Virus record (IMG/VR): IMGVR_UViG_3300031998_000039 | Location: 34,756 to 98,755 of that record | Source: a virus | Lineage: Duplodnaviria; Caudoviricetes | Length of the DNA: 64,000 bases | Direction: 5' to 3' (one strand) | Part shown: positions 1 to 64,000 of the stretch, piece by piece | Position numbering within the stretch: position 1 is the first letter of the stretch | Layout of the letters: every line of letters begins with the position of its first letter | Notes under the pieces: model-generated | The model's input: the letters and a program-made list of their open reading frames with translations, nothing else | Database searches by the model: none | Told to the model about the DNA's origin: nothing | Translations under genes and position numbers: made by a program

Positions 1-3
1 TAT

Positions 4-1266
4 ATGCCTGTTCATACTGTATATACCTTTTTGCCCGGTCAGTATCGTGCATATGTTCGCACTACTTACCAGAACGGATTGATGCAAGAAGGTACAGTAA
101 TAAGTAATAAATATCCATTTAATAATAATGGATTGGCACTCATTAGTGTAACACAAGGTTTACCAGCGCATTGGAATGGTTCAAAGGTAGCTATTTTATG
201 GTCTGGTGATTATAACGCACTGACAGTTGAAATGGATGATGACAGTATCTTATTTAGAATGTATATAAATGATACGCAGATTTATTCTTTTACTTCTCCT
301 GTTGGTACTACTGTTGATGATATAGATAAAATATACATCGGATTTCTTTGGGATATAGGTAACCAAGTCGCAAAGCCATCGTTTGTTTATGACACTGGCA
401 GTGACACTTATGCATATAATCAGGAAGAGCCTACGAATTCCGAAATGGCTGCAATCTTCTCATGGTTGTCACTTGGAGCAACGACACGCTATGACTTTGA
501 TTATACAGGATCGATACAGACATTTACCGCACCTGAGACAGGCACTTACTTGCTTGAAACTTGGGGCGCACAAGGTGGCAATGCTACTGATGGTATAAAT
601 ACTGCCCGTGGTGGTTATGGTGCTTATGCAAAGGGTGAAGTATCATTGACACAAGGCGATGTGCTGTATATCGGTGTTGGTGGTCAGAACGGATATAATG
701 GTGGTGGAATGCTAACAAGATGGATACGAAGAATTATATTTAATGGAACAGTAAAAAATCTTGGTTCATGTACAGAAGATTATCCAATACCTTCAAAATT
801 AATTAATGCTACTAATCCTGATAGAACAAGAAGTGGCGAGCAAGGATATATCAGAGGTGCTTCTGATTTACCAACGGGTGTTAGTATTGGTGATATTTTA
901 TTTAAAGAGGATAATGTAACTGATACCTATACTTTTATGGATGATAATAATTTTAAGATTGTTTTTGGTGTATATCAAAAGACACAAGGCACAAATAGAT
1001 ATGGATTAGGTATTTATTGTAAGAGAAATTCTACTTGGCTTTATGATGCTAATATAGGAGATAATATAGCACCATCTGATACACATTATGAACAATATTA
1101 TTTTAATATCTATATTGATGAAGCAAATCAGAGAGCTTATCTTGTAATTATATCATGGTTGACAGGGCATCCATATGAAGGAAATGGTTGGACAATCGTG
1201 ATGCTTGGTGGAAAATATAATGGGACAGATATATTCTATGAATCATTTCATAATTTAGATATTTAA
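4..1266 (+). CDS. Tail/adhesin protein (probably 5'-truncated by the window): N-terminal half of a glycine-rich domain plus an unrelated C-terminal domain
   Basis: FDYTGSIQTFTAPETGTYLLETWGAQGG...GGYGAYAKG...LYIGVGGQNGYNGGG matches the start of ALK/LTK-type glycine-rich domains; the frame is open to the window edge. Confidence 0.7.
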   Translation: MPVHTVYTFLPGQYRAYVRTTYQNGLMQEGTVISNKYPFNNNGLALISVTQGLPAHWNGSKVAILWSGDYNALTVEMDDDSILFRMYINDTQIYSFTSPVGTTVDDIDKIYIGFLWDIGNQVAKPSFVYDTGSDTYAYNQEEPTNSEMAAIFSWLSLGATTRYDFDYTGSIQTFTAPETGTYLLETWGAQGGNATDGINTARGGYGAYAKGEVSLTQGDVLYIGVGGQNGYNGGGMLTRWIRRIIFNGTVKNLGSCTEDYPIPSKLINATNPDRTRSGEQGYIRGASDLPTGVSIGDILFKEDNVTDTYTFMDDNNFKIVFGVYQKTQGTNRYGLGIYCKRNSTWLYDANIGDNIAPSDTHYEQYYFNIYIDEANQRAYLVIISWLTGHPYEGNGWTIVMLGGKYNGTDIFYESFHNLDI

Positions 1267-1277
1267 AATAACATTTC

Positions 1278-1305
1278 CCCTTCCACTCTGCAAAGGGTGG
1301 AGGGG
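1278..1305 (+). other. GC-rich hairpin with GCAA tetraloop between the first two tail genes
   Basis: CCCTTCCACTCT-GCAA-AGGGTGGAGGGG, 12-bp stem with G.U pairs and no U-tract. Confidence 0.75.
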
Positions 1306-1326
1306 TGTTGAGGAAGGAGGAAGATT

Positions 1327-2316
1327 GTGGCAACAGAAACAGATTATGCGATATTTCAACCAGATTTGTCTTATCAGATAGATATATATGATGAAGGTAA
1401 TAGAGCATTTCGAGGTACCTATACAATTTCTGAGTTATTATCTTTGTTGCAACAAATACCAAGTTGCGAAGATTGTGATAGCGTGTTGATAGCAAAAGGT
1501 ACAAATATTCAGCAGGGATATAGTATTTTTACACCATTAAAAATTGGTAGTAGAACGTCTTATTATGTTGGAGATAACAGTTTATATGAACCTGCCGGAA
1601 ACAGGCAATATGTATTATGGCAATATGATAACGGAATATATGACGGGAAATATTATGGCTTTTATAATAGTACTTCTTTAAGTTCTGTTAATTCAAACTA
1701 TTCAAGAGAAACTATTGATGGAATTGAGTATTATTGGGATTATTGGCCGCAAAATAATAGTTACAAACCAATACTATATATTACCTCATCGGTTGATCGT
1801 GTTGTTATTAATTCGCATCCTGAAATTTCTAACGGTGGCGGAGCAACCCACATAGCTACACGCACAGGCACTCTTATGAGCATAGGTTCATCTAACTTAT
1901 CAGATGTGCTTATAGTGTCTGGTGGTGGCGGTGGTGGTGTACTTGTTGGAGAAACCGCTAATGGTGGTGCTGACGCAGGTGGAATAAGCGGAAATGGAAC
2001 ATTATCAGCAGACCAGACTACTGGTTACGGCTTTGGACAGGGTGAAAGCGGTGCAGATGTAAGTAGTGGTGGTGGCGGATTATATGGTGGCTACAAAGGT
2101 ACAAGTGCTTTAAGCGGTGGTGCTGGCAGTGGCTATATAGGCAACTCTGATTTGTCTAACAAAAAGATGGTTGGATATGATGTTCCCACTTCAAGTTCAA
2201 CAAGCACCAAAACAGAAAGTGTCAACGATGCCTCAGCAACTCCTATATCGGGTAAACCTAAGATTGGCAATGGGTTTGTGAGGATTACACTGCTCAGTGC
2301 CAGCACGGTAGAATAA
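1327..2316 (+). CDS. Tail/adhesin protein: unrelated N-terminal domain plus C-terminal half of the glycine-rich domain
   Basis: SNGGGATHIA...LIVSGGGGGG...GGGGLYGGY...GGAGSGYIG...GNGFVRIT; RBS AAGGAGG upstream of GTG. Confidence 0.7.
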   Translation: MATETDYAIFQPDLSYQIDIYDEGNRAFRGTYTISELLSLLQQIPSCEDCDSVLIAKGTNIQQGYSIFTPLKIGSRTSYYVGDNSLYEPAGNRQYVLWQYDNGIYDGKYYGFYNSTSLSSVNSNYSRETIDGIEYYWDYWPQNNSYKPILYITSSVDRVVINSHPEISNGGGATHIATRTGTLMSIGSSNLSDVLIVSGGGGGGVLVGETANGGADAGGISGNGTLSADQTTGYGFGQGESGADVSSGGGGLYGGYKGTSALSGGAGSGYIGNSDLSNKKMVGYDVPTSSSTSTKTESVNDASATPISGKPKIGNGFVRITLLSASTVE

Positions 2317-2342
2317 CGGGATATCCGTGGAAAGGAAAGAAA

Positions 2343-3248
2343 ATGGCTGAAAATTTGGTTTGGTCTGGTACAAATTATAATGGAATTGATTATAAGCTTG
2401 TTACGGACGGTAATTTAAATGATATATTAATTGATAATGGAGAATATTTTATTATACCTAGTGAACCCGGAATACCAGATATTTATAATAGTGCTATTTA
2501 TAATGGTGGATCTGGTGTTGGTTGGAGAGGTGTAATTATTACAAAAACTCCAATGACTTTTAGACAATACTATTATTGGGGTGGTAGCTGGCGTGAAGAA
2601 ACAAGTTATGTATTTAATTGTACAAGACAAAACAATACAGCATATGAACGTGATAATAGAAATGTAGTTACTGGTTTTAATATATATGAAAATTTTGGTA
2701 TAGGTACGAATGGGACTACTACTTATAGTTATTTACCTCAATTTAATGAAGGTGAAGAGTCTACATTTAGGTCATATGTAAGCACTCCTGTGTCATCTAC
2801 TTATAACTGGGTTTCCGTCTCCACTATAACTGGCAAAAACGGAACGTTCGCACTGTCAACCATAAATAGTTCATACATTAACAATGGCGATCCAGTGACG
2901 GGCGCAACCATAAGCAACTTTGATGCATTAGAAGAAGAAACCAACGTAGGCACACTTGTTAACGACTCGTCTATAGATGAGACAAAGGTTGTTGTCAGAT
3001 ATAATATTCCTCAAGGAACGTATCTATATACAAAGCTGGTATACAAACTAAACTCCGAGCCAGAAACTATTTCGGACGGAGTGGCTATTGACCTTAACCA
3101 AGTAGACTCCCAGTATGTTATAGATAGCATTATTACTGCGGGAACATATTACTTTAAGATATTTACAAACGTTGGCAATAGCAATACTGTAGTGCTTAAT
3201 TATGTCGGCATTGTACCGATTATTATTAATATAGAAAGGGTGTGGTAA
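2343..3248 (+). CDS. Putative virion/tail accessory protein
   Basis: Rich in N/T/Y/S, tail gene context; its C-terminus (YTKLVYK...YYFKIFT) resembles the N-terminus of the next ORF. Confidence 0.55.
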   Translation: MAENLVWSGTNYNGIDYKLVTDGNLNDILIDNGEYFIIPSEPGIPDIYNSAIYNGGSGVGWRGVIITKTPMTFRQYYYWGGSWREETSYVFNCTRQNNTAYERDNRNVVTGFNIYENFGIGTNGTTTYSYLPQFNEGEESTFRSYVSTPVSSTYNWVSVSTITGKNGTFALSTINSSYINNGDPVTGATISNFDALEEETNVGTLVNDSSIDETKVVVRYNIPQGTYLYTKLVYKLNSEPETISDGVAIDLNQVDSQYVIDSIITAGTYYFKIFTNVGNSNTVVLNYVGIVPIIINIERVW

Positions 3249-3249
3249 G

Positions 3250-3756
3250 ATGTCTTCAACTGCAGCGAATGTCAGGGTGACATTTATAGTACCACCCGGA
3301 GATTATGATTATATTAAATTGGTTTATAAGGCAAATGCTGTTCCCGCTTCTTATAATGACGGAACTGCGATTGATATCTTACAATCAGAAACCGAGCATA
3401 TGGTTTATGATCTTAGTGAGGGTATAACATATTACTTCGTAATATTCACATCTAAAGCGGCAAGTACGCCAGTGCCTTATAGAGCAAGCAGTATTATTGT
3501 TTTGCCCGCCGAGCGTATTATTGTTGAAAAACAAGTTGATGAAGAAAGCGAAGAGTTTGTATTAATTGACGATTGGACGTATAAGTGGACGATTAGTGAG
3601 TCAACATCTGTCAATGCGTATGGGTTGGTACTGGAAACTACAGATTCTATTGTAACCGAAACATACGATTATGATATGAGAGAAAATATTGACAATACTG
3701 AAACTAACTTTACCCAAGAGTCAGTTAGTTATGAACAGATTACTGAGGAGGAATAA
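3250..3756 (+). CDS. Putative tail accessory protein, FnIII-like
   Basis: YIKLVYK...LSEGITYYFVIFT resembles an FnIII strand pattern. Confidence 0.5.
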   Translation: MSSTAANVRVTFIVPPGDYDYIKLVYKANAVPASYNDGTAIDILQSETEHMVYDLSEGITYYFVIFTSKAASTPVPYRASSIIVLPAERIIVEKQVDEESEEFVLIDDWTYKWTISESTSVNAYGLVLETTDSIVTETYDYDMRENIDNTETNFTQESVSYEQITEEE

Positions 3757-3759
3757 TAA

Positions 3760-4317
3760 ATGGTTTTAAGTAATTTAAATAAAACGTATAGGGACACTAC
3801 TAATTATACTTTAGCTCCTGTACCGATTTCACATGGAACTGAAGATGTAACCAATTCGTGGATATATCGTGATGCTAATCGTAATAGTTTAGGACTTCAA
3901 AGAAGAAATGGAACTTCTACTAGCAGTTATTATTTTCAATCTTCTGGTGGAAATAATAATGGTGGATTTTATGTAGCTGTTGGATATGGTAATGCATCTG
4001 AAAATGCTGATGATTATAAATTATCTAATATGCAAGGTGTTGATAACGATTTGTTAACACATAAATATGGATATAATAAATGTTTTAGTGGTGATAGCGA
4101 TTATCCTGTTTGGGTTGAAAGCGTTTATGAAAACACGGGAGATACTAATGTAACTGTTAAGGAAATTGGGTTAGTTTATAAACCTAATACATATCAATGG
4201 GATAGTAGTTGGAGTTGGACGCATTGCAACTTCCTTCTTGCCCGTAAGGTGCTTGCCAATCCCGTCACTATCCATCCAAACGAAGTATATAAGTTCATCT
4301 ATAAGTTGAAATTCTAA
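3760..4317 (+). CDS. Putative tail fibre/baseplate-associated protein
   Basis: VAVGYG...VKEIGL...LLARKVL pattern of phage tail-collar/baseplate proteins. Confidence 0.5.
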   Translation: MVLSNLNKTYRDTTNYTLAPVPISHGTEDVTNSWIYRDANRNSLGLQRRNGTSTSSYYFQSSGGNNNGGFYVAVGYGNASENADDYKLSNMQGVDNDLLTHKYGYNKCFSGDSDYPVWVESVYENTGDTNVTVKEIGLVYKPNTYQWDSSWSWTHCNFLLARKVLANPVTIHPNEVYKFIYKLKF

Positions 4318-4470
4318 GGAGATTTATTATGACGTATTTATTACAAGGTAAGGAACTTGGCGTTCCTGTTGCAGAAATCACTGTTGATAAAGCTGAAGAT
4401 ATACAGATATTAGATGACAGGTTTGTACTTAGACCGATAGGCGTAACAGAAGCCGAAGATACAATCAAAA

Positions 4471-4824
4471 TTGTTTCAGAATAAAATAGATAGGGCTAAC
4501 TACCCTATCTATTATTTTATTATAAAGGATGATTCTATGGGCAACCAAATATACTCTAAAGGCACGTTTATTATTGTCGATGTTAAAGATGGTTATATTG
4601 TGGTCAATAAAGACAAACAGTTTAACGAGGGGCATACACATATCTTAAATTTCAAGACAGCCAAGTATTTGATTGATATGGTTATGCACTCTCGCATTCC
4701 ATACCATCTGCCAGATTATTTGCTTATATCTTTGCAACGCTTAAGTGCGGATGAAAAATATAGGGAGAAAATTGGTGAATTACTCGAAAATAAACAGGAA
4801 CATAAACAACGATACGTAAGGTAG
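4471..4824 (+). CDS. Hypothetical protein (likely start ATG 4537)
   Basis: ORF with AAGGA RBS before MGNQIYSK. Confidence 0.6.
   Translation: MFQNKIDRANYPIYYFIIKDDSMGNQIYSKGTFIIVDVKDGYIVVNKDKQFNEGHTHILNFKTAKYLIDMVMHSRIPYHLPDYLLISLQRLSADEKYREKIGELLENKQEHKQRYVR
4485..4518 (+). terminator. Rho-independent terminator
   Basis: AATAGATAGGG/CCCTATCTATT stem followed by T-rich sequence. Confidence 0.6.
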
Positions 4825-5886
4825 GTGAGGCTTATGATAGAGGTTCAACTTAAAGATAGTATGGCAACCATACAAAAGAAACTGAATAAAGGCGGAGAGA
4901 TCCATTTTCAAGCTGGAACTTATAGAATCACACAACAATTGATTATCCCATCTAATACGACAATTTATTTGACAGGAGCAACGCTTCGAAGATGTGCTAA
5001 TATCCAAAGCATTTTTCTGAATAAATGTAAGACAAGCACTAAGGGTTATAAGGGCGCCGGAAACATAAAGATACAGAATGGGACAATAGAAGGAATGGGT
5101 AATTATGGGTATGATAACCTTGTCACATTCTTTCATGGACACGATATCGAGATAGTTGGGGTGACCTTTTTAGACTTTCTATGTCATGCAATAGAACTGA
5201 ATGCCTGTCAGAATGTATTGATTACTGGATGTGCCTTTAAAGGATGTAACACAAAAGAATCGTATAAAGAAGTTATTCAGCTTGACGCAGCTTATACTGT
5301 TGGATTTTGGCTTAATGGAAGTTCAAAGAAATCGAAGTGTTATGATGGGACAATGTGTAATAATATTAGCATAACTAATAATATCTTTACACGGTCTGAT
5401 TATAGAAAACATCCTACGGCATGTATTGGATCGCACACGCAGTTAGTTGGTGGCAGATGTCATACGGATATTAAGATTGTTCAAAATGATTTTACTTGTA
5501 ATGGCGGGAATTGTCTATCCTTGATAGGGATGAAAGACGTTCAGATATTCTCAAACTATTTTAGGGGATGTGCCAGAGCAATTAAAATATGGGAAAAGGA
5601 TGAATCGTATACGTTGACGGGCGAAAAAGTTAAGCCCGAAGTTACTGATGGTGCGGTTGACCATGTGCGAATTATAGACAATGTAGTACAAGACTCTACT
5701 GGTTCTGTAAAATGTTCGGGAGTATATATAGATAATCTCAACGCAACTGTTATAGATATCTATAGCAATAAATTTGAACGAGCGAGTGAATTTGAAAAGT
5801 ATTATCTCTGCGTGGTTAATTGTAAACAACCACCTGATATAGATGTAAAGAATAATCAGAGTCGATTAAGAATAAAAGGATTATAA
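4825..5886 (+). CDS. Right-handed parallel beta-helix protein (pectate-lyase-like/depolymerase-like)
   Basis: GGEIHFQAGTYRI N-terminal motif and repeated I-x-N-N-x-F beta-helix rungs. Confidence 0.75.
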   Translation: MRLMIEVQLKDSMATIQKKLNKGGEIHFQAGTYRITQQLIIPSNTTIYLTGATLRRCANIQSIFLNKCKTSTKGYKGAGNIKIQNGTIEGMGNYGYDNLVTFFHGHDIEIVGVTFLDFLCHAIELNACQNVLITGCAFKGCNTKESYKEVIQLDAAYTVGFWLNGSSKKSKCYDGTMCNNISITNNIFTRSDYRKHPTACIGSHTQLVGGRCHTDIKIVQNDFTCNGGNCLSLIGMKDVQIFSNYFRGCARAIKIWEKDESYTLTGEKVKPEVTDGAVDHVRIIDNVVQDSTGSVKCSGVYIDNLNATVIDIYSNKFERASEFEKYYLCVVNCKQPPDIDVKNNQSRLRIKGL

Positions 5887-5894
5887 CATCGCTC

Positions 5895-5969
5895 CTCGAT
5901 ATGCGATTGATAAAAGATCGAGTTACAAATGTTTGTCGCTGTCCGATATGCGACTAATAAGAAGTCGGG
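5895..5969 (+). repeat. Two 28-nt imperfect direct repeats, each able to form a hairpin
   Basis: 5895-5922 CTCGATATGCGATTGATAAAAGATCGAG and 5942-5969 TCCGATATGCGACTAATAAGAAGTCGGG (20/28 identical). Confidence 0.7.
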
Positions 5970-5998
5970 AAAGGGTGAACGAAAGTTTGCCCTTTTTT
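5970..5998 (+). terminator. Rho-independent terminator ending the + strand operon
   Basis: AAAGGGTGAAC-GAAA-GTTTGCCCTTT followed by T-run. Confidence 0.8.
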
Positions 5999-6135
5999 CG
6001 CATTTTTTTTGATTACACAAGAAGGAACTCTCATACAGCATAAAATAATGCTATTCCCTCTTTTTGATATTGTTACAAGTTGATTACTGTAATCAAGTGC
6101 GATTCTGAACAAGCCCATATTTCAAGGCTTTTTAA

Positions 6136-6155
6136 CGCACCTAATGGGATTCGAA
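6136..6155 (-). other. Putative attP core: 3' end of a host tRNA (probably Arg)
   Basis: Minus strand TTCGAAT-CCCAT-TAGGTGC-G = T-loop, T-stem 3' strand, acceptor 3' strand and discriminator; about 70 bp downstream of the integrase; GATTACAC-like arm repeats at about 6011, 6193 and 6225. Confidence 0.7.
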
Positions 6156-6226
6156 TCGAAATCTAAATTGCCGAAACCCTTGATACACAAGGGGTTACAC
6201 CCATTTTACAGTGCGTTTACATGTGA

Positions 6227-7414
6227 TTACACTTGATTCAGTTTATTCTGAATTTCATAAATCTCTTCATTATTAAAATAGTAATGTTGTCTGGTGGTCA
6301 AGATGTTGGTGTGTCCCATTTGTTTGATAATAATCTTCTCACCAACTCCTGCATCAAATAATTTGGTTGCATAGGTCTTGCGAATTTTATGGAATGATCT
6401 GAATGGTATCTGAACTAATCGGCATAAGGTTTCAATTTTATTAGATAACCATGCAGCTTTAATACGCTGACCGCCACGTACAAACATCCACTCATATTCT
6501 CCGGTGTATTCTTTCAAGGCATCAAGAACTTGCTTTGCTTCATTAGAAAGGATTACACATCTTATTCCGTCACGTCCTTTGGTAAAGCCACGGACTTCCT
6601 CAATCCACTCTCCATGCTGACCTTTATACTTTATCTCTGTCCTCTGTACGATTAGAGTGTCATCTTGATAATCAGACCATTTCAGTGCTGATACCTCGCC
6701 AACTCTTAATCCCGTACAGAATGCAAGGGCTACACCCAATCCCATCATGTCGGGATTAGCCTTAATATATTGCTTTATCTTATTCTCTTCTTCTTTAGTG
6801 AAGACTTGCTCTTCATCAAGTATAGTCTTACGTCTGAAGATTTTGCTTGACAACTGAAGTTCGGCAAGGAACAAGCTGATTCTCATATCAGTAAATCCAT
6901 GTTTATGAGCATATATCATTGCCCCGCTTATCAGGATTCGCATGTTGCCCCAGTTCTTTGCGGTCAGATGCCCTTCAGCTATCTTCTGTTTGATGAATGT
7001 TTCAAGATAAAGTTCATCAATCTTTTTAACTTCTTTGTTTTCTAACGCTGTCCCTTTGATATAGCGTTTATAGTCTGCCGTATATCTATCATAAGTCTGC
7101 TTTTGTATCTCCCCATACTTCAGCTTTTCATTAACCCATGAATCAAAGCATTCTTTAAAACTTATCTTGGGATCTTTCAGCATTTCGAAGATACCGTCCT
7201 CAAGAGCTGCCCTTGTACTCTTGGCGATTAATCTTCTTTTACCCGCTATCTCGACATAGGTCTTCCACCTACCATCGGATGCTAACCATATTTTTTGCTT
7301 GTCAAGAATCTGTTTTCTTTTCATATTTTCATATTCTTGCTGTATGAGAGCAAGATTAATCATACCATTTTCTTGAGCAAATTGCAATAGGTTATCGCAT
7401 TTTATAAGTATCAC
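6227..7414 (-). CDS. int: Tyrosine integrase
   Basis: Catalytic R (TGLRVGE), K, HKIR, MGH, Y; N-terminal arm-binding-like and SAM-like regions. Confidence 0.92.
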   Translation of the reverse strand: MILIKCDNLLQFAQENGMINLALIQQEYENMKRKQILDKQKIWLASDGRWKTYVEIAGKRRLIAKSTRAALEDGIFEMLKDPKISFKECFDSWVNEKLKYGEIQKQTYDRYTADYKRYIKGTALENKEVKKIDELYLETFIKQKIAEGHLTAKNWGNMRILISGAMIYAHKHGFTDMRISLFLAELQLSSKIFRRKTILDEEQVFTKEEENKIKQYIKANPDMMGLGVALAFCTGLRVGEVSALKWSDYQDDTLIVQRTEIKYKGQHGEWIEEVRGFTKGRDGIRCVILSNEAKQVLDALKEYTGEYEWMFVRGGQRIKAAWLSNKIETLCRLVQIPFRSFHKIRKTYATKLFDAGVGEKIIIKQMGHTNILTTRQHYYFNNEEIYEIQNKLNQV

Positions 7415-7466
7415 CCCTCATTTTGATGGTTTAGATACCCATTTTTACCCTCAATTTGATGTTTCT

Positions 7467-7509
7467 AAATCTCAAGGGAAGTCCGCCATAACGAACTCCC
7501 CCAAGATTT
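7467..7509 (-). terminator. Hairpin/terminator downstream of dUTPase
   Basis: AAATCTTGGGGGAGTTCG...CGGACTTCCCTTGAGATTT. Confidence 0.45.
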
Positions 7510-7535
7510 AGATATATATATAATAAGGAAAGAAG

Positions 7536-7961
7536 TCATTTAATTCCTGTACTTCCAAATCCACCACGATTTACATCTTCAAGTTTATCTACAATGTCAA
7601 AGGTAATAGATGGTTGCTTCTCAACTATACGGAACTGGCAGATTCTATCATCTTTATGGATTGTGGTGTGCCTTGTAGCATATGCCGGAAACTTCCAAAC
7701 GTCATCTGTACCACAATAGGACTCATCTACAACACCTTGATGGTTGGTTTGTATTATTCCGAAGTTCTTAAATGTTGAACTTCTTGGCACGATATGAGCT
7801 TCGTATCCTTTAGGCAGTTTCATACTAACACCCAAGGAAATCATTTTAAAATCGCCCTCAAACATTTCCACATCTTCGGCTGCTCTAAGGTCTATCCAAT
7901 CTGAACCGTCCTTTTGTTCTAATGGTGTAATATCTGCATGATATTTAATTGCTATGTTCAT
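7536..7961 (-). CDS. dut: Trimeric dUTPase
   Basis: WIDLRA, PRSS, GVVDESYCG, RICQ and RGGFGSTG motifs. Confidence 0.95.
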   Translation of the reverse strand: MNIAIKYHADITPLEQKDGSDWIDLRAAEDVEMFEGDFKMISLGVSMKLPKGYEAHIVPRSSTFKNFGIIQTNHQGVVDESYCGTDDVWKFPAYATRHTTIHKDDRICQFRIVEKQPSITFDIVDKLEDVNRGGFGSTGIK

Positions 7962-7965
7962 TTAA

Positions 7966-8735
7966 TTATTCTCCCTCTGCAATGTTGTTATCGGTGCTTG
8001 TATTAACAGGAATACGACAAGCATCACAAGGCTCATCAATATTTTCTTTCGCATGTTTTAATCTCTCTATTCTGTCATTAGCCTGTTGCATTTCTTCTTC
8101 TGTAGCGTGACGATTACCGTTTTGATCTACATAAGGATGTTCTTCATTCCACTTTTCTTGCGAATGCTGAAGTGCCTTAAGATATGCATCGTTTAAAGCT
8201 TTAGCCACTACCTTTTTAAATGCACTGCAATCCTTATCGCAATACTTTTCTTTGCGACATTTATCACAATTGCCATCAAGTAGCCACTGTTCGGTTTCAG
8301 GTATTTGTTTCTCCATCTTCTAACTCCTTTAAATAATCTGGATTAAGTTTATACTTAACATTTTCTGCTTCCCAGTATTCGCCATCGATAATGGCATCTT
8401 TTATATCTGATAGCGTCATTTTATTTTCTGCTTTATACATTTCAAGATTGTCAGGATCGATCAGATGTGCAATTATATTTAACTGCACTGCATCTTTGGG
8501 TATATATATAACAGCAGCCTGCAAATCATCATTATATAATTCATCTTTTTTAGCCATCCATTTTGTCCTCCTTTTTATCGAATCCTGTATTAAGCCATTC
8601 AACGAATTTGTTTTTGCACTTTGGACACAAATAATATTTGACTTTACCACTGCAAGTTATTCCAATTATTTCAAAGTCAAGATATTGATTAGTGCTTGGT
8701 TCATCATATTGTTTATAACATCTGTCACATATCAT
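7966..8735 (-). CDS. Three small hypothetical proteins (7966-8316, 8297-about 8557, 8550-8735), two with Cys clusters
   Basis: Overlapping, translationally coupled ORFs in operon orientation. Confidence 0.55.
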
Positions 8736-8859
8736 TTTTTTGTTCTCCCGTTATATCGGCAGTAAATCAAAATTACTGCCGTTTTATCATATACATTTTT
8801 AGAGCCATTTATCTCTAATGTTATACATTTTTAGAGACAACTTATTTGTAACATATTAC

Positions 8860-9336
8860 TCAACTAAGTTTTTCCGCATATTGATTATCTGATGCAAGGG
8901 TTACTCCCAACAGTTCATCATATTTTGAAGGGCGGTTTAAAAGAAAGCGTCCGAACTTTACGATGATGTTGTCGAATTTTTTAAGCAGTTCAAGTTTATC
9001 TAATACCTCGTCTTTATTATATCCTGTGTAGATTACTATTGTATCATTACAATGATATTTATTTCGTAAGATATCTATAAATTGTAGTAATTCTTCAAAG
9101 GTATCAAGGGGTTCAAGTCCCTGAAAACAAATTGCTTTAGCACTACTTTTAAGATAACGTTTAATTAATTTATTTGTATCTATAATAATATCTGGTTGTT
9201 TTGCAAGTTCACTATTTTGACAAACTTGTTGTCCATTACATATATCACACTTAAAAGTACATCTTGGCATAGCAATTATCATTGAATGATCTTTATAATT
9301 AATAAAATCAACATCAATTACATCTTTTACGAGCAT
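8860..9336 (-). CDS. nrdG: Anaerobic RNR activase (radical SAM)
   Basis: CxxxCxxC (RCTFKCDIC), GLEP, IYTGY, ASDNQ. Confidence 0.88.
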   Translation of the reverse strand: MLVKDVIDVDFINYKDHSMIIAMPRCTFKCDICNGQQVCQNSELAKQPDIIIDTNKLIKRYLKSSAKAICFQGLEPLDTFEELLQFIDILRNKYHCNDTIVIYTGYNKDEVLDKLELLKKFDNIIVKFGRFLLNRPSKYDELLGVTLASDNQYAEKLS

Positions 9337-10241
9337 TGAAGTAACTCTCCCTCTAATGAATATTCAACAAAATGATTTTTATTATCAGTTGGTGAATGAT
9401 AATTTAGTTGTACAGTTTTAGTTTCAGGATTATAATTTGGGGAATATTCTCCATAATATTTAATTTCTCCTTTTAATCTTGCATGAACTGCTTCTTCAAA
9501 AGTATCATAACTTCCCAACCATTTTGTTTTATATTGATACATTAATCTAGCCATCCATTTGTTAAGTTTAGGACTTTCTTTTGCTACGCCAGTTACGCCA
9601 GAAGTGTTTGTATGCTTCTTTCCCATATTCATAGCATTTTGATGAGATGTAACGGGGCGTAAATTTACTTTTCTATTATCCAAACGGTTATGATTAATAT
9701 GATCATACTTATTGTCAAAATCATTAAATATAACATTAGCAATGTCTATTCCTGTATTATGATCTATTGCTTTAGTTACACAATAACCATAACTGACATA
9801 CCATTTATAATCTTTTATTTTATCAATGTCTTCAATGTCAATAATGCTTTCTACTTTAGGTTCTTGTTTTACATTTTTAATTTTTATTATGGCGTAATCA
9901 TCTACAACCACAATTTCGTTGCGATCATATATGGTGCTTTCAAGAATTTTACCATGTCGTATCATTTGTAGAAAATGTCTTTTGCAATAAGGAATGCCAT
10001 GTAAGCGATGTATGCCTATATTATCACCACATATCGTACAAGTTAATGTTTCAATTTGAGGATCATATTTTTTATGATGTTGGTCGCAATAATATTTGTA
10101 TAATCCATTTTCACGAATAAATGCACGTAGTTTTGATGTTGAACACCCATACAAAACACCCATTTCTTTTAAAGTTTTAGTTTGAGGGATTATGCTTTTA
10201 ACATAATCCCTATCTAATTTAATTCTTGTTAAGTGTTCCAT
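9327..10241 (-). CDS. HNH homing endonuclease with C-terminal AP2-like domain
   Basis: DHINHNRLDNRKVNLR, NTSGVTGV, WLGSYDTFEEAVHAR. Confidence 0.88.
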   Translation of the reverse strand: MEHLTRIKLDRDYVKSIIPQTKTLKEMGVLYGCSTSKLRAFIRENGLYKYYCDQHHKKYDPQIETLTCTICGDNIGIHRLHGIPYCKRHFLQMIRHGKILESTIYDRNEIVVVDDYAIIKIKNVKQEPKVESIIDIEDIDKIKDYKWYVSYGYCVTKAIDHNTGIDIANVIFNDFDNKYDHINHNRLDNRKVNLRPVTSHQNAMNMGKKHTNTSGVTGVAKESPKLNKWMARLMYQYKTKWLGSYDTFEEAVHARLKGEIKYYGEYSPNYNPETKTVQLNYHSPTDNKNHFVEYSLEGELLQCS

Positions 10242-12152
10242 TTAATCTACCTCGTACCACATTCTGTTGTTATATTCCTGATAGCGTTCTTTAGAATACG
10301 CAGATGTTGGCACAAGATATCCAACGATACGGCTAACCTCATCGCTTTTATATTCACCGCATATAGGACAAGTATCACCAAAAAATGTATGAGAATGTTT
10401 ACATATTGACAACTTAGGATTAAACGCAAAATAAATAACACCTTTATTTGCCATTTCATTTAATATATTCCATGAGGTTTCCTCAGTAAGTTGTGCGCCT
10501 TCAAGTGAGATATGAAGAATTTGTCCTCCGCCAGCCTTTTTGTCAAGCACTGCAGAAAGTCTTGTTCTTTCATCAATACTGCATTTTGACATAAGACTTA
10601 CCCATTGATTCGAATATATAAAATCTTCATTACGTCCATAGATAATATTATCTTTCTTACAAAGCTTAACATTAGCCGATTCTGCAGGAATAATTTCCAG
10701 TGAAACATTATAATCATATCCTGATTCATCCTGTAGTTTATTTACAGTATCCATAATTTTTATTGCGAACTGAAGTCCTTCATCGGTATAAGATGCTGCA
10801 CCAAATTCATCAACTGTAGTTAAACCCATTTCACGTAACGCTTCAAACATTGCAGTTAATCCATTAGTGGTTGTTTGTTTATCTAAATTAATTACTTGAT
10901 ACGAATAATTTGGTAACAAATGCTTCTCAATATTACGCTGAATATTATGTCTAACTCTATCAAGCACCATCATATTAAGCCTAACTCTATCAGTTAAAAT
11001 TTTAATAAACTTATCTTGATTGCCTTTAGATTCTAATGCGATACGCATTAAGTTAATTGTGCTTACTTTAACCGATCCAATTTCAATCAAACTGCCACCA
11101 ATACTAGATTGAAAAGCTTTTTGCTTTGATAAATCGTTTAACATTCTACAACAACTTGCTAAATTTGTTACCGAATCTCCAATATAGAAATTGCTGTCAT
11201 ACCATTGAAGATTCTGCTTGTTACACCAACGAGCAAATTCTTCATCCACAAATTTACCATTCTGGAATAATAAAGCATATGTATATACAGGAAATGTCAT
11301 AAATACCTGTTTACGAATCTCGCATTCTGTCTCCATATATGCTTTTTCATGCTCAATAATTTCATCTACATAATCAATGACATATGTACCGTCAGGGAAA
11401 ATACGATCACCAAATAATTCAGTAATATAATTTCTATCCATAATTATTAGATTGGTATAAGGAGATTGCGTAATTCTTCCATGTATTTGGTTAACTTCAA
11501 AAATAAATTGTTGAAATAACTGTCTTCTATAATACTCAGGATCTTTTAAGTAGTATCCTTGTTCAACATCCTTTTTCCAAAAATAAAATGTGTAAATGAA
11601 AAAACTGGGCAAGGCACACGCTCCAGCCGTCCTATTGGATACCCAACAAATAAATTCTCTTAAATGAGCCATAAATGTTGTTAAATGATGGGCTGGTTGT
11701 GTATTAGTTTTGGGCAAGAAATACAAACCTTTTTCTGCTAAATTTTGCAATTCATAAGCATAACAGTAACTTAAAAAGCTTGCAGAATGAGCGTCGTGCA
11801 TATATAACGCTCCAGAAAACTCATCTTCCAACCATTTGTTAGCAATTTTTTTACCATAAGCTTTTTTCATCTCATAATAAATTTTATTAAAACTCAAAAG
11901 TTTACAATGGGGTTTACACATTTCGTCAAGCAAAGTACGCACATCTTTTGTTGATACATTAGCGCTTGAATCGATTGTGGCATCCGCAACTGCATTTTCT
12001 TCATCTACAAAATTATCAATAAATTCTGTATAATCTAACTGCTCTTTTGAAAAACCATTAATTCTGGTTATTTCTTCCCCATATTTTTCAATAAGTTTTT
12101 TAAGTTGTCGTTCAAAATCATTATCAAGATTAATGTTTATTTCCATATTCAT
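10242..12152 (-). CDS. nrdD: Class III anaerobic ribonucleotide reductase (no evident ATP cone)
   Basis: YMHD, YCYAY, SCCR, PAES, C-terminal CPICG and glycyl-radical motif RIVGYL. Confidence 0.95.
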   Translation of the reverse strand: MNMEININLDNDFERQLKKLIEKYGEEITRINGFSKEQLDYTEFIDNFVDEENAVADATIDSSANVSTKDVRTLLDEMCKPHCKLLSFNKIYYEMKKAYGKKIANKWLEDEFSGALYMHDAHSASFLSYCYAYELQNLAEKGLYFLPKTNTQPAHHLTTFMAHLREFICWVSNRTAGACALPSFFIYTFYFWKKDVEQGYYLKDPEYYRRQLFQQFIFEVNQIHGRITQSPYTNLIIMDRNYITELFGDRIFPDGTYVIDYVDEIIEHEKAYMETECEIRKQVFMTFPVYTYALLFQNGKFVDEEFARWCNKQNLQWYDSNFYIGDSVTNLASCCRMLNDLSKQKAFQSSIGGSLIEIGSVKVSTINLMRIALESKGNQDKFIKILTDRVRLNMMVLDRVRHNIQRNIEKHLLPNYSYQVINLDKQTTTNGLTAMFEALREMGLTTVDEFGAASYTDEGLQFAIKIMDTVNKLQDESGYDYNVSLEIIPAESANVKLCKKDNIIYGRNEDFIYSNQWVSLMSKCSIDERTRLSAVLDKKAGGGQILHISLEGAQLTEETSWNILNEMANKGVIYFAFNPKLSICKHSHTFFGDTCPICGEYKSDEVSRIVGYLVPTSAYSKERYQEYNNRMWYEVD

Positions 12153-12351
12153 TCACCCACTTAACTGCTTTCCCAAACTCCATATCTTCGCCATCTACAC
12201 AAAGCAATGGAGCTGCCATAAATCCACGTTCCTGAATGGATTCAATTGCCCTTTCACCTTCAAATAATTGAAAGGGTATATGTTTCTCATTTAATTTTGC
12301 CTCAAGTATTTTACATCTAGGGCATCCTGTACTAAATAACTCAACGCTCAT
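12130..12351 (-). CDS. Glutaredoxin/NrdH-like protein
   Basis: STGCPRC and APLLCVDG; coupled to nrdD. Confidence 0.75.
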   Translation of the reverse strand: MSVELFSTGCPRCKILEAKLNEKHIPFQLFEGERAIESIQERGFMAAPLLCVDGEDMEFGKAVKWVNEYGNKH

Positions 12352-12830
12352 TTCTTCTCCTCCGGCACTTGAAAATAGTATTTCATCAGACGATCTTTGC
12401 CGATTGAATCAATAGCTGCTAAAGCAGATTTTTCAGATTTAAAATAATAACTGGTTATAATATAGTAGCTGTCACAACTTATCTTAATGCCATTATCTTC
12501 AGTATCATAATAGATATAGTAATGATCATGACGACCATTCCACGGCTGATCATCATCTGCCAACTGCTCAAGTTCACGTAGAACTTTTAACTGCTCAAGT
12601 TTAAATTCAGTATCTTCTTTTGTCTTAAAACAATTACCAAAGTCTAGCCTTCTTTTATCTATGCCAATACCTGTATAAAAATTGTTACAGATTGAACCAT
12701 TAGAACCAATATACCAATAAAGATCACCCTTTTGAGGGAACTCTGGTTCTTTAAGTCCAGCCAATACTTCATTCATAACCTGACGTATACCATCCGCATA
12801 CTCATCAGGCACATCAAATGTTAGTTTCAT
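12348..12830 (-). CDS. Hypothetical phage protein
   Basis: ORF in operon; YWYI...GNCFKT pattern seen in firmicute phage proteins. Confidence 0.55.
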   Translation of the reverse strand: MKLTFDVPDEYADGIRQVMNEVLAGLKEPEFPQKGDLYWYIGSNGSICNNFYTGIGIDKRRLDFGNCFKTKEDTEFKLEQLKVLRELEQLADDDQPWNGRHDHYYIYYDTEDNGIKISCDSYYIITSYYFKSEKSALAAIDSIGKDRLMKYYFQVPEEKK

Positions 12831-12841
12831 AACCTCTCTCC

Positions 12842-13408
12842 TTATTTCTTTTTATAGTTGTAATAGTAAAGCGGTTCGTCCCAATCTACTCTGCGAGGTT
12901 TCTTATCAAATACGCCTTTGGTAAAATAAACATCGGAGAACCTTGGCATATTAGGGAACTTAACATCTTTACAAAACTCCCTACGCCATGCTTTATTCCA
13001 CACTGCTGTCCAGTATTCTTTATTAAGTGGATTATCGTGTGGTTTCATTAAACCTCTATCTTTCCATATAAAGGAAAAACATAACACATCGCATTCTTTT
13101 TCTTTAAGCTTTTGGTCGATCATTTCAAATGCTCGTGGCTCATACCACCAATCGTCATCGTCACTGAATAAAAGCCATTCGCCTTGAGCCATTTCTATGC
13201 CAGTGTTACGTGCCACACCATCACTGCGAGCATAAATACGTGCAGTTCTCGCTCCATATTGTCTGGCAATTTCTTCGGTATTATCATCACAAGCATCGCA
13301 AACCACGATCACTTCATAATCATAAAACGTTTGATTCTTGATGCTTTGTAACATCATATCAATACGATTTGATGCGTTATGTGCAGGAATTATTACACTG
13401 AATCTCAT
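12842..13408 (-). CDS. Glycosyltransferase family 2
   Basis: FSVIIPAHN, EVIVVCD, ARNTGI, FSDDDD, VWNKAWRR. Confidence 0.9.
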   Translation of the reverse strand: MRFSVIIPAHNASNRIDMMLQSIKNQTFYDYEVIVVCDACDDNTEEIARQYGARTARIYARSDGVARNTGIEMAQGEWLLFSDDDDWWYEPRAFEMIDQKLKEKECDVLCFSFIWKDRGLMKPHDNPLNKEYWTAVWNKAWRREFCKDVKFPNMPRFSDVYFTKGVFDKKPRRVDWDEPLYYYNYKKK

Positions 13409-13677
13409 ACGTCCAACTCCAAGTTGTATCCTTCAGCCTTAAGCTGCGTGACAAGTTTATTAATTTCGATATCATCTGCAATTGCATATAATCCAACTGG
13501 TTCTGATAAATCTAATGAAAAGATTCCCATTAACGAAGTTGCATCAATTACACTACGATTATGTTTAAGAAAAACATCGCCATCAATCTGCATCACAATA
13601 TCGGGAAGACGCTTAACTTCAGCTATTGTGCTTAAACGTAATGTCCCAAGTCTACGTCCAAAATCCATATTACTCAC
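13405..13677 (-). CDS. HPr-family phosphocarrier-like protein lacking His15
   Basis: VIDATSLMGIFSLDL corresponds to the Ser46 motif DAKSIMG. Confidence 0.75.
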   Translation of the reverse strand: MSNMDFGRRLGTLRLSTIAEVKRLPDIVMQIDGDVFLKHNRSVIDATSLMGIFSLDLSEPVGLYAIADDIEINKLVTQLKAEGYNLELDV

Positions 13678-13680
13678 CTC

Positions 13681-14112
13681 TCAATCTAAACATAAAAAAT
13701 TATCCATTAAGTATGATTGTAATTCATCAATACTTGTACATATATGTATAGCTGACATTCTCCACCACGGATGAAGAGCAACATTTGGATTAGTTTGTAA
13801 TCCAATAATCGGGATATGTAACTCTTTTGCAAGAGATAATTCAAATGACGTTCCGATACTATTTGGATGATCAAAGTCGCACACTATAAGGTCAGCAGTA
13901 CGAACCTTATATAAATCCCATCGCATCTGCTCTTCCTCAACCTTATCATCAACTTGTGGTGGTATATGTGGACATGGATTAATACACTTCCATCTAACAC
14001 CATCAAAATCATAAGCATCAATCATTTGTGTTATTTTGTAACGCCATCCGTTCATTTCTTCATCTGTTAGTCCGGTAATCGCACCAGCGAGATATATCAG
14101 CTTATATGTCAT
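13681..14112 (-). CDS. Nucleoside 2-deoxyribosyltransferase-like protein
   Basis: IYLAGAI, WR, INP, DL...ADLIV, SIGTSFE. Confidence 0.82.
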   Translation of the reverse strand: MTYKLIYLAGAITGLTDEEMNGWRYKITQMIDAYDFDGVRWKCINPCPHIPPQVDDKVEEEQMRWDLYKVRTADLIVCDFDHPNSIGTSFELSLAKELHIPIIGLQTNPNVALHPWWRMSAIHICTSIDELQSYLMDNFLCLD

Positions 14113-14113
14113 A

Positions 14114-15037
14114 TTATTCTCCTAATACAATTTTCTTTGCCCAGTTCATTGCTTGTGAACTTACTGCCTTGCCAAAGTACTGACTACTAATTACATCTGC
14201 TATCAGTTCGGGTTCTTCTTTGATAACATCATCGTAGATGCGTTTCGGAAGGTTACGGGCTACAACAGCCATATCCTTGGGAGTTATCTGCTCTGGTAAT
14301 AAACCTTCATCTATTTGCTTATTTATATCCTTACGAACTCTTGCTTCGGTGACAACTTCTGCAGCTACCTCTTCAGCATGTGCTTTTTCGAGCAGATGTT
14401 CAGGATCAAGCACTTTCTTCTCATGGTTATGTTGCTTTGTTTCCGAAAAACTATCGTTGATAACTTTAAGATAAAAAGGATTTCTGCAATCAGGATCATT
14501 AAGTTTTGTCATGTTCTTACAAACACAACCTTCGATAGCATTACCATACATAGGCTGATTAAAGAATGACTTAACATGCTCCCATGATACAAATGGGCCG
14601 TCATAATAGGTATGTACATAAATCAGTCCATGTGATTCCGCATACGCTTTAACTTCATCTTGAGGTAGCCACTGTTCTGTATCTTTATCAAATATGTCAT
14701 ATACATACCACTTGTTATATGCATCTTTGTCATATTTAACCGTATGCGGTACTAACCACTCGCCATATAAACAACGATTGCCTAAATCACGGAACTTTTC
14801 TTTATCAAGCGTCTGTACGAAATTCCAAAAACCACGCAAATTGTTAGTCATATTGAGTTCATTCTTACGGCTAAAAGCTTTAAGTTCACCGTCTTCCCAA
14901 GCAATCTGGGCATTACAACCGTCCACTTTTGTCTGGATAACGACTCTATCTCCCACCTCAAACGCTCCAGTATTAGCTGCAACCATTCCGTCTTCACTGT
15001 TCTCTTTAACTCTGACTATATCCATAAAGTGCTTCAT
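14114..15037 (-). CDS. ATP-dependent RNA ligase (Rnl2-like)
   Basis: Motif I KVDGCN, SRK, YGEW, VYDI, EGCVCK, LKVI. Confidence 0.85.
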   Translation of the reverse strand: MKHFMDIVRVKENSEDGMVAANTGAFEVGDRVVIQTKVDGCNAQIAWEDGELKAFSRKNELNMTNNLRGFWNFVQTLDKEKFRDLGNRCLYGEWLVPHTVKYDKDAYNKWYVYDIFDKDTEQWLPQDEVKAYAESHGLIYVHTYYDGPFVSWEHVKSFFNQPMYGNAIEGCVCKNMTKLNDPDCRNPFYLKVINDSFSETKQHNHEKKVLDPEHLLEKAHAEEVAAEVVTEARVRKDINKQIDEGLLPEQITPKDMAVVARNLPKRIYDDVIKEEPELIADVISSQYFGKAVSSQAMNWAKKIVLGE

Positions 15038-15071
15038 GATTTCTTCTCCTGTTCATTTAATTATTATTTTG

Positions 15072-15761
15072 TTATGAGGCTGTTTCCAAAGGTAATAATG
15101 GCAATATATGATCTTGCTCATATATAAATGGTTTAATATCTGTTTTAGTTATATCATTCAAGTAATTTCTTAACCATTCATAATCAGAATTATGTTCTTT
15201 ATAATATGCATCAATTCTTTTATATTTTAAGTTAAAATATTGACATAACCTTTTTAAAGAAGTACGAAAACCATTGTATACAAACATCACATTACTTCTT
15301 TTATTATTTGCTTGCTCATATATATCAACAAAACGACAATTTTCTGGACAATAATTTTTTTCGTTATTTATACGATCGATAGTTAAAGAATTATTATAAC
15401 CATGTTCAAATGCCCAGTTTTCAAACGTTTTATACGATTGCTCCCATTCGGGACATATGTTAATTATATGATTACCTTGGTGATAAACTTTATAACTGTC
15501 AGTATTTGGATTTTTACATCGAGTTTTAATATTTATCCAAATAGCATGTAATCGTTGATTTAATACTTCGTCTTGACACCTACACGGATTGCTGCCACGA
15601 TAATAATGACTGCGCCACATAGTATAATGTTTGTTGCAAAATTTACATTTTACTTCAATCAAAACATTCTTACCCACTCGTTCTATTGATTGAATATATT
15701 GTGCGCCATGCTGATTTTCATTCTTAATTTTACCTCGACTCATTTTTCTCCCGTTCTTCAA
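15072..15761 (-). CDS. HNH-type endonuclease
   Basis: WINIKTRC...ICPEW...LTIDRINNEKNYCPENCRF...QANNKR. Confidence 0.8.
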   Translation of the reverse strand: MKNGRKMSRGKIKNENQHGAQYIQSIERVGKNVLIEVKCKFCNKHYTMWRSHYYRGSNPCRCQDEVLNQRLHAIWINIKTRCKNPNTDSYKVYHQGNHIINICPEWEQSYKTFENWAFEHGYNNSLTIDRINNEKNYCPENCRFVDIYEQANNKRSNVMFVYNGFRTSLKRLCQYFNLKYKRIDAYYKEHNSDYEWLRNYLNDITKTDIKPFIYEQDHILPLLPLETAS

Positions 15762-16182
15762 GATGTTTAATAAGTTTTTCGCAATACCATCGACTCTTTA
15801 AAACGTCTTGTAACCCATTCTTCTTTTTGTAACGACAGATATATTTCAGCACATTAGCTACACAAACCGCTTCAATTCCAGTAAGGTCTTCCGTAAATGC
15901 TTCAATATAATCAATCACTTCCAACCCATTCTTGCTTTTGTAATGCCCGGGATTTACCGCAGGATCTTTGCTTTCATATATAGATTTCTTTGCTAACTTC
16001 TCTGCTCTAATCTTTGCAAGTTCCTCTTTACTCTTTGGATGCTTGCCCTTATAGTTAGGTGAGATTTCTGTCAAATCTGTATCAGGAATAGGATTCTTCA
16101 AAATCTGTCCTGTCAACGAAACAATTTCGTCAGCTTTTGTTACTGTCGGTATAACGGGTGCATAAGGATCAATATGTTCCAT
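15730..16182 (-). CDS. DUF3310-family protein (T7 gp1.7 nucleotide-kinase-like)
   Basis: VNPGHY...EVIDYI...NVLKYICRYKKKNGLQDVLKSRWY. Confidence 0.8.
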   Translation of the reverse strand: MEHIDPYAPVIPTVTKADEIVSLTGQILKNPIPDTDLTEISPNYKGKHPKSKEELAKIRAEKLAKKSIYESKDPAVNPGHYKSKNGLEVIDYIEAFTEDLTGIEAVCVANVLKYICRYKKKNGLQDVLKSRWYCEKLIKHLEEREKNESR

Positions 16183-16709
16183 TTTTTATTCTCCTTTCAA
16201 TATCATTTATTATAACAAGCAGTATGATATATGGACATTTATCCATACATACTTTTTTACCTGCTTTTTGTAAATGATTATAAAACCATAATGCTCCTTT
16301 TTCATTATCAAAAACAGTTACAATCGGTTCTTCATCATGCAAAAAATATTCAGTTACAGTGTAAACACAATCCTTTATTATATTTGTCATTTGTTTACTC
16401 GTTTCTTGCTTTTCAATATTTTTTAAAATTTCACCCATATTTATTCTCCTTTAAATATCATTTATCTTTAAACTTTTCTAATTCTTCTTTAGTAGGTGTT
16501 AATCCTCTTGCAAGCATATTAGAAATTATATTAACTTCTGTGTATTGGTTGCATTCTGGACAACGAATAACATCAATTTTTGTTCGATCCCAATTTATAT
16601 CCATTACATCAAGATAAGTAATATCTTTCTTTATATATCCTATCTCAGCTCCACATTTTTCACAAACAGTAACTTTATAAGCATTACCATGTTTTAATAT
16701 AACAGACAT
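16169..16709 (-). CDS. Two small hypothetical proteins (16169-16438; 16458-16709 with CxxC..CxxC zinc ribbon)
   Basis: Each preceded by TGATATT(T)nRAAGGAGAATAA. Confidence 0.6.
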
Positions 16710-16729
16710 ATTATTCTCCTTTCAAAATA

Positions 16730-16846
16730 TCATTCGGGTAAGGATTTGCACCTTACATAAAACAAAGACTTCACTCCTCACGGCTTGTACCAACCGTTCT
16801 TCTCATGTTGTACACCATTAGCGTCTACCTATTCCGCCACCGAATG
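16730..16846 (-). ncRNA. tRNA-Leu-like RNA #1 without a canonical anticodon arm
   Basis: Acceptor CATTCGG/CCGAATG+A; D arm GCG-GAATAGGTAGA-CGC; T arm GTAAGG-TGCAAAT-CCTTAC; about 60-nt central hairpin region. Confidence 0.8.
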
Positions 16847-16990
16847 AAATTTTGGTTTTATTGGGTTACTTTATGTTTTTCCTAAAGTCATCTTTCATAT
16901 CAACATACAACCAACTAAAAGCACTAATTACTGTAATCAACGTTAATACTTTTAAAAAAATCATCTTTCCTCCTAAAATTATCACATAAA

Positions 16991-17209
16991 TTAAGACCAA
17001 ATATGAGAATTAACTATATCATCAACTGTTAAATTCATTAATTCAATTTGAATATTATCAAGTTCATCAACAATATTTGTATGCCCAGATATTTGAGCAA
17101 GTTCTTTAACAAATTCGATTGTTGTTATAATTGCAGGACGGCAATATGGTTCTATAAATGATGAATGTTCATATTTTTTAACAACTTTTTTTAATTGTTC
17201 TGCTGTCAT
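16991..17209 (-). CDS. Hypothetical protein (start MTAEQL)
   Basis: RBS AGGAGG directly after tRNA-like #2. Confidence 0.6.
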   Translation of the reverse strand: MTAEQLKKVVKKYEHSSFIEPYCRPAIITTIEFVKELAQISGHTNIVDELDNIQIELMNLTVDDIVNSHIWS

Positions 17210-17229
17210 CTTTCCTCCTAAAATGGTTA

Positions 17230-17384
17230 TCATTCGGGTTAGGATTTGCACCTAACATGATATATATACAGGAATATATATCCAGCGATGGAGCTACCAA
17301 TCTTACCTGCGTCTACTATTACTCGTGGACTAAAAGTCTTTTTGCCGAGTTTTACCATAGCCATGTCTATTCCGCCACCGAATG
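17230..17384 (-). ncRNA. tRNA-Leu-like RNA #2 with about 50-nt hairpin insert in the D loop
   Basis: Same acceptor CATTCGG/CCGAATG; T arm GTTAGG-TGCAAAT-CCTAAC (compensatory change versus #1); variable-arm hairpin GATATATAT/ATATATATC. Confidence 0.8.
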
Positions 17385-17403
17385 AAATTTTGGTTTTATG
17401 GGG

Positions 17404-17595
17404 TTATTGTAATAAATCCTTCCGTTTCAAGTTTTCTTCAATCATAACCCACTTATTACCATCAAACTTATATAAATCCCCATATATAGTCAAAATGGAA
17501 TTACAAAGGTTTGTATCAACTCTCGTTCCATTTGTTGCTTTGAGGATTTCTATAAAATCTTCTTTAGGCATTGCCCTTTGTTTGCTAAAATCCAT
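17404..17595 (-). CDS. Hypothetical protein (cassette gene)
   Basis: Bounded by junction motifs. Confidence 0.6.
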   Translation of the reverse strand: MDFSKQRAMPKEDFIEILKATNGTRVDTNLCNSILTIYGDLYKFDGNKWVMIEENLKRKDLLQ

Positions 17596-17622
17596 CTTTC
17601 CTCCTAAAATGGTTATATGGGG

Positions 17623-17973
17623 TTATTTGTCTGTCCATGACTTGAATGCACATATCTTTTCTACTAATCCACTAGTATCTCCATCGAATGTAATGGCTCT
17701 ATCATCAACATAAACAAGGGCAGGTGGTTTTACGTCTGAAATTCTGTCAAATTTAATGTTGTATTTTTCAAGCCATCCTTTCATAGCAATCTTACCCGTA
17801 GGATAGACACTTCTTGTTGATACTATTACAACCTCATAACCTTTTTCACGCAAATTGTCTATAGTTTCTTTAATTCCTTGCACTGGTTCATCAGATATTA
17901 TATCGTGACCTTGCCATCCACTTTTATAACTATGAATCACACCATCAAAATCAAATACGATTGTCTTTTTCAT
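17623..17973 (-). CDS. Cap-less HAD-family phosphatase (PNKP phosphatase/nucleotidase-like)
   Basis: IVFDFDGVI, VSTR, KP, YVDDRA. Confidence 0.8.
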   Translation of the reverse strand: MKKTIVFDFDGVIHSYKSGWQGHDIISDEPVQGIKETIDNLREKGYEVVIVSTRSVYPTGKIAMKGWLEKYNIKFDRISDVKPPALVYVDDRAITFDGDTSGLVEKICAFKSWTDK

Positions 17974-17999
17974 CTTTCTTCTCCTTTGGTTTTATTGGG

Positions 18000-18386
18000 T
18001 TAGCCCTTAAGGTAAAGAGAATAATCGGACATTTCATCAAAACCACATCCGTTATTTGTAGGCTTTATCTCTTTTATTTCTTCATTAAGTTGATTTTCGC
18101 AAAATTCAACCAACCACTTTTTCAAGCCTTTAATTTCATTAGGTTGAAAATATGAAAAACTCCCATCTGGCCTAATATGCTTTATGATACAAGCAAGTAT
18201 TTCTTTTACATTCTCGTCTATCATAATCTTCCCCTCCTAAATGGTTATTTTATGGGGTTACTCAGTATCGCTATCATCTGGACTCCAACCGTTCATTGTA
18301 AATGCCCATGCAACAACAAAAATCCAAAAGAATGCCACAGCAACTATGCCACCTAATGCCAAAAATAATTGTAATACAATATTCAT
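18000..18386 (-). CDS. Two small cassette genes (18000-18224; about 18258-18386, a single-TM membrane peptide)
   Basis: Bounded by junction motifs; strong RBS. Confidence 0.55.
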
Positions 18387-18400
18387 ATTTCCTCCTAAAA

Positions 18401-18466
18401 TGGTTATTGAAAATTTCTGAGGGTGACCGAAGTCAGCCCTCAGTATAAACTTAAAAGGTTTCAATA
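18401..18466 (-). ncRNA. Structured element: 8-bp terminal stem plus ACCA, with internal cUUCGg hairpin
   Basis: TATTGAAA...CTGAGGGCTGAC-TTCG-GTCACCCTCAG...TTTCAATA-ACCA. Confidence 0.6.
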
Positions 18467-18468
18467 CT

Positions 18469-19522
18469 CTAAAATGGTTCTTTTAATTCTGCCTCACATT
18501 TAGGACATATTTTTGGACAATCATCGTATTGATACCAGTAGCCACACTCTGAACAACAGTACCCATAAACATTTTGATTATTAAAAAATCCACCATTTAT
18601 CCAATGTGGTATCCATTTTCCGATTTTTTTATTCTTCTCCGTCATCTTCTACAAACTCCCATGCAATATTCTTGTATAGCCACTGTCTTGACATATCGCA
18701 AGCATCATATCTACTCATACTTTCAATATGGGGTTTAATTGTTCCACTAATCTCCCAACCAATAATAGTTGCAGGAATTGCAGTGCATTGCATAACAATA
18801 AGATATTTGGTTGTTTGAATTACTTCTGCTTCATATACCACTTTACAATGATGTTCTCTGCCATTGATATCATAATCATGCGTATTTAATTCATCACTGG
18901 CGTTAGCATAAAAAAACTTATCCCCAACTTTAACATGAAGCAGTTCGTTAGGTGTCAGTGCTTGCATACGTTTAAAGTCCACATAACAGTTCATTCTTCT
19001 TCTCCTTATTCAGTTTTATTGATACATCCAGCTATAATTGATTTGCACTCTGTTGGATATTTATATTGGAATGTTGACCAAACATATACTTGTTCATCTG
19101 GCTTAATCTCACCGCTTGCATCGTAATACTTATTATGAATACGTGTTATAAAGTGATTCATAACCGGCATATAACAAATGATCCCGCCGAATCTTTCTTC
19201 AAGTATTTTTGCAAACCAATAACAATATCCGAATAAGAAAAGTGTTTTAGCTGAACCAAAACCTTCAATAAATTTTAATATCTCACTCTCAGTCATTTTC
19301 ATTTTCCGCCCTTAATATTTTTAATGCTTCAACTGCATCGAATCGTGTTGTAAATACATACTTATCAAGCATATCGAATTTAAATAGGTGCGCCTGTTTT
19401 GTTTTTTCATCAACCCCAACCGCATAATCTTCGCCAACAGTACGGATAACCAATTCAATTACTTCATAGGTATTACAACTTGGAACTACATCACATAAGA
19501 AAACCCTGTCATCCTTTAACAT
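18469..19522 (-). CDS. Four small hypothetical proteins (18469-18645 zinc ribbon, 18629-18994, 19006-19302, 19289-19522)
   Basis: Coupled ORFs with RBS. Confidence 0.55.
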
Positions 19523-19743
19523 CTTTTTCCTCCCATAATTTATATCGTGTTGCTTTAAAAGAAAAGGCTTTGCAAATTCAACCGAATGTATACAAACAGC
19601 ATTTACAAAGCCTTTTTAATTGTGAGTTTTAAATCATCACTGGATTTGCTGTGAGTGTATCTGGGGGAATATTCATTCCCATCCCGAATAAATAATCTAC
19701 TCCCCATCGTCGTGCTGTGCCTGAGCATGATGTTGTAGGATAA

Positions 19744-19815
19744 CAGAGGCTGAAGGTAACGCTCCTTCTTCGTCTGGTTCAAAGCCAGAAATGTCCACTT
19801 GTCCACTAAGCCCCT
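19744..19815 (-). tRNA. tRNA-Gln(TTG) with atypical T loop
   Basis: AGGGGCT/AGCCTCT+G73; anticodon arm TCTGG-CTTTGAA-CCAGA; T arm GAAGG-AGCGTTA-CCTTC. Confidence 0.8.
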
Positions 19816-19925
19816 ATATTTTATGAGTTGCACATCTAAACCTAATGGTTGTTAGCCAATGAGGAACACACTTCGATAGTTTTTTGAGATTAATTTGCTT
19901 TAAGTTTCGGCGCATTAAGCCGAAA

Positions 19926-19993
19926 TGGACGGAAGAGGAGTCGAACCTCTAACTACTTGACACAAGTTGTTCTTCCAATTGAACTATCCGCCC
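19926..19993 (-). ncRNA. tRNA-like RNA with G3.U70/A73 and truncated anticodon arm
   Basis: GGGCGGA/TCCGTCC+A; D arm GTTC/GAAC; ACTTG-TGT-CAAGT; T arm AGAGG-TTCGACT-CCTCT; 68 nt. Confidence 0.8.
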
Positions 19994-20040
19994 TACCAAA
20001 ACATGGCAAGAAAAGTTTTTGCTTTTACATATTTAGGGGA

Positions 20041-20114
20041 CGATCATGACGGGACTTGAACCCGTGACCTCCAACGTGACAGACTGGCGTTCTAACCAAC
20101 TGAACTACATGACC
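20041..20114 (-). tRNA. tRNA-Asp(GTC)
   Basis: Cloverleaf GGTCATG/CATGATC+G, loop CT-GTC-AC. Confidence 0.92.
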
Positions 20115-20117
20115 AAA

Positions 20118-20190
20118 CGGCTCCAGCAGGACTTGAACCTACGACACCCTGATTAACAGTCAGATGCTCTACCAACTGAGCTATGGAGCC
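20118..20190 (-). tRNA. tRNA-Asn(GTT)
   Basis: Cloverleaf GGCTCCA/TGGAGCC+G, loop CT-GTT-AA. Confidence 0.94.
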
Positions 20191-20257
20191 ATATCTGCTT
20201 CTAACCTTTAATAGGATTAAAAGCAGATTTTAAGAAAGCACATGATATGAAAAATAC

Positions 20258-20328
20258 AGCCTTCAGACGGATTCGAACCGCCATAGCTTGATTACAGGTC
20301 AAGAGTACTACCGTTGTACGATGAAGGC
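20258..20328 (-). tRNA. tRNA-Thr(TGT) with C33
   Basis: GCCTTCA/TGAAGGC+T; CTTGA-CCTGTAA-TCAAG; T loop TTCGAAT. Confidence 0.8.
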
Positions 20329-20381
20329 TTGACCATTACTGGTCATATATCAAAAGAGGTTTCAAATGGGGTATCACGTAA

Positions 20382-20453
20382 TTGCAGAAGCGGGATTCGA
20401 ACCCGCGTCTCAGCCTTATGAGGGCTGCGAGGCATCCACTCCTCTATTCTGCG
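20382..20453 (-). tRNA. tRNA-Met(CAT), initiator-like
   Basis: C1xA72 mismatch, A11-U24, loop CT-CAT-AA. Confidence 0.85.
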
Positions 20454-20604
20454 ATAACGCTCGATCTTAACCAGCCTACATCGAGCATAGGTTTTTTGTA
20501 TGTATTATCGGGGAGGATAGTACATACATGGGAGGGCTTGCTATCCAAACAAGCCAAGCAATAGGTGTCCCCCGTGTCATATTAAACACTCCTATTGCTT
20601 AAAA

Positions 20605-20661
20605 CGGGCGGGCGAGATTTGAACCTCGCCTACATTGCTGTATGGGGATAGTACCACGCCC
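20605..20661 (-). ncRNA. Miniature tRNA-like element
   Basis: GGGCG/CGCCC stem; T-like arm GGCGAG-GTTCAAAT-CTCGCC; no anticodon arm. Confidence 0.55.
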
Positions 20662-20706
20662 TAATGAAAGGAAAACTGTATCATGACAAGACACTATGAA
20701 ATGTCG

Positions 20707-21422
20707 TCAATACTCATCTGTACGCCAATCGAAATTGCGAAATCTTGCTTCAGGATATACAAAATTAATTATTTCTGCATCTGTATAACCGTTACGCTCC
20801 ATTTCTTCAGCCAAAGCTTTACGCCAATGATTATGCATTGGACGATGTATTCCCTCGATTGTAGCTTTTTCACCTTGTTCTTTAACACGTTCAATTATAC
20901 GTTTATCGTTCCAATCACTTAAACGACTTGTGTCAAAAGGAATCTTCTTACGTTTGCAACGTCTATATTCTCTTAAGATATCGTTTAACTGCCATGTTAA
21001 CATATCGGTTTCTTCATAATCTATCCAGCTACCTGATAAATAGGCTTTATAAACCCCATCATGACAGAATGATAAATACGGCACATAAGGATAATAAGGT
21101 ATCAAATCTCTTGGCTCATTCAATTTAATTGGATAATTTCTTTCATCCTTAGTTATGTATAACTGAATTTTATCTATATCATATCTGCCTATCATAACTA
21201 CGCTATCATACAAATCACATTTGCCGCTAAATTGACTCATATCTTTACCTCGTTGGGTATTGTAACCCTTTGATCATCAGCAATACTTGGAAGCAGATGA
21301 AATAGATTCTTCAATGCATTAACTGCAGCTTCTTTTGTTGCCGCTTCAATTTTGTGTCCTTCAGAATCTTCTGCTGTCCAAGGGAATCGCTTGTTATTTG
21401 TTCTATAAGTTTTTATTTCCAT
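20707..21422 (-). CDS. Two hypothetical proteins (20707-21240; 21237-21422)
   Basis: Coupled ORFs downstream of a promoter. Confidence 0.6.
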
Positions 21423-21451
21423 GTTGTTGGTTCCTTAATTTTTATAGTGAT

Positions 21452-21480
21452 ATAATACCATATAACTTTTATTTTGTCAA
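21452..21480 (-). promoter_or_regulatory. SigmaA promoter upstream of the tRNA cluster
   Basis: TTGACA-17 nt-TATTAT with extended -10 TG. Confidence 0.75.
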
Positions 21481-21501
21481 CACATAATTTTTAGATTGAT
21501 G

Positions 21502-24500
21502 CTATTTTTTTAAAACTTTATACTTTTTAATAACATCTTCTGTAACATTATTATCCTGTGTCCAATTATCATTAGCATCTTTACGCCACTTGCCTTCAGG
21601 ATTAATCTCAAGAACTTGCACGACATTCTTTTCAGACACCGGCAACTGCTTGGTTAATGATCCACGGATTCGATATTCAACTGTCTTGCCTGTAGCAATC
21701 TGATACATCTTGTATTTAGATCCTTTTATTTCGGTTACAAAATACCAACTATCTGAAACATTAGGAGCAACTACTGTTGGCATGCCAGTCAATTCAAATG
21801 CATAAATTAATTTATCAATTAAAGATGTTGTGCCTTTCTGGTAAATCTGAGCTTCAATTGATACTAAATCATACCACTTTTTGCGTGTCTTATACTTCTT
21901 GTATAAAGTAAGAATATTTAGCAAATAATTAATGTCACCAAACTCTGAAAAATAATCCAGTTTAACAAGTGATTCTATTTGACGCACGTCAATCTTTAAA
22001 TCTTTAAGGTCAGCCAATAAATCAATAAACTGTGGTTCGCATTTTTCTTCACCCTGATTAAATAGGGTAATATCTCTAACCACATCATAAGGTTTATCAT
22101 ATAAAGATTTTAATGACTCATATGCATCTTTCGACATATATGGAACTTCTGACAATCCTTTATATATTACTCGTTGTTCGGGATCGCAACTATAATCCCA
22201 ATTAGCAAATCTAAATTTAACAGATTCAAATTTGATGCCTAAATCACGAGCAAGCTGCTGTCCATTAAATAAATCATCATCATTCTTGGCACACATTAAG
22301 TATGCAGTACAATATTGTACAGGATAATAGTGTCGATAATATCCGCAAAGATATGACAGTAAGCTGTATCCAAGGGCGTGGTTTTTATTAAACATGTAAG
22401 AACTGGCATCTTCAATAACCTGAAGGAAGTTCTTGGCTTCTTGTTCCGCAACCTCACGAGGCTTATCTGATTTAGAACAATATCCTTCAAGGATTTGTGG
22501 CATTGCTTTTGCTATCTTATCTGCGTCCTTTTTGCCTATAGCACGTCTTATACTATCCGCATCAGAACCACTAAATCCACAAACATACTGTAAGAAAGCG
22601 GTAACCTCTTCTTGATATGAAAGATATCCATAGCTTTCACTCAAAATGTTATTTATTAATTCAGAACCATTATCATTTACTTCATGGTTAAATAATCGTT
22701 CACGATATGACGCACCGCCGGGACGTAACGCAGCATTAACAAGAGTGATATCCTCAATGCTATGACAACCCATTTTCTTAAAACAATCTTTAGCATATTG
22801 AGATTCAAACTGAAAGATTGTAATAGGATTATTATTCATATCATTAAATACATCTTGGTCATTGAAATTTATCTCGTGTGCTTTTGGGAAATATTGTCCT
22901 ATCATTTTACATGTTTTATCAATAACTCCGATAGTTTTAAGTCCAAGGATATCATACTTAATTAATCCTAATGCATGACAATAATCCATATCAAGCGGAA
23001 GAATTTGTTGTCCATCACTGCCTAAAAACATTCCGCAATAATTAATAAGGTTCATAGGACTAGCTACAATTCCTGCAGGATGTTGAGATTGAGAAACTAC
23101 GCAATCTTTAATCCCATCAAAATAATAAAATACTTCAGGATATTTAGCTTTTGTTCCTTCAGGATCAGCTTCGTATTCTGATTTAATATATTCCATTTTC
23201 TCAAGATTATATGGAGAGTCAGGATTCTTAACACATAAAGCTTTGCATATAACGGCAATTGCACTTTTATCAGCTAATGTACCTAAAGCAAGGATATAAG
23301 ATGTACGTTGTTTGCCAAATCGATTAATAATATAATCATATATTTTCCCACGATCATCTTCATACCAATCAGTGTCAATGTCACCTGCTTCTACTCTATG
23401 CTCGTTACAAAATCTTGAAAATATTGTATTCCATTTAATAGGATCAACATCGGTTATATTTGTTATAAATGCTACTACAGAACCCGACACTGAACCTCTT
23501 GAGAATCCAGTTGCAATATGATTTTCTCTTGCCCATGTCATCATTTCAGACATAAACAACATAAATCCAACCATATTAACCTTTTTAAAGACCGCCATTT
23601 CTTCTTTAATTTGGTCTACATATGCTTTGTCATTAGTAATAATCCCTGCGTCACGCTTCTGCTTATAATTACGTTTGATAGTATCCCACATAACTTCTTC
23701 GTCTTTATCACCATAAAGGAATGGATATTTGTCATGTGTATCAAACACTAACTCTTCACAACTGTCCGCCATGACGTTGGTGTTCTCAATCGCTTTCAGA
23801 TACTCCTCCTGTGGGAGGATACCCTGTTCACGAAACTTATCAACCAATTCGTCATAAGTTTTAAATGTCAAGTCACATTCATTCTCTGAATCTCCCCATG
23901 CACCCTCAGTTTTGCCATACTGAAGAATAGTTCGACACTCCGCTTTATACTTATCCAAGCTATGGGTATCGGTGCCGGTAATTAAGGATTTACCAAACCG
24001 CTTGCTTAACTCCCACAGGTACTTGGTATATTCAAGATTGTCAGGGAAGCAGTGGTACTGTATCTCATAGTAATCATAATGTTTAACCATTGCGAGATAT
24101 TTTTGCTTGCGAGCATAAGTATCGCCTTCGTCTGCCAATATTGATTTACGGAACTGCCAAAGTGGACTCTGAATACAAGCAGATATCTTGATAACATTAT
24201 CTGATATTGCAAGAAACTCATCAACTGTAATTCTTGGCTTATAATAAAAGTGATCTTTTTGATATGACAAGAAAAACAACTGATTAATTTCCTCAAAGCC
24301 CTTTTGGTTTTTAGCAATCAGAACTGTATGCCAGTTATCCTTACGCTTTTCTTCAAGGGTTTCAGTAATATAACACTCAATACCATGAAGATATTTTAAC
24401 CCGTATTTATCGCAGAGTTGTTTTTTCTGATACCAGTTAAAACAGTTCCCATGCTCACTAAATCCAAACGTTTTTATGCCAAGTTCGGACGCACGTTTAA

Positions 24501-24576
24501 TATATGACTCAGGATCAGTAACAGAATCCAATAGGGAATAATATGTATGAACATGATATGGTACATAGTTGCTCAT
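21502..24576 (-). CDS. dnaE: DNA polymerase III alpha subunit (family C)
   Basis: PHP HVHTYYSLLD, SRGSVSGS, DIDTD, HPAG, KYDILGL, FQFES, YQEE, FNKNHA. Confidence 0.96.
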   Translation of the reverse strand: MSNYVPYHVHTYYSLLDSVTDPESYIKRASELGIKTFGFSEHGNCFNWYQKKQLCDKYGLKYLHGIECYITETLEEKRKDNWHTVLIAKNQKGFEEINQLFFLSYQKDHFYYKPRITVDEFLAISDNVIKISACIQSPLWQFRKSILADEGDTYARKQKYLAMVKHYDYYEIQYHCFPDNLEYTKYLWELSKRFGKSLITGTDTHSLDKYKAECRTILQYGKTEGAWGDSENECDLTFKTYDELVDKFREQGILPQEEYLKAIENTNVMADSCEELVFDTHDKYPFLYGDKDEEVMWDTIKRNYKQKRDAGIITNDKAYVDQIKEEMAVFKKVNMVGFMLFMSEMMTWARENHIATGFSRGSVSGSVVAFITNITDVDPIKWNTIFSRFCNEHRVEAGDIDTDWYEDDRGKIYDYIINRFGKQRTSYILALGTLADKSAIAVICKALCVKNPDSPYNLEKMEYIKSEYEADPEGTKAKYPEVFYYFDGIKDCVVSQSQHPAGIVASPMNLINYCGMFLGSDGQQILPLDMDYCHALGLIKYDILGLKTIGVIDKTCKMIGQYFPKAHEINFNDQDVFNDMNNNPITIFQFESQYAKDCFKKMGCHSIEDITLVNAALRPGGASYRERLFNHEVNDNGSELINNILSESYGYLSYQEEVTAFLQYVCGFSGSDADSIRRAIGKKDADKIAKAMPQILEGYCSKSDKPREVAEQEAKNFLQVIEDASSYMFNKNHALGYSLLSYLCGYYRHYYPVQYCTAYLMCAKNDDDLFNGQQLARDLGIKFESVKFRFANWDYSCDPEQRVIYKGLSEVPYMSKDAYESLKSLYDKPYDVVRDITLFNQGEEKCEPQFIDLLADLKDLKIDVRQIESLVKLDYFSEFGDINYLLNILTLYKKYKTRKKWYDLVSIEAQIYQKGTTSLIDKLIYAFELTGMPTVVAPNVSDSWYFVTEIKGSKYKMYQIATGKTVEYRIRGSLTKQLPVSEKNVVQVLEINPEGKWRKDANDNWTQDNNVTEDVIKKYKVLKK

Positions 24577-25649
24577 ATCTCATTCTCCTTCTTTGGTAAA
24601 GGATGTTCTTCAAGATAATCATGTATATGTGGACAATCCCTAAAGTGCGGACAAAGATTCAGACAAAACCAACAATCGCTTACGGTCTTCCCATTAGTTT
24701 GTGTCTTATAAAACTTTCTTGGTGTATAAGCACTGACATCTTTATTCTTAAGACTTTCCCATAAAGTAATTGTATCTTTAATATATTTCTTACAATCCTC
24801 AATTACTTCATTGTCAACAGGATACTCCACTATGCATGGTTCCATCCAGAACTTTGATCTAACTTCTTCAGGTAATCCATCAAACTTGTTAGTCTGTTTC
24901 AAATCCATTAAAAATATATCAGCTTCAAACTCATCGTATCTGGCACGAGTTAATTCGGAGTCAACATATTTTTCCATTTCATCATAAATTTTTTTGCGCT
25001 CAATGATTTTAGTTTTAGGATTACCCTTAAGGTCAACATATCCTACATTAACATACTTCATAAAATGCCATGCAATTTTATTAACCTTAAATCCCTCTTG
25101 CTGCTTACCTAACATATAAATGATAAGCTGACGGGCATGAGCATCCATATCTTTAGAACTATACATACTGCTCGACTTATGGTCATAGATATTAATAACA
25201 CCATCTTCAACATTATCAATCAAGTCAATATAGCCCTGAATATAATGCCCATCATCTGTCTTATATATAAATAACTGCTCTGTATCAAACTTTTTATCTT
25301 TCGGGAAATCAAAAGTTTCACAAAAGTGCGAAATATCTGCTATCCAGCCTTCACGGATTTTATCTGAAGGGAAATTAATACCAAGCATATCCATGTCTTC
25401 TAATTCAGATTTCATAGCAGGAAGTAAGTCCTCTTTTGTAGCAGTGCCATTTGCCATACCTTCAAGGACATCATGCAGCTTGCCACCCATGATAGCATAG
25501 ATATTATTCCCGCCACGATTATCCAGTCGGTATGTTAAATAAGCTGAAAAAAGGCATGAATTAATCGTATCCAATTTGGATATGGAATATAACTCAACGC
25601 CTTTATTCTGCAACTCTTTTATTCTTCTGTCTTCTGCTCGTTCTCCCAT
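24573..25649 (-). CDS. PD-(D/E)XK / Cas4-like exonuclease
   Basis: GGKLHDVLE, GYIDL, IYDHKSS, QLIIY; N-terminal Cys plus C-terminal CxxxCxxxxxC (Fe-S staple). Confidence 0.82.
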   Translation of the reverse strand: MGERAEDRRIKELQNKGVELYSISKLDTINSCLFSAYLTYRLDNRGGNNIYAIMGGKLHDVLEGMANGTATKEDLLPAMKSELEDMDMLGINFPSDKIREGWIADISHFCETFDFPKDKKFDTEQLFIYKTDDGHYIQGYIDLIDNVEDGVINIYDHKSSSMYSSKDMDAHARQLIIYMLGKQQEGFKVNKIAWHFMKYVNVGYVDLKGNPKTKIIERKKIYDEMEKYVDSELTRARYDEFEADIFLMDLKQTNKFDGLPEEVRSKFWMEPCIVEYPVDNEVIEDCKKYIKDTITLWESLKNKDVSAYTPRKFYKTQTNGKTVSDCWFCLNLCPHFRDCPHIHDYLEEHPLPKKENEI

Positions 25650-25831
25650 GACTGATCCTCCTCATCTTCATCCTCATCTGGAATTGCTATTCGATATTCT
25701 ATTTCTGCTCCACAATTGGTGCAGTGGCATATATGAACTATGCCCTCTCCTTCGTAACACATATCTGAGAAGTCAAAATCTGCATCCCATATAACTGCTT
25801 TTCTTAAGCAATGAAAACATTCATACCACCT

Positions 25832-26326
25832 TTAATCCGTATCTTTTAAAAAGGCAATCCAGTGTGTTTTATTAAGCTTGCCAACCTGATGCCCATATAA
25901 TGGTTTAAAAGGAATAACAGATAACACCTTGCTAACGGGAATATCTGTTTCGTTCCATTTAAATATCAGAGTTCCGTTTGGTTTTAATACTCGCATACAT
26001 TCACAAAATGCATCATGTAAAAATTTATCCCAGTTAGTCTTATCCAACTTACCATATTTCTTACACATCCAAGCGTTATCACCAATAGATGTTAAATGTG
26101 GAGGATCGAATACAATATGATAAAATGAATTGTCTTCATATGGCAAGTTAGTAACATCACAAATTTTATCAGGCAAAACAGATATATGACGCTCGTTTTT
26201 ACCATCAGCGCTGCGATAGATTACTTCATCTTCAATCTCGCGTATATCACAATATTCAACAATGGGATTATGTTTATCAAACCAAAACATTTTAGAACCA
26301 CAACAAGGATCTAACACCTTTTTCAT
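25832..26326 (-). CDS. SAM-dependent (DNA adenine) methyltransferase
   Basis: VLDPCCGSKMFWFDK, VFDPPH, RVLKPNG, FKW. Confidence 0.88.
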   Translation of the reverse strand: MKKVLDPCCGSKMFWFDKHNPIVEYCDIREIEDEVIYRSADGKNERHISVLPDKICDVTNLPYEDNSFYHIVFDPPHLTSIGDNAWMCKKYGKLDKTNWDKFLHDAFCECMRVLKPNGTLIFKWNETDIPVSKVLSVIPFKPLYGHQVGKLNKTHWIAFLKDTD

Positions 26327-26841
26327 GCCACTTCTCCTTTATATTCAAGAGTTACTAATGTGTCATTCTTGCTACCACCATGTGATACTATCAATACCTT
26401 TGTCATTTCAAAACCTCTGCCCTTACCAAGCCCATTGGTATTCCAGCCACAACAGATTACTCTGCCACCCTTTTTAAGGATTCTTGCAATATTATCCTTG
26501 CATTCTGCCCAGTACTTCATATTAGATATACTTATTTCAAGCTTGTCTTTACCATAGCTTTTATACATTTCGGCAGCTTGTGAAATGGAGTACGGTGGAT
26601 CGTATAACACAAGGTCTGCGCTGTTGTCTGGCAAACTCTTTAAAAACTCTAATGCGTCCATGTTGTAATCCGTTTGATATTCAGGATTCAAATCATTTGT
26701 AATAGTCCCATACTTACAACCATTAGCAAAAGGATCTACAATGACACCACCCTTATTAACTTCCGCTTCAACAAACTCTTTAATTGGTTTTATAGTAAAA
26801 GTTTTGCTATTAGGCATTGCCCATGTTTTTTCGATATTCAT
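26323..26841 (-). CDS. Adenine-specific DNA methyltransferase
   Basis: WAMPN, VDPFAN, LYDPPYS, HGGSKNDT. Confidence 0.88.
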   Translation of the reverse strand: MNIEKTWAMPNSKTFTIKPIKEFVEAEVNKGGVIVDPFANGCKYGTITNDLNPEYQTDYNMDALEFLKSLPDNSADLVLYDPPYSISQAAEMYKSYGKDKLEISISNMKYWAECKDNIARILKKGGRVICCGWNTNGLGKGRGFEMTKVLIVSHGGSKNDTLVTLEYKGEVA

Positions 26842-26846
26842 AATTT

Positions 26847-27227
26847 TTAGCCCCTTACTCCATTTTCTATTATTTTATTAATTAAATTAACAACATCTGC
26901 ATTATTGTTATATGATATCTGGTGTCCCATATCTTTTATATGATATGTCATCATTTTGCGTAATGTTTTTTCAAATATTGCAGCGTCAAATTTTAGTTTA
27001 TAAGTATAAGTCATATTATTTATCCACTGCGTAACCATCATAGTGCATTGATCTGTCCCACGATGCTGAATGTTAAAACCAAGCGCTCCTTGATTTATAG
27101 TGCTAAATGAAACTATAAGTGTATAAACTGTATAATCCTGACTAAATACTGTTAAATAAGTTTGGAAAACATCTTTTTCGTTATTATTGTTAATAATGTC
27201 TTGTATTTTAATCTTATGTAGCATCAT
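26847..27227 (-). CDS. Hypothetical protein
   Basis: ORF in operon. Confidence 0.5.
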   Translation of the reverse strand: MMLHKIKIQDIINNNNEKDVFQTYLTVFSQDYTVYTLIVSFSTINQGALGFNIQHRGTDQCTMMVTQWINNMTYTYKLKFDAAIFEKTLRKMMTYHIKDMGHQISYNNNADVVNLINKIIENGVRG

Positions 27228-27870
27228 AGTTCCATTCTCCTTGTCCGTAACGCTTAAGCTTCTGCTGTTTAGACTTAATTATTAGCTTGCGAAAGCTGTC
27301 ATAAGTTTTTAGTGTAACATATTTACATCCAATAACATCAAAACATTGTTCGCCACGAGCCAATTCATATTCATTAGCAGATACTATAATGTATGGAATA
27401 ATGTCGTCTTTGGTCAGGTCTTGTAACACTGTTTGAAACAAGTCTTGTTTAAGTTCAATAACATTATCGATACTGAATCCTGAATCAACTGCATCTAAAA
27501 GAATAAATACCTCTTTGGCATTTTTACTTGTAACTTCGCTACGAATAAAATTACCCAACTCACCAGCAATATGAGCAAGATTGTTGTTTAATTGCTCGCC
27601 TTCTGAAGACATTATATTATATGCCATATTATCATAATCTTCATAGAATCCAAACTTCGAAATCATCTTGCTCCCACCTTCTTTATAATTATCATAAAGA
27701 AAACAAGGAATCTTCGTTTTTTTACAATAACTTTGTATCTGATGAAGTAGTGTCGTTTTCCCCGCACCATTGCAACCGACAAGCACCGTTACACCAGCTT
27801 GTAATTCTATTTTGCTTTTATTATGAATTTTGTAATCACAATAATAATCACGTATAATCGGAATAATCAT
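27214..27870 (-). CDS. ABC-type ATPase (stand-alone)
   Basis: Walker A GCNGAGKTT, signature-like SSEGE, Walker B ILLDAVDSG. Confidence 0.8.
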   Translation of the reverse strand: MIIPIIRDYYCDYKIHNKSKIELQAGVTVLVGCNGAGKTTLLHQIQSYCKKTKIPCFLYDNYKEGGSKMISKFGFYEDYDNMAYNIMSSEGEQLNNNLAHIAGELGNFIRSEVTSKNAKEVFILLDAVDSGFSIDNVIELKQDLFQTVLQDLTKDDIIPYIIVSANEYELARGEQCFDVIGCKYVTLKTYDSFRKLIIKSKQQKLKRYGQGEWNYDAT

Positions 27871-28727
27871 GTTTCCTCCTTATAAAAACAACCATCCCCA
27901 AGGCAATACACCGGTTTTAATGTTATAGAATGAATCTCTATCGCTTCTTTGGGATTACTTTCAATAAATAATACTGCCCCTGTTTGTTTAAATATATCGG
28001 CTTTATATTTTCCGTACATATTTAATTTTTGTCTTGTTGCTTTATCCGGCAAGTCAAGCATATATAAATGTTCATATTGAATATTGTGTGCTTTCAGCCA
28101 TTGTTCTGTTTCTGCTCGATATTTTTCAAGCCGACAAGTTACAATAGCTTTAATCTTATGTTTAGGAATAAACTTTGGCTTTGCAGTACGTATGAACTCT
28201 CTGTAATTATTAGCGTCATCATTCTGTTCAGGAGTAGGATCAATACATAACACGCCATCTAAATCAACACAAGAACTTTCAAGTATCAAATGATCCATTA
28301 TATTCCATTCCCAAACACGCCACTGTTCAACAATATCAAAATAAAAGTCAACCTTATTTTTAGAAGATTCGGTTACATATATGGCACAATAAATAAAATC
28401 CATATCAAGATGACGAGAACATTGTTCTTTAATCTTATTTATTGCATAACCAGTAAAACAACTGTCGTCTACTACCAGTATTTTTGTTCTATATGGAGCC
28501 GGGATTTCTCGCCCTAATTCAAATGCAATACGTCTTGTCGTGTCAAATGAATATTTGCCAAGGGTTTCAGTTGTTCCTAAAGGTTTGCCAAGATATAAGG
28601 CAATCAACGTAGCTGGTAACATACCGCTTCTTGGAACTCCAACTATACAGTCAACATTTGGTATTAAATGCAACTTGCTCTTAATAAGCTGATTCATGTC
28701 GTCAATGCTACGAAAATTAATCATCAT
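27867..28727 (-). CDS. Phosphoribosyltransferase-HAD fusion protein
   Basis: GVPRSG and PRPP loop ILVVDDSCFTG; C-terminal VDLDGVL, VTCR, FIES. Confidence 0.78.
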   Translation of the reverse strand: MMINFRSIDDMNQLIKSKLHLIPNVDCIVGVPRSGMLPATLIALYLGKPLGTTETLGKYSFDTTRRIAFELGREIPAPYRTKILVVDDSCFTGYAINKIKEQCSRHLDMDFIYCAIYVTESSKNKVDFYFDIVEQWRVWEWNIMDHLILESSCVDLDGVLCIDPTPEQNDDANNYREFIRTAKPKFIPKHKIKAIVTCRLEKYRAETEQWLKAHNIQYEHLYMLDLPDKATRQKLNMYGKYKADIFKQTGAVLFIESNPKEAIEIHSITLKPVYCLGDGCFYKEET

Positions 28728-30613
28728 TACACTCCTTTAAAATATATAAAGAGTTTTCAGTTTCAATAGTTAATGTATGATCTTGTTCATTAACCCAAGC
28801 TGCAATAACCATTGATGTATACCAATTTCTATAATAAGGAGAATTTAAAACCCACATTTTAAGTTCTTCCCCACGTTCGATTGCATTAGTATCAAATCCA
28901 ACTTTATATCCAATTAATCCTTGATATTTACTGTCATTAACCTGAGTATTACGTTCACCCTTGCGTCCACTATGTAGTATGCTTGTTACGAAGTACTCTT
29001 TTGTCATATTTCTTGCTCCTTTTTTCATAACGTTCTCTAACTGCTTTAACGGTTTCAGAAACATCATGAGTAACTATTTCTTTGTTGTTATCTTTGTCCC
29101 AACGTGTATAAGAATATGTATTAGGTATTTTCCACCCATCTTCGCCACGTTTTTCTGCAAGTTTGTTATATTGTTCCCATAACTCTTCTATATCTATAGG
29201 TTTATATCTTTGTCTATTTTTAACAAAACAAGCAAAACATTGTGGACTAACCCAACCTGTATTTAACATTGGAACATCTGGCTTACCACAAATTACACAA
29301 ACATGTTGGGAAATATGTTCATATTTATTTATAATATCATTTACTTCTTGAGTTGTGCCTGTTGTGTAACAACAGAGTATTCCATACTTCTCTTTAGTTT
29401 GCAGTATTCCAAAACCCTTTTGTTCCTTAACCGCTTCGCCTAACTCACGCATAAACATATCGCCAAAAGCAATATCCCAACCATAAGTAAAGCCCCAATT
29501 TAAATATGAATAGTCATATTTAGAATCTAAATGTCGTTTTCTAAAATGCTGATAAGGCTTAAGCCACGGATATTTTTTAACAAGTTTCTTGTTTTTTATT
29601 CGTTCAGCTTTAAGCCTTTTAGAATACTTTTTATGTTTACGACTTCTAAACCAATTGCACCATTTCTTTCTATTCATAATTACTCTCCACTCATAGATTT
29701 AAAATAATTTTCAACATACTTAATAAGCCTATCTTCTTCTAAATAGAACAAATCACTACCATAAGCACATTGAAGATTACAAATTAACTGTGTCATTCGC
29801 CAGTCAGGACAATATTTTTTATGTAACTCTTTAAGTTTGTCATAAAATTCATCTAATCTATTTGGATCTCTCATATTTTACCTCTCTATGCTGTGCCTAA
29901 TTTATCATCATTATCGTCATCATAAAAATCTTTAAGTAACCGCAACCCTAATTCAGCAAGCAAACATACCCATACACAAGCATATGACAATCTGTCTGTT
30001 CCGCCAATCAACACTGTAATACCAATAGCAATCCAGCCAACTAATAAGATGCTATCTAATATTTTATCTATCATTTTTGCTAATCCACCTTTCAAATATA
30101 TAATTGCAATAATCATTTGCTTCTGAAGGTTTCGACTTACAAACCTTTTCTATAATTTCGTTATCAATTTCAGAACCAAAAAGATCAATTGCAATCCATG
30201 TTGATAAAGACTTGTAATAATCTTCTAACCATTGCATATTTAGTTTTTTACATGTGACTATAAATGCAGCATGCCAACCCGCAGTACCATTTTGAAGGTC
30301 ATAAATTTCAGAACCATCATTTTCATAATCAACAGGAAGCAAAACTTTAATTCCAAATATTGAAACCAGTTCGCCAGCCATTGCTATAAAAAAATAGTCT
30401 GGAATATTTTTTATAGCTTCACTAGGCACTTTATAATCTATCTTTATCGTTTCCAATGTGTTGTCCCTCATCAAAGTGTCGTTTAAAGTGTTGTTTGTTA
30501 TAGTGTTTATTTCTGAACATAACCACTAATTGAGCAACACCTACGATCAAAATTAGAAATGAGAAGTTGCCTTTACCCATTTCCATCCATACAGTTTCAA
30601 TAAACTCTGTCAT
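28717..30613 (-). CDS. Cluster of hypothetical phage proteins (28717-29007, 28970-29677, 29680-29874, 29886-30074, 30064-30474, 30431-30613)
   Basis: Coupled ORFs; recurrent phage motifs QTKEKYG..CxxCG and MRDPNR..PDWR. Confidence 0.55.
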
Positions 30614-30685
30614 ATTACCTCGCTATATAAGTTCCAATTAAACAACATATCAGAACTAATAATAATAAAATAAATCCTATCTTTT

Positions 30686-31228
30686 TCATAATTCCTCCAA
30701 TTCAGCAGGATCGAATCTGTATTTATATCCATTAAGTCTAACCCATTGCCATTGAGGACACCCCGGATAATAGCAAGCCATATTAGGAAAGAAATCGCTA
30801 ATATATTGCATTTTATCATCATCAAGCGGAACATATGAAACAATCGCAAAAGCATTTTCTGCTAACCATATACGCTGCTCTGTGTTTTGTTCTTTAAGAT
30901 AATCTATAATCTCACGTTCTATAAAAATACCATTTTTAATTTTTACTCGCGGTATCCAACGCATATTGGGAACATCGGTTCTAAATGGAAGTCGGTCAAT
31001 ACCAATATAAGCATGATGATTTTGAAAAAAGTATGCCTGAAGTCCTGCATAACTGCCTAAATCAATAACAAATTTATTTTTAGGGATTATATTTGCCAGT
31101 TCTCCATATATCTGTGTAAATCCTATAAAGCTATTTCCATATTCACAATAAGGAGAATCAAATATACGTTTTATCTCTTCTTCAGGAGCCAATTCATACA
31201 GTTTTCTCGTCCAATAATCTAATTTCAT
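30686..31228 (-). CDS. Class I SAM-binding-like protein
   Basis: VIDLGSYAG...YIGID. Confidence 0.5.
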   Translation of the reverse strand: MKLDYWTRKLYELAPEEEIKRIFDSPYCEYGNSFIGFTQIYGELANIIPKNKFVIDLGSYAGLQAYFFQNHHAYIGIDRLPFRTDVPNMRWIPRVKIKNGIFIEREIIDYLKEQNTEQRIWLAENAFAIVSYVPLDDDKMQYISDFFPNMACYYPGCPQWQWVRLNGYKYRFDPAELEEL

Positions 31229-31606
31229 ATGTCTCTCCCATATGATGTAATTAATTTGCCATCCTCATCAAATACATCTACAATCTGTTTGGCAACAGGT
31301 TTATCAACTGGTAAAACAGAAATTATAATTTGATCATCTATTGGTAAAGTTTCATCAATTACAATCTCTTTCGCAATCAGCATTATCTGCTGCACACATA
31401 CGGCAACTTTCTTCATATTCAACCTCGGTCATTTGTTCTGTAATGTAATATCCGTTTTCATCTGACATCTTGACAACTATATAGTTGGATTCATGTAAAT
31501 ATTTTAATAAATCCTGAAAGCGTCCATCTTTATTATCAGGTGACTCTGGATATATAACACCAAGAATATGGTAAATATTTGTATACATATTATTACCTCA
31601 TAATTA

Positions 31607-32137
31607 TTATAGTGGTGGTAATTTAAAATAATCTAGTTCTATAGGATATATATCAGCCAAAGTGCAATCTTTTATATAAGCTTTAGCATCCTCAACGGAT
31701 CGACAAAAGTGAATGCCATGAGAACATTCAGTGTTAGTATCAATATCTAACCCATCAGGAATAACATATTTATTAAAGCTATATTGAAAATCAGAATTAT
31801 ATAGGGAAAGAAAAATTAAATCTTTTGGATTTCCATTATAATTTTTTACTTTAAAAAGTGTATTTGGCGAAAATTCTGAAGAACGACCATAATAAAAATA
31901 ATCAATAACTTCAACTATTTTTGCCTTACTACATCGACATTTTATTGATGATGATGTAACTAAATAAAATGGTTCAAAACGTGCAGATATATCTGTTATT
32001 ACACTCTTTGCACCCACTGGACATACTATAGTTGAACCATTCGGAATTGCAAGCTTTACTAAAGCTAAATAGTCTGGAAATTGAATAAGATTCATTTTGT
32101 GTTTAACCCATAAAAATTTATATCCATACTCAGACAT
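31607..32137 (-). CDS. DUF5758-like phage protein
   Basis: KCRCSKAKIV...ECSHGIHF. Confidence 0.55.
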   Translation of the reverse strand: MSEYGYKFLWVKHKMNLIQFPDYLALVKLAIPNGSTIVCPVGAKSVITDISARFEPFYLVTSSSIKCRCSKAKIVEVIDYFYYGRSSEFSPNTLFKVKNYNGNPKDLIFLSLYNSDFQYSFNKYVIPDGLDIDTNTECSHGIHFCRSVEDAKAYIKDCTLADIYPIELDYFKLPPL

Positions 32138-32144
32138 CTTTCCC

Positions 32145-32357
32145 CTACCATTTCTTATTTAACCAATATTTAAATATAATAACTATAACAATTAACAAGA
32201 CTACTATTGCTGCTGAAATCCAAATTGGCGCTAATACCCAGCCCCAACTCCAATCAATAACCCCACAGAGTTTTAATACTATAAATGTTATCTGTAAGAC
32301 ACCGACAAATCCGATACCACCGCTACTTCCTGAGTTTTTACTATCCATATTTATCAC
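32145..32357 (-). CDS. Small membrane protein
   Basis: LKLCGVIDWSWGWVLAPIW, two TM segments. Confidence 0.7.
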   Translation of the reverse strand: MINMDSKNSGSSGGIGFVGVLQITFIVLKLCGVIDWSWGWVLAPIWISAAIVVLLIVIVIIFKYWLNKKW

Positions 32358-32372
32358 CTCACTTTATAATTT

Positions 32373-32401
32373 ATATTATCATATATATTAATTTATGTCA
32401 A
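32373..32401 (-). promoter_or_regulatory. SigmaA promoter
   Basis: TTGACA-17 nt-TAATAT with TG. Confidence 0.6.
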
Positions 32402-32991
32402 GACTTAATTTTTAGAGCGATAAGCCTGCTGAAATTTAAATAAGATCGCCCAACAATGTCTGCCACTTTTTTCTTAAACTCTCGCTCTGCACGTTTTTGT
32501 TCGGCTTCATATTTCTTTTTATTGGTATCAATAACAAGATTCTCGCCTTCCATTTTGTGTCCGCCACCTGTAGCAAAATACTCTCCGTCTATCACCTTCC
32601 ATTGAGTACCAAGTTTAGGTTGCATGCTTTGGTATATTACATAATCAGGAACATTAGTGCCATAACAAAGAATTTCTTCAGCTAGATCATAGACATGTTG
32701 AGGGATTTCAACTTTACCAATACGGTTTTTTGTAGCACTAGCATATTGACCTTTTGCATATAATACATCTTTAATAGTTGTTCCGCCCCATTCACCAGAT
32801 TTTACACGATTCATAACAACTGATCCTGTTGCAATCAAAACTTGACGATTTTCATCTTCTGTTTTACCAGTTGAACCATTTTCTAAATACATAATATTAG
32901 CTAATAATTCAACATCTTCTTTGGTGTAATTTGAATTTATTGAAAATGACATAGATAATGTTAATAATATAATTAAACTGCTTAAGAACAT
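32398..32991 (-). CDS. Cell wall hydrolase, SleB/CwlJ (Hydrolase_2) family, with signal peptide
   Basis: LLANIMYLE (catalytic Glu), VVMNRV, TIKDVLYAKGQY. Confidence 0.82.
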   Translation of the reverse strand: MFLSSLIILLTLSMSFSINSNYTKEDVELLANIMYLENGSTGKTEDENRQVLIATGSVVMNRVKSGEWGGTTIKDVLYAKGQYASATKNRIGKVEIPQHVYDLAEEILCYGTNVPDYVIYQSMQPKLGTQWKVIDGEYFATGGGHKMEGENLVIDTNKKKYEAEQKRAEREFKKKVADIVGRSYLNFSRLIALKIKS

Positions 32992-33644
32992 TCTTTTTCT
33001 CCTTTTTTTGTTTCTAAATACCTATAATAACGATTAGGTGTATTAATAGCTTTTTCAAAATCCCAACCTAAATGTGTTATTCTATAAGATAACATTTGAT
33101 GATTCATGTTGTATATTTTTGCCCATTCACCTATTGTTTTTGTTTCATTATTATAAGTAATATAATGATTGTTTCTACGATTATTTCCTTGAGTTATATT
33201 GTCAGCCCAACGACAATTATCAGGAGAATATCCTTTATCATTATCAATACGATCTAATGTTAGATTATCAGCGTAACCATTATTTATTGCCCATTCATAA
33301 AAATTTTCAAAATTATCATTCCATTCATTACATACTTTAATACCACGTCCGCCATATAAAGCATAATTAAAATGGGTTTCTAAATTACATCTTGATCTCA
33401 TTCCAGTCCAAATATCCCATAATCGAGTATGTGATTTACCATGTGTAGTATGAACTAAAGCCGACTTTTCTCTTTGTAAACAACCACAAGATTTTGTATG
33501 ACCACTTCTTAAATGATAACTTGTTGTAGTGAATTTATTTCCGCAATCACATTGACATGTCCATAATTTTTCTTTTCTTTTATTTCTTCCAGCGTCTTCA
33601 CAAACAACAGCTTTACCAAATCTCATTCCCATGATATCAATCAT
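32982..33644 (-). CDS. HNH-type endonuclease
   Basis: WTCQCDCG, SCGC, YGGRGIKVC, LTLDRIDNDKGYSPDNCRW. Confidence 0.85.
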   Translation of the reverse strand: MIDIMGMRFGKAVVCEDAGRNKRKEKLWTCQCDCGNKFTTTSYHLRSGHTKSCGCLQREKSALVHTTHGKSHTRLWDIWTGMRSRCNLETHFNYALYGGRGIKVCNEWNDNFENFYEWAINNGYADNLTLDRIDNDKGYSPDNCRWADNITQGNNRRNNHYITYNNETKTIGEWAKIYNMNHQMLSYRITHLGWDFEKAINTPNRYYRYLETKKGEKECS

Positions 33645-34441
33645 GTTTTAAATTTTCCTCCTTCTTCTCAATATAAATACTCCAATAACCTTTTCTTTTT
33701 ATTGTTCGAGTTACGTATCCATATTTATTCAATTCTTTTTCTAAAGTAGCGTCAGTAGTAAAGATTTTACCGCCAATCAAAGAATCAATTGGTATTGCAC
33801 GTACTTGATCCTTTTGTTTTTGAATTTGTTCAAACATTTTTATTTCTTGATTCATTTTTCACCATATTTTTCTATAATTTTTATATAGTTGCCTCAAAGA
33901 ATACCGCACCACGATCACATAAGTCCTGTATTTCTGCCCGTACAAGTCCATGCGAAAATCCTGAATGTCCTTGTTTATCAAACTTTACAACGGCATCTTT
34001 AAGAGAGCAATTGTTGTTTAGCATTTCTATTATTTCTAATGCTTGAGTTAAATCCCAACCTTGATACATACCATACAAACTTTCATCAAGCATTTTTTCA
34101 TATAAATCCCAGTATTTTTTATCTAAAATATCATGTCCGTTGGCGAGATAACCTTCTTTGATTTTAGGAATTGAATTTAAAAATTTTTTCAACTCTTCCT
34201 GTCGTCTTAATTCAGCCTTTTCTTGTTTAGTTTTGCATTCCACCCATGATACACCAACGCACTTTTGATATGCAGAATCTAAACTGTCTTCATCAGAATA
34301 GATTTCATATATATTGAATCGTGTATAAAGCAATTGCTTTGTTCTTAACGATTCTTTAATTAATGTTAATAAGGTATCTTCTACTGAACACCCTATCGGA
34401 ACAGAATAATATTCATATGTCTTGCCATTATGTTTTGTCAT
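33637..34441 (-). CDS. Two hypothetical proteins (33637-33855; 33881-34441)
   Basis: ORFs in operon. Confidence 0.55.
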
Positions 34442-34445
34442 TTTG

Positions 34446-34889
34446 TCACCTCAATTTATATACCGTAATATCGACTGGAACATCCGCAAAGGTATCAAAA
34501 ATGCAGAGACTTACGTCACTCCAATTTAATTTGTCAAGTCCGCATCCAATCATTGGCATTACAATTTTTGTTATGTTGTTTGTTATTACATATCTTTTTA
34601 GGCTATCAAGTGCGCCTTGTAAGGTTGCTATTGTAGGCTTATCATAGCATTTTGCCTTTGTAACAAGATTATAAACCATACGCTTATCAATCATGGGTGT
34701 CGGTAAACCATACCCTTCACCATACCAAACGTTCATCGGATATGTGGAACGTAATGCAGCCTTGACACCTCTACGAGTAAACTCTGCAGCTATGCCAGCG
34801 CCTAATACAAAGTCTGCACTGATACAATGAACATAAAGCGGTTCTGATCCTGCAGAAAATAAATCTCCATAAACTACATTATATGTCAT
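34446..34889 (-). CDS. Macrodomain ADP-ribosylhydrolase, TARG1/OARD1-DarG type
   Basis: GDLF, HCISADFVLGAGIA, NLVTK, MPMIGCGLDKL. Confidence 0.88.
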   Translation of the reverse strand: MTYNVVYGDLFSAGSEPLYVHCISADFVLGAGIAAEFTRRGVKAALRSTYPMNVWYGEGYGLPTPMIDKRMVYNLVTKAKCYDKPTIATLQGALDSLKRYVITNNITKIVMPMIGCGLDKLNWSDVSLCIFDTFADVPVDITVYKLR

Positions 34890-35048
34890 TCTTTTTCTCC
34901 TTTAATATCTTATCAATTCCATCCCGAACTGCCTGAAGATGAAAGTCACAGACAAAATACGAATCATACTTGTCGCCTTGGACTACATTACTCTTGGGGC
35001 ATTTGATACACTCTTTATATTGCTTGCAATAATCCCACTTTTTCATGA

Positions 35049-38000
35049 CTACGCTCCTGTGTTAGATATTAAAACAACATGTTCCATATTTAAACCAACT
35101 GGTTTAATTTCAATATTTTGACTTCTGGCAAAATCATCAGAGTTAATTCTTGCAAGTCGTTCTGCGTGTAATTCATCCTCTGCAACAATAACCATCTCGT
35201 CATCTTCACACCAAGATATTCTATCTTTTGGACGTGTTACTAAGTATATATTCATATTTCTTTCCTCCACTCAAAGCATTTGCATCTATTCCAATAATTT
35301 ATATTATGTTCATATTTAGGACTATTTTCATTTAAACATGAACAATAATCATTATCGGTTTCTTCGGTTTCAAAAAACCACTCGCAATGTTCACATTTAA
35401 TATTTGATTTTTTAGATTTATTTAATGTTCTCATTTTTACCCCTCCTTAGCTTTCTCCCGCATTCAGGACAGAAATTTAACTTATATCCGAATCCATTGT
35501 GTCGGTAGCGCACTGTTCTGCCTGCATCCTTTTTCTTACGAATACTTGGTTTCCAAGAATGCGTAACTAACGCAATAGTGTAATCATACTTAGTTTTTTC
35601 TTCGCCATCTTCAAGGCATTCGTTTTCTATGCTTTTAAGGAAGTCATAAAGATCACAAAATTTACAATCAATCATTATCCACCTCTACGTTAAATTTATA
35701 ATAGGATCTTATTATTATTTCAGAATCATCTGCTATTCTCCATTGAAAAATACCCTGATCCCGTAATTTACTTTCGTATTCATCAGCCATTTGTTTGCCC
35801 TGTTCTGTATTAGGATAAATTGTATTTTCATAACGTTGAATTATCATTATGCTCCTCCAACCTTTTCAGATTTTTGACCAATATTTTCTTTTGGAATTTC
35901 TGTAAAATCCTATCATACTCCTTATCTGTCATGCATCCGTAAATCCATAAGCAAGTTAGCCTATCCAATCAGCCGTATCGCCAAAAGTAAATCCTTGTTC
36001 ATTAGCTTGCTTTTCATAAGTATCAGCTAATGCACCGTGATGAAATCCTACTGTTGTCATATCTTATTCTCCTTTATCTGCCTCCTTATACGGCTCTGGT
36101 AACGGCATCCATGCAATAACATCTTCCCAATCGTCATATTCTTCCAATCCACATCCATATTCATCTATAACACATGTATCCGCCTTAACTGTACCATACC
36201 TTGTAGATATAAGTATCTCCTGCCCATCGTCTGGCATAGGACAATCAAACATTTCTTCAAGATTACAGTTTGTATATTCTTCATAATATTTCTTTTCTTC
36301 TTCTGTTGTAGGACGATACTTTATGGGAATCCATTCACTCATTCTCTACCTCCTTATCTGCCTCGATTACTGTTGGAGCATTATTAAGAACATTTTTTAC
36401 TCTATCCATAGTAACTAAATGCGTATTATCTTGTTGAATGAATCCTTTAAATTCAACTTGTTTTAATAACTTATCCATATCAAACAGCCTTCCATGTCCC
36501 TTTGGGAGTACAGTGCCGGCATTTACTGCGTTCAATAAATAAAGTTCTGTATTAAATGTCTTTTGTCCATTACGAATACAATTATATTCATCTTTTGGAA
36601 TCTGTATAATAACTTCAACCATATCAGCCATTATCATCACCACCCTTGTCTGCTTCGATTATTGTTGGTGCATTTTTAATGTCTTGCTGAGGCACAGCAA
36701 TATCCCCATTAGGCAAGTGGTAAAGCAAATGCTGAATCTCTGCTCTTATAAGTCTATCTAAATCTCCAAGCCTGCCATGCCCTTTAGGAAGTACAGTACC
36801 GTTCTTAACGCCATTCCATAAGGCAAATTCAATAGTCTTTCCGTTTCGTCTGCCTACAATTATTCTGTCTATCTGTTGGATTTTCTCGTAAACGTCTTTT
36901 GGAATCCTAACGACAACCTCAACTGTTTCCATTCGATACCTCCTTATATTTCAATAACTTTAATCCTTTTCTTAAACATTCCTCGCAATATGAATATTTC
37001 GAGTATTCCATTTTCTCAAATGTCGGCATGGGATAATCATAAGGTTTCTTACACCGCAAACAGATTAGATACATTCTCTTAACTGTTTCCATCTGATACC
37101 TCCGTCAACATCTTATACATCTGTTCCGCTTTATCTCCAACAAACATATTTCGTACATAAAATTCGCCATTATGTATACTTGCTACATACATAGCTGATA
37201 AATCCTTGCTCGATTCATCCCTATCAAAAATTATTGTCAGCGTGTCAATCATCTGTATCACTTCCTAAAAGACTTAAACCCGGAACAAACAACTCCTTTT
37301 CACATTGTTCTCTATCTACTAAATAACTTATCCCTTTATCCACAACAGAAAGTGGTATAAGTTTAACAGTTTCGGGTATATGTTCCTGTAACTCTTTAGC
37401 ATCCTCTGGATTACAATATAAAGCATATGGATAGTTCTGTATATCGTAATCATGCATGCGCTTTAATAAGTCAGCCGTTGTCATTCTGTATTACCTCCCC
37501 ATATCTTCCCAAATACTATTATCTAATCTTGCTTCTACGGGTTCTGTGCTATCTTTCCATACAATCGCCTTTTCGTAATTGTCTAAATACGCTATAGTAT
37601 CTCTCAATATTTCAGACGGGATAACACTTTCTGTGTATCCTATTGCCAATTCTAATATATTTTTACATTCTTTAATGCTTCTCATCTGTATCACCATCCT
37701 TTAAATGCCAAAACAATTTAATTTTGCACGCTTGATAGCTGAAATTATTTCATCTGCAACAACTGTATATCTTTCACCATTAATTTCTATTTCCACTTTA
37801 TCACTATCATTCCATGCGTTATGGATTTTTATGTTAGGTTTTGCCGGATTTGAATAATCTTTTATTTCACACGTTACTTTCATTCACTCACCTCTATACT
37901 TGTCGATAACGTAACTGGAGGTAAATCAAGGATGTCCTGCATTATTCTTCCAGTACTTCTTCCCCTTGAGATACAACATCTTTCGTCACTTATTGCCCTT

Positions 38001-39848
38001 GCCAATTCATCAACTAAATTATTAACTGCCTGTCTGCTTACCACATCTTCACAAGGCTGTTGCTCTAACCAATCCGATATAACCTTTACAGCTTCTCTCC
38101 ATTTATTGCCATCAAAAATCGTTCCGCCATCTACTTCGATAAAACCTCGATTGATAAATATCTTTTTTGCTTCTTCAAATGTCATTTTATCCATAAATAC
38201 CCCATATCCCCCTTTCCTGCTCTTGATTTATCCGATACAGCTCGTTTCCTTGCGCTCCTGACCAATCATCATCTTGTTTTATACCAATTTCCCCCTGTGC
38301 TGTACCCACACCTTTTCTTAATTCAAGTTCTAAAAAGTAATTAAGATAACTTTCAAATGTATCTGCCGTTTCATCATTAGAGAATGATGCAACCTTTGTA
38401 ATGCAATAATCATTCCCAACATACAGACTTTTTCGTTTGCTATTTGGTAAATTCCCAACACCGATTACTTTATCACCTTTTTTATAAAGCATCTGTATCA
38501 CCCCTCAATCAACTATAATCCCTAAATCTTTAGCTAACATAGGCGTTCCATCTGTCTTTAGCATAATGGTGATACCTGATTGATGACCGTTATCATATTT
38601 TAGATATACAACATGAGTATTTTTATCAACAACATAATAATAGTTGCCACCATCTTGACTTAATGATATTAAATCAGGTTTAATTTTTTGATCACTTGTT
38701 GTTGAATCTGCGCTATTATTTACACATCCTGTCAATAATAACGCACATATTAATATCAATATCATTTTCTTCATTGGTCTGTATCACCCCTCAATTCTGA
38801 TAAATGCTTGCTGATTATCTCTAAAGCTTTATCAAGTCCCATTGCTTCGCCCCAATGTAGCTTATTAACTGCAAGATTGCTTTCTTTTTCTATTTCTGCC
38901 CTTATCTTATTCAATATTTCTTTCAACCTTTTAATCTCTTTTAAGGCATCAAGATAACTCATAGATTCGTTTGTCATTTGCTCACCATCCTTACTTTACA
39001 GTTAGGGCAATAATTAAATTCTCCCACATATCCAATATAATGTTCTCCACATTCCGAGCATCTATATGCATGTTCGGAATGTCCTTCTGCATAAAATCCA
39101 TCATCAATCCACTTGCCTATCTTTTTCTGTGGTGTGACGGGTGGCTGTTGCTCTAATATTTCGGATATTGCTTCAAGATTTTCTATAATCTCTCCAAAAT
39201 TACCAGCTAAAAATTGAGTTATACAATCCTGTTCACAACGTTTACCACTTAATTCACACTTTAAACAAGTAATATAATGCTTTAATTTAATATTTCTTTC
39301 TTGTATTGTCATTCACTCGCCCCTTACTTCCATTAAATGCCTGTCGATTATATTCAGTACATCTGATTTCCTAATTAAAGCATACAGTTGGCTATCTGCA
39401 TCTGTAGCTGAAATATCTACAATCTCTTTCTTCAAATCTACTAATGCTTCAAGGGATTTAATCGCTATTATCAACGCTTCATTTTCTTCCTGTTCTGTAT
39501 AATTTCCATGTGAATATAAAACAGTATAGTTATCTTCTAATATATCTAATGCATCTTCTATCGTCATCCGAATCACCCCTTTATATTTCACTATTTTTTA
39601 TAGTTTCAGTCATCCACTGAAAGTAAGCGTTTCAGTAAATCATCTAATAAATCCTCAGTGGACATAAAGGGCTTTTCGATGTATTTAATTATTAAACGCT
39701 TGTACTCTTCAGCCGCTTCTGCGTCCTTATGCTTTAATGCCATCCATATATCGCGTATGATACATGTTGTTTCTGTAGTAATCTGTACAAGATCTCCATT
39801 AATCTCAAGTTCTTTTGTTTCTCCCTTGTCAACTGCAATTTTAATCAT
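35049..39848 (-). CDS. Array of about 20 small mosaic ORFs (DUF551-like 36064-36342, PKGHGRL paralogs 36335-36643 and 36624-36932, lipoprotein 38505-38774, zinc ribbons)
   Basis: EWIP..VIAWMPLPEPY; LLTGC lipobox; shared peptide modules; coupled start/stop codons. Confidence 0.65.
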
Positions 39849-40833
39849 TTAAATATACCGTCCTTTCTTTTAACCTTAAAAAATTATCTAATCCATAATC
39901 TGTCGGAGAACTCTTAAATGGTTCGTCCGTCATATTAATATACCCAACTCGATTTCGCCAAAATAGATTTCGGTTCTCAACTTGTTTGCATGACTTAATC
40001 AAACAAGCTTCATCAATCCCTTCATCAAAGGCAATAATTACATCAACACCAAGCGATTTAATAAATCGTGCTTGAGTTTCGCTAATGTCATGCCCACCAA
40101 TTGCGAGCATTTGGTTGATCCCCCAAGATGCTGCCTGACATACTGATTTTTCCGCTTCAACAATGTATACGCACTGTTTTTTCACTATTTCTTCACTATT
40201 TTCGTTCCACCCATATAACACCAATGATTTTGGATACGGAAGGTACATCGACCAGCGTTCATCCATCGGACAATCACCATTATATCTCCCCTTTGCTCCA
40301 ACTAATTCATTATTATATCCACGCACTGGAATAATAATCCGATTACTTTCAAAGTCTAACCTGATGCCGAACCTCTCCTGCGTCTGATAGTCAACACCAT
40401 CACGATACCACAGTTGAGGTAAGGCATCTGGCGGAGGTAAAGAACTATCCGAATAGGTCTGTAATGTGTCTTCATAATGTTTATTAGCTGAGAGTGAATG
40501 ATAAAATCCGCCAAACGGATAATGTATTGGCTTTTCTTTATACTTCACAATCTTTGCTAACCACTCAAGAGCTTCAGGAAATGAGCAGTTACGCTCATCC
40601 ATTACTAAATTAATAATTGTTCCCTTGCGTCCTCTTGTGAAATTCTGATATAACAAACCTTCTTTTAATACCGATATTGCTGTTCGATTGTCGCCATCAA
40701 GATTAGAACATTGAAAATATTTACCACGATCTCTTACATCATCATGCCCTAAAGACTCAAGAATGGTAACAATGTTTGTTTCAGCGTTATCTTCTATAGC
40801 ATCCAATAACTTTTCGGCATCCATTATTACCAT
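39841..40833 (-). CDS. DNA primase (Toprim)
   Basis: RIIIPVR...GAKGR, IVEAEKS, IAFDEG. Confidence 0.85.
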   Translation of the reverse strand: MVIMDAEKLLDAIEDNAETNIVTILESLGHDDVRDRGKYFQCSNLDGDNRTAISVLKEGLLYQNFTRGRKGTIINLVMDERNCSFPEALEWLAKIVKYKEKPIHYPFGGFYHSLSANKHYEDTLQTYSDSSLPPPDALPQLWYRDGVDYQTQERFGIRLDFESNRIIIPVRGYNNELVGAKGRYNGDCPMDERWSMYLPYPKSLVLYGWNENSEEIVKKQCVYIVEAEKSVCQAASWGINQMLAIGGHDISETQARFIKSLGVDVIIAFDEGIDEACLIKSCKQVENRNLFWRNRVGYINMTDEPFKSSPTDYGLDNFLRLKERTVYLND

Positions 40834-40842
40834 TCCTTTCTG

Positions 40843-42288
40843 TTATATTCCTCTGTGATCGTTTACAATCGTGCAAAAACCTAATTCAATCCATCTATTC
40901 CACACACTATCCCATTGATATAAAATACATTTTGCATTATCATCATTACGTGTTTTATCAATAAATGCTACAACATATAATTTTGCTTTATCAAGTGTTA
41001 AATAAGTTGTAACTTTATCTTTAATTTTGTATGGTTTACAATCATATTTTTCGCCAGTATATTCATCTTGCCATAACTTTCGTAGCATGATATGTTCACT
41101 GACTACTTCCTTAATCTGTTTTGAATTACTTAAACATCCTGCGTCAAGATATCTTTGGTTGGTTGTATAAAGGGCAAGCTGGAACGTACAGATTAAGCTG
41201 AAGTTTTCTTTTGCAACCAAGTTAAACACTCGCCTACTGCCCATTAACAACTCTTGCCACATTTTATCGGTCATACTGTCATCTGCTTTATACGTATCCC
41301 AACAGAACACCTTGACTCCGTATTTTCTATTCAGACGTTTCATTTCTCGAAGCACAATGCTTGAATTATTATCAAACAGTTTAACAAAAAACATCTTTTC
41401 TCCATATTTTTCATTAGCTATCTTTTGTGCTTCTTTAATTTTTCCCATTTCTTTATCTGTCCAATGTCCTTGCTTTAATTTTTTACGGATTACATCAAAG
41501 CAGTTCATTTCTTCTGTAAGAACATGAGCAATCAGCAAGTGTTTGTAAGCGGTAACCTGCATTTCGTTTGATATTACCGCAGCCATTCCGCCATTTTGCA
41601 CAACCGCAAGCAAGATGCGGAATACAAATGATGTTTTACCAGCCCCGGAATGTCCAGTAACCAATGTAATATCACCCTTTGGAAGTCCAAGCGTTGTATA
41701 GTTTAGCAGAGGAAATGCCTTTGCATAACTAACGCCAACCGCTTCGCCACGATTGTAACTGTCAAGATCAGCGTCTGTTATAATCAGATTACTGCTTTCG
41801 ACTTCACGATTATTTACTAATGAAGATGATGTATTGATATTATCAAACAACAGATACATATCTTCAGATGATAACTTCTTTAATGCTGACACATTTTCAA
41901 ACGTCTTGTCATATTTTTCACATACATTAACAAGATAATTTGCTTTGTTAATCTGGTCAAAATAAGATGTAACATTTTCTTCAGACGTTAAATTAGTAAG
42001 CTGTTCAATTTCTTTCCAGCCACCATAATCGTCATATCTTTTTTTAATCTCTGGTCTTGTAGACAGATAATTATCTACGGATAGATTATCAAATGAGTTC
42101 AATCCTTGCTCTCGCAACGCTTTACCTAACAAATAATAAAACTTTGCATCAGTTGTAATTAATGTATGCTCATTGATATCCTTGTAATCGTCATATAAAG
42201 ACGGGTTTTTCCATAAGCAGAAAACAAAACTTGCTTCAAGCCTGTCCCTGTCTTTATTGATTTCTTGAATAGTTTTTTCGACATCCAT
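40843..42288 (-). CDS. dnaB: Replicative DnaB-like helicase
   Basis: Walker A GHSGAGKTS, SNEM, WDTYK, TFQL, DKTRN. Confidence 0.88.
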   Translation of the reverse strand: MDVEKTIQEINKDRDRLEASFVFCLWKNPSLYDDYKDINEHTLITTDAKFYYLLGKALREQGLNSFDNLSVDNYLSTRPEIKKRYDDYGGWKEIEQLTNLTSEENVTSYFDQINKANYLVNVCEKYDKTFENVSALKKLSSEDMYLLFDNINTSSSLVNNREVESSNLIITDADLDSYNRGEAVGVSYAKAFPLLNYTTLGLPKGDITLVTGHSGAGKTSFVFRILLAVVQNGGMAAVISNEMQVTAYKHLLIAHVLTEEMNCFDVIRKKLKQGHWTDKEMGKIKEAQKIANEKYGEKMFFVKLFDNNSSIVLREMKRLNRKYGVKVFCWDTYKADDSMTDKMWQELLMGSRRVFNLVAKENFSLICTFQLALYTTNQRYLDAGCLSNSKQIKEVVSEHIMLRKLWQDEYTGEKYDCKPYKIKDKVTTYLTLDKAKLYVVAFIDKTRNDDNAKCILYQWDSVWNRWIELGFCTIVNDHRGI

Positions 42289-42322
42289 TAGAAATTAGCG
42301 CAAAAGATTTTGATTTTTTAAA

Positions 42323-43564
42323 TCAAATAAGGCGCGTAAGCCTCCTTTCTGTTATATAATCTGTTTGATGCCCAATATATGATATTTTAGATGGAACTAT
42401 TTCAAGTGTATTGCCATCCAAAGTTTTTAGAACAAAACTACCTTTTAATCGACGTCCATGAACATACCATTCCTTATTTTGTGCCTTAACTTTATCATAA
42501 AGTCTAAACCCTTTAACTTTATAAGGACACTGATTACGTTTGCGATATGCACCTTTACCAATGGTAAACTTATGTATTTGGCGGTTGTGGCAACGTACTT
42601 TTTTTTGATAATATACTATATTATCAGATTTTGCAAAAGGATGACCACTTATACACCTTGCATCTATATGATGAGCTTTAGGAAGTTTACTCGTTATACG
42701 AATAAATTTAGTAATGTATCCATAAGTTAAATTTACATTTGGATATTGTAATTTAATTTTATTGTAAAATGCCCATCTCATTATTCCCATAAATGTGGCA
42801 TCTGCAAATCTCATTCCTCGCTTTATTTCTTTAGGAAGTTTTGTCTCCCCACTATGATAACCATTATGACAAGTTTTGCATAACGTAATTAAGTTATTTG
42901 GTGCATTTCCGCCTATTTGTCTTGATTCAATATGATGTACATTAAGAATTTTATCTTTCGACTTTCCTTTGCAACATTGACAAGTATAATTATCACGAGA
43001 CAACACATATTCTCTTATATTCCAAAAACCAAATTGTTCACCTTGCTGATACTCAACTCCTTGTATATCAGAGTTCTTGATCTTTTGGATATCAAAAGCA
43101 GCTACTTCTGCTATGATTTTAGCTATTGGGAGTATCTCGTTTACCTTACGTATGGCTGTTAGATGTGTATCTATCTTCTGTTGTACAGAAGGAGCCAGCC
43201 ATCCATCTTTGCGGTGACGGTTATCGAACCGTGGCTTACGGTGTCTTGTTTTACGGTTACGCCTTGCAGACCTCATCTCCCTGCGGGCTGAAAGCAGTTT
43301 TGTAATGTCACTGCGGAGTTCAACCTCAGACTCATATAAAACCTTAGATTCTGTAGTAGCAGATATGCCGATGTGTTTTGAACCTGCATCTACTCCAAGT
43401 GATACACACTGGACTTCACGAGTTGATGTTGTATATGATAATTGTATGACAAATGGACAACGTTTTACTACTTTGGCTTTGCCGAATTTAAGCATTTGGC
43501 GGACCTTCCCGTACCGCTCTGTCGGCATGAGTGGTTGTCCGTTTATATCTAACACATATACCAT
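42323..43564 (-). CDS. iscB: RNA-guided endonuclease IscB
   Basis: PLMP N-terminus, RuvC-I LGVDAG, Arg-rich bridge helix, HNH (CQCC..VHHI..NLITLCKTCH), RuvC-III HHIDA. Confidence 0.95.
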   Translation of the reverse strand: MVYVLDINGQPLMPTERYGKVRQMLKFGKAKVVKRCPFVIQLSYTTSTREVQCVSLGVDAGSKHIGISATTESKVLYESEVELRSDITKLLSARREMRSARRNRKTRHRKPRFDNRHRKDGWLAPSVQQKIDTHLTAIRKVNEILPIAKIIAEVAAFDIQKIKNSDIQGVEYQQGEQFGFWNIREYVLSRDNYTCQCCKGKSKDKILNVHHIESRQIGGNAPNNLITLCKTCHNGYHSGETKLPKEIKRGMRFADATFMGIMRWAFYNKIKLQYPNVNLTYGYITKFIRITSKLPKAHHIDARCISGHPFAKSDNIVYYQKKVRCHNRQIHKFTIGKGAYRKRNQCPYKVKGFRLYDKVKAQNKEWYVHGRRLKGSFVLKTLDGNTLEIVPSKISYIGHQTDYITERRLTRLI

Positions 43565-43574
43565 TAGGCGGCAC

Positions 43575-43865
43575 CTCCTTCTGTAAAGGTTGATAAGCTT
43601 TATGCTGTAAGCCGGCGCTTATCTGACCGTTATGCAGCCTTCGCCAATGTTATTCAGAGGTTTATTTAACGATAGCACTGTTTCTACCCATCAAAACTGT
43701 TTAACTACCGTCCGCAGTGCATAGAGTTAGGCTGTACGCCCTATGATGCCTATTTATGGACAAATATAATCCACATTCTCTGTTAACGTAGCCTTTTAAA
43801 AAGGCTTAGGCTAGTCAATAAAGACTTTTACAAATCTCCGCTTCTATAAGTGGTGGGTTATTGAC
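43575..43865 (-). ncRNA. omegaRNA (HEARO-like) scaffold
   Basis: GTCAATAA/TTATTGAC closing stem, GACTAGCCTAAG, CTACGTT and AACATTGGCGAAG motifs directly upstream of iscB. Confidence 0.85.
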
Positions 43866-44530
43866 TAAAATAAATCCCCCATAATATCTTGCATAACATC
43901 ATTAAGATTATTTCTGCCATCAGCAGTTTGCTCTGAAGAAAAGTTATTAATGTCATCTTCTTGAATTGTACTGGTATTTCTCTGCGCTTCTTGAATTGCC
44001 TTTTGTTTCCTTGCAAACTGCTTCAATCCATCATTCAAATGATCGCGAATGATAGCGCATATATATTTGATCTTGCCGACTTCTGATGAAAAATCTTTTC
44101 TTAATGCATATTCAACCATATCATCGCAGAAACGCATTGTTTCAAGTATTACTTCGTAAGAATAATTATTGGTTGTATGCCATTGTCCCAACAAACCATA
44201 GAAAAACTTTGGCATTTTTGCATTAGTAGGATATTCCAACCAGTCAAACATATGTTGAACACACTCTTTATATGCAAGACTTTCAGCTTCATTCAGCTTC
44301 TTTTTAACTGTCCGCTTTGTTTTTTCTGCCATGCGTTTCAACTCCTTTTGTTTACGATAATACTTTGCATTGGCTTGTTTCCGTTTCAGCTTGTGGTAGG
44401 ATTCTTTAGATGAGTAATATTTACGATTCGGTGCAAGCCATGCAGTATCTTTGTCAACATATTCCTTGATATCTATAGCATATACCTGCTGCACCCACCT
44501 CACCCTTTCAAAACAAGTTGATATAAACAT
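43865..44530 (-). CDS. Hypothetical replication protein (helicase-loader position)
   Basis: Originally coupled to the helicase gene; KIKYICAII motif. Confidence 0.55.
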   Translation of the reverse strand: MFISTCFERVRWVQQVYAIDIKEYVDKDTAWLAPNRKYYSSKESYHKLKRKQANAKYYRKQKELKRMAEKTKRTVKKKLNEAESLAYKECVQHMFDWLEYPTNAKMPKFFYGLLGQWHTTNNYSYEVILETMRFCDDMVEYALRKDFSSEVGKIKYICAIIRDHLNDGLKQFARKQKAIQEAQRNTSTIQEDDINNFSSEQTADGRNNLNDVMQDIMGDLF

Positions 44531-44564
44531 TATGAACTAATATACATATCAAATCACTTTGAGC

Positions 44565-44602
44565 AAAAGGGGTACAGCGCCCTACGGATGAACACTGTAC
44601 CC
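44565..44602 (-). terminator. Rho-independent terminator
   Basis: GGGTACAGTGTTC...GGGCGCTGTACCC followed by CTTTT. Confidence 0.7.
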
Positions 44603-44628
44603 AACCAATCCGAGAAAGGATCTAGCAG

Positions 44629-45756
44629 TTATTTGAACACTTCTCTAATCTTAATTAATGTTGCGATAGGCATTTCGGGATCTGACAACTTTGTTCCGTT
44701 AGCCAGTGCCTTAACCTTTGTCTTCTGTTCAGCAGTTGCACCTGTAAACTTCTGCTGAATCTCAGCTAAAATGTCTTCACGAGATTCTTCAGCTTCAGCA
44801 TTCGCTTTGTCTTCTTTAATCTGCTCTGAAGCGGCTTTAGCCTTTTCTTCCTTTGCCTTTTCCTTTACAACCTGAGCTTTTTTGGCATCCTCAAGTTTTA
44901 CACCATCCTTAGATTGTTCCTTAAGGATAGCATCCTCAACAGCTTTAATAAACTCATCCGCATCAAACGGAATCTGATCGATAATGTCAGCAAATCTTGA
45001 CTTGCTATCTACTGAATAAGTATCATCACGGAAGTTGATTACACGACTCTCGCCGGAAACAACATTCTTTGAGATTGTATTTCCATTGATATCTTTCTTA
45101 CCAGTCTCACGCTTAACAATATTTCTGTCAATGTAAGCCATGCCAACGATATCCATCTTCTGCTTAATTGCGTTGAAATATCTCTGAGTTGTGCTTGCAG
45201 TAAGCATTGTGTATGACTCTTCTGTCATTACATCAGTAATATCCGTTCTCTTAATATGAGCAATGATAAATACTGAAACGCCAACCTCTTTTAACTTCCA
45301 AAAGCTGTCAAGCATAAGGTCAATCGCCTTGTCAAGACCTTTGCCGAAACCCCCAAACGCTGAATTGATAGTATCAATCAGTGGTTTCTGCTGAGTTCTT
45401 AACTTCTGGTTCCACATCTTAACCGTCTGCTTTTCAGCCAAATCACAAAGCTGATCGAATGTGTCGATGACAACAACCTTTAAGTCAGGATAATCAGTAA
45501 ACTTATTTTCTGCAATATCATCAATGACTTCCATATACTTTGCCCAAGTATCGCACTTTTCAGACACGATACCTGAGATTGCCTTGTGTCCATCTTCCTT
45601 ACCGATATCCAGTGAAAGATAGCCTTCGTCACCAACTAACTTCTGGCAAATCTGCTTTGCAATAGTTGACTTGCCAATACCAGCTTCACCAAGTAAACAA
45701 ATGTTATAGCTTAATGGATTCAGATCAATCTGAACTTTTTTACCAAACTTTCCCAT
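44629..45756 (-). CDS. AAA_24/Sak4-like ATPase (single-strand annealing)
   Basis: GEAGIGKST, VVIDT, FGKG, IAH, KSRF. Confidence 0.8.
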   Translation of the reverse strand: MGKFGKKVQIDLNPLSYNICLLGEAGIGKSTIAKQICQKLVGDEGYLSLDIGKEDGHKAISGIVSEKCDTWAKYMEVIDDIAENKFTDYPDLKVVVIDTFDQLCDLAEKQTVKMWNQKLRTQQKPLIDTINSAFGGFGKGLDKAIDLMLDSFWKLKEVGVSVFIIAHIKRTDITDVMTEESYTMLTASTTQRYFNAIKQKMDIVGMAYIDRNIVKRETGKKDINGNTISKNVVSGESRVINFRDDTYSVDSKSRFADIIDQIPFDADEFIKAVEDAILKEQSKDGVKLEDAKKAQVVKEKAKEEKAKAASEQIKEDKANAEAEESREDILAEIQQKFTGATAEQKTKVKALANGTKLSDPEMPIATLIKIREVFK

Positions 45757-45774
45757 GTCGTTTATTTCCTTTCA

Positions 45775-46842
45775 TTAACCAAACAGTGCTTCAATGTCAT
45801 CGTTATCCTTTACTTCGTCTGCTTTTACTTCGGTAGCTGCAGGAGTAAAGATTTCCTTTTCAAAATCTTCCGTAGTCATTTCTTCGGTCTTATATCCATC
45901 AGCATAATCGCCACGGGTATCAACATCGATACAATAGAACTTAACAATCCTCTGTCCGAAGATACTTCCATTCGGCTTGAAATCATCAAGAGTCTTAAGT
46001 CCAAACTCAATCATTTCTTTCTGATTATCGGTCAGACAACTCTCATCAAAAGGAACTTCCTCACTTCCGTTAATATATTCACATCTTACAGGAATTGAAG
46101 CAACTTCTTTATCCTTAATTTTTAGCTTGATAGAATCTCCATCAAGATTTATGCCGAACTGCTTAAGGAAAAATGCTGCCTTCTTTGTGTTCTCTTCCTT
46201 TGAAAGATTGATATAGTAAGTTGTAGGAACATACTTATACTTAACGTCCTTATCAATGTACTGATAAGTAAATGCGTTTACGATAATTTCCTTTTCACTC
46301 TTCCAATTATCAAGGTCTATATCTTCCTTGCGATAGAAAGTATCAAAGCGAACAGTTAATTTCTGTTCAATCTCTTCATCTTCAGCAACTTCTCTGATAT
46401 TTTGTACCTGATAACGGAACGATGTTTTTCCGTTATAAACGTTAAGCTGGATTGTTCCTGTTACAACAAACACCTTATTCTTTAACTCATCAAGATGTTC
46501 ATCAATAAACTGTACGAAATCATATGCAGAGATAAACTCATTATAAACTCCGTTCAGCTTAACCGAATATCTCTTATAACGAGCAACGGTGTTTATCACC
46601 TTTTCATCGGTACGATCATCCCAATTGATCGAAATATCGTTTCCGTCTCCGTCTTTGGTTTTAATTTCGCTTTCAACCATACCAAAGCGTTCAACAAATG
46701 CCCGATTGTTTTTGGTAGGAACTACTGAAAAACTTATTGTCTGATAATCAGAACCATTTTTGGTTTTACCCCTTCTGATATAGGGATTCTTAGAGTCAAT
46801 CGCATTGAACTCCAATTTACCTACAAAACGAAATGCGTTCAT
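45775..46842 (-). CDS. Putative ssDNA-binding protein
   Basis: OB-like F.FVG start, acidic tail DDIEALFG, adjacent to Sak4-like gene. Confidence 0.6.
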   Translation of the reverse strand: MNAFRFVGKLEFNAIDSKNPYIRRGKTKNGSDYQTISFSVVPTKNNRAFVERFGMVESEIKTKDGDGNDISINWDDRTDEKVINTVARYKRYSVKLNGVYNEFISAYDFVQFIDEHLDELKNKVFVVTGTIQLNVYNGKTSFRYQVQNIREVAEDEEIEQKLTVRFDTFYRKEDIDLDNWKSEKEIIVNAFTYQYIDKDVKYKYVPTTYYINLSKEENTKKAAFFLKQFGINLDGDSIKLKIKDKEVASIPVRCEYINGSEEVPFDESCLTDNQKEMIEFGLKTLDDFKPNGSIFGQRIVKFYCIDVDTRGDYADGYKTEEMTTEDFEKEIFTPAATEVKADEVKDNDDIEALFG

Positions 46843-46889
46843 AACCTCATCCTTTCTCTTAAAAATAGATTTTATTACCTGTGTAGCAT

Positions 46890-46918
46890 ATAATACTACA
46901 AAAAATTTTGTTTGTCAA
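46890..46918 (-). promoter_or_regulatory. SigmaA promoter of the replication operon
   Basis: TTGACA-17 nt-TATTAT. Confidence 0.7.
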
Positions 46919-46943
46919 CTACTTTTTTATAATTTTTATAGTG

Positions 46944-47180
46944 TCAATCGAACACAAGTGTGTATTCCTTCAGGTATACCACATTACCATCCATTTTAAC
47001 TACATCATCCTGATGAATAGTAAGCTCACTTCCATTTAAACTTCCGATCACTATACAGTCCATATAAATATCATAAGTATCTATATCTATTATTATATTA
47101 TTTAATATATTATTATTACTTCTTATAGATACCTTACCTAATTGTGCTATACGATTAATTACTCTTTCATAATTTGTCAT
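46944..47180 (-). CDS. Hypothetical protein
   Basis: RBS AAGGAG; follows the LexA-box promoter. Confidence 0.6.
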   Translation of the reverse strand: MTNYERVINRIAQLGKVSIRSNNNILNNIIIDIDTYDIYMDCIVIGSLNGSELTIHQDDVVKMDGNVVYLKEYTLVFD

Positions 47181-47217
47181 AACATTATTCTCCTTTAATG
47201 TTTTATTTTATGTTTGC

Positions 47218-47246
47218 ATTATAGCAAACAGATGTTCGGTTGTCAA
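47218..47246 (-). promoter_or_regulatory. Consensus sigmaA promoter with LexA/DinR box in the spacer
   Basis: TTGACA-ACCGAACATCTGTTTGC-TATAAT. Confidence 0.8.
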
Positions 47247-47363
47247 TTGCATTATAAGTATATTACTTACCTACTATGTTACTATGTTTTGTCAACCGCT
47301 AATAGAAAGTGTACAGTATTACCTGTCATTTGTCAAGTGTTATTTGACAAAATTTAAATCCTC

Positions 47364-47392
47364 TTGCAATTTCCCTAAATATGTTATATAAT
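47364..47392 (+). promoter_or_regulatory. Divergent promoter for the XRE gene
   Basis: TTGCAA-17 nt-TATAAT. Confidence 0.6.
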
Positions 47393-47394
47393 AC

Positions 47395-47808
47395 TTGACA
47401 AAGGAGATTTCGCTTATGAAAACAATGGGACAGAGGATTCGTGAAGAACGTATCAAACATCATCTTACTCAAGCCGAACTGGGTAAAATGATAGGTGTTT
47501 CACGACAAGCTATTAGTCAGTGGGAACAAGGCAAAATCAAGTTTATAGATAGATTTAAAGTTAACCAACTGGCAGAATATTTTCATTGTGATCCAAGTTG
47601 GCTTATGGATATGAAGGACGCAGGACGGGTTACCGTTACCTATGAAGCTGAAGGTAAGGAACCTGTTAAAATGCGCGTCTCAAATGAGCATGACCATCCT
47701 ATCATTGGAACAAGCGCACTAAAGGTTAAACTATACAAGGCTGCACTTCAAGTTCCGCCCGAAAACTATGAGATTGCCATTGAATTACTTGAGTCGCTTA
47801 TAAAATAA
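47395..47808 (+). CDS. XRE-family HTH regulator (likely start 47416; SPbeta YopS-like position)
   Basis: LTQAELGKMIGVSRQAISQWEQG. Confidence 0.9.
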   Translation: MTKEISLMKTMGQRIREERIKHHLTQAELGKMIGVSRQAISQWEQGKIKFIDRFKVNQLAEYFHCDPSWLMDMKDAGRVTVTYEAEGKEPVKMRVSNEHDHPIIGTSALKVKLYKAALQVPPENYEIAIELLESLIK

Positions 47809-47816
47809 GACTTCCC

Positions 47817-48716
47817 TTACTTTAGGAAGTCATTATATTTGTTTATATATGGTGCAATAGCTATTAGCTTTCCATATACAGGATATGTAGCTTTAACAGC
47901 ATCTTCTATTTTCATGCCCTTTGCCATATATTCTCTTATCATATTAATCCTGCCAGATTCTTTTAGTGCCTTAGATGTAAAAGCAGGGTTATCAATTTGT
48001 GACTGTACTTGATTAATTATCCTGTATATTGAATACACCGTAATTTCTGTTTCACTATCATTAGCATTATTTGACACAACTTTTTTAATTATTTGATCAC
48101 TGTCTCCGATCATTTCAAATTCTCTTATTCTATCTTCCAGTGTAATATAGTACCGATATGTATTCGCAGCCTCTTTTGCATAATTATACAATTCTTTACT
48201 ATATGGTATCTTTTTATTTTTTGTTAGTATATAACCATCTTTAAAATCAGACAACCTAACACTAATTAAATCTTCCATTGCTTTACCTGATAGTCCTTCA
48301 AAGCAGGCAAGACATATAAATTGATCTCGCGGGTTAGAGTCTGGAAACTGTTTGATAATATTTAATAAGTCTTCCCTTGAAATAATACGTTGGTCTGCTA
48401 TAACTTTATTAATACATTTTAATAAAAGATCCTGCGTGATTTCGTCATAATGATTAATATTATCTTTCAACATGTTTTCCGTTAAGCACCATGTTGTATA
48501 CGCTTTATATACACAATGGATATTATGTAAAAAATCTACTGACGGAGTACATAAAGATTTATAAAACTCTATTATTTCCGCAGCAGTCCATTCTGATAAA
48601 TCCTTTCCTAACCTTTCTTCATAAGATTCCGCCTTTTTAAAACATGCTTTAATATTATCCGATAACGGATTCTTATATTTTATATACATTTCTTTATTGT
48701 CTATCATAATACACAC
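47817..48716 (-). CDS. MrpR/YopR-like repressor with inactive tyrosine-recombinase fold
   Basis: LACFEGLSG and ALKESGRI replace the catalytic R and HxxR; SPbeta-like synteny. Confidence 0.65.
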   Translation of the reverse strand: MCIMIDNKEMYIKYKNPLSDNIKACFKKAESYEERLGKDLSEWTAAEIIEFYKSLCTPSVDFLHNIHCVYKAYTTWCLTENMLKDNINHYDEITQDLLLKCINKVIADQRIISREDLLNIIKQFPDSNPRDQFICLACFEGLSGKAMEDLISVRLSDFKDGYILTKNKKIPYSKELYNYAKEAANTYRYYITLEDRIREFEMIGDSDQIIKKVVSNNANDSETEITVYSIYRIINQVQSQIDNPAFTSKALKESGRINMIREYMAKGMKIEDAVKATYPVYGKLIAIAPYINKYNDFLK

Positions 48717-48723
48717 CTCCTTG

Positions 48724-49953
48724 TCATATATTAGCTAAGAGATAATTTAATTTTTTACCAGTTACCTGTTCAATTCTTACATTCTTAGCTATGTCCTTTG
48801 TTTTAATTGTTTTATTATACAGTTCTTTCCCTTTCAATTGCAATTTGTTTGCTAATGCTAAAAACATTATCGTAAATTCAATACTCCAACGTTCATCAAG
48901 TAAGTCTGGCACATCTAAATTTACGCCTTCAATTGTACTAATAATTTCATTTGATACACTAACAAGCTGTGATCTCTTATATGCCTTATTATCCTTTACA
49001 TATAACAAATCAATTAACCTAACCAACAGCGCTTCATTAATAATACCATCTTGGTTGATAATATCGTTCCCAAGTTTACTTTTAACCAAGCGACATACCT
49101 TAACTCCGACATCGTTCTTGTTCATAGCGCTGGAGTCAACCTTGGATAATGGAGTCTTCTGATCTTCCTGATATATAAACTGTCTTGCGTTTTCTTCATT
49201 TGCAAACATAATTCGTATTTCCATTGGATAATCAAATGTGTCATCAATATTGTACAAATTAGAAAACGCAATATATCGATGATATCCATCTAGTATATCA
49301 AACGGAACTTCGTCATTAATTGTTAACTTACCATCTTTATATGTAAAGTCTGTTTCAGGAGATAAGTTAAATGTTAATGTATTTGGAATAAAATCTCCGT
49401 TGCGATACAAATCCATCATCTGATCAATCGCTTTTCGGTTTAAGGTTACCTGATAATACTCGTAATCTTTACCCCGCTTTAATGTCATTGTTCTTTGTGT
49501 ATTTACGTTGTAATTAATTATCTGAGCATCACGCAGCTTCATCAATTCTTTTACAGAAATACGTCCAATATACTGTTCATCTGGTTTAATTTCAACCATC
49601 AGACTTTCAAAGGTATACGGGAACTTAATAGACGAAGTTTCGTATTTGTACTTTGAATATTCTTTTATTTCCCTTGGGGTAAAATAAGTTTTTATAGATG
49701 TATCTGATAACACAAATGACGCAATAGCGTAAAGAAGGACTTCAAGTGCGTCTTCCATATTTACCCTTAATGTTACAATATCGCTTACCATTCCCGGCGG
49801 AAAATTATATTTTGCATGAACATCCATACACAATTGCATTTGTTTACTAACAGGTTTTTTCAATAGTTTTTTGCTATTTCTATTAATAGATAGTTCTATA
49901 AATTTACGTTTTAGTTCCATATAAAATTTATCTTTGTTTAACATAGGCATCAC
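48724..49953 (-). CDS. DndB/DGQHR-domain protein (YopQ-like)
   Basis: NTQR, IPNTLTFN, ILDGYHR, FIYQED. Confidence 0.75.
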   Translation of the reverse strand: MMPMLNKDKFYMELKRKFIELSINRNSKKLLKKPVSKQMQLCMDVHAKYNFPPGMVSDIVTLRVNMEDALEVLLYAIASFVLSDTSIKTYFTPREIKEYSKYKYETSSIKFPYTFESLMVEIKPDEQYIGRISVKELMKLRDAQIINYNVNTQRTMTLKRGKDYEYYQVTLNRKAIDQMMDLYRNGDFIPNTLTFNLSPETDFTYKDGKLTINDEVPFDILDGYHRYIAFSNLYNIDDTFDYPMEIRIMFANEENARQFIYQEDQKTPLSKVDSSAMNKNDVGVKVCRLVKSKLGNDIINQDGIINEALLVRLIDLLYVKDNKAYKRSQLVSVSNEIISTIEGVNLDVPDLLDERWSIEFTIMFLALANKLQLKGKELYNKTIKTKDIAKNVRIEQVTGKKLNYLLANI

Positions 49954-50157
49954 CTCTTTTCTTTATTAAGTTTATACATATGGATCGCTTAACCAATTAT
50001 CTTCTTCTATATCTATTTCTTTTACCAATAAATTAATACAATCTTGCACCCCATCATTATAGCTTTTTGTTGATATATCTTTTGTTTTAAGCGCTTCCAT
50101 TTTAAATTTTAGCTCTTTTAAAATTTCAAGCATAAATATCACCTCTTTTTAAGATTT

Positions 50158-50186
50158 AGTCTATAATTTTTATACTGGATTGTCAA
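50158..50186 (-). promoter_or_regulatory. SigmaA promoter upstream of the repressor genes
   Basis: TTGACA-17 nt-TAGACT. Confidence 0.55.
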
Positions 50187-50187
50187 G

Positions 50188-51195
50188 TTAAAACTTAAGC
50201 AATCCACCAATTATTTCTGAAGCCTCTTTGCGTTCCTGATTATCAGTTACAATATATCGTTGTGTTGTAGATACTTCTGAATGTCCAACTGCACGTCTAA
50301 CAAACTCTATATTATGTGTTTTATTATACAAAATTGAACAAAATCCAGCTCTAAGTTTATGAGGAGAAATTGCATATCCCAAAGCTGCTTGAGAATACTT
50401 TTTTATTAAGGCAATGATGGATACAGGAGTGATCCTTTTATTATAATTTCCAATAAACAAGGCTTTATTACTCTTTTCACACATCTTTTCTCTATCAAGC
50501 AACCAGTCATTTAATAATGTTATAACGTCATCTGTAAGATTATATATATGACTTTTGTTTCCCTTATCGATTACAATTAATTGGTTATTATTGATATCTG
50601 TAATATTTATTGAACATAAGGCTGATTCTCTCATTCCTGTAGTCATAAATAAAAGGACTATCAATTTATCTCTTGTTTTAACATGAGACTGGTGCTTCTT
50701 TGCTGTTTCCGAGCCAACGCCTTGATCAATTGCTTTTATAATCTTATTAAAATCAGCTTGTGTTAACATAGGTTTAGTTTGCGTTTCAACTTCTTTATCT
50801 CTTGAACGCGGGCGCTTAATAGTTTTCATATAATTATCAGATATATAATTCATATTTAAAAGATAATCAAAAAAGTTTTTTAATGCAGACCACAAAGCCT
50901 GTTGTGAAGAAACGGCAACAACAACTTCTTCATCGGTGTCTTCGTCATATCTTTTTTTACAATAATTAAAAAATTCTATTGTTTTCCTTTGAGATAACTG
51001 AGATACATCTTTTGGGAATTGATCATACCATAATATCATTTTTCTAATATTGCATAAATAATCAAAACAAGTATGTATTGTCATATCATTAGCTCTTAAA
51101 TTTTCATACCATTCTTTAACATAATCTGGACAATCTAATAATAATTTGTTACATCTTTCTTCCCTTTTTAAATCAATTTCCATTCTGCCTGTCAT
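50188..51195 (-). CDS. XerC/D-like tyrosine recombinase (YopP-like)
   Basis: TGMRES, DKGNK, PHKLR, VGH, TTQRY. Confidence 0.9.
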   Translation of the reverse strand: MTGRMEIDLKREERCNKLLLDCPDYVKEWYENLRANDMTIHTCFDYLCNIRKMILWYDQFPKDVSQLSQRKTIEFFNYCKKRYDEDTDEEVVVAVSSQQALWSALKNFFDYLLNMNYISDNYMKTIKRPRSRDKEVETQTKPMLTQADFNKIIKAIDQGVGSETAKKHQSHVKTRDKLIVLLFMTTGMRESALCSINITDINNNQLIVIDKGNKSHIYNLTDDVITLLNDWLLDREKMCEKSNKALFIGNYNKRITPVSIIALIKKYSQAALGYAISPHKLRAGFCSILYNKTHNIEFVRRAVGHSEVSTTQRYIVTDNQERKEASEIIGGLLKF

Positions 51196-52543
51196 AATGC
51201 AACACCTCCTACTAATCTAACAAATCTATCCTTAATACTATTAGTAACACCTTTGTCTAATACAAAATTGTTTTTTACATAATCTTTAGCGTAATTAACA
51301 GTTGTCGCTTTTAAAGTATTTTTACAATCTAATTGTTCAATACCATAATATAATGCACCACTCATTTGAGCAAACATATAAATCTTTAACATATCTGATT
51401 GTAAACAATTTAATTCAGATTGATTTAATTTATTGCTATCATTTTTAATTTTTTCTATAATAATATTTAATCGTTTAATTTGTAATTCATTAAACAATAA
51501 CATGTTTGCATATAATTCACTTTCAGTGAACCATTTATAATATGAATGTTGATATTTATTATTTTCATAATTTGTTATTTGATACTGATCGTTTTTATTT
51601 TTAAGATACTGTTCAAAAATTAATTGTTCAGGAGTAGGATCAGTTAATAATCCAGTACGACTATCCATATAATAACAAGCTTGAAATGATTTCCCTTCAA
51701 TTGAAGTGATTATGTCAACATTTCTTGCCATATAAATATGATTATTTTTTACAGTTTCCATTGGGTGTGCAAAATTAATAGTTAATAGATCAACCTCTAA
51801 AGGATTAATATATAATTCACCGCTTAATCCGTCTGTGAAATCAACAGCTTTATTTAATTTAGTATGTTGTCTAAAAAATAACTCTTGTTGATTTGTTTTT
51901 ATAGATTTGGATTTAACCTTAAATAAATATAATAAAGTACTATCTTGATTAGCTTTTGCCTTTTTTACCTTTTGAATTAATTTTGATTGAGCAATTTCTC
52001 TGGTAATATAATAATGTTGATGTGTTTTATAATCAATAATATTATAATCAGAATATGGATTGTCTAAATCAAAGCATTCAAATGGACAATTTTCGTCTTT
52101 AAAAAACTCTGCGCATAAATGCCCATTTTCAATTAATCTTAATTGATGATTTCTATCATAATATACAATATCGCCTTTTGCAATTGCGTTCTGCCGACTT
52201 AGATCTTCATTATGTGAAGCCTTAATATCAGAACCAATCGCAACCCCAGCACTAAATAGACTATGTAATAATCCAAACATACAATCACCTGCCTTTATCC
52301 AATTTCATTTAAGCTTTCTATTACGCTTTGAATAGATTTAATTGCATTATTCAATTCCATTTGCGCATCTTCCATATTATTAATTGCGTCTTCAGAATCT
52401 ATTCCTCGCATACTATATTGTAAATTCTCTGGCATACTATCAAATGCATCTTGTTCTTCATCTAATACATTTTGAAGATCTTGTTCAATTCTTTTTAATT
52501 CTCTTTTAATTGTATTTATTTGTTTTCTTCTTTGCTTATTCAT
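51192..52543 (-). CDS. Two hypothetical proteins (51192-52280; 52295-52543)
   Basis: ORFs with RBS. Confidence 0.6.
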
Positions 52544-53026
52544 AATTTATTCCTCATTTTTCTGTAAGTGTTCAACTATATATTCCTTAACTTCTTCAAT
52601 CTCGTTTGCCTTAAACATATTACCATTCTTAACAAATTCCAACTGTTGAATATCAAATAACATATTAACCCACCAGATTGCCTTTTCTTTATCCATTTTG
52701 ATATCTCCTTTGATAAAAATTATGTAATCATATTATACACCACCTTTCACATATTTTCAACTCGATATCCAAATTTCTTAAGGTATCCGATATAGTTCTT
52801 TAAACATCCTTTATTACTAACAATTATCTCGTTATCACTACCTTTGGGATACGCCATTTCTGTTCTAAACTCAAACCGCTTTCTGTCATAATCAACAATC
52901 AAGTGTCGATTATTTGCATATCCCCTTGTCCGCCATTTCTCTTCAGGTTCCAGCCAAAATAAATGTTGAATCATAACACCACTTCCTTTCACAAATAAAA
53001 AAGGACAGTTATAAAACCGCCCTTTT

Positions 53027-53055
53027 ATTATATAGAACATCTGTTTGCTTGTCAA
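53027..53055 (-). promoter_or_regulatory. Consensus sigmaA promoter with LexA/DinR box in the spacer
   Basis: TTGACA-AGCAAACAGATGTTCTA-TATAAT. Confidence 0.8.
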
Positions 53056-53058
53056 GCA

Positions 53059-55992
53059 TTAATACCCGAACTGATGATTTAGATAAGGCTTAGACACCAC
53101 CATGAACCACTGCCTACACTTTTCGTTCCACTTCGGTTCATTAAAACGCCAGCCTTTATTCCTATTCTGCATACAAAACTTATCAACCTCTGCTTTTTCA
53201 TCAAACTTATAACAGTAGGTAACGTTTGCATATTCCACATACATCATGCACTCACTTCCCTTCCTAACAATACTTTACTTGCATAATTAACATCGTCCGT
53301 AACAATTAACAGCCGACGTTTACTGTCATAAACTTTGTAACTTATCGTTTTGCCTGTCTTTCCATTAATGAACTGGTAGATCCGTCCATATTCATTCTTG
53401 CAATATAATGCTTTAATTAACTGGTTCATTTATTTTCTCCTTTTTATAATCCATTCTGATAGCGGGACTGTAGGTTCATAAGATTCATCGCAATGACAAA
53501 AGCCTTTTTCAAAATTCTTTTCAAAATTTTGTTTAAATGCTTCAAAAGTCTTTGATTTTATTGGAATACATACATCACTGTCAAGCAAATCATATGGACG
53601 ACCTGTTCCTGTTTCTCCATATCCCGTATCCTTATCAATCAAAAATACATTTGCATATGGATACCAAGCTGAAGTGTCAAGTGTGTGCTGAAAATCAGCT
53701 TTAAGCTTCCCTACTCTACAGCATCCATAAAAGCCTTCGCCACGCTCATCATGCGACTTATGTTCTTTTACATACTGCTCCCAATCCTTTTCTGTCATAT
53801 CCCATTCAAACTTCATAATTATTTTCTCCCTTTCACATAATAATTTCCAACTGTTTTTCCTCTGCAATCCCATATATCTTGTACAACTCCTTCAGTTATA
53901 CAAGTATGATGATGTGCCACTGTTAACAATACACCTTCATCCATTTGCTGCTTTGTCAGTACCTTATCCATTTCACCAACAGTATACTTCTTTCCGTTCT
54001 TTTTGCGGGGCTGTTTCATTTTAATGTATCCATAATCTTTAAGTACAGCTTCGACAATTTCTTTATCTGTTATGCCATAGCATAATGTTTTTGCGTAATA
54101 AGCACATTTATCAACAGCTTCTTCATAACTAACGCCTAACGTGCCAACTATTGCTCTTACACAACAATCTCCAGTTTTGTGCTGTTTTGGATTTACATTA
54201 TATTCAAAATATTTTATCATATCATACCTCCACTGTATCAACTTCAAATACTGTATAGTCATCAGGTGCTAATATTCCATAACCATACAAATCCGTTGAA
54301 TTACCTATGCGTTGCATAAATGTTTCCTTAAGAGATTTCTCATCGTCTGATGACTCCATAAATAATTCCATGCATTCAGTAACGGTTCCACCATAATACC
54401 CAAAGATTAGCGAAAATCCTGTATATGAATCACCTTGAAACATCTTTGTTACATCAACACATCTAAACCATGCTTCGGCATCCCAAGCAAACTGGTCAGG
54501 ATCTGTAATGTCATCAGACACCACCGCAGCAAAGCTAAATATAGGAAACTTCATTTTTACAAAATCAATTCTCTTCCATAACTCATCAACACATTCCCGT
54601 AGTGTTCCATAAATATACTTGTCTGTTATTATCATATCTTCATCTCTCCTTATCCCCACATATTACATTTCTTTATAATTTCTTTTTCTGTCATTTCGTC
54701 TTGCACAAACGCACAACAATATTCACAAGTTTCCTTTTTGTCACAATAGATACAGCACCAAGCACATTCACTTTCTTCAGGTATATCTATATCCATTAAA
54801 CACCGCAGCTTGTCTTCCATAGCGTCACTCCTTCCTTTCTGTTTTGAATCTCATATAAATAAATTACAATTCCATCACTCCATATATGATGTTCATTACA
54901 TTTACTATGACACCAAAAACATAGTTGATCAGTTTCAAAACGTTCCTCGTAATATTGCCTATCTGCATCTGATAACGCTTGTGTCATATTAGTTTCTCTT
55001 GCTACCCCTGTCGGACATCCATCAAATACAGGGTTAATTTGTTTTGCCATATAATCAAAGGCTTCTTTAAATGTATCAAACAGATAAGCACCTTCATCAT
55101 CGCCCCAACTATTTGTTTCTATTGTAACAAACATATTCTCACTCCCCTTCACTTAATTCCTAATTTTATCTTCTACTTCATCTAACTCCCAAAATCCACT
55201 GATTAATTCATCAGCGTTGCCACCTTCGTTACGATCAAAGAATCTACAACTTAAGAATGGAACCCCATCATCCATTGGTTCCATATCAAAAATTGCATCA
55301 GGATTTTCCAAAGCAAACTGAACCATTTCTTCAAGCTGTTTGTCTGTAATTAAATAATAATAATTCATATCTTCATCTCCCTTCAAGGCTCGCTGTCATC
55401 AGCGTTAAGCCAATCATAATATAACGCGGTTGCATCATACTCATCTTCCGATAAGTAACTGTAACTCTCTAAGAACTCTTCCTTGCTGAGTATCTTAAAG
55501 TCGGACATCTTTGCAATGTCAGTGATAAACATCTTTTCCGTTATCATTCTTTCGTCAATATCAGATGAAGCCTGACATTCAAGACAACTGATATAGAAAC
55601 CTTCAGGATTAATTTCATCATGCTCAAGTCTCCATATCTCAATTTCACTTCCGCAATTAGGACATATAGTTTTCATAATTTCACTCCTCTCTAACACTCA
55701 TTGCCCAGCTTGCTACACTGGGATTGTATGCTTTTAAATCTTCAAATGTAATACCCTGCTCAATTAATTCTTCTAATACTTCGTTATCCGACATTGCACT
55801 TTTCTTTGCTTCTTCAAAAAAATCATCAAGCCATTCTTTTAAATCAAATTTCCTTTTTGGTTTAAGTCTTACCTCATCTTTACGAGTACACATCATAAAC
55901 ATAATTGGACTATTCTCATAATCAGTTACCTGCCAATCCATTGGATACCTTGTTAACTGCCTAATCATTTCTGCTACTGTCATAATTAACAC
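53059..55992 (-). CDS. Array of small early ORFs, including a papain-like Cys-His-Asp protein (53819-about 54220)
   Basis: GDCCVRAI...HHTCI...DIWD; the remainder are hypothetical. Confidence 0.55.
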
Positions 55993-56015
55993 TCCCTTCT
56001 TTGTGGTTCATAAGT

Positions 56016-57008
56016 TCAATCTGTTATATCAATCGTATAATTATATAATGCTTCCCAACATTTTTTTGATATTAATTTATTACCATACGCCTCATCAGCA
56101 GTTTGTTTTATTAATTTCTCTTTATACTCTTTATATACCATAAAAGCATCTAATTCGTTATTAAAAGTACCTAAATGAATATTCTTTTGTAATAAACCGT
56201 TCCAGCATTGCGCTATTAATAAGTTAGAATGATGCGGATCTTCCGTAACACCTATAGCATATTTACCACGCCTTTTTGCGTCATTTTGTATTAAATTATT
56301 AATGCTATTAGGTACAAGACAACATTTTTCAGGACTGTATACTTTATTTCCCTTTTGAATAATATCTTTATCTATTGCGAAATTTGCTGTGTTTTTCCAT
56401 ATTTCATAATTTTCTTCACAAATAATCCAATTATAAAAGTTTGGATAATACAAAAAGTCATCGCTTACTATACAATCAATATAAGTTATATTTTTAGATT
56501 TCGTTTGATTTTTTTTATCATAGCAACGTTCAATCATTTTTGTCCAAGTACGATACTCTTTAAGTTTTGTAGATCCATCCATACAGGGCGCTTCTTGTCC
56601 AGTAATACCTACTCCATATACCGATGGTAAATATGGATTTTGTGTAATTCCAAGTTTAAAATGCCTATAAAAAGTTTTCTTTATATGACTTGGATTATTA
56701 TCAAATTGCACAATGATATCATTTGCCCCATTATATGCAATTATTTTCATTAAACTACCTTGATTATTAATATTTTCCTCTCCAACTCTTTGAATTTTAG
56801 GTTTACGATTTGTATAATAATTTAAGGAATTTGGATTTTGTGTTACTCCACAATTAAATTCTCTCCATTCGGTTTTAACAGTTGTTCCATCATCAAATTG
56901 AACAATGATATTGTGACTATTAATATAATCTATAACAACCATTTTTAACCCATTTTTGTTAATTCTTTGTTCTCCTATTCTTTGATCTTTCATGTTACTA
57001 TGTGACAT
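56016..57008 (-). CDS. HNH-type endonuclease with N-terminal repeats
   Basis: Two R.GE..IN..G..M.II.Y...IIVQFD repeats; WTKMIERCY; IDKDI..GNKVYSPEKCCLVP; HLGTF. Confidence 0.82.
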   Translation of the reverse strand: MSHSNMKDQRIGEQRINKNGLKMVVIDYINSHNIIVQFDDGTTVKTEWREFNCGVTQNPNSLNYYTNRKPKIQRVGEENINNQGSLMKIIAYNGANDIIVQFDNNPSHIKKTFYRHFKLGITQNPYLPSVYGVGITGQEAPCMDGSTKLKEYRTWTKMIERCYDKKNQTKSKNITYIDCIVSDDFLYYPNFYNWIICEENYEIWKNTANFAIDKDIIQKGNKVYSPEKCCLVPNSINNLIQNDAKRRGKYAIGVTEDPHHSNLLIAQCWNGLLQKNIHLGTFNNELDAFMVYKEYKEKLIKQTADEAYGNKLISKKCWEALYNYTIDITD

Positions 57009-57010
57009 AA

Positions 57011-57493
57011 TTATTTTTCCTCAACTTTCTGTGGTTGTATTTTGTATTGATTACAAATATTAGAAACCTCTTGTTGCGTTAATATTTTATTAACTATTAT
57101 GTGTTCTGATATAATCCAAGGATATTTTTGGTGTGTATTTGTCTTAAAATAATACCAACTGTTTTTAGGTATTATGCGGTATCCATTGCGTGTTTTGCTT
57201 TCAATTTCTTTTCCTTCAACTTCGCACTCACACCACACTGTATCCTTACGTTGTATTAACGAACCGTCACTCGCTTTTTTGCCAATCCAGTCAGTATAAG
57301 GGATTAAAGCTGAATGAAACCCACTTCTCAAAGCTAATCTTCCACCGCATCCCTTTGCCTTAACATGCGTTTCATCTGCCAGCTCACCAACTTCAGCCTT
57401 TAGCCTTACTCCAATCGGAGTAGGCTTATCAGCTAAAACATAAAGAGGATATAACTTGTTATCCTTTATACGAAATAATTTGTATGTTATCAT
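57011..57493 (-). CDS. Conserved phage hypothetical protein
   Basis: YKLFR..LYPLYV..LALRSGFH..VWCECEV. Confidence 0.6.
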   Translation of the reverse strand: MITYKLFRIKDNKLYPLYVLADKPTPIGVRLKAEVGELADETHVKAKGCGGRLALRSGFHSALIPYTDWIGKKASDGSLIQRKDTVWCECEVEGKEIESKTRNGYRIIPKNSWYYFKTNTHQKYPWIISEHIIVNKILTQQEVSNICNQYKIQPQKVEEK

Positions 57494-57505
57494 ATCTCCA
57501 CCCCC

Positions 57506-58108
57506 TTATTTAAGCTTCTCATTGATTACTGTCTCGCCTTTTGTATAACACTTTAAGCAAGTCAGACACTGCTTTGCGCCACAATTTATCTTGATGTTTT
57601 CTTTATCAATTGTAGCTTGATCGTATACTGTAAATACCTTATCAACAAATGGATACTTGTTATTTACGCTCTGATTAACCATAATGCTTGATAAAATTAT
57701 CTGAAGATTATCGGGCTTTTCCGTTGCAACTGGTGCAATTAACTGCGGATTCTTTGTCCATAATGCAAAGCGTGTGTGAGGATTCTTTTTGCAGATATTA
57801 AAATAATTAATAACTTGATTAGTATTAATCAAATCTCCAAATGCCTCAAATCTAAAGAATGCTGCATTGATAACAGGAAGATATTCATCAGGGATAATAC
57901 CTGTTGTTAATACCTCTGCGTTCCGTTCAAAACACTGAGACATATTCGTATATCTCTTCATCTGCCTTAAAGCGTAACACTTCTCACATATGCTTCCCTT
58001 AACCTTCGCATGTTTAGCACAAAACGGATTAGTTTTGCTTGAAGTATTAAGGCTCTGCATGCCTGTCATTTTGCCACTCATTTTCTCAGTAATGTGTAAT
58101 AATCCCAT
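57506..58108 (-). CDS. GP88-like Cys-rich phage protein
   Basis: SICEKCYA, FRFEAFGD, LWTK, CxxCxxC. Confidence 0.55.
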   Translation of the reverse strand: MGLLHITEKMSGKMTGMQSLNTSSKTNPFCAKHAKVKGSICEKCYALRQMKRYTNMSQCFERNAEVLTTGIIPDEYLPVINAAFFRFEAFGDLINTNQVINYFNICKKNPHTRFALWTKNPQLIAPVATEKPDNLQIILSSIMVNQSVNNKYPFVDKVFTVYDQATIDKENIKINCGAKQCLTCLKCYTKGETVINEKLK

Positions 58109-58142
58109 AATTTTGTTCTCCTTTTCATTTTTTTATTGCATT

Positions 58143-58186
58143 AAAAGGAGACACATGATATACTATGAATGAATCATGTATCTCCT
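58143..58186 (-). terminator. Rho-independent terminator
   Basis: AGGAGATACATGAT...ATCATGTGTCTCCT followed by TTT. Confidence 0.6.
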
Positions 58187-59061
58187 GTGCAAGTGAGGTT
58201 ATTGATTCGTTTGGGCTTGAGTTAGGTGTTTCCCTCACCTAACTCTTTTTTGATTCTTCTGCGATCTTTAAAATACTTAAGTCGCTCTTCCCTGTGTTCT
58301 TCGCGCCATCTTTTGTTATATATGCGCTGATATATCTTATCCTTTGCTTTACCTTCTGATATACCATATTTCTCTGCTATTGCTTTGACCTCAACTGGAT
58401 CGTATGTATGTCTTATCATTAGTCGTCCTCCGTAAATTCCAACAGTTCTCTTGGAGAACCAACAAATATCGGCTTGTCTTCGTCCCAGTTCGTAACTATT
58501 ATTGTTATTGATTTACGTGATTCATCTATAACAACCTTGTAGTTGTAATCTTGTGGTTCACAATTAGACGGATATATATATAATCCACCAATTCCCTTTT
58601 TGAAATCCCTTATAAACTGAGCAACTAAACATCCTATGCCATTTGCGTTGTTACGATTATCTTCCCTAGGACTAAATCCATTAATAATAGTTTTACTTGC
58701 CAGCCACTTTGCTAATTCCTTTCCGACACCATCAATATATCCGTCGTACTGCTGATAGATAGTTACCAATTCATTTTCATTATCATTCCACTTCTCAACA
58801 AACTTAATTATGCTTCGTGTTCCCATATTTACGCCTCCTTAATCCCTTTTCCAATACAAGATACTCGCATTAATGTTAACTGATACTCTGACGGGAAAAA
58901 TTTTCTTAACTCATCAAACTTAGCTACGGGGTTCATAATATTTCCCAGTTCAATTCGACAGTAATGAATTCCATTCTTTGCCACATTGATTTCATAGTTG
59001 CTTTCAATCATCATAATTTTTACACTCCTTTCAAATAGGAAGGGGCATAAGCCCCAACCTA

Positions 59062-59997
59062 TCATGCACTAAGTAATATACCAACTGTCTTGTCAAGTAC
59101 ATCGTTACCGTCAAGGGTTGCCTTGAAGTGATTTTCCCTATAATTTGCAGTCTGTCTTAAAGGTTCGATATGACTTGTGGTATCAGCTACTGCCTGTACT
59201 AATCTTGCGCCTGTCATATCTAACACTTTAAGGTCTGGCGCATTATAGAATCTGTATAAGATATCATCTGAAAATCTCTTCAAGTTCTCCTTCTGTCTGT
59301 CTGATAAATCCTCACCAATAGGCACGATCTTCTGAATGGTCTTATATACAGATATGTCATTCAGCTTTACCTTATGCAACTGCTCAAAGGTTTCCTTTGT
59401 GGCTTCAATATATTTATTAGCGAACTGCAGTGTCTCCATTGCTTCGTCTAACTTATTCTGTATCGAACCAGTATGCCTTGCTGACCATACGCGCTTTGCT
59501 CCCTTAAGAGCCATGTTAAGAGTATTATTGCAAACTACGCGGACATTAGTTGCCGTTACTCGAACTGCACCGCTTCCATCATGAGTATTAGTAAAGACAA
59601 GATAAGGCATAACCTCATCTCCCAATATCTCAATACTCTCAGGCATTCTTGCCAGCAACCAAATTGTCTTGCCATCTTTAAGTGAGCCAGCAGTTTCATA
59701 TTTAACTCCCTCACCAAGTAAAGCATCTGTAAACTCAAATGCTTCTGAGTTCTGAACTATCTTGTAACGATCACCGACAATACCCAAACATCTTCCATCA
59801 GATGACCTTACGTTTGCGTAGTTTCCCATAATTTTCGTTCCATTACCTAAGAAAACTGGTTGCTGTTCAACGTTCCAGTCCAGTCCTGCATAACGAATTG
59901 CGTCCTCGCTTGTAGGAGCGCTTTCAACTGATTGTCCAAGCATATGCCACGGCTTTTCTCTTCCTGCAAAAAACATAGATTCTACTAAAGCTGCCAT
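59062..59997 (-). CDS. DUF932/DUF945-family phage/plasmid protein
   Basis: PWH.LG, AGLDW, Y.IVQN, ETAGSL, NTHDGS, RVVCNNT, RHT. Confidence 0.88.
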   Translation of the reverse strand: MAALVESMFFAGREKPWHMLGQSVESAPTSEDAIRYAGLDWNVEQQPVFLGNGTKIMGNYANVRSSDGRCLGIVGDRYKIVQNSEAFEFTDALLGEGVKYETAGSLKDGKTIWLLARMPESIEILGDEVMPYLVFTNTHDGSGAVRVTATNVRVVCNNTLNMALKGAKRVWSARHTGSIQNKLDEAMETLQFANKYIEATKETFEQLHKVKLNDISVYKTIQKIVPIGEDLSDRQKENLKRFSDDILYRFYNAPDLKVLDMTGARLVQAVADTTSHIEPLRQTANYRENHFKATLDGNDVLDKTVGILLSA

Positions 59998-60293
59998 AAT
60001 ATTTTTCCTCCTTATAATTAAAATTTATTATTCTTTAATACATATAACCAACTACTTACTTCACACAACAACTCATCAAATGATTTTGAAAACGGATATG
60101 CGGATACACCGTCTTCATACGATCCGATATCCGAATTAAACAACTCTACTCCGCATCTATGGTCGCATTCATTATCAAGTGTAAGCATTGTTTCCATTGC
60201 TCTTGTAATAATCTCAACTTGATTTGCAAACATATCCTTGTAGTTGTTTGCAACCACTCTCTTTACTGCATCCATTTGTTTTCCTCCTTTTAA

Positions 60294-60482
60294 TTAAGCC
60301 TCTGCTAATTTGTAACCCTTAATCACTCTGCGCTGAATCATAAGATTAACCTCATGACACGGCACTACAATAGTTTCTTTTCCATTCCGCTTCCAAATCT
60401 CATGACCACCGCTTACTCTATAAAGAGTAAATCCATTTTTTGACAGGAGCGATACAAACTCTTTTTTATTCCGTGACTTCAT
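60294..60482 (-). CDS. HicA-family RNase/toxin
   Basis: LSKNGF..R.SGGH.IW...IVVPCH, 62 aa. Confidence 0.75.
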   Translation of the reverse strand: MKSRNKKEFVSLLSKNGFTLYRVSGGHEIWKRNGKETIVVPCHEVNLMIQRRVIKGYKLAEA

Positions 60483-60487
60483 AATTT

Positions 60488-63400
60488 TTACCTCCTTTCC
60501 CAAAACTTCAATGCCACACATTCCATTTCATCGACAAGTTTTTGTCTCCAGTTCTTGTCAGAGAAATCAATCTCATAATGAGAAAATGTTGAATGATCTG
60601 TTTTTAAAAAATCACCAATTTCTGTTTTATATATAGCACTTTCACATTCTCCGTTGTCATAACAGATGTTGTATTCAACACCACGATTATCATCTAACCA
60701 TAAGAATGCAGCACCCCAGTCATCCATATATTGTTTATCAACTTCTAATGGATTGATATTGATTTCATATTCATATCCCTTCTCTGACCTTTCAATATTA
60801 TCAACCAAAGGGCAAACGCCATAATCGATATCCTCATAATCAGAACAACGTATCATATAAATCACGGAATCTCCGTCATATTTATTTTCAACCTGTTCTA
60901 CTGCTTCCGCCTTGTTATCTGCCCTTACAACACCACACACACCACTCTTGGTTTCAAAGTAAAACACATAATCAAATACGTTCATGCCTTAATCCTCCTT
61001 TATTAATTTAGGTTGCTTTATTACTGTAGTTCCGTATGGATTGCATCCCCAAAGATTATCAATAGCGTCTTCTTTCCATTCTGTATCGCTTGCTTTTTCT
61101 GCTATTTCCTGCGCTTCTTCTGCGTTTTCAGCTTCAACAATAATGTGATAAGTATATGACACAACCTTTTCTACCATATATTTCTTCATATCCATTCTCC
61201 TTTCAATAAGGCTCCGTAACCCATAACTGCGAATAAGCTGGCACATTGTCAAGGTCTTCTATCTTGCATTTTCCGTCATCAAATCCAAATTTAACATTAG
61301 GATATTCTTTTTTAAACAAAGCATTTGCTTCTTTCCGATTAGGCGCAAAGATAATTCCCTTATCTCCGCCCCAAATGTCAAAATGATATACTTTCATATT
61401 AAATCACTCCCCTTCCTCAATCTCACTGTCAAGCATACTCCACACTTCATTTGACGCGCTTCGTAAACTATCAATACTTACAGTTGCATAAGGCTCTGCC
61501 TTCTCAAGTCTGTCTGCCTGATCCGATAAGAAATCAGATACAAGTTCAATAATTTCATCAGCTTCACCAATTATTCCGCTTTTATCAAGCATGTTCTCAA
61601 AACGTTCTCTTTCTGTCATAATTATTATCTCCCTTCTTATGGATACAATTTTAAATAAACTCTTCTACGTTCTTTTCTTTCCCCGTATCCTACTGGAATA
61701 GGAACAATTGCATAATAACCACAAGGCGTATTTCCCATATGATCGTCCCACGTCCGTTCATGTCGGTAATACATCTTAAGAGTAATGACTTTATAATTAT
61801 CGATACATAACGTTACCTTATCATTGTCCCAGCCATACTCTTCGATTATGTGTTGCTTTCCGTACTTATCTGTTAGATAGTGCTTCATAATATCACTTCC
61901 CTTCATAATAATCTCTTATCCACTCTGGTAAGCATTCCCTTACATTATCGATTGCATATTCTTCTACTTCATCAAAGTCATAAATATCTTCGATGTCGTT
62001 TCTGTAAATACAGAAGTTTTCTAACTCAATCGTCTGATCTTCGTCAGCGTAAACCTGAACGTAATAACAAACAGGATTATATTCATCGCCGTCGTCATCT
62101 TCTACAAACGATAACCGTTTACTAATTTCGTCGTCTGTCATAACATCACCCCTCAATTTCTATTTCGCCTTCACGAAACTCATAAATTTCGCCATTACAA
62201 GCCAATTCACACCAGCTTGCTGCGTCTTCAGATATTTCGTGATCGTTTCCTGTTATCTGCATCATTTTGTTATAAATTTTGTCATATTCATTTGTCTTGT
62301 AAATCCATATTGCAGGATTTTCCCCATACTGTTTTATTGTTGCATAGAATAACATATCCTTACCTCCTCAATAATAAATTCCGTTAAGAACTCCCTTAAG
62401 TGCAGAGATTCCGTTGTGCAGATCGTCAATCAATGGTTCAACGCTTTGCACTCCTGTCTTTGAATATGCCTTGATAACGTCTTCCATAACTAATATCGCC
62501 CTTTTAATCTCTTCCCTTTCGGCGTCACTAACTAATACCCTCGCAAATAATTCACCTACCATCTTGTCACCTCATTTCTCTAGTAATTTCAACACCAAAA
62601 ATATCTTCCACGACACTCAAGATTGTGCCACAATATCCTATAATACCTTGCCACCCCAACCATTCATCAAATACTTCTATTGGTGACATAACATCAATGT
62701 CTTTATCCCTTGATGTATCGTCAGGTTCTAAACCAAATCTTTGTCTTACACTTCGCATTATATATTCGGGATATTTCATAACTGTTCCTCCTCTTCAATA
62801 AACTGCTTAATTAACTTTTCCGCACGATTTTTAAATCTCTTGTACGACTTTGCAGACCTTATATTATCAATATATCCAAGCCACTCACCATGTCCACCGC
62901 CTTCAGCTTCAAGATATATTTCCAAATCAAATCCACAATTTTTTGAATTATAATATTCCTTATGGATATCTACGACATATTTGTCAATATTAGAAGCAAC
63001 ATATACACATCCAAAAATATCATCTTCTACTGTAGACTGGTTAGCTTGTATAAGATCCTCTTCATCAAAATACCATTCAAACATATCCCACTTACCAACG
63101 CCATGTGGATATTTTGTCTCATACATATCAGCGAACACACCGTCTGAACCGTCTATATAATTTTCCCTTAATGTTTCTATGTTAAGCTCAGGATGTTTTG
63201 CATACCATTTGTTTAAGTACTCCATTGCCGTTTCGTAATCACCAGAGAAAATTGTTTCCACAGAGTTACCTGTTCTTCTTGACCGTAAATCAACTTCCCA
63301 TTTCATATTACCACCCCTTTCCTAACACTTCGTTAAAATCATTTTGACTTGCGTGTCTTTTAAAAAACTCCCATGCTTCTTCGTAGTTGTCACACTTGCA

Positions 63401-63836
63401 ATAATCCCACATTTCATTTTCTGCCATGTAACTAATAACACCACCAACTGGCGCATTGTTTTCAACTATCACATTGATACTGAAACAACTACAATCATAA
63501 GCACCTCCGTCCTTTTCTCTTCCGAAATCTTCAAGTTCCTTTGGGATGCCCTTATCACCCCGTAAACATACTCTTGCAATACCTTCGGTAGGACACCAAC
63601 ACTCATCAAATAACTTAGGATTAATAATCATATTCATCACCTCACCATATATTCTTGTATGACTTTGCCTTATGAATCGACTTCATGATTCTTTCGTTCT
63701 CTTCTGTTGCGTCATCACGTTGATCGTCCCAGTCAACAATTTCTACCATGATATCTTTACTTCTTGACCACACCGCTTGTACTAAACCATTTTCAATTTC
63801 AATTACAATCCGTTTCATACTATCACCTCCACCCAT
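60488..63836 (-). CDS. Array of about 12 small acidic early hypothetical proteins
   Basis: Tightly packed ORFs with strong RBS. Confidence 0.55.
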
Positions 63837-64000
63837 TATTCCACTTTACCTTTTCAACCAGTTCCTCATCTTCCATAATTGCCTGTATAACCTCGGCAAT
63901 ATTCGTGTCATTGTCGTCAGCTATCTTCTCAAGTTGTTTCGCTTCGACATCATATACTTGTATACTTTTCATAATTATCACCCCTTTCCGTTTAGCATAT

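Follow-up and report, generated by a model that had tools for sequence, protein, structure and literature searches.

The window analysed here is a 64-kb stretch of a 98.8-kb virus record from bovine gut metagenomes. Its minus strand carries an array of small genes and non-coding elements separated by copies of a junction repeat, and all coordinates in this paragraph refer to that strand. The array was headed by a terminator-like hairpin element (18406..18471), a non-coding unit lying between two AACCATTTTAG copies, with a GC stem at 18417-18443 and a UUCG loop (predicted fold −20.4 kcal/mol, z = −3.9). Homologues of this hairpin came after the short form of the junction in three related genomes (G001, G004 and G012). 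The enclosing junction (18384-18471) had not been listed in the first-pass annotation. Its 3' half (ATAACCATTTTAGGAGG...ATG, 18384..18408) preceded cassette 1 (18258..18386), a gene for a 42-aa predicted membrane peptide, which had no Pfam match. Junction J1 (18222..18260), a long form composed of TAACCCCATAAAATAACCA, a Shine-Dalgarno (SD) sequence and ATG, led into the 74-aa gene of cassette 2 (18000..18224), and J2 (17971..18002), a short form fused straight to the SD, into cassette 3 (17623..17973). The latter encodes a 116-aa HAD-like phosphatase, for which Pfam HAD families were just under the cut-off and phrog_1238 matched at 2.6e-18; a homologue on contig L269 was likewise followed by a junction. 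The 'empty' junction J3 (17593..17625) separated it from the 63-aa gene of cassette 4 (17404..17595), whose product had no family match.

The next junction, J4 (17207-17406), was 'filled'. Its 5' half, the short form TAACCCCATAAAACCAAAATTT seen ahead of RNA cassettes (17385..17406), and its 3' half, ATAACCATTTTAGGAGGAAAGATG (17207..17230), were parted by the 154-nt tRNA-like element A (17231..17384). Cassette 5, a 72-aa gene (16991..17209), was followed by J5 (16962..16993), a degenerate copy retaining only TTTTAGGAGGAAAGATG and also missing from the first list, and by cassette 6, a gene for a 32-aa predicted membrane peptide (16866..16964). A second 'filled' junction (16707-16868) comprised the short-form 5' half of J6 (16847..16868) and the 116-nt tRNA-like element B (16731..16846). 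All of these features were on the minus strand. No pair of array genes gave a blastp match with an E value below 0.1, and therefore the repeats are not remnants of tandem gene duplication.

Element A had a Leu-type acceptor and D arm, a T arm with a UGCAAAU loop and an insert in the D loop, and no anticodon arm. Both inserts are of an anticodon-less, tRNA-Leu-like type. ARAGORN called neither of the two tRNA-like elements. Searches of Rfam, both at the gathering threshold and with E values up to 10, assigned neither the junction nor the hairpin nor the tRNA-like elements to a family. Beyond the window, the plus strand of the same genome carried two more junction copies and a third tRNA-like element (genome positions 17329-17365 and 17693-17835). 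This third copy (17712-17833, plus strand) was 99% identical to element B over the first 80 nt, and its upstream flank was unrelated.

A search for TAACCCMATAWAACCA with at most two mismatches gave five matches in the window (16853, 17391, 17610, 17987 and 18245), which span 1.4 kb and are confined to the minus strand. The mean for shuffled sequences was 0.27, and none of 100 shuffles reached five. The TAA of every match was the stop codon of a small minus-strand ORF (cassettes 1 to 4 and cassette 6). This bears out the first-pass annotation, which had described five small genes ending in TAA plus a common motif, and its reading of the 'empty' and 'filled' junctions agreed with the sequence when read again.

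The junction runs for about 35 nt from a stop codon to a Shine-Dalgarno sequence and is placed between small genes or small RNAs. Its 5' half, (G)TAACCC[C/A]ATAAAA, has TAA triplets in two or three reading frames and terminates any ORF entering it. ORFs ended within the motif in two frames, either as xxG-TAA or as GTA-ACC-CCA-TAA (product ending in VTP), and one copy in G001 lay 3' of an RNA, with no upstream ORF. For both reasons, we regard the motif as a nucleic-acid signal, and not as part of a conserved peptide. The 3' half had two forms. In the long form, TAACCATTTTAGGAGG was followed by 4-6 nt and ATG, giving a G-free spacer and a consensus Shine-Dalgarno. The short form, CCAAAATTT, opened into a non-coding unit, which was either a terminator hairpin or a tRNA-like RNA of the anticodon-less type. 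Long forms were found ahead of ORFs (19 cases) and short forms ahead of RNAs (9 of 9). No inverted repeat was visible in the junction, and its predicted fold (−4.9 kcal/mol, z = −0.47) was no better than that of shuffled sequences. A hairpin presenting the SD in its loop, through pairing of CCAUUUU with AAGAUGG, was rejected on the same comparison. Promoter and terminator prediction, in which sigma-70-type signals were scanned, found none at any junction.

At least 17 related phage contigs carried the junction, often with 100% identity over 31-37 nt, compared with about 62-89% in coding DNA. When the genome of the window (G000) was compared with five relatives by blastn, the only matches at 97-100% identity were six short pieces of junction/leader, each 31-37 nt long, and a 40-nt segment from another part of the genome; coding DNA matched at 63-89%. 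In 15 genomes, every junction copy was on the coding strand, and a reversed control pattern gave no matches. The number of copies ranged from one to seven per genome, and the downstream genes varied between phages. Carrier genomes ranged from 43 kb to about 150 kb and came from one habitat. Sequence comparison confines the junction to a single clade of bovine-rumen phages. A megablast search of positions 14000-22000 against 50,697 GenBank phages gave no match, and a scan of 185,579 species genomes gave only one, which was unrelated. This match, on a 5.6-kb contig of a MAG labelled uncultured archaeon, had no ribosome site after the motif and was taken as chance. Scanning viral contigs with a degenerate 16-mer returned mostly single chance matches, and longer patterns were effective. 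Relatives found via the HAD-like protein (56-58% identity) did not have the motif, hence the junction belongs to the clade and not to the HAD-like gene.

Junction flanks were compared by anchored alignments and local-score clustering; a simpler flank-identity measure was dropped for its noisy null (95th percentile 0.72). The 62 non-redundant junctions fell into 46 upstream and 49 downstream clusters, in 60 combinations, all taken from metagenome contigs and some from a single assembly. Ten upstream flanks were paired with 2-4 different downstream flanks, and nine downstream flanks with 2-3 different upstream flanks. Typically, identity in one flank of a pair stayed at 90-100% as far as the motif, and the opposite flank was at chance level. 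Examples of anchored pairs, with identities of the shared versus the other flank, are G005/G006 (0.97 vs 0.24), G009/G011 (0.93 vs 0.15), the two copies in G001 (0.99 vs 0.31) and G010/G014 (0.99 vs 0.31). The same end of a large ORF was followed by three different genes in G007, L291 and L294. Three indels of whole units, of +314, +378 and +668 nt, were bounded by two junction copies. The 74-aa gene of cassette 2, located in the array in G000, had homologues in G007, G009 and L258 in a different slot, before the lysis genes, and was junction-bounded there too. Thus, as far as the aligned contigs tell, homology between related phages breaks at the junction. The first-pass annotation had proposed a cassette-wise exchange of unrelated genes and structured RNAs, and had suggested a search for breakpoints in relatives. 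Both the flank mosaics and the junction-bounded indels support the proposal; relatives had no fixed gene order, and breakpoints fell inside the motif.

The shared-side identity ended between 3 and 38 nt into the junction, a spread expected for crossing-over anywhere in a homologous patch. One 1375-nt contig of X6 matched the window at 17228-17405 and had unlike sequence past both ends, which is at most suggestive. Joints with sides shorter than 30 nt (such as 17405>17595 in X6 and 16872>18382 in X3) were not counted; they probably come from other phages sharing the repeat.

Our reading is that the junction probably combines two roles, as a portable stop/spacer/Shine-Dalgarno adaptor and as a stretch of homology through which units are swapped by homologous recombination. 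As a portable module, it would end the upstream ORF and start the next one, and a resident operon could in this way express small accessory genes and RNAs that need no signals of their own. Since 19-37 nt are directly repeated within a genome, and would be common to co-infecting phages, they may provide a patch of homology, inside which homologous recombination or single-strand annealing would delete, insert, replace or relocate whole units, and repeated exchange would keep the junction copies near-identical. Candidates for the acting proteins are RecA of the host or annealing proteins of the phage, among them the product of the AAA_24 (Sak4-like) gene (44992..45708, minus strand; genome 79747-80463; 79 bits), a possible single-strand-annealing helper that may act on the junction. 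AAA_24, the one annealing-protein family tested, was above the cut-off in two of five genomes (G000 and G009). For RecA-type exchange, a patch of 19-37 nt is short. The 5' half is retained before non-coding units and the junction is often 100% identical, neither of which would be explained by a role in translation alone.

The first-pass annotation had likened the array to an integron. A dedicated recombinase, such as the tyrosine recombinase encoded in the window (PF00589; 50188..51195, minus strand), would insert and excise cassettes at a fixed crossover such as AACCA. Several points favour it: both systems have co-oriented arrays of promoterless single-gene units with one repeat each, AACCA flanks both sides of the 'filled' sites, five left-shared pairs all switched after position 13, and G000 encodes two tyrosine recombinases. 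However, the junction has neither the hairpin-forming imperfect inverted repeat of an attC-like site nor an adjoining integrase, and the exchange brackets, spread over 3 to 38 nt, do not point to a fixed crossover. Site-specific recombinases are missing from some carriers: neither G001 nor G009, two cassette-carrying genomes with a completeness rating of 100%, matched PF00589 (tyrosine) or PF00239 (serine). The recombinase of the window, the PF00589 gene nearest to the array, is 32 kb away, and we found nothing that ties it to the junction. An integron-like mechanism is thus highly unlikely, and of the two catalysts suggested earlier, Sak4-type annealing fits better as a case of homology-driven exchange, while the tyrosine recombinase is not supported. 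It is similarly improbable that the phages carry some other dedicated capture machinery, be it a nuclease, a recombinase or an RNA-guided enzyme, which recognises the junction and actively fills fixed slots with ORFs, tRNA-like RNAs and receptor-binding domains; such machinery, if it existed, would be the phage counterpart of an integron with a non-palindromic site.

Regulation could also have come first. The motif would then be the site of a trans-acting factor, and mosaic boundaries would coincide with it because selection keeps the recombinants that retain the signal. In one variant, it would be a promoter without a −35 element, read by a phage or alternative host sigma factor; CATAAAATA, within the long form, resembles a sigma-K-type −10 element and is a candidate for one. 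In another, it would be the site of an RNA-binding protein or RNase that processes a polycistronic mRNA. An identity of 100% over 31-37 nt in diverged phages exceeds the need of an unstructured spacer, and this, together with the strict strand specificity and the 5' half retained before RNA units that need no ribosome site, suits a regulatory signal. The start-associated sequences of cluster K phages are a precedent, being clade-specific start-site motifs whose factor is unknown (PMC3203893). However, no sigma-70-like promoter was predicted at any junction, and the change of downstream genes from phage to phage, with one to seven copies per genome, leaves no stable regulon. A helix-turn-helix (HTH) regulator adjoins the lysis genes in G002, G004, G005 and G007, but was not found in G000, G001 and G003. 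Moreover, illegitimate recombination followed by selection would not rebuild an intact, identical junction at each new joint. We therefore rate regulation as the primary role as rather unlikely, though a trans-acting factor may recognise the junction. No trans-acting factor common to the carriers was found: the HTH late regulator is not in all of them, and AAA_24 and PF00589 are of patchy distribution.

That the mosaics are artefacts, either chimeric assemblies mis-joining phages at a short repeat or chance matches, is extremely unlikely. It is true that every relative is a metagenome contig, that the Logan contigs from the source sample are interrupted at the repeats, and that the 54-aa gene occurs twice on the G001 contig, once at each end and with different surroundings. 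However, at 37 nt or less the repeat is shorter than a read and is hence spanned by single reads. The same combinations recurred across metagenomes (G007/G008, G013/G014, L263/L293, L292/L295 and L256/L276), and a single contig carries six junctions of the window, two of which are also bridged by Logan contigs from a different sample (X5, 16828-17396). Chance is countered by the excess of copies over the shuffled expectation.

Among the closest known systems is the promoter-early stem-loop (PeSL) of T4-type phages, a sigma-70-type early promoter joined to a terminator stem-loop (Arbiol et al. 2010, PMC2839356; Comeau et al. 2014, PMC4122927). PeSLs are repeats between small ORFs that mediate shuffling, and the exchange has been ascribed to homologous recombination (PMC2839356, PMC4122927). 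In that system, mini-circles arise when neighbouring repeats recombine. In both systems, a short conserved repeat lies amid small non-essential ORFs in a variable region, and indels or replacements between related phages end in the repeats. Unlike PeSLs, the junction has no promoter or stem-loop and consists of a stop codon and a Shine-Dalgarno with a G-free spacer between them. Structured-RNA units are among those that it borders, and it is found in phages of 43 kb to about 150 kb with a Shine-Dalgarno-using host in the cattle rumen.

The start-associated sequences (SAS/ESAS) of cluster K mycobacteriophages have the 13 bp consensus GGGATAGGAGCCC (Pope et al. 2011, PMC3203893). Like the junction, they are asymmetric, found in a single orientation and restricted to a clade, with an SD core a few bases before the starts of unrelated gene families; the repeat sometimes contains the stop of the upstream gene and is absent from the bacterial genomes searched. 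No breakpoint role has been reported for SAS (PMC3203893), whereas breakpoints are the main evidence for the junction. The sequences also differ: GGGATAGGAGCCC is a 13 bp element of Mycobacterium phages, while the junction is about 35 nt of another sequence in another phage group.

Classical phage morons bring their own promoter and terminator, and linker or boundary sequences are an idea in modular phage evolution. The three cases of an extra unit between genes that are adjacent in a relative, and the conserved sequences at module boundaries, recall both. The units described here may differ from morons in bringing the junction only; a scan for sigma-70-type signals predicted none at the junctions.

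Most phage mosaicism is ascribed to random illegitimate joints filtered by selection. To our knowledge, there are few clear cases of a conserved boundary sequence directing exchange, with PeSLs being the main one. The junction would be a second and mechanistically different example, an expression adaptor instead of a promoter-terminator pair, with one sequence at the borders of protein genes, of anticodon-less tRNA-like RNAs and of terminator hairpins. Engineers of phages for Gram-positive-type hosts could adopt it as a natural 'landing pad'. A large ORF upstream of the lysis genes has a variable C-terminal part, whose 3' boundary is again the junction. This ORF had no Pfam or PHROG match, and its position alone leads us to guess at a receptor-binding protein or tail fibre. 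The junction may thus help to swap host-range modules in the rumen virome.

All genes at ~14-21 kb of the window are on the minus strand. From 18645 to 16458, a 58-aa zinc-ribbon ORF is followed by a terminator-like hairpin and then by six small, unrelated ORFs (in order, 42, 74, 116, 63, 72 and 32 aa), with two tRNA-like elements of 116-154 nt interspersed among them (element A, 17231-17384; element B, 16731-16846). The motif TAACCCMATAWAACCA had five matches within 1.4 kb, only on the minus strand (shuffles, 0.27), and AACCATTTTAGGAGG had three (0.20 expected). As described in the first-pass annotation, small genes end in the TAA of this motif, which terminates the upstream ORF in all five copies, and the 'empty' junction at 17593-17625 and the 'filled' one at 17207-17406 have exactly the sequences reported there. 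Blastp found no pair of array ORFs with an E-value below 0.1, so tandem gene duplication does not account for the repeat.

Pattern scans detected the junction, a ~35-base repeat running from stop codon to ribosome site, in at least 17 viral contigs besides the full virus record, G000 (related phages G001-G014, and L256, L258 and L259), and in ~27 metagenome stretches, some of which repeat those viral contigs. Genomes carried 1-7 copies, always on the coding strand, and a reversed control pattern had no matches in these scans. Alignment of 34 non-redundant junctions revealed an invariant core, (G)TAACCC[C/A]ATAAAA, and two forms. The long form (TAACCATTTTAGGAGG, 4-6 nt, ATG) preceded ORFs (19 cases), and the short form (CCAAAATTT) preceded non-coding units in nine out of nine cases, these being a tRNA-like RNA, a mini hairpin derivative or a terminator hairpin. 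No G occurs between the TAA and the Shine-Dalgarno, and TAA triplets are found in two frames in the short form and in three in the long form. When G000 was compared with five relatives by blastn, coding DNA matched at 63-89% identity; 97-100% identity was reached only by six junction/leader segments (31-37 nt) and by a single 40-nt segment in another part of the genome. The junction is clade-specific, with unusually high conservation. On the minus strand of L204 (from G002), in the 126-nt gap between ORFs 2058-2264 and 1719-1931, a mini-ORF of 8 codons (MIIGFITQ) that has a ribosome site of its own terminates in a junction copy. At L258:7388-7430, a mutated junction lacks the stop, and the same mini-ORF forms a fusion with the following gene.

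The window represents bases 34756-98755 of the 98,755-bp IMG/VR virus record (CheckV completeness 64%). Eight public runs contained it wholly or partly, seven labeled bovine gut metagenome and one with a coded organism label; it was near-complete in two, both from one sample, and none of the eight is listed as RNA. Outside the window, the plus strand of G000 has an extra long-form junction (genome 17329-17365) and an extra short-form junction. Behind the latter lies a third tRNA-like element, which shares 99% identity with element B across the first 80 nt compared, whereas the upstream sequence is unrelated. The ORF upstream of this short-form copy passes the first triplets and ends at the motif's second TAA (ACC-CCA-TAA). 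Several small unrelated proteins ending in ..VTP, ..ATP, ..VTQ or ..ETQ (G001, G004, G010, G014; G000 genome 17700-17704) owe these ends solely to translation of the junction core (GTA-ACC-CCA-TAA) as far as its second stop.

The tRNA-like elements share a 7-bp acceptor stem, a Leu-type D arm and a 6-bp T stem with a UGCAAAU loop, the T stem change between A and B being compensatory; their interiors are unrelated and the anticodon arm is absent. A 16-mer taken from the 5' end of the elements had exact matches in 50 viral contigs, ~30 of which had the two ends in common and differing interiors, and acceptor positions 1-2 covaried with positions 71-72. The junction motif was not found in the unrelated phages among these contigs, and the tRNA-like element is simply one sort of junction cargo. 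Matches restricted to the two ends of element B (16725-16760 and 16817-16847), with the 56-63 nt between them skipped, were seen in dozens of contigs from four bovine runs, which indicates that many other family members with differing interiors co-occur in the same samples. Short hairpin units were seen on the minus strand of L247 (G009; ~125 nt between ORFs 3668-3976 and 3232-3543) and of L249 (G011; directly downstream of ORF 4230-5585). Their first 13 nt are those of the tRNA-like elements (CATTCGGTGGCGG), followed by one long ~15-bp hairpin with no tRNA shape; they are either deletion derivatives or separate hairpin RNAs in the same slot. In G005, a version is cut off after the same 13 nt. 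The minus strand of the window also encodes a full-length HEARO RNA (omega-RNA of IscB-type nucleases) at 43629-43865 (Rfam RF02033, 122 bits, E = 1e-24) and, adjoining four canonical tRNA genes (Asp, Asn, Thr, Met; 20038-20454), a fifth tRNA hit at 19926-19993 (Rfam, 51.5 bits), not called by ARAGORN.

In the relatives, the junction is located between a large, highly mosaic ORF upstream and the lysis genes downstream (for G007, these were confirmed as holin, phrog_881, and endolysin), and bounds 0-4 small genes, varying between phages. Anchored pairwise comparison showed that homology ends at the motif. In G005/G006, identity is 97% across a 69-aa gene as far as the TAA and 24% downstream; in G009/G011, the upstream ORF end is 93% identical and the downstream unit 15%. 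The two copies of a 54-aa gene in G001 (99% identical) and the holin genes of G010/G014 (99%) have unrelated upstream sequences (31% each). For the window's 74-aa gene (18000-18224), the G007 homologue occupies the slot ahead of the lysis genes; the G000 gene lies ~35 kb from the corresponding slot, on the opposite strand. The flanks of 62 non-redundant junctions formed 46 upstream and 49 downstream clusters in 60 combinations, with 10 upstream flanks having 2-4 different downstream partners and 9 downstream flanks having 2-3 different upstream partners. Pairs homologous on both sides were essentially limited to near-identical genomes (G007/G008, G013/G014). Three whole-unit indels lay exactly between two junction copies, e.g., the extra 314 nt of L258 compared with G007. 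Gene order is therefore not fixed and breakpoints coincide with the motif, supporting the proposal that genes and structured RNAs are swapped as cassettes at a common junction. Both ends of the 43-kb G001 contig (L201:579-774, L202:6071-6266) carry the 54-aa gene, 99-100% identical, in one case after a large ORF and in the other after a tRNA-like RNA, reflecting either a genuine duplication or the merging of two population variants of the slot in one assembly.

All the relatives compared are metagenome contigs, and combinations seen in a single contig are less secure. Chimeric assembly at the repeat is nevertheless an unlikely origin of the combinations, because the repeat, at 37 nt or less, is spanned by single reads, and several combinations recur in independent metagenomes (G007/G008, G013/G014, L263/L293, L292/L295, L256/L276). 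One X6 contig carries element A with unlike sequence past both junction halves, which is suggestive in a contigs-only comparison. The integron-like logic of the first-pass annotation was not supported. Its remark that attC structure is missing was borne out, as the junction shows no inverted repeat and is predicted to fold (-4.9 kcal/mol, z = -0.47) no more stably than shuffled sequences. Identity from the shared side extends 3, 5, 6, 10, 13, 14, 19, 22, 24, 28 or 38 nt into the junction, most commonly 13, where long and short forms diverge, and identity from the other side extends back 5-21 nt; no single crossover position was found across the compared pairs. Tyrosine recombinases are encoded by G000 (two), G005 and G007, but not by G001 and G009, both rated 100% complete, and no serine recombinase was found in the five genomes searched (G000, G001, G005, G007, G009). 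Together, these points make an integron-like mechanism unlikely.

Crossing-over within the identical patch fits every observation. It could take place at any point of the 19-37 identical nucleotides and could be performed by host recombination or by annealing proteins of the phage (G000 and G009 carry an AAA_24/Sak4-like gene), and frequent exchange would homogenise the junction copies. The same recombination logic was demonstrated experimentally for the promoter-early stem-loops (PeSLs) of T4-type phages (PMC2839356, PMC4122927).

The large ORF upstream of the junction had no match in Pfam or PHROG, and calling it a 'tail fibre' is a positional guess. It contains a conserved in-frame island of ~68 nt encoding ..(Y/P)HKTTDLSESLGQTVY.., located in G000 outside the window (genome 16495-16560; L005:1489-1554), where it happens to include the junction core ACCCCATAAAACCA, and also in L244, L247, L248, L249, L258, L259, L261, L263, L267, L271, L274, L276, L277, L280 and L286. 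Mean pairwise identity is 85% (17 genes), and the island lies 0.5-1.1 kb ahead of the junction. The island flanks formed 16 N-terminal-side and 14 C-terminal-side clusters with some shuffling, one C type occurring with three N types. The variable C-terminal domain is thus enclosed between island and junction, resembling a receptor-binding module that can be swapped.

Neither a sigma-70-type promoter nor an intrinsic terminator was predicted at any junction. Its stop codons, unstructured G-free spacer and consensus Shine-Dalgarno at optimal distance read as an adaptor that would allow any inserted ORF to be translated from the resident transcript. Translation alone leaves unexplained that the 5' half is retained before non-coding units and that the entire junction stays 100% identical, which keeps a trans-acting factor (a promoter-recognising sigma factor, an RNA-binding protein or an RNase) a live rival. 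No candidate protein common to all carriers was found. The start-associated sequences (SAS) of cluster K mycobacteriophages closely parallel the junction in descriptive terms, and no function has yet been assigned to them (PMC3203893). The junction is best described as a PeSL-like or SAS-like shared sequence, both expression adaptor and homology patch.

Follow-up and report, generated by a model that had tools for sequence, protein, structure and literature searches.

The 64,000-nt stretch of phage DNA analysed here (hereafter the window) carries on its minus strand, at positions 19926-19993, a 68-nt tRNA-like gene of the alanine type whose anticodon arm has collapsed. Judging from its sequence and that of its relatives, this element is best read as a genuine RNA gene derived from tRNA-Ala, whose upper body is kept by selection and which does not decode. 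We further propose, with a probability of about 0.45, that it acts in trans as a non-decoding mimic that is probably alanylated. The window is part of an IMG/VR virus record of 98.7 kb, obtained from a bovine gut metagenome (GC 0.34, CheckV completeness 64%); among the public runs listed as containing the stretch, none is of RNA.

All features of the element lie on the minus strand. The 5′ strand of the acceptor stem, GGGCGGA (19987-19993), pairs with UCCGUCC (19927-19933) at seven of seven positions (G1-C72, G2-C71, G3.U70, C4-G69, G5-C68, G6-C67 and A7-U66), and the discriminator A73 at 19926 completes the 3′ strand (19926-19933). The D arm (19969-19984) consists of a 4-bp stem, GUUC/GAAC, and an 8-nt loop with G18G19, and the T arm (19934-19950) of an AGAGG/CCUCU stem and the standard loop UUCGACU; U8 and A14 are also in place. 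The anticodon arm (19955-19967) is reduced to 13 nt instead of the normal 17, with five pairs, ACUUG/CAAGU, closed by the 3-nt loop UGU. Rfam and RNAfold agree on these arms. The tRNA family RF00005 aligns with the element end to end (model positions 1-71), with 3 nt at the place of the 7-nt anticodon loop, and scores 51.5 bits (E 4e-9) for a gathering score of 29; no match to the non-tRNA Rfam families was found in the same search. In RNAfold the cloverleaf is both the minimum free energy and the centroid structure (-22.6 kcal/mol, z -2.5 relative to shuffled sequences). By its cloverleaf and its score above the gathering threshold the element is therefore a tRNA, and the first-pass annotation, which had described perfect acceptor, D and T arms around a 13-nt anticodon arm with a 3-nt loop, proved correct throughout. 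So did its list of alanine determinants, G1-C72, G2-C71, G3.U70 and A73, all four of which can be read in the element, making the alanine identity set complete. The identity recognized by alanyl-tRNA synthetase (AlaRS) lies in G3.U70 of the acceptor helix, and changes of 3:70 to A-U or G-C have been reported to abolish alanylation (PMC9976931).

The element departs from an elongator tRNA at one place: where a 5-bp stem should carry a 7-nt loop with U33, an anticodon at 34-36 and a purine at 37, there is only the 3-nt loop UGU. No anticodon can be presented, and the element is therefore not a decoder. ARAGORN, which calls the four neighbouring tRNAs, does not call it. One could formally draw the 13 nt as 3 bp around the 7-nt loop UGUGUCA, which would offer the anticodon UGU to an unconventional decoder or serve some other role in translation. 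This seems very improbable, since such a loop would have G33 where U33 is expected and C37 where a purine is, with two additional Watson-Crick pairs to close it. Moreover, a canonical tRNA-Thr(UGU) already lies 270 nt upstream, and the arms of the homologs described below share neither a length nor a candidate anticodon.

The element is the final gene of a minus-strand cluster in the order Met-Thr-Asn-Asp-element. The four upstream genes (20038-20454), Met(CAT), Thr(TGT), Asn(GTT) and Asp(GTC), are canonical tRNAs by ARAGORN and by Rfam (59-71 bits) and, like the element, do not encode CCA. A hairpin read from the sequence directly after A73 (19905-19925, minus strand), with 7 bp, UUUCGGC/GCCGAAA, and a 7-nt loop, probably forms the end of the transcript; lacking a T tract, it is not a canonical terminator, and no canonical intrinsic terminator was found near the tRNA cluster. 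Downstream of the hairpin comes a spacer that is conserved among relatives, then a weak tRNA-Gln(UUG)-like element with an abnormal T loop (19744-19815, minus strand; Rfam 37.8 bits, no ARAGORN call), in a slot where the relatives have a canonical tRNA-Gln. On the other side, a sigma-70-like promoter (21452-21480, minus strand; TTGACA, 17 nt, TATTAT, with TG), identified by consensus match only (11/12), lies just past dnaE and upstream of the tRNA cluster and the two small ORFs that come before it. The genes nearby encode DnaE, a PD-(D/E)XK nuclease, an RNA ligase (PF09414) and a small HAD/PNKP-phosphatase-like protein. A Pfam search of the 98.7-kb record, which is estimated to be 64% complete, revealed no SmpB, CCA-adding enzyme or Thg1. 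Elsewhere in the window, tRNA-shaped elements with a Leu-type D arm and an odd T loop are found at gene junctions.

With a single metagenome-derived record as the source, a slip of assembly or sequencing might have put a 4-nt deletion into a normal tRNA gene. The first-pass annotation had raised this concern for the assembly, and contigs from the Logan assemblies of two source-sample runs reproduce the element exactly (19705-20157 and 19710-20154, 0 differences to the window). These are separately assembled contigs of one sample rather than raw reads, and not fully independent, so that they exclude an assembler quirk though not every error. Moreover, homologs from other studies and samples likewise have non-canonical arms, which leaves the artefact with a negligible probability. 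In run X2, one contig with 80% likeness has a joint that skips 19817-20115, a weak hint of a strain without the element and tRNA-Asp.

We then looked at the relatives of this phage, found through DnaE homologs 64-85% identical to that of the window. They comprise 11 syntenic contigs, one of them without DNA (P0008), and have in common, in this order, the PD-(D/E)XK nuclease, dnaE, the two small ORFs, the tRNA cluster and a YunG-like gene. A homolog occupies the same slot downstream of dnaE in four of them (L187, L188, L193 and L195), and the element is absent from the other seven (L189, L191, L192, L194, L196, L197 and the P0008 contig, for which a gap of some 630 nt suggests the absence). Presence is thus patchy, with 5 of 12 syntenic genomes when the window is counted. 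None of the syntenic relatives has a canonical tRNA-Ala in this slot. Beyond this group, four IMG/VR relatives with DnaE at 45-60% identity (L001-L004) have no such element near dnaE, exact-pattern scans of IMG/VR, in which records close to the window may be missing, gave no match with the whole element or with its 3′ 29 nt, and neither did megablast of 20 kb of the window against GenBank phages.

The homologs differ mainly in the central arm, which measures 16 nt in L188, 15 nt in L193, 25 nt in L195 and 0 nt in L187. The L188 homolog (71 nt; Rfam 51.6 bits, no ARAGORN call) keeps G3.U70 and A73, has A-U instead of G-C at 6:67, and its central arm forms at best 4 bp with an 8-nt loop. Those of L193 (69 nt) and L195 (79 nt) have the acceptor of the window and share the T stem GUUGG/CCAAC. 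In L193 the D stem is eroded and the central arm has 5 bp and a 5-nt loop; in L195 the D stem is GCUU/AAGC, the 25 central nucleotides are unstructured, and ARAGORN miscalls the gene as Leu. The L187 homolog (58 nt), from the relative whose downstream flank is most like that of the window, is wholly devoid of the central arm and has A3-U70 and C8. Run X3 comes from another study. Its match to the window extends from the final base of the mini-hairpin across the downstream hairpin, and before tRNA-Met the run has 184 other letters compared with 183 nt in L187, an agreement by length; X3 and L187 also share two changes in the downstream hairpin. X3 therefore has the L187 arrangement, and the 58-nt form exists in two samples. 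The downstream hairpin is kept in L187 with one change and one inserted base; L188 keeps it too, though its inner stem differs. The anticodon arm is free of constraint: it may shrink, grow or vanish. A stem of 5 bp with a 7-nt loop occurs in none of the four syntenic homologs, so that the normal loop which the first-pass annotation had envisaged in close relatives is not found there, and the search for short-arm homologs that it suggested returned four in the same slot, all without a normal anticodon arm. The anticodon-defective state is old rather than the product of a recent deletion.

It might nevertheless be that the gene is a slowly decaying tRNA-Ala pseudogene, which lost its anticodon loop and whose remnant is eroding lineage by lineage, the covariation coming from recombination with intact tRNAs. 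Indeed, a 4-nt deletion within a 7-nt loop would leave exactly 5 bp and a 3-nt loop, and the patchy presence, with loss among close relatives, is what a pseudogene would show. The erosion also looks progressive, the armless L187/X3 form having G3 changed to A and U8 to C and L193 having a broken D stem, and the neighbouring Gln-like gene looks degenerate too. Furthermore, the identity between the window and L187 changes abruptly within the element, from 50% upstream to 96% downstream, which makes the locus a recombination mosaic. Between L193 and L195 the flanks are 96-100% identical and the element is 76% identical, the D stem and the entire central arm being different, which looks like relaxed constraint or replacement.

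Other observations are hard to reconcile with decay. Counts were made on arm-parsed sequences, because a MAFFT alignment of the five lineage members (the window and its four homologs) misaligned the T stem. Standard pairs are formed in 78 of the 80 stem cells, and both sides have changed in 6 of the 16 pairs: 6:67 in the acceptor, which is A-U in L188; 11:24 and 13:22 in the D stem, changed in L195; and 49:65, 50:64 and 51:63 in the T stem, changed in L193 and L195. The two unpaired cells both fall in the D stem of L193, where 2 of 4 pairs are broken, and the acceptor and T stems are free of disruption in all five homologs. These covarying stems indicate that the upper body is maintained. Moreover, the window and L188 share 85% identity in the element, in contrast to 54-59% in the 80-nt flanks, which are essentially unalignable. 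The lineage thus evolves neither like a spacer nor with random stem disruption, as a neutral relic would, although erosion is seen locally in the L193/L195 pair and in the L187 form. An intact upper body with an abnormal anticodon arm has been held across relatives whose DnaE proteins are just 73-85% identical, and the Microbacterium phages offer a parallel case in which conservation is clear (see below). On balance, we regard decay as an unlikely explanation and favour a maintained gene. From these comparisons the fold is clearly kept, and the alanine mark is mostly kept, though not always: G3.U70 and A73 are found in four of the five lineage members, and the A3-U70 pair of L187 should have cost alanylation while leaving the fold.

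Maintenance of the fold can also be explained in cis. The element would then be a dummy tRNA body placed between the last real tRNA and the hairpin at the end of the operon, and cutting there by RNase P and the 3′ processing enzymes would free the upstream tRNAs from that hairpin; the tRNA fold alone would be selected, the alanine marks would be inherited baggage and the excised RNA would have no job. The element is indeed always last in its sub-cluster, with the hairpin directly after it, and in the relatives that have no element a hairpin still stands directly after the last tRNA. The fold is conserved even where G3.U70 has become A-U (L187/X3) or, in the metagenome locus L055, G-C; the central arm varies freely; and the other tRNA-shaped elements of the window likewise lie at gene junctions. 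However, a fold selected for cutting alone gives no reason to keep G3.U70 together with A73 in four of five members and in several unrelated lineages, since a Watson-Crick pair would fold equally well or better. In addition, the Microbacterium element stands alone between protein genes and not behind tRNAs, and relatives manage without the element, so that any benefit for processing must be small. A purely cis role therefore strikes us as rather improbable, and we return to the trans-acting mimic in considering similar elements in other phages.

When a 79-nt stretch was compared by BLAST with GenBank phages, the sole full-length matches were in the Microbacterium phages Neferthena, Clock, Alakazam and Nebulous (73.5% identity, E 0.2); this E value is not significant alone, so that for the Microbacterium copies homology and convergence are not told apart by it. 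The gene is 67 nt long plus an encoded CCA, has G3.U70 and A73, and is annotated as 'tRNA-Ala', as 'tRNA-OTHER Undet(nnn)' or not at all, depending on the submitter (gene 39 in Neferthena, gene 38 in Clock, gene 38 in Fulton). In at least 11 GenBank phages it occupies one fixed place, flanked on one side by a helicase-side gene and on the other by DNA polymerase I. Its T stem covaries, with CCAGG, GUAGG and CUAGG and their matching partners, and the gene is 92.5% conserved, as opposed to 75-78% for its flanks. In the same place of this group, phage YuuY has A3-U70 and a long stem. The Microbacterium gene resembles the element in its D-arm motif, its 4-nt variable region AGUU, G3.U70 and A73. 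It differs in that its 12-nt arm can make no more than 2 bp, which enclose a 7-nt loop with UGC still in it, in that CCA is encoded, and in that it stands alone in phages of high-GC hosts (phage GC 0.64 compared with 0.34); no neighbouring proteins are shared between the Microbacterium phages and the window.

IMG/VR, JGI metagenomes and GTDB genomes were scanned with patterns that combine the D-arm motif with a D-to-T spacing below that of a normal anticodon arm. These scans gave, among others, two Ala-type elements, L042 with a 4-bp stem and a tetraloop, and L043 with 5 bp and a tetraloop, the T stem of the window and a mini-stem that differs from that of the window by two compensatory pairs. 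They also gave non-Ala elements, such as one with 5 bp and a 3-nt loop on a 310-kb phage contig (L040). L055, mentioned above for its G3-C70 pair, is of the same type as the Microbacterium gene. An acceptor-specific scan added L179-L186, on contigs with a GC of 0.36-0.68. A generic D-arm pattern with fixed spacing yielded 31 short-armed loci, none of them Ala-type. A tblastn search with the proteins that neighbour the element in the window found nothing at the other carrier loci, and the other carrier phages are therefore unrelated to that of the window; Pfam searches with the neighbour proteins of L050, L058 and L040 were uninformative, except for a helicase that adjoins the L058 element. Among well-formed short-armed families, with the window excluded, 3 of 9 are Ala-type, compared with 3 of 119 normal-length tRNAs with the same D arm (Fisher p 0.004, on small counts and a subjective grouping). 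An enrichment of alanine identity among short-armed tRNA-like sequences is thus only suggested by these counts. Across lineages, 97.9% of stem positions are paired and the covariation score is 0.60 compared with 0.19 for shuffles, mostly a reflection of tRNA ancestry. Recurrence by itself is not proof of function, because the scans by design pick intact arms with a short middle; the weight lies on the comparisons made within the lineages of the window and of the Microbacterium phages.

Several known molecules share part of this design. Alanine minihelices and microhelices were constructed in the laboratory, mascRNA and YrlA are RNAs of cells and have other contexts, and the tRNA-like structures of plant viruses stand at the 3′ ends of RNA genomes. 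Like the element, mascRNA, YrlA and the plant-virus structures are tRNA-shaped and do not decode, and they are handled by tRNA processing enzymes, as is predicted for the element. The minihelices resemble it in that an acceptor/T-arm helix with G3.U70 is enough for AlaRS (PMC9976931). With canonical tRNA-Ala (RF00005) the element has in common the acceptor identity set, the D arm, the T arm, the length class and the position in a phage tRNA cluster, but its loop has 3 nt and not 7, it has no anticodon and ARAGORN does not call it. A normal tRNA-Ala(UGC) in L272 has an acceptor stem identical to that of the L188 homolog.

The tRNA-like domain (TLD) of tmRNA has no D stem, and an open junction or helix 2, the site of SmpB binding, replaces its anticodon arm. 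The element has the alanine acceptor with G3.U70 and the T arm of a TLD, but it also has a D stem, of 4 bp, and its 13-nt hairpin is closed where a TLD has an open junction. Nor is it part of a tmRNA, as ARAGORN found no tmRNA in the window and the 68 nt leave no room for a message. The closest known system is the 'TLD only' tmRNA gene of mycobacteriophage DS6A (Hudson, Lau & Williams 2014, PMC4131195); for a molecule similar to this RNA, strong inhibition of tmRNA was reported, perhaps through titration of SmpB (PMC4131195). Both are small RNAs encoded by phages, with a T arm and an alanine acceptor (G3.U70, A73) but neither anticodon nor message, and both lie beside replication genes, the DS6A RNA being located (in L290) just upstream of gp34, which encodes DNA polymerase III. 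In contrast to it, the element folds as a true cloverleaf that has a D stem of 4 bp, G18G19 and a mini-hairpin that is closed, its CCA is unencoded, and the two have no common sequence beyond generic tRNA features. The armless 58-nt form of L187 is nearer to the definition of a TLD than the element of the window. In the literature searched, this class is described no further than the DS6A 'TLD only' RNA and general remarks on non-canonical phage tRNA-like sequences.

RNase P, the 3′ processing enzymes, the CCA-adding enzyme, the T-loop modifiers, AlaRS and EF-Tu recognize the half of the tRNA that is conserved here. We propose that the element would be co-transcribed with the upstream tRNAs, excised by the host RNase P and 3′ processing enzymes, and completed by the host CCA-adding enzyme. 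AlaRS would then very probably load it with alanine, because this enzyme requires the acceptor helix only. The product would act in trans by occupying or diverting a factor that recognizes the acceptor/T-arm half of tRNA. Candidate targets may be SmpB and the trans-translation machinery, as for the DS6A TLD-only RNA, EF-Tu, or a tRNA-directed host toxin. The 4-bp D stem and the closed mini-hairpin, which set the element apart from the TLD of tmRNA, make binding of SmpB doubtful. The roles put forward in the first-pass annotation, decoy, SmpB/RqcH ligand or alanine donor, are guesses.

The element has all the features by which we delimit a class of such mimics: it has alanine marks and is conserved among relatives, its T arm and elbow are intact, and it has no anticodon arm that works. 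It is the most tRNA-like member of this apparently undescribed class; the alanine marks have been lost in some members (L187 and L055). We speculate, on a reading that is more doubtful than the one given for the element itself, that many unrelated phage lineages (rumen/gut phages, actinophages and jumbo phages) encode alanine-chargeable, anticodon-less mimics that hit translation quality control or tRNA-directed immunity. Should this uncertain generalization hold, the hypervariable central arm could be either irrelevant or a specificity module, and the mimics might, for instance, titrate SmpB or EF-Tu or serve as a sink for toxins directed at the acceptor end. The element of the window would then possibly be the minimal cloverleaf member.

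Two explanations are commonly given for phage tRNA genes: they add to the codon supply, or they replace host tRNAs cut by defence nucleases. A conserved tRNA body that does not decode fits neither idea. The element keeps the one identity set that can work without an anticodon, which suggests that the shape of a tRNA, and possibly the chemistry of alanyl-tRNA, is put to a use other than decoding. Genes of this kind are at present missed by ARAGORN or annotated inconsistently, as 'tRNA-Ala', as 'tRNA-OTHER' or as nothing. The Microbacterium phages are culturable and thus offer a direct experimental handle. Should these RNAs prove to be charged and to target SmpB, EF-Tu or toxins directed at tRNA, they would represent a new RNA-based means by which phages manipulate their host or counter its defences.

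The acceptor stem of the Ala-like element, the 68-nt alanine-type tRNA-like gene of the window, recurs in an RNA candidate of 83 nt that is abundant and nearly invariant, being present in L199, a human-gut phage contig, and in some 90 additional loci of IMG/VR (among them L198-L277). The two have the same acceptor stem (GGGCGGA/UCCGUCC), the same A73 and the same T loop, but the interior of the 83-nt candidate is not tRNA-like. In L199 the candidate lies in an array (L199:4887-5625) together with three other tRNA-likes with abnormal anticodon arms: the loop of one is 4 nt long, another has a 4-bp stem closed by 4 nt, and the third carries an insert of 39 nt. No canonical tRNA lies near this array.

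Short-armed tRNA-likes are also found without alanine marks. Three recurrent families, each conserved over several contigs, were observed in gut-type viral contigs: the first in L009, L011, L013, L015-L017, L019, L021, L007 and L012, with acceptor UGGAAAG and a 4-bp stem closed by a tetraloop; the second in L025, L027, L030 and L035; the third in L018, L029 and L031. The window itself carries, on the minus strand, two tRNA-Leu-like elements (16730-16847 and 17232-17384) located at gene junctions. The D arm of each is of the class II Leu type; the acceptor, identical in the two, reads CAUUCGG/CCGAAUG and is followed by A73; the T loop is UGCAAAU, and in both the anticodon and variable arms are replaced by long inserts.

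Other odd tRNAs lie in the tRNA clusters downstream of dnaE. A tRNA-Gln(UUG)-like element of the window (19744-19815, minus strand; Rfam 37.8 bits, no ARAGORN call) has an intact anticodon arm and an abnormal T loop; it overlaps a 76-codon ORF (window 19603-19833) and occupies a slot filled by a canonical tRNA-Gln in relatives. Further odd tRNAs are present in the relatives' clusters, at L193:8945-9017 and L195:7675-7747 and at L189:10535-10604 and L195:8085-8154. In one odd tRNA of these clusters the anticodon loop is 8 nt long, and ARAGORN gives it a four-base anticodon, 'cgta'; another tRNA-like, positioned after tRNA-Gln, has a 5-nt loop.

Genes of RNA-repair type are located in the vicinity of the tRNA cluster (L188:14294-15091; window 14114-15037 and 17623-17973). 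An RNA ligase (PF09414) was found in all relatives examined; near the cluster there is also a HAD/PNKP-phosphatase-like ORF in the window and a Thg1-like gene in the relative L188. A HEARO (IscB omega) RNA match of 122 bits on the minus strand (window 43629-43865) points to an IscB element within the phage genome. The dnaE gene of the relative L003 contains a group I intron (L003:11802-11995), whose Rfam match of 36 bits falls short of the gathering score, and inteins with LAGLIDADG domains are found in dnaE of several homologs (listed with L003: the contigs P0011, P0014, P0019, P0023 and others).

Upstream of the Ala-like element there is a short conserved motif, CAUGU followed after 1-3 nt by AAUA. 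In the four relatives with a homolog of the element (L187:10320-10345, L188:10510-10530, and upstream of the element in L193 and L195) it precedes that homolog by 12-25 nt. The L188 copy resembles an extended -10 box, and the window copy (19994-20015) is degraded. The element may formerly have possessed a promoter of its own. Downstream, an intergenic spacer of about 70-90 nt separates the hairpin, which in the window directly follows A73, from tRNA-Gln (window 19816-19904; L187:10437-10523; L189:10356-10423; L191:8893-8962; L192:7444-7513). This spacer is conserved in most relatives, with or without the Ala-like element; it may represent a promoter or a further RNA element.

Follow-up and report, generated by a model that had tools for sequence, protein, structure and literature searches.

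An IscB element at the start codon of a replicative helicase gene in a cattle-gut phage

The element and its genes

The IscB element studied here belongs to a phage of the cattle gut and occupies 1,577 bases (42289-43865, minus strand) of the window, as we call the whole stretch of 64,000 nucleotides that was analysed. It lies between a gene for a DnaD/DnaB_2-like protein (43865-44530, minus strand; 221 aa) and one for a DnaB-like replicative helicase (40843-42288, minus strand; 481 aa), the latter recognized by Pfam DnaB_C and phrog_19. Element and neighbours are all encoded on the minus strand. The DnaD-like gene ends in a TAG stop at 43867-43865; it is annotated as YorH-like in related phages, and its orthologue in one of them (L028) carries PF26927. 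The helicase ATG is at 42288-42286 (minus strand), and a Sak4-like annealing protein of the phage is encoded two genes upstream. From 5' to 3', an omegaRNA scaffold is followed by the gene for a 413-aa IscB and then by a tail of 34 bases. There is one copy in the 98.7-kb record, which is 64% complete and shows no tnpA or Y1 transposase gene (PF01797) over that length; ISC elements are mostly non-autonomous (PMC4810608). Both junctions of the occupied allele are bridged by contigs from a bovine gut metagenome. The stretch is present in two sequencing runs, both of one bovine gut sample, with no RNA dataset listed as containing it, and a Logan contig from a 2019 run, which may derive from the source sample, carries an identical helicase with the 34-base gene spacing of the occupied allele. 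No joint skipping the element was found among bovine gut contigs, a search confined to contigs and uninformative on rare empty alleles. A protein look-up returned no record of the exact IscB of the window.

The iscB gene (42323-43564, minus strand) is preceded by its own GGAGG ribosome-binding site. Its product matches RRXRR (PF14239, 1e-66) over residues 2-175, with a PLMP motif at residue 11 and an arginine-rich stretch from residue 101, and the RuvC residues D59, E153 and H299/D301 align with GIDPG, LELN and HYLDA of the PDB IscB 11HR. An HNH domain (PF01844, 2e-07, residues 195-238), in which H210/H211 and the downstream N...H are conserved, is inserted within the split RuvC. The protein thus shares its catalytic residues with OgeuIscB and related complexes (PDB 7UTN, 7XHT and 11HR; E 4e-46 at best, to 2e-44), the PDB chains matching in two stretches, the best over residues 105-340 and another over residues 1-112. 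Its domain order is also that of OgeuIscB (PLMP, RuvC-I, bridge helix, RuvC-II, HNH, RuvC-III), whereas it is about 80 residues shorter (413 versus 495-496). Against its closest relatives, IscB has a dN/dS of 0.07 at a dS of about 0.95, a signal that spans the whole time since divergence and may in part predate entry into the phage, and the GC3 of iscB went from about 50% to 25%. These values point to strong purifying selection on IscB while its composition shifted to that of the phage.

Upstream of iscB and on the same strand lies the omegaRNA scaffold (43629-43865, minus strand), whose end falls 64 bases before the IscB ATG. It matches the HEARO RNA family (RF02033) with 122 bits (Rfam, E 5e-26; gathering score 83 bits) and covers the full model, positions 1-211. 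In an alignment of 13 sequences, double changes occur in 36 of the 59 predicted pairs, window-specific GC-to-AU double changes among them, so that the omegaRNA helices have been kept through compensatory changes. Position 1 of the HEARO model corresponds to G43865, the last base of the upstream TAG. Directly 5' of it is the predicted guide (43866-43881, minus strand), for which a length of 16 bases was assumed from other IscBs and which corresponds to the final 16 bases of the DnaD-like gene. The guide sequence is unique in the window. Its location in the 5' flank, as originally predicted, is borne out by its adjoining HEARO position 1 and agrees with Meers 2023 (10.1101/2023.03.14.532601), according to which IscB takes its guide from beyond the transposon, 5' of the scaffold.

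Insertion point, empty alleles and target motif

At one end of the element the first scaffold base, G43865, completes the TAG of the DnaD-like gene, and at the other the element abuts the helicase ATG. Deleting 42289-43865 in silico yields ...TTATTTTA|ATGGAT, a TAATG stop/start overlap, and the same arrangement is found in two element-free relatives, L025 (...TTGTTCTA|ATGAAT) and L028 (...ATTTATA|ATGGAC), as the original prediction had anticipated. We set the boundaries from the empty alleles of L025, L028 and L002, together with the termini common to bacterial copies of the element, which are 97% identical and share a GTCAAT start and a ...GCGCTAATTT-NNN end. A TA dinucleotide at both ends makes a shift of 2 bases possible from the sequence alone; the GTCAAT terminus conserved in the family decides for 42289-43865. 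The shifted alternative, starting TAGTCAAT, was rejected, as the flanks of the relatives have no common TA before GTCAAT. Beyond this ambiguous TA, the empty alleles give no indication of a target duplication. Empty alleles, GTCAAT terminus and HEARO position 1 agree on the exact base of insertion and put the IscB/omegaRNA element at a stop/start overlap, as the original prediction had claimed. It had also held that the scaffold G supplies a new TAG and leaves both proteins unaltered; this stands for the protein sequences, but the helicase gene has been cut off from its Shine-Dalgarno.

Five distinct related phage contigs, with helicases 73-82% identical to that of the window, lack the element. 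The site is therefore polymorphic among related phages, being occupied only in this phage and empty in all five distinct relatives. Apart from the TAATG overlaps of L025 and L028, the genes meet in a TGATG overlap in L002/L026 and in a 7-base overlap in L029/L030. The junction of L025 matches the guide best, with 2 mismatches, at distances of 3 and 6 bases to the TAM; that of L028 lacks one codon relative to the guide, and that of L002 has 3 mismatches and ATGAC as TAM. Hence empty alleles exist in relatives, as predicted, but none of the five offers a perfect guide match, and an exact search of the viral collection with the reconstructed 20-base junction found none either. When the 4.9-kb region was compared with the phage collection, megablast gave no matches, and a distant blastn search with the element returned only short HNH-region matches in Clostridium phages. 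A metagenome scan with the helicase recovered only three loci, all of them empty alleles or partial.

The predicted TAM, ATGGA (42284-42288, minus strand), includes the helicase start codon as its first three bases. Its assignment comes from comparison with other insertions. The closest relatives of the IscB (86-88% protein identity) belong to a multicopy element of rumen bacteria, the copies of which are about 97% identical to each other and occupy four different sites. At these four independent sites (L061, L062/63, L064 and L065) the element starts with GTCAAT and is followed by ATGGA. In two other multi-copy pairs (L045/L046 and L054/L059), similarity ends before GTCAA and after ATGAA. For ISC transposons, a 5'-GTCA end and insertion at N|ATGA with no duplication are known (Kapitonov 2016, PMC4810608). 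GstIscB uses the TAM TTCAT, 5' of the left end, which reads ATGAA in IscB orientation, and its scaffold derives from the transposon right end; the motif encoded by that transposon differs from the TAM at positions 3 and 5 (10.1101/2023.03.14.532601), which fits TTGAC, the reverse complement of GTCAA. The originally predicted TAM is thus supported by the bases at four independent insertions of relatives, the N|ATGA target and the GstIscB TAM. A TAM containing ATG is the known target of the transposon family and does not mark this phage as specially adapted; insertion at start codons is the rule among the about 40 relatives examined. The idea that the relatives home specifically into helicase genes was also considered and rejected, as related elements stand before unrelated genes, encoding for instance an integrase, an SH3 lysin or a 3D-domain protein.

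The left end and helicase translation

The 3' tail of the element in IscB orientation (42289-42322, minus strand) is the left end as defined by the transposase; it contains a predicted AT-only subterminal hairpin and the GCGCTAATTT terminus. Folded as DNA, it gives a GCGC outer stem that encloses an 8-bp AT hairpin, with a z-score of only -1.4. Alignment with relatives shows that the terminus has been retained but that another sequence stands in place of their GC-rich inner hairpin. At the right end, the hairpin belongs to the omegaRNA. As the left end departs from the bacterial copies in its inner hairpin, mobilisation by their transposase is uncertain.

No Shine-Dalgarno-like motif occurs in the 22 bases upstream of the helicase ATG, while one is present in 57 of 73 long ORFs. 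The former Shine-Dalgarno of the helicase, GGGGGA, is now inside the predicted guide, 1.58 kb upstream, and the IscB stop is 34 bases upstream of the helicase ATG. An AGG-type motif lies close to the 3' end in about 40% of the related elements and is missing from the rest. A ribosome-binding site hidden in the 3' tail and brought near the ATG by folding was rejected, the fold being no better than that of shuffled sequence.

Probable placement in trans and proposed omegaRNA-guided homing

The locus is probably best explained as a non-autonomous IscB element of the ISC or IS200/IS605 type that was placed in trans and acts by omegaRNA-guided homing. A Y1 transposase supplied in trans would have put the element directly 5' of an ATGGA which, in a compact phage genome, happened to be the helicase start at a TAATG overlap, and the insertion would have survived because neither flanking protein changed. 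Operon readthrough would then fuse the last bases of the DnaD-like gene to the scaffold, giving the omegaRNA its guide. Any phage genome copy with the uninterrupted junction, where ATGGA comes directly after the guide sequence, would be cleaved by loaded IscB; the occupied site would be spared because GTCAA follows the guide there. With an occupied genome as template, repair would bring the element back or spread it (restorative or non-restorative homing), perhaps with help from the Sak4-like annealing protein. There is no sign of spread by homing among the phages compared, since the insertion is seen only in this phage and not in the five distinct relatives.

Several known systems resemble parts of this scheme. 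ISC2-1_HM, ISC2-1_MS and ISC1-1_MA are likewise non-autonomous and IscB-only, with a 5'-GTCA terminus; they have subterminal hairpins, and ISC2-type elements insert directly 5' of an ATGA-like tetramer with no target duplication (PMC4810608). Unlike these, the present element has G as the fourth target base (ATGGA) and a predicted left-end hairpin that is AT-only, and its host is a cattle-gut phage, not a cyanobacterium or proteobacterium. ISGst5 of Geobacillus stearothermophilus, which encodes GstIscB, shares the right-end scaffold, a guide in the outside flank, an ATGAA-like TAM and co-orientation with the upstream gene, and experiments showed that this system cleaves the empty donor joint and regains the element (10.1101/2023.03.14.532601). 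By contrast, ISGst5 resides in a bacterial chromosome with its cognate TnpA and has measured activity, whereas the present case is known from sequence, with a TAM one base different and no transposase in view. Homing as proposed here also resembles the plasmid gene drive by an IS605 TnpB (Mears et al. 2025), which, according to PMC13565253, where it is cited, has a nuclease beside its own insertion that cuts the element-less allele and is copied by recombination; it involves TnpB and plasmids instead of IscB and a phage. The free-standing T-even homing endonucleases SegF and SegB spread in the same fashion but recognise DNA by protein contacts, with no guide RNA.

A homing or a weapon role for the element would thus follow by analogy with other systems, and the two are hard to separate. 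As a weapon, IscB would destroy co-infecting or superinfecting relatives with an uninterrupted junction, the gain being exclusion and not copying. Escape mutations would be constrained, because the guide spans the last part of a conserved replication gene together with the ribosome-binding site of the helicase and the TAM includes the start codon; long-term purifying selection on protein and RNA, in a phage-like composition, is also consistent with such a role, and PMC13565253 cites an intron endonuclease in interference competition between phages. Nevertheless, L025, L028, L002 and all other sampled relatives differ from the guide, a perfect target is absent from the viral collection, and a cut followed by recombination with an occupied genome would copy the element instead of killing the rival. 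We regard exclusion as the main function as unlikely.

Even less probable is an inert passenger, stranded by a transposition accident, tolerated because harmless and devoid of current activity. The single copy, the record without a transposase, the diverged left-end hairpin and the confinement to one lineage would suit it, whereas the intact 413-codon frame with all catalytic residues, the dN/dS of 0.07 and the RNA helices kept by double changes despite a large base-composition shift argue against it, because a dead element would be expected to have accumulated stops and broken pairs. The missing helicase ribosome-binding site invites yet another idea, namely that the helicase depends on ribosomes finishing IscB 34 bases upstream, so that imprecise deletion of the element would cripple an essential gene. 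The motif-free 22 bases before the helicase ATG, uncommon among the long ORFs, and the proximity of the IscB stop speak for it. This coupling is purely inferential, however, and the AGG-type motif in about 40% of related elements reveals no consistent design, nor does the RNA of the region fold better than shuffled sequence; we consider it very improbable.

It is conceivable, if rather doubtful, that the phage copy is no longer a transposon and survives only as a nuclease guided by RNA, for homing or exclusion, against the helicase ribosome-binding site and start of sister phages. This rests on the replaced transposase-binding hairpin, the composition that has fully become that of the phage and the constrained IscB and omegaRNA, and, if true, the target would be a site that sister phages cannot easily change.

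Landing site, TAM and the homing idea have already been published, and this locus is a clean but ordinary example of them; the new details are the selection and composition shift of IscB, the compensatory changes of the omegaRNA and the loss of the helicase ribosome-binding site. At this locus the genome sequence itself gives the guide and the TAM, which can be compared with naturally occurring empty alleles, and an essential phage gene would be targeted at its ribosome-binding site and start codon. For “transposon non-restorative homing”, a 2026 review names co-infecting phages as a target in theory only (PMC13565253), and our literature search found no experimental study of homing by IscB when phages co-infect, for which this locus, next to a phage recombinase, would be well suited. 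Selection and composition suggest, in addition, that such elements can persist for long in AT-rich, phage-like genomes and may not be transient accidents there.

Gene order and components of the element

Two sequencing runs of a single bovine gut metagenome contain the stretch, and its source record is linear and 98.7-kb long, 64% complete by CheckV, the window being bases 34756-98755. Every gene around the element (42289-43865) is coded on the minus strand. Upstream, a DnaD/DnaB_2-like gene (43865-44530, 221 aa) ends in a TAG stop at 43867-43865 and is followed by an untranslated stretch of 301 bases, an iscB ORF (42323-43564, 413 aa), 34 further bases and a DnaB-like helicase gene (40843-42288, 481 aa), with the primase gene next downstream. 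A Sak4-like single-strand annealing protein (44629-45756, minus strand; phrog_124, AAA_24), encoded two genes upstream of the element, represents a phage recombination function that could help to repair cuts made by IscB. On the minus strand at 19926-20453, five tRNA genes (Rfam RF00005, 51-71 bits) lie clustered.

The 413-aa product matches Pfam RRXRR at 1e-66, carries an HNH domain, is matched by solved IscB structures (E 4e-46) and retains the PLMP motif, RuvC residues D59, E153 and H299/D301, and HNH residues H210/H211; on these similarities we identify it as an IscB. Some close relatives (P0131, P0132, P0231) bear the JGI label 'N6-L-threonylcarbamoyladenine synthase', apparently a mis-annotation. 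Rfam HEARO identifies the untranslated stretch as the IscB omegaRNA, matching over the full model at 43629-43865 (122 bits, threshold 83), with model position 1 at G43865, the same base that closes the upstream TAG stop. In a 94-kb viral contig (L008), tandem HEARO scaffolds (2304-2538 and 2749-2957) lie upstream of one iscB, possibly as a stacked element or an orphan guide RNA element.

Insertion point and predicted TAM

When 42289-43865 is removed, ...TTATTTTA meets ATGGAT in a TAATG stop/start overlap, as the original prediction had reconstructed. Relatives sought through the helicase sequence include two element-free loci with this TAATG overlap, L025 (helicase 74% identical, start ATGAA) and L028 (80%, start ATGGA, with conserved synteny of AAA_24, a YorH-like gene and the helicase), so that the reconstruction is correct. 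In two other element-free pairs the genes are linked by TGATG (L002/L026, 73%) or overlap by 7 bases (L029/L030, 82%). The sole other contig with an identical helicase has a partial gene that stops 34 bases upstream, as in the occupied allele; among the sampled phages, the insertion is specific to the window phage.

The landing site itself is already published. ISC transposons have a 5'-GTCA terminus and insert at N|ATGA without duplicating the target (Kapitonov et al. 2016, PMC4810608); the IscB scaffold derives from the transposon right end with the guide outside the element, the GstIscB TAM is TTCAT 5' of the left end, i.e. ATGAA in IscB orientation, and positions 3 and 5 distinguish the transposon-encoded motif from the TAM (Meers et al. 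2023, 10.1101/2023.03.14.532601), consistent with TTGAC, which is GTCAA in reverse complement. Among IscB relatives of 53-75% identity (22 viral and 29 bacterial loci), most scaffolds start with GTCAA(T/C) and most elements are directly followed by ATG and A or G, this ATG being in most cases an ORF start with a Shine-Dalgarno motif in the 5' flank. In two pairs of copies, L045/L046 and L054/L059, each taken within a single species or genus, similarity begins at GTCAA and ends after ATGAA, which fixes the element limits without assuming any ATG. A closer family in the protein database comprises about 36 clusters of 86-88% identity, mostly on short contigs, from which four independent sites were retrieved (L061, L062/L063, L064, L065). 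Its element measures 1,588 bases, with copies about 97% identical among themselves, each starting with GTCAAT and ending in ...GCGCTAATTTAGG. ATGGA follows each copy, the flanks diverge beyond it, and at 3/4 sites the downstream gene call starts at its ATG. This comparison makes ATGGA (42284-42288) a well-supported predicted TAM.

Start-codon landing is not unique to the window phage. Since only 12 of the 244 ATGGA sites in the window are ORF starts, the excess of such landings reflects the survival of insertions or an added preference. Site-specific homing into helicase genes was considered and rejected: unrelated genes follow related elements, as would be expected if these transpose into ATGR sites. 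The element lies within a tRNA gene cluster in two phage contigs (L012/L013; 207 and 236 kb), and two IscB elements occupy separate sites on one 148.7-kb viral contig (L017 and L019). In relatives L005 and L048 the element's first G closes the TAG of an upstream ORF that is itself long (261 and 445 codons), so that landing at a TAATG overlap recurs in the family.

Adaptation to the phage and cost to the helicase

Further details are worth recording, namely an element composition adapted to the phage under strong selection, a replaced left-end hairpin and a lost helicase ribosome-binding site. Against its closest relatives, iscB shows a dS of about 0.95 and a dN/dS of 0.07, which covers the whole branch since divergence, part of which may predate phage entry; by this ratio, the protein is under strong constraint. 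GC at third positions has dropped from about 50% to 25%, and the element stands at 36.9% GC (relatives 48%, phage 34%). This shift indicates a long residence in AT-rich genomes with the reading frame kept. The omegaRNA alignment has double changes at 36/59 pairs, including GC-to-AU switches of the window copy's own. Together these signs speak for a functional element. Over the final 100 alignment columns, the element is only 48% identical to its closest relatives: the left end retains the terminus GCGCTAATTT and the outer GCGC stem, a predicted AT-only 8-bp hairpin stands in for the relatives' inner GC-rich hairpin, and their additional hairpin spanning the IscB stop is absent. No tnpA was found in the 98.7-kb record (64% complete).

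In empty alleles, the last part of the upstream gene carries GGGGGA or GGGAGA, 9-12 bases ahead of the helicase ATG. In the window, the former GGGGGA motif lies within the predicted guide (43866-43881, minus strand), 1.58 kb upstream, and the 22 bases before the ATG (42289-42310) hold no Shine-Dalgarno-like motif, so none comes from the element's 3' end; such a motif precedes 57/73 long ORFs of the window. The insertion has thus moved the Shine-Dalgarno motif away from the helicase ATG, a cost missed by the original prediction. The helicase might be translated by re-initiation, the IscB stop lying 34 bases upstream of its ATG.

Putative homing and target search

The published mechanism of IscB elements would be the most likely one here. 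Guide and TAM would stand together only at the uninterrupted junction, so that IscB would cut genomes that lack the element or have lost it, which would then regain it by recombining with an occupied genome. Between co-infecting phages, cutting and recopying would amount to homing, treated as theoretical in a 2026 review (PMC13565253), where analogous homing shown for TnpB in plasmids is cited. The initial observation is confirmed and its anatomical interpretation, TAM included, supported, and the functional part of the interpretation appears plausible and was already proposed in the literature.

None of the empty alleles found matches the guide perfectly: L025 differs at two positions, 3 and 6 bases away from the TAM, L028 is one codon short and L002 has three mismatches. 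The exact reconstructed junction has no match in the viral collection. Contigs of the bovine sample include no empty joint and span both occupied junctions. In its two runs (X1, X2), several short contigs match the 5' part of iscB (43086-43619) at about 90% identity, and such variants break the phage assembly inside iscB; related IscB copies therefore co-exist in this bovine gut community.
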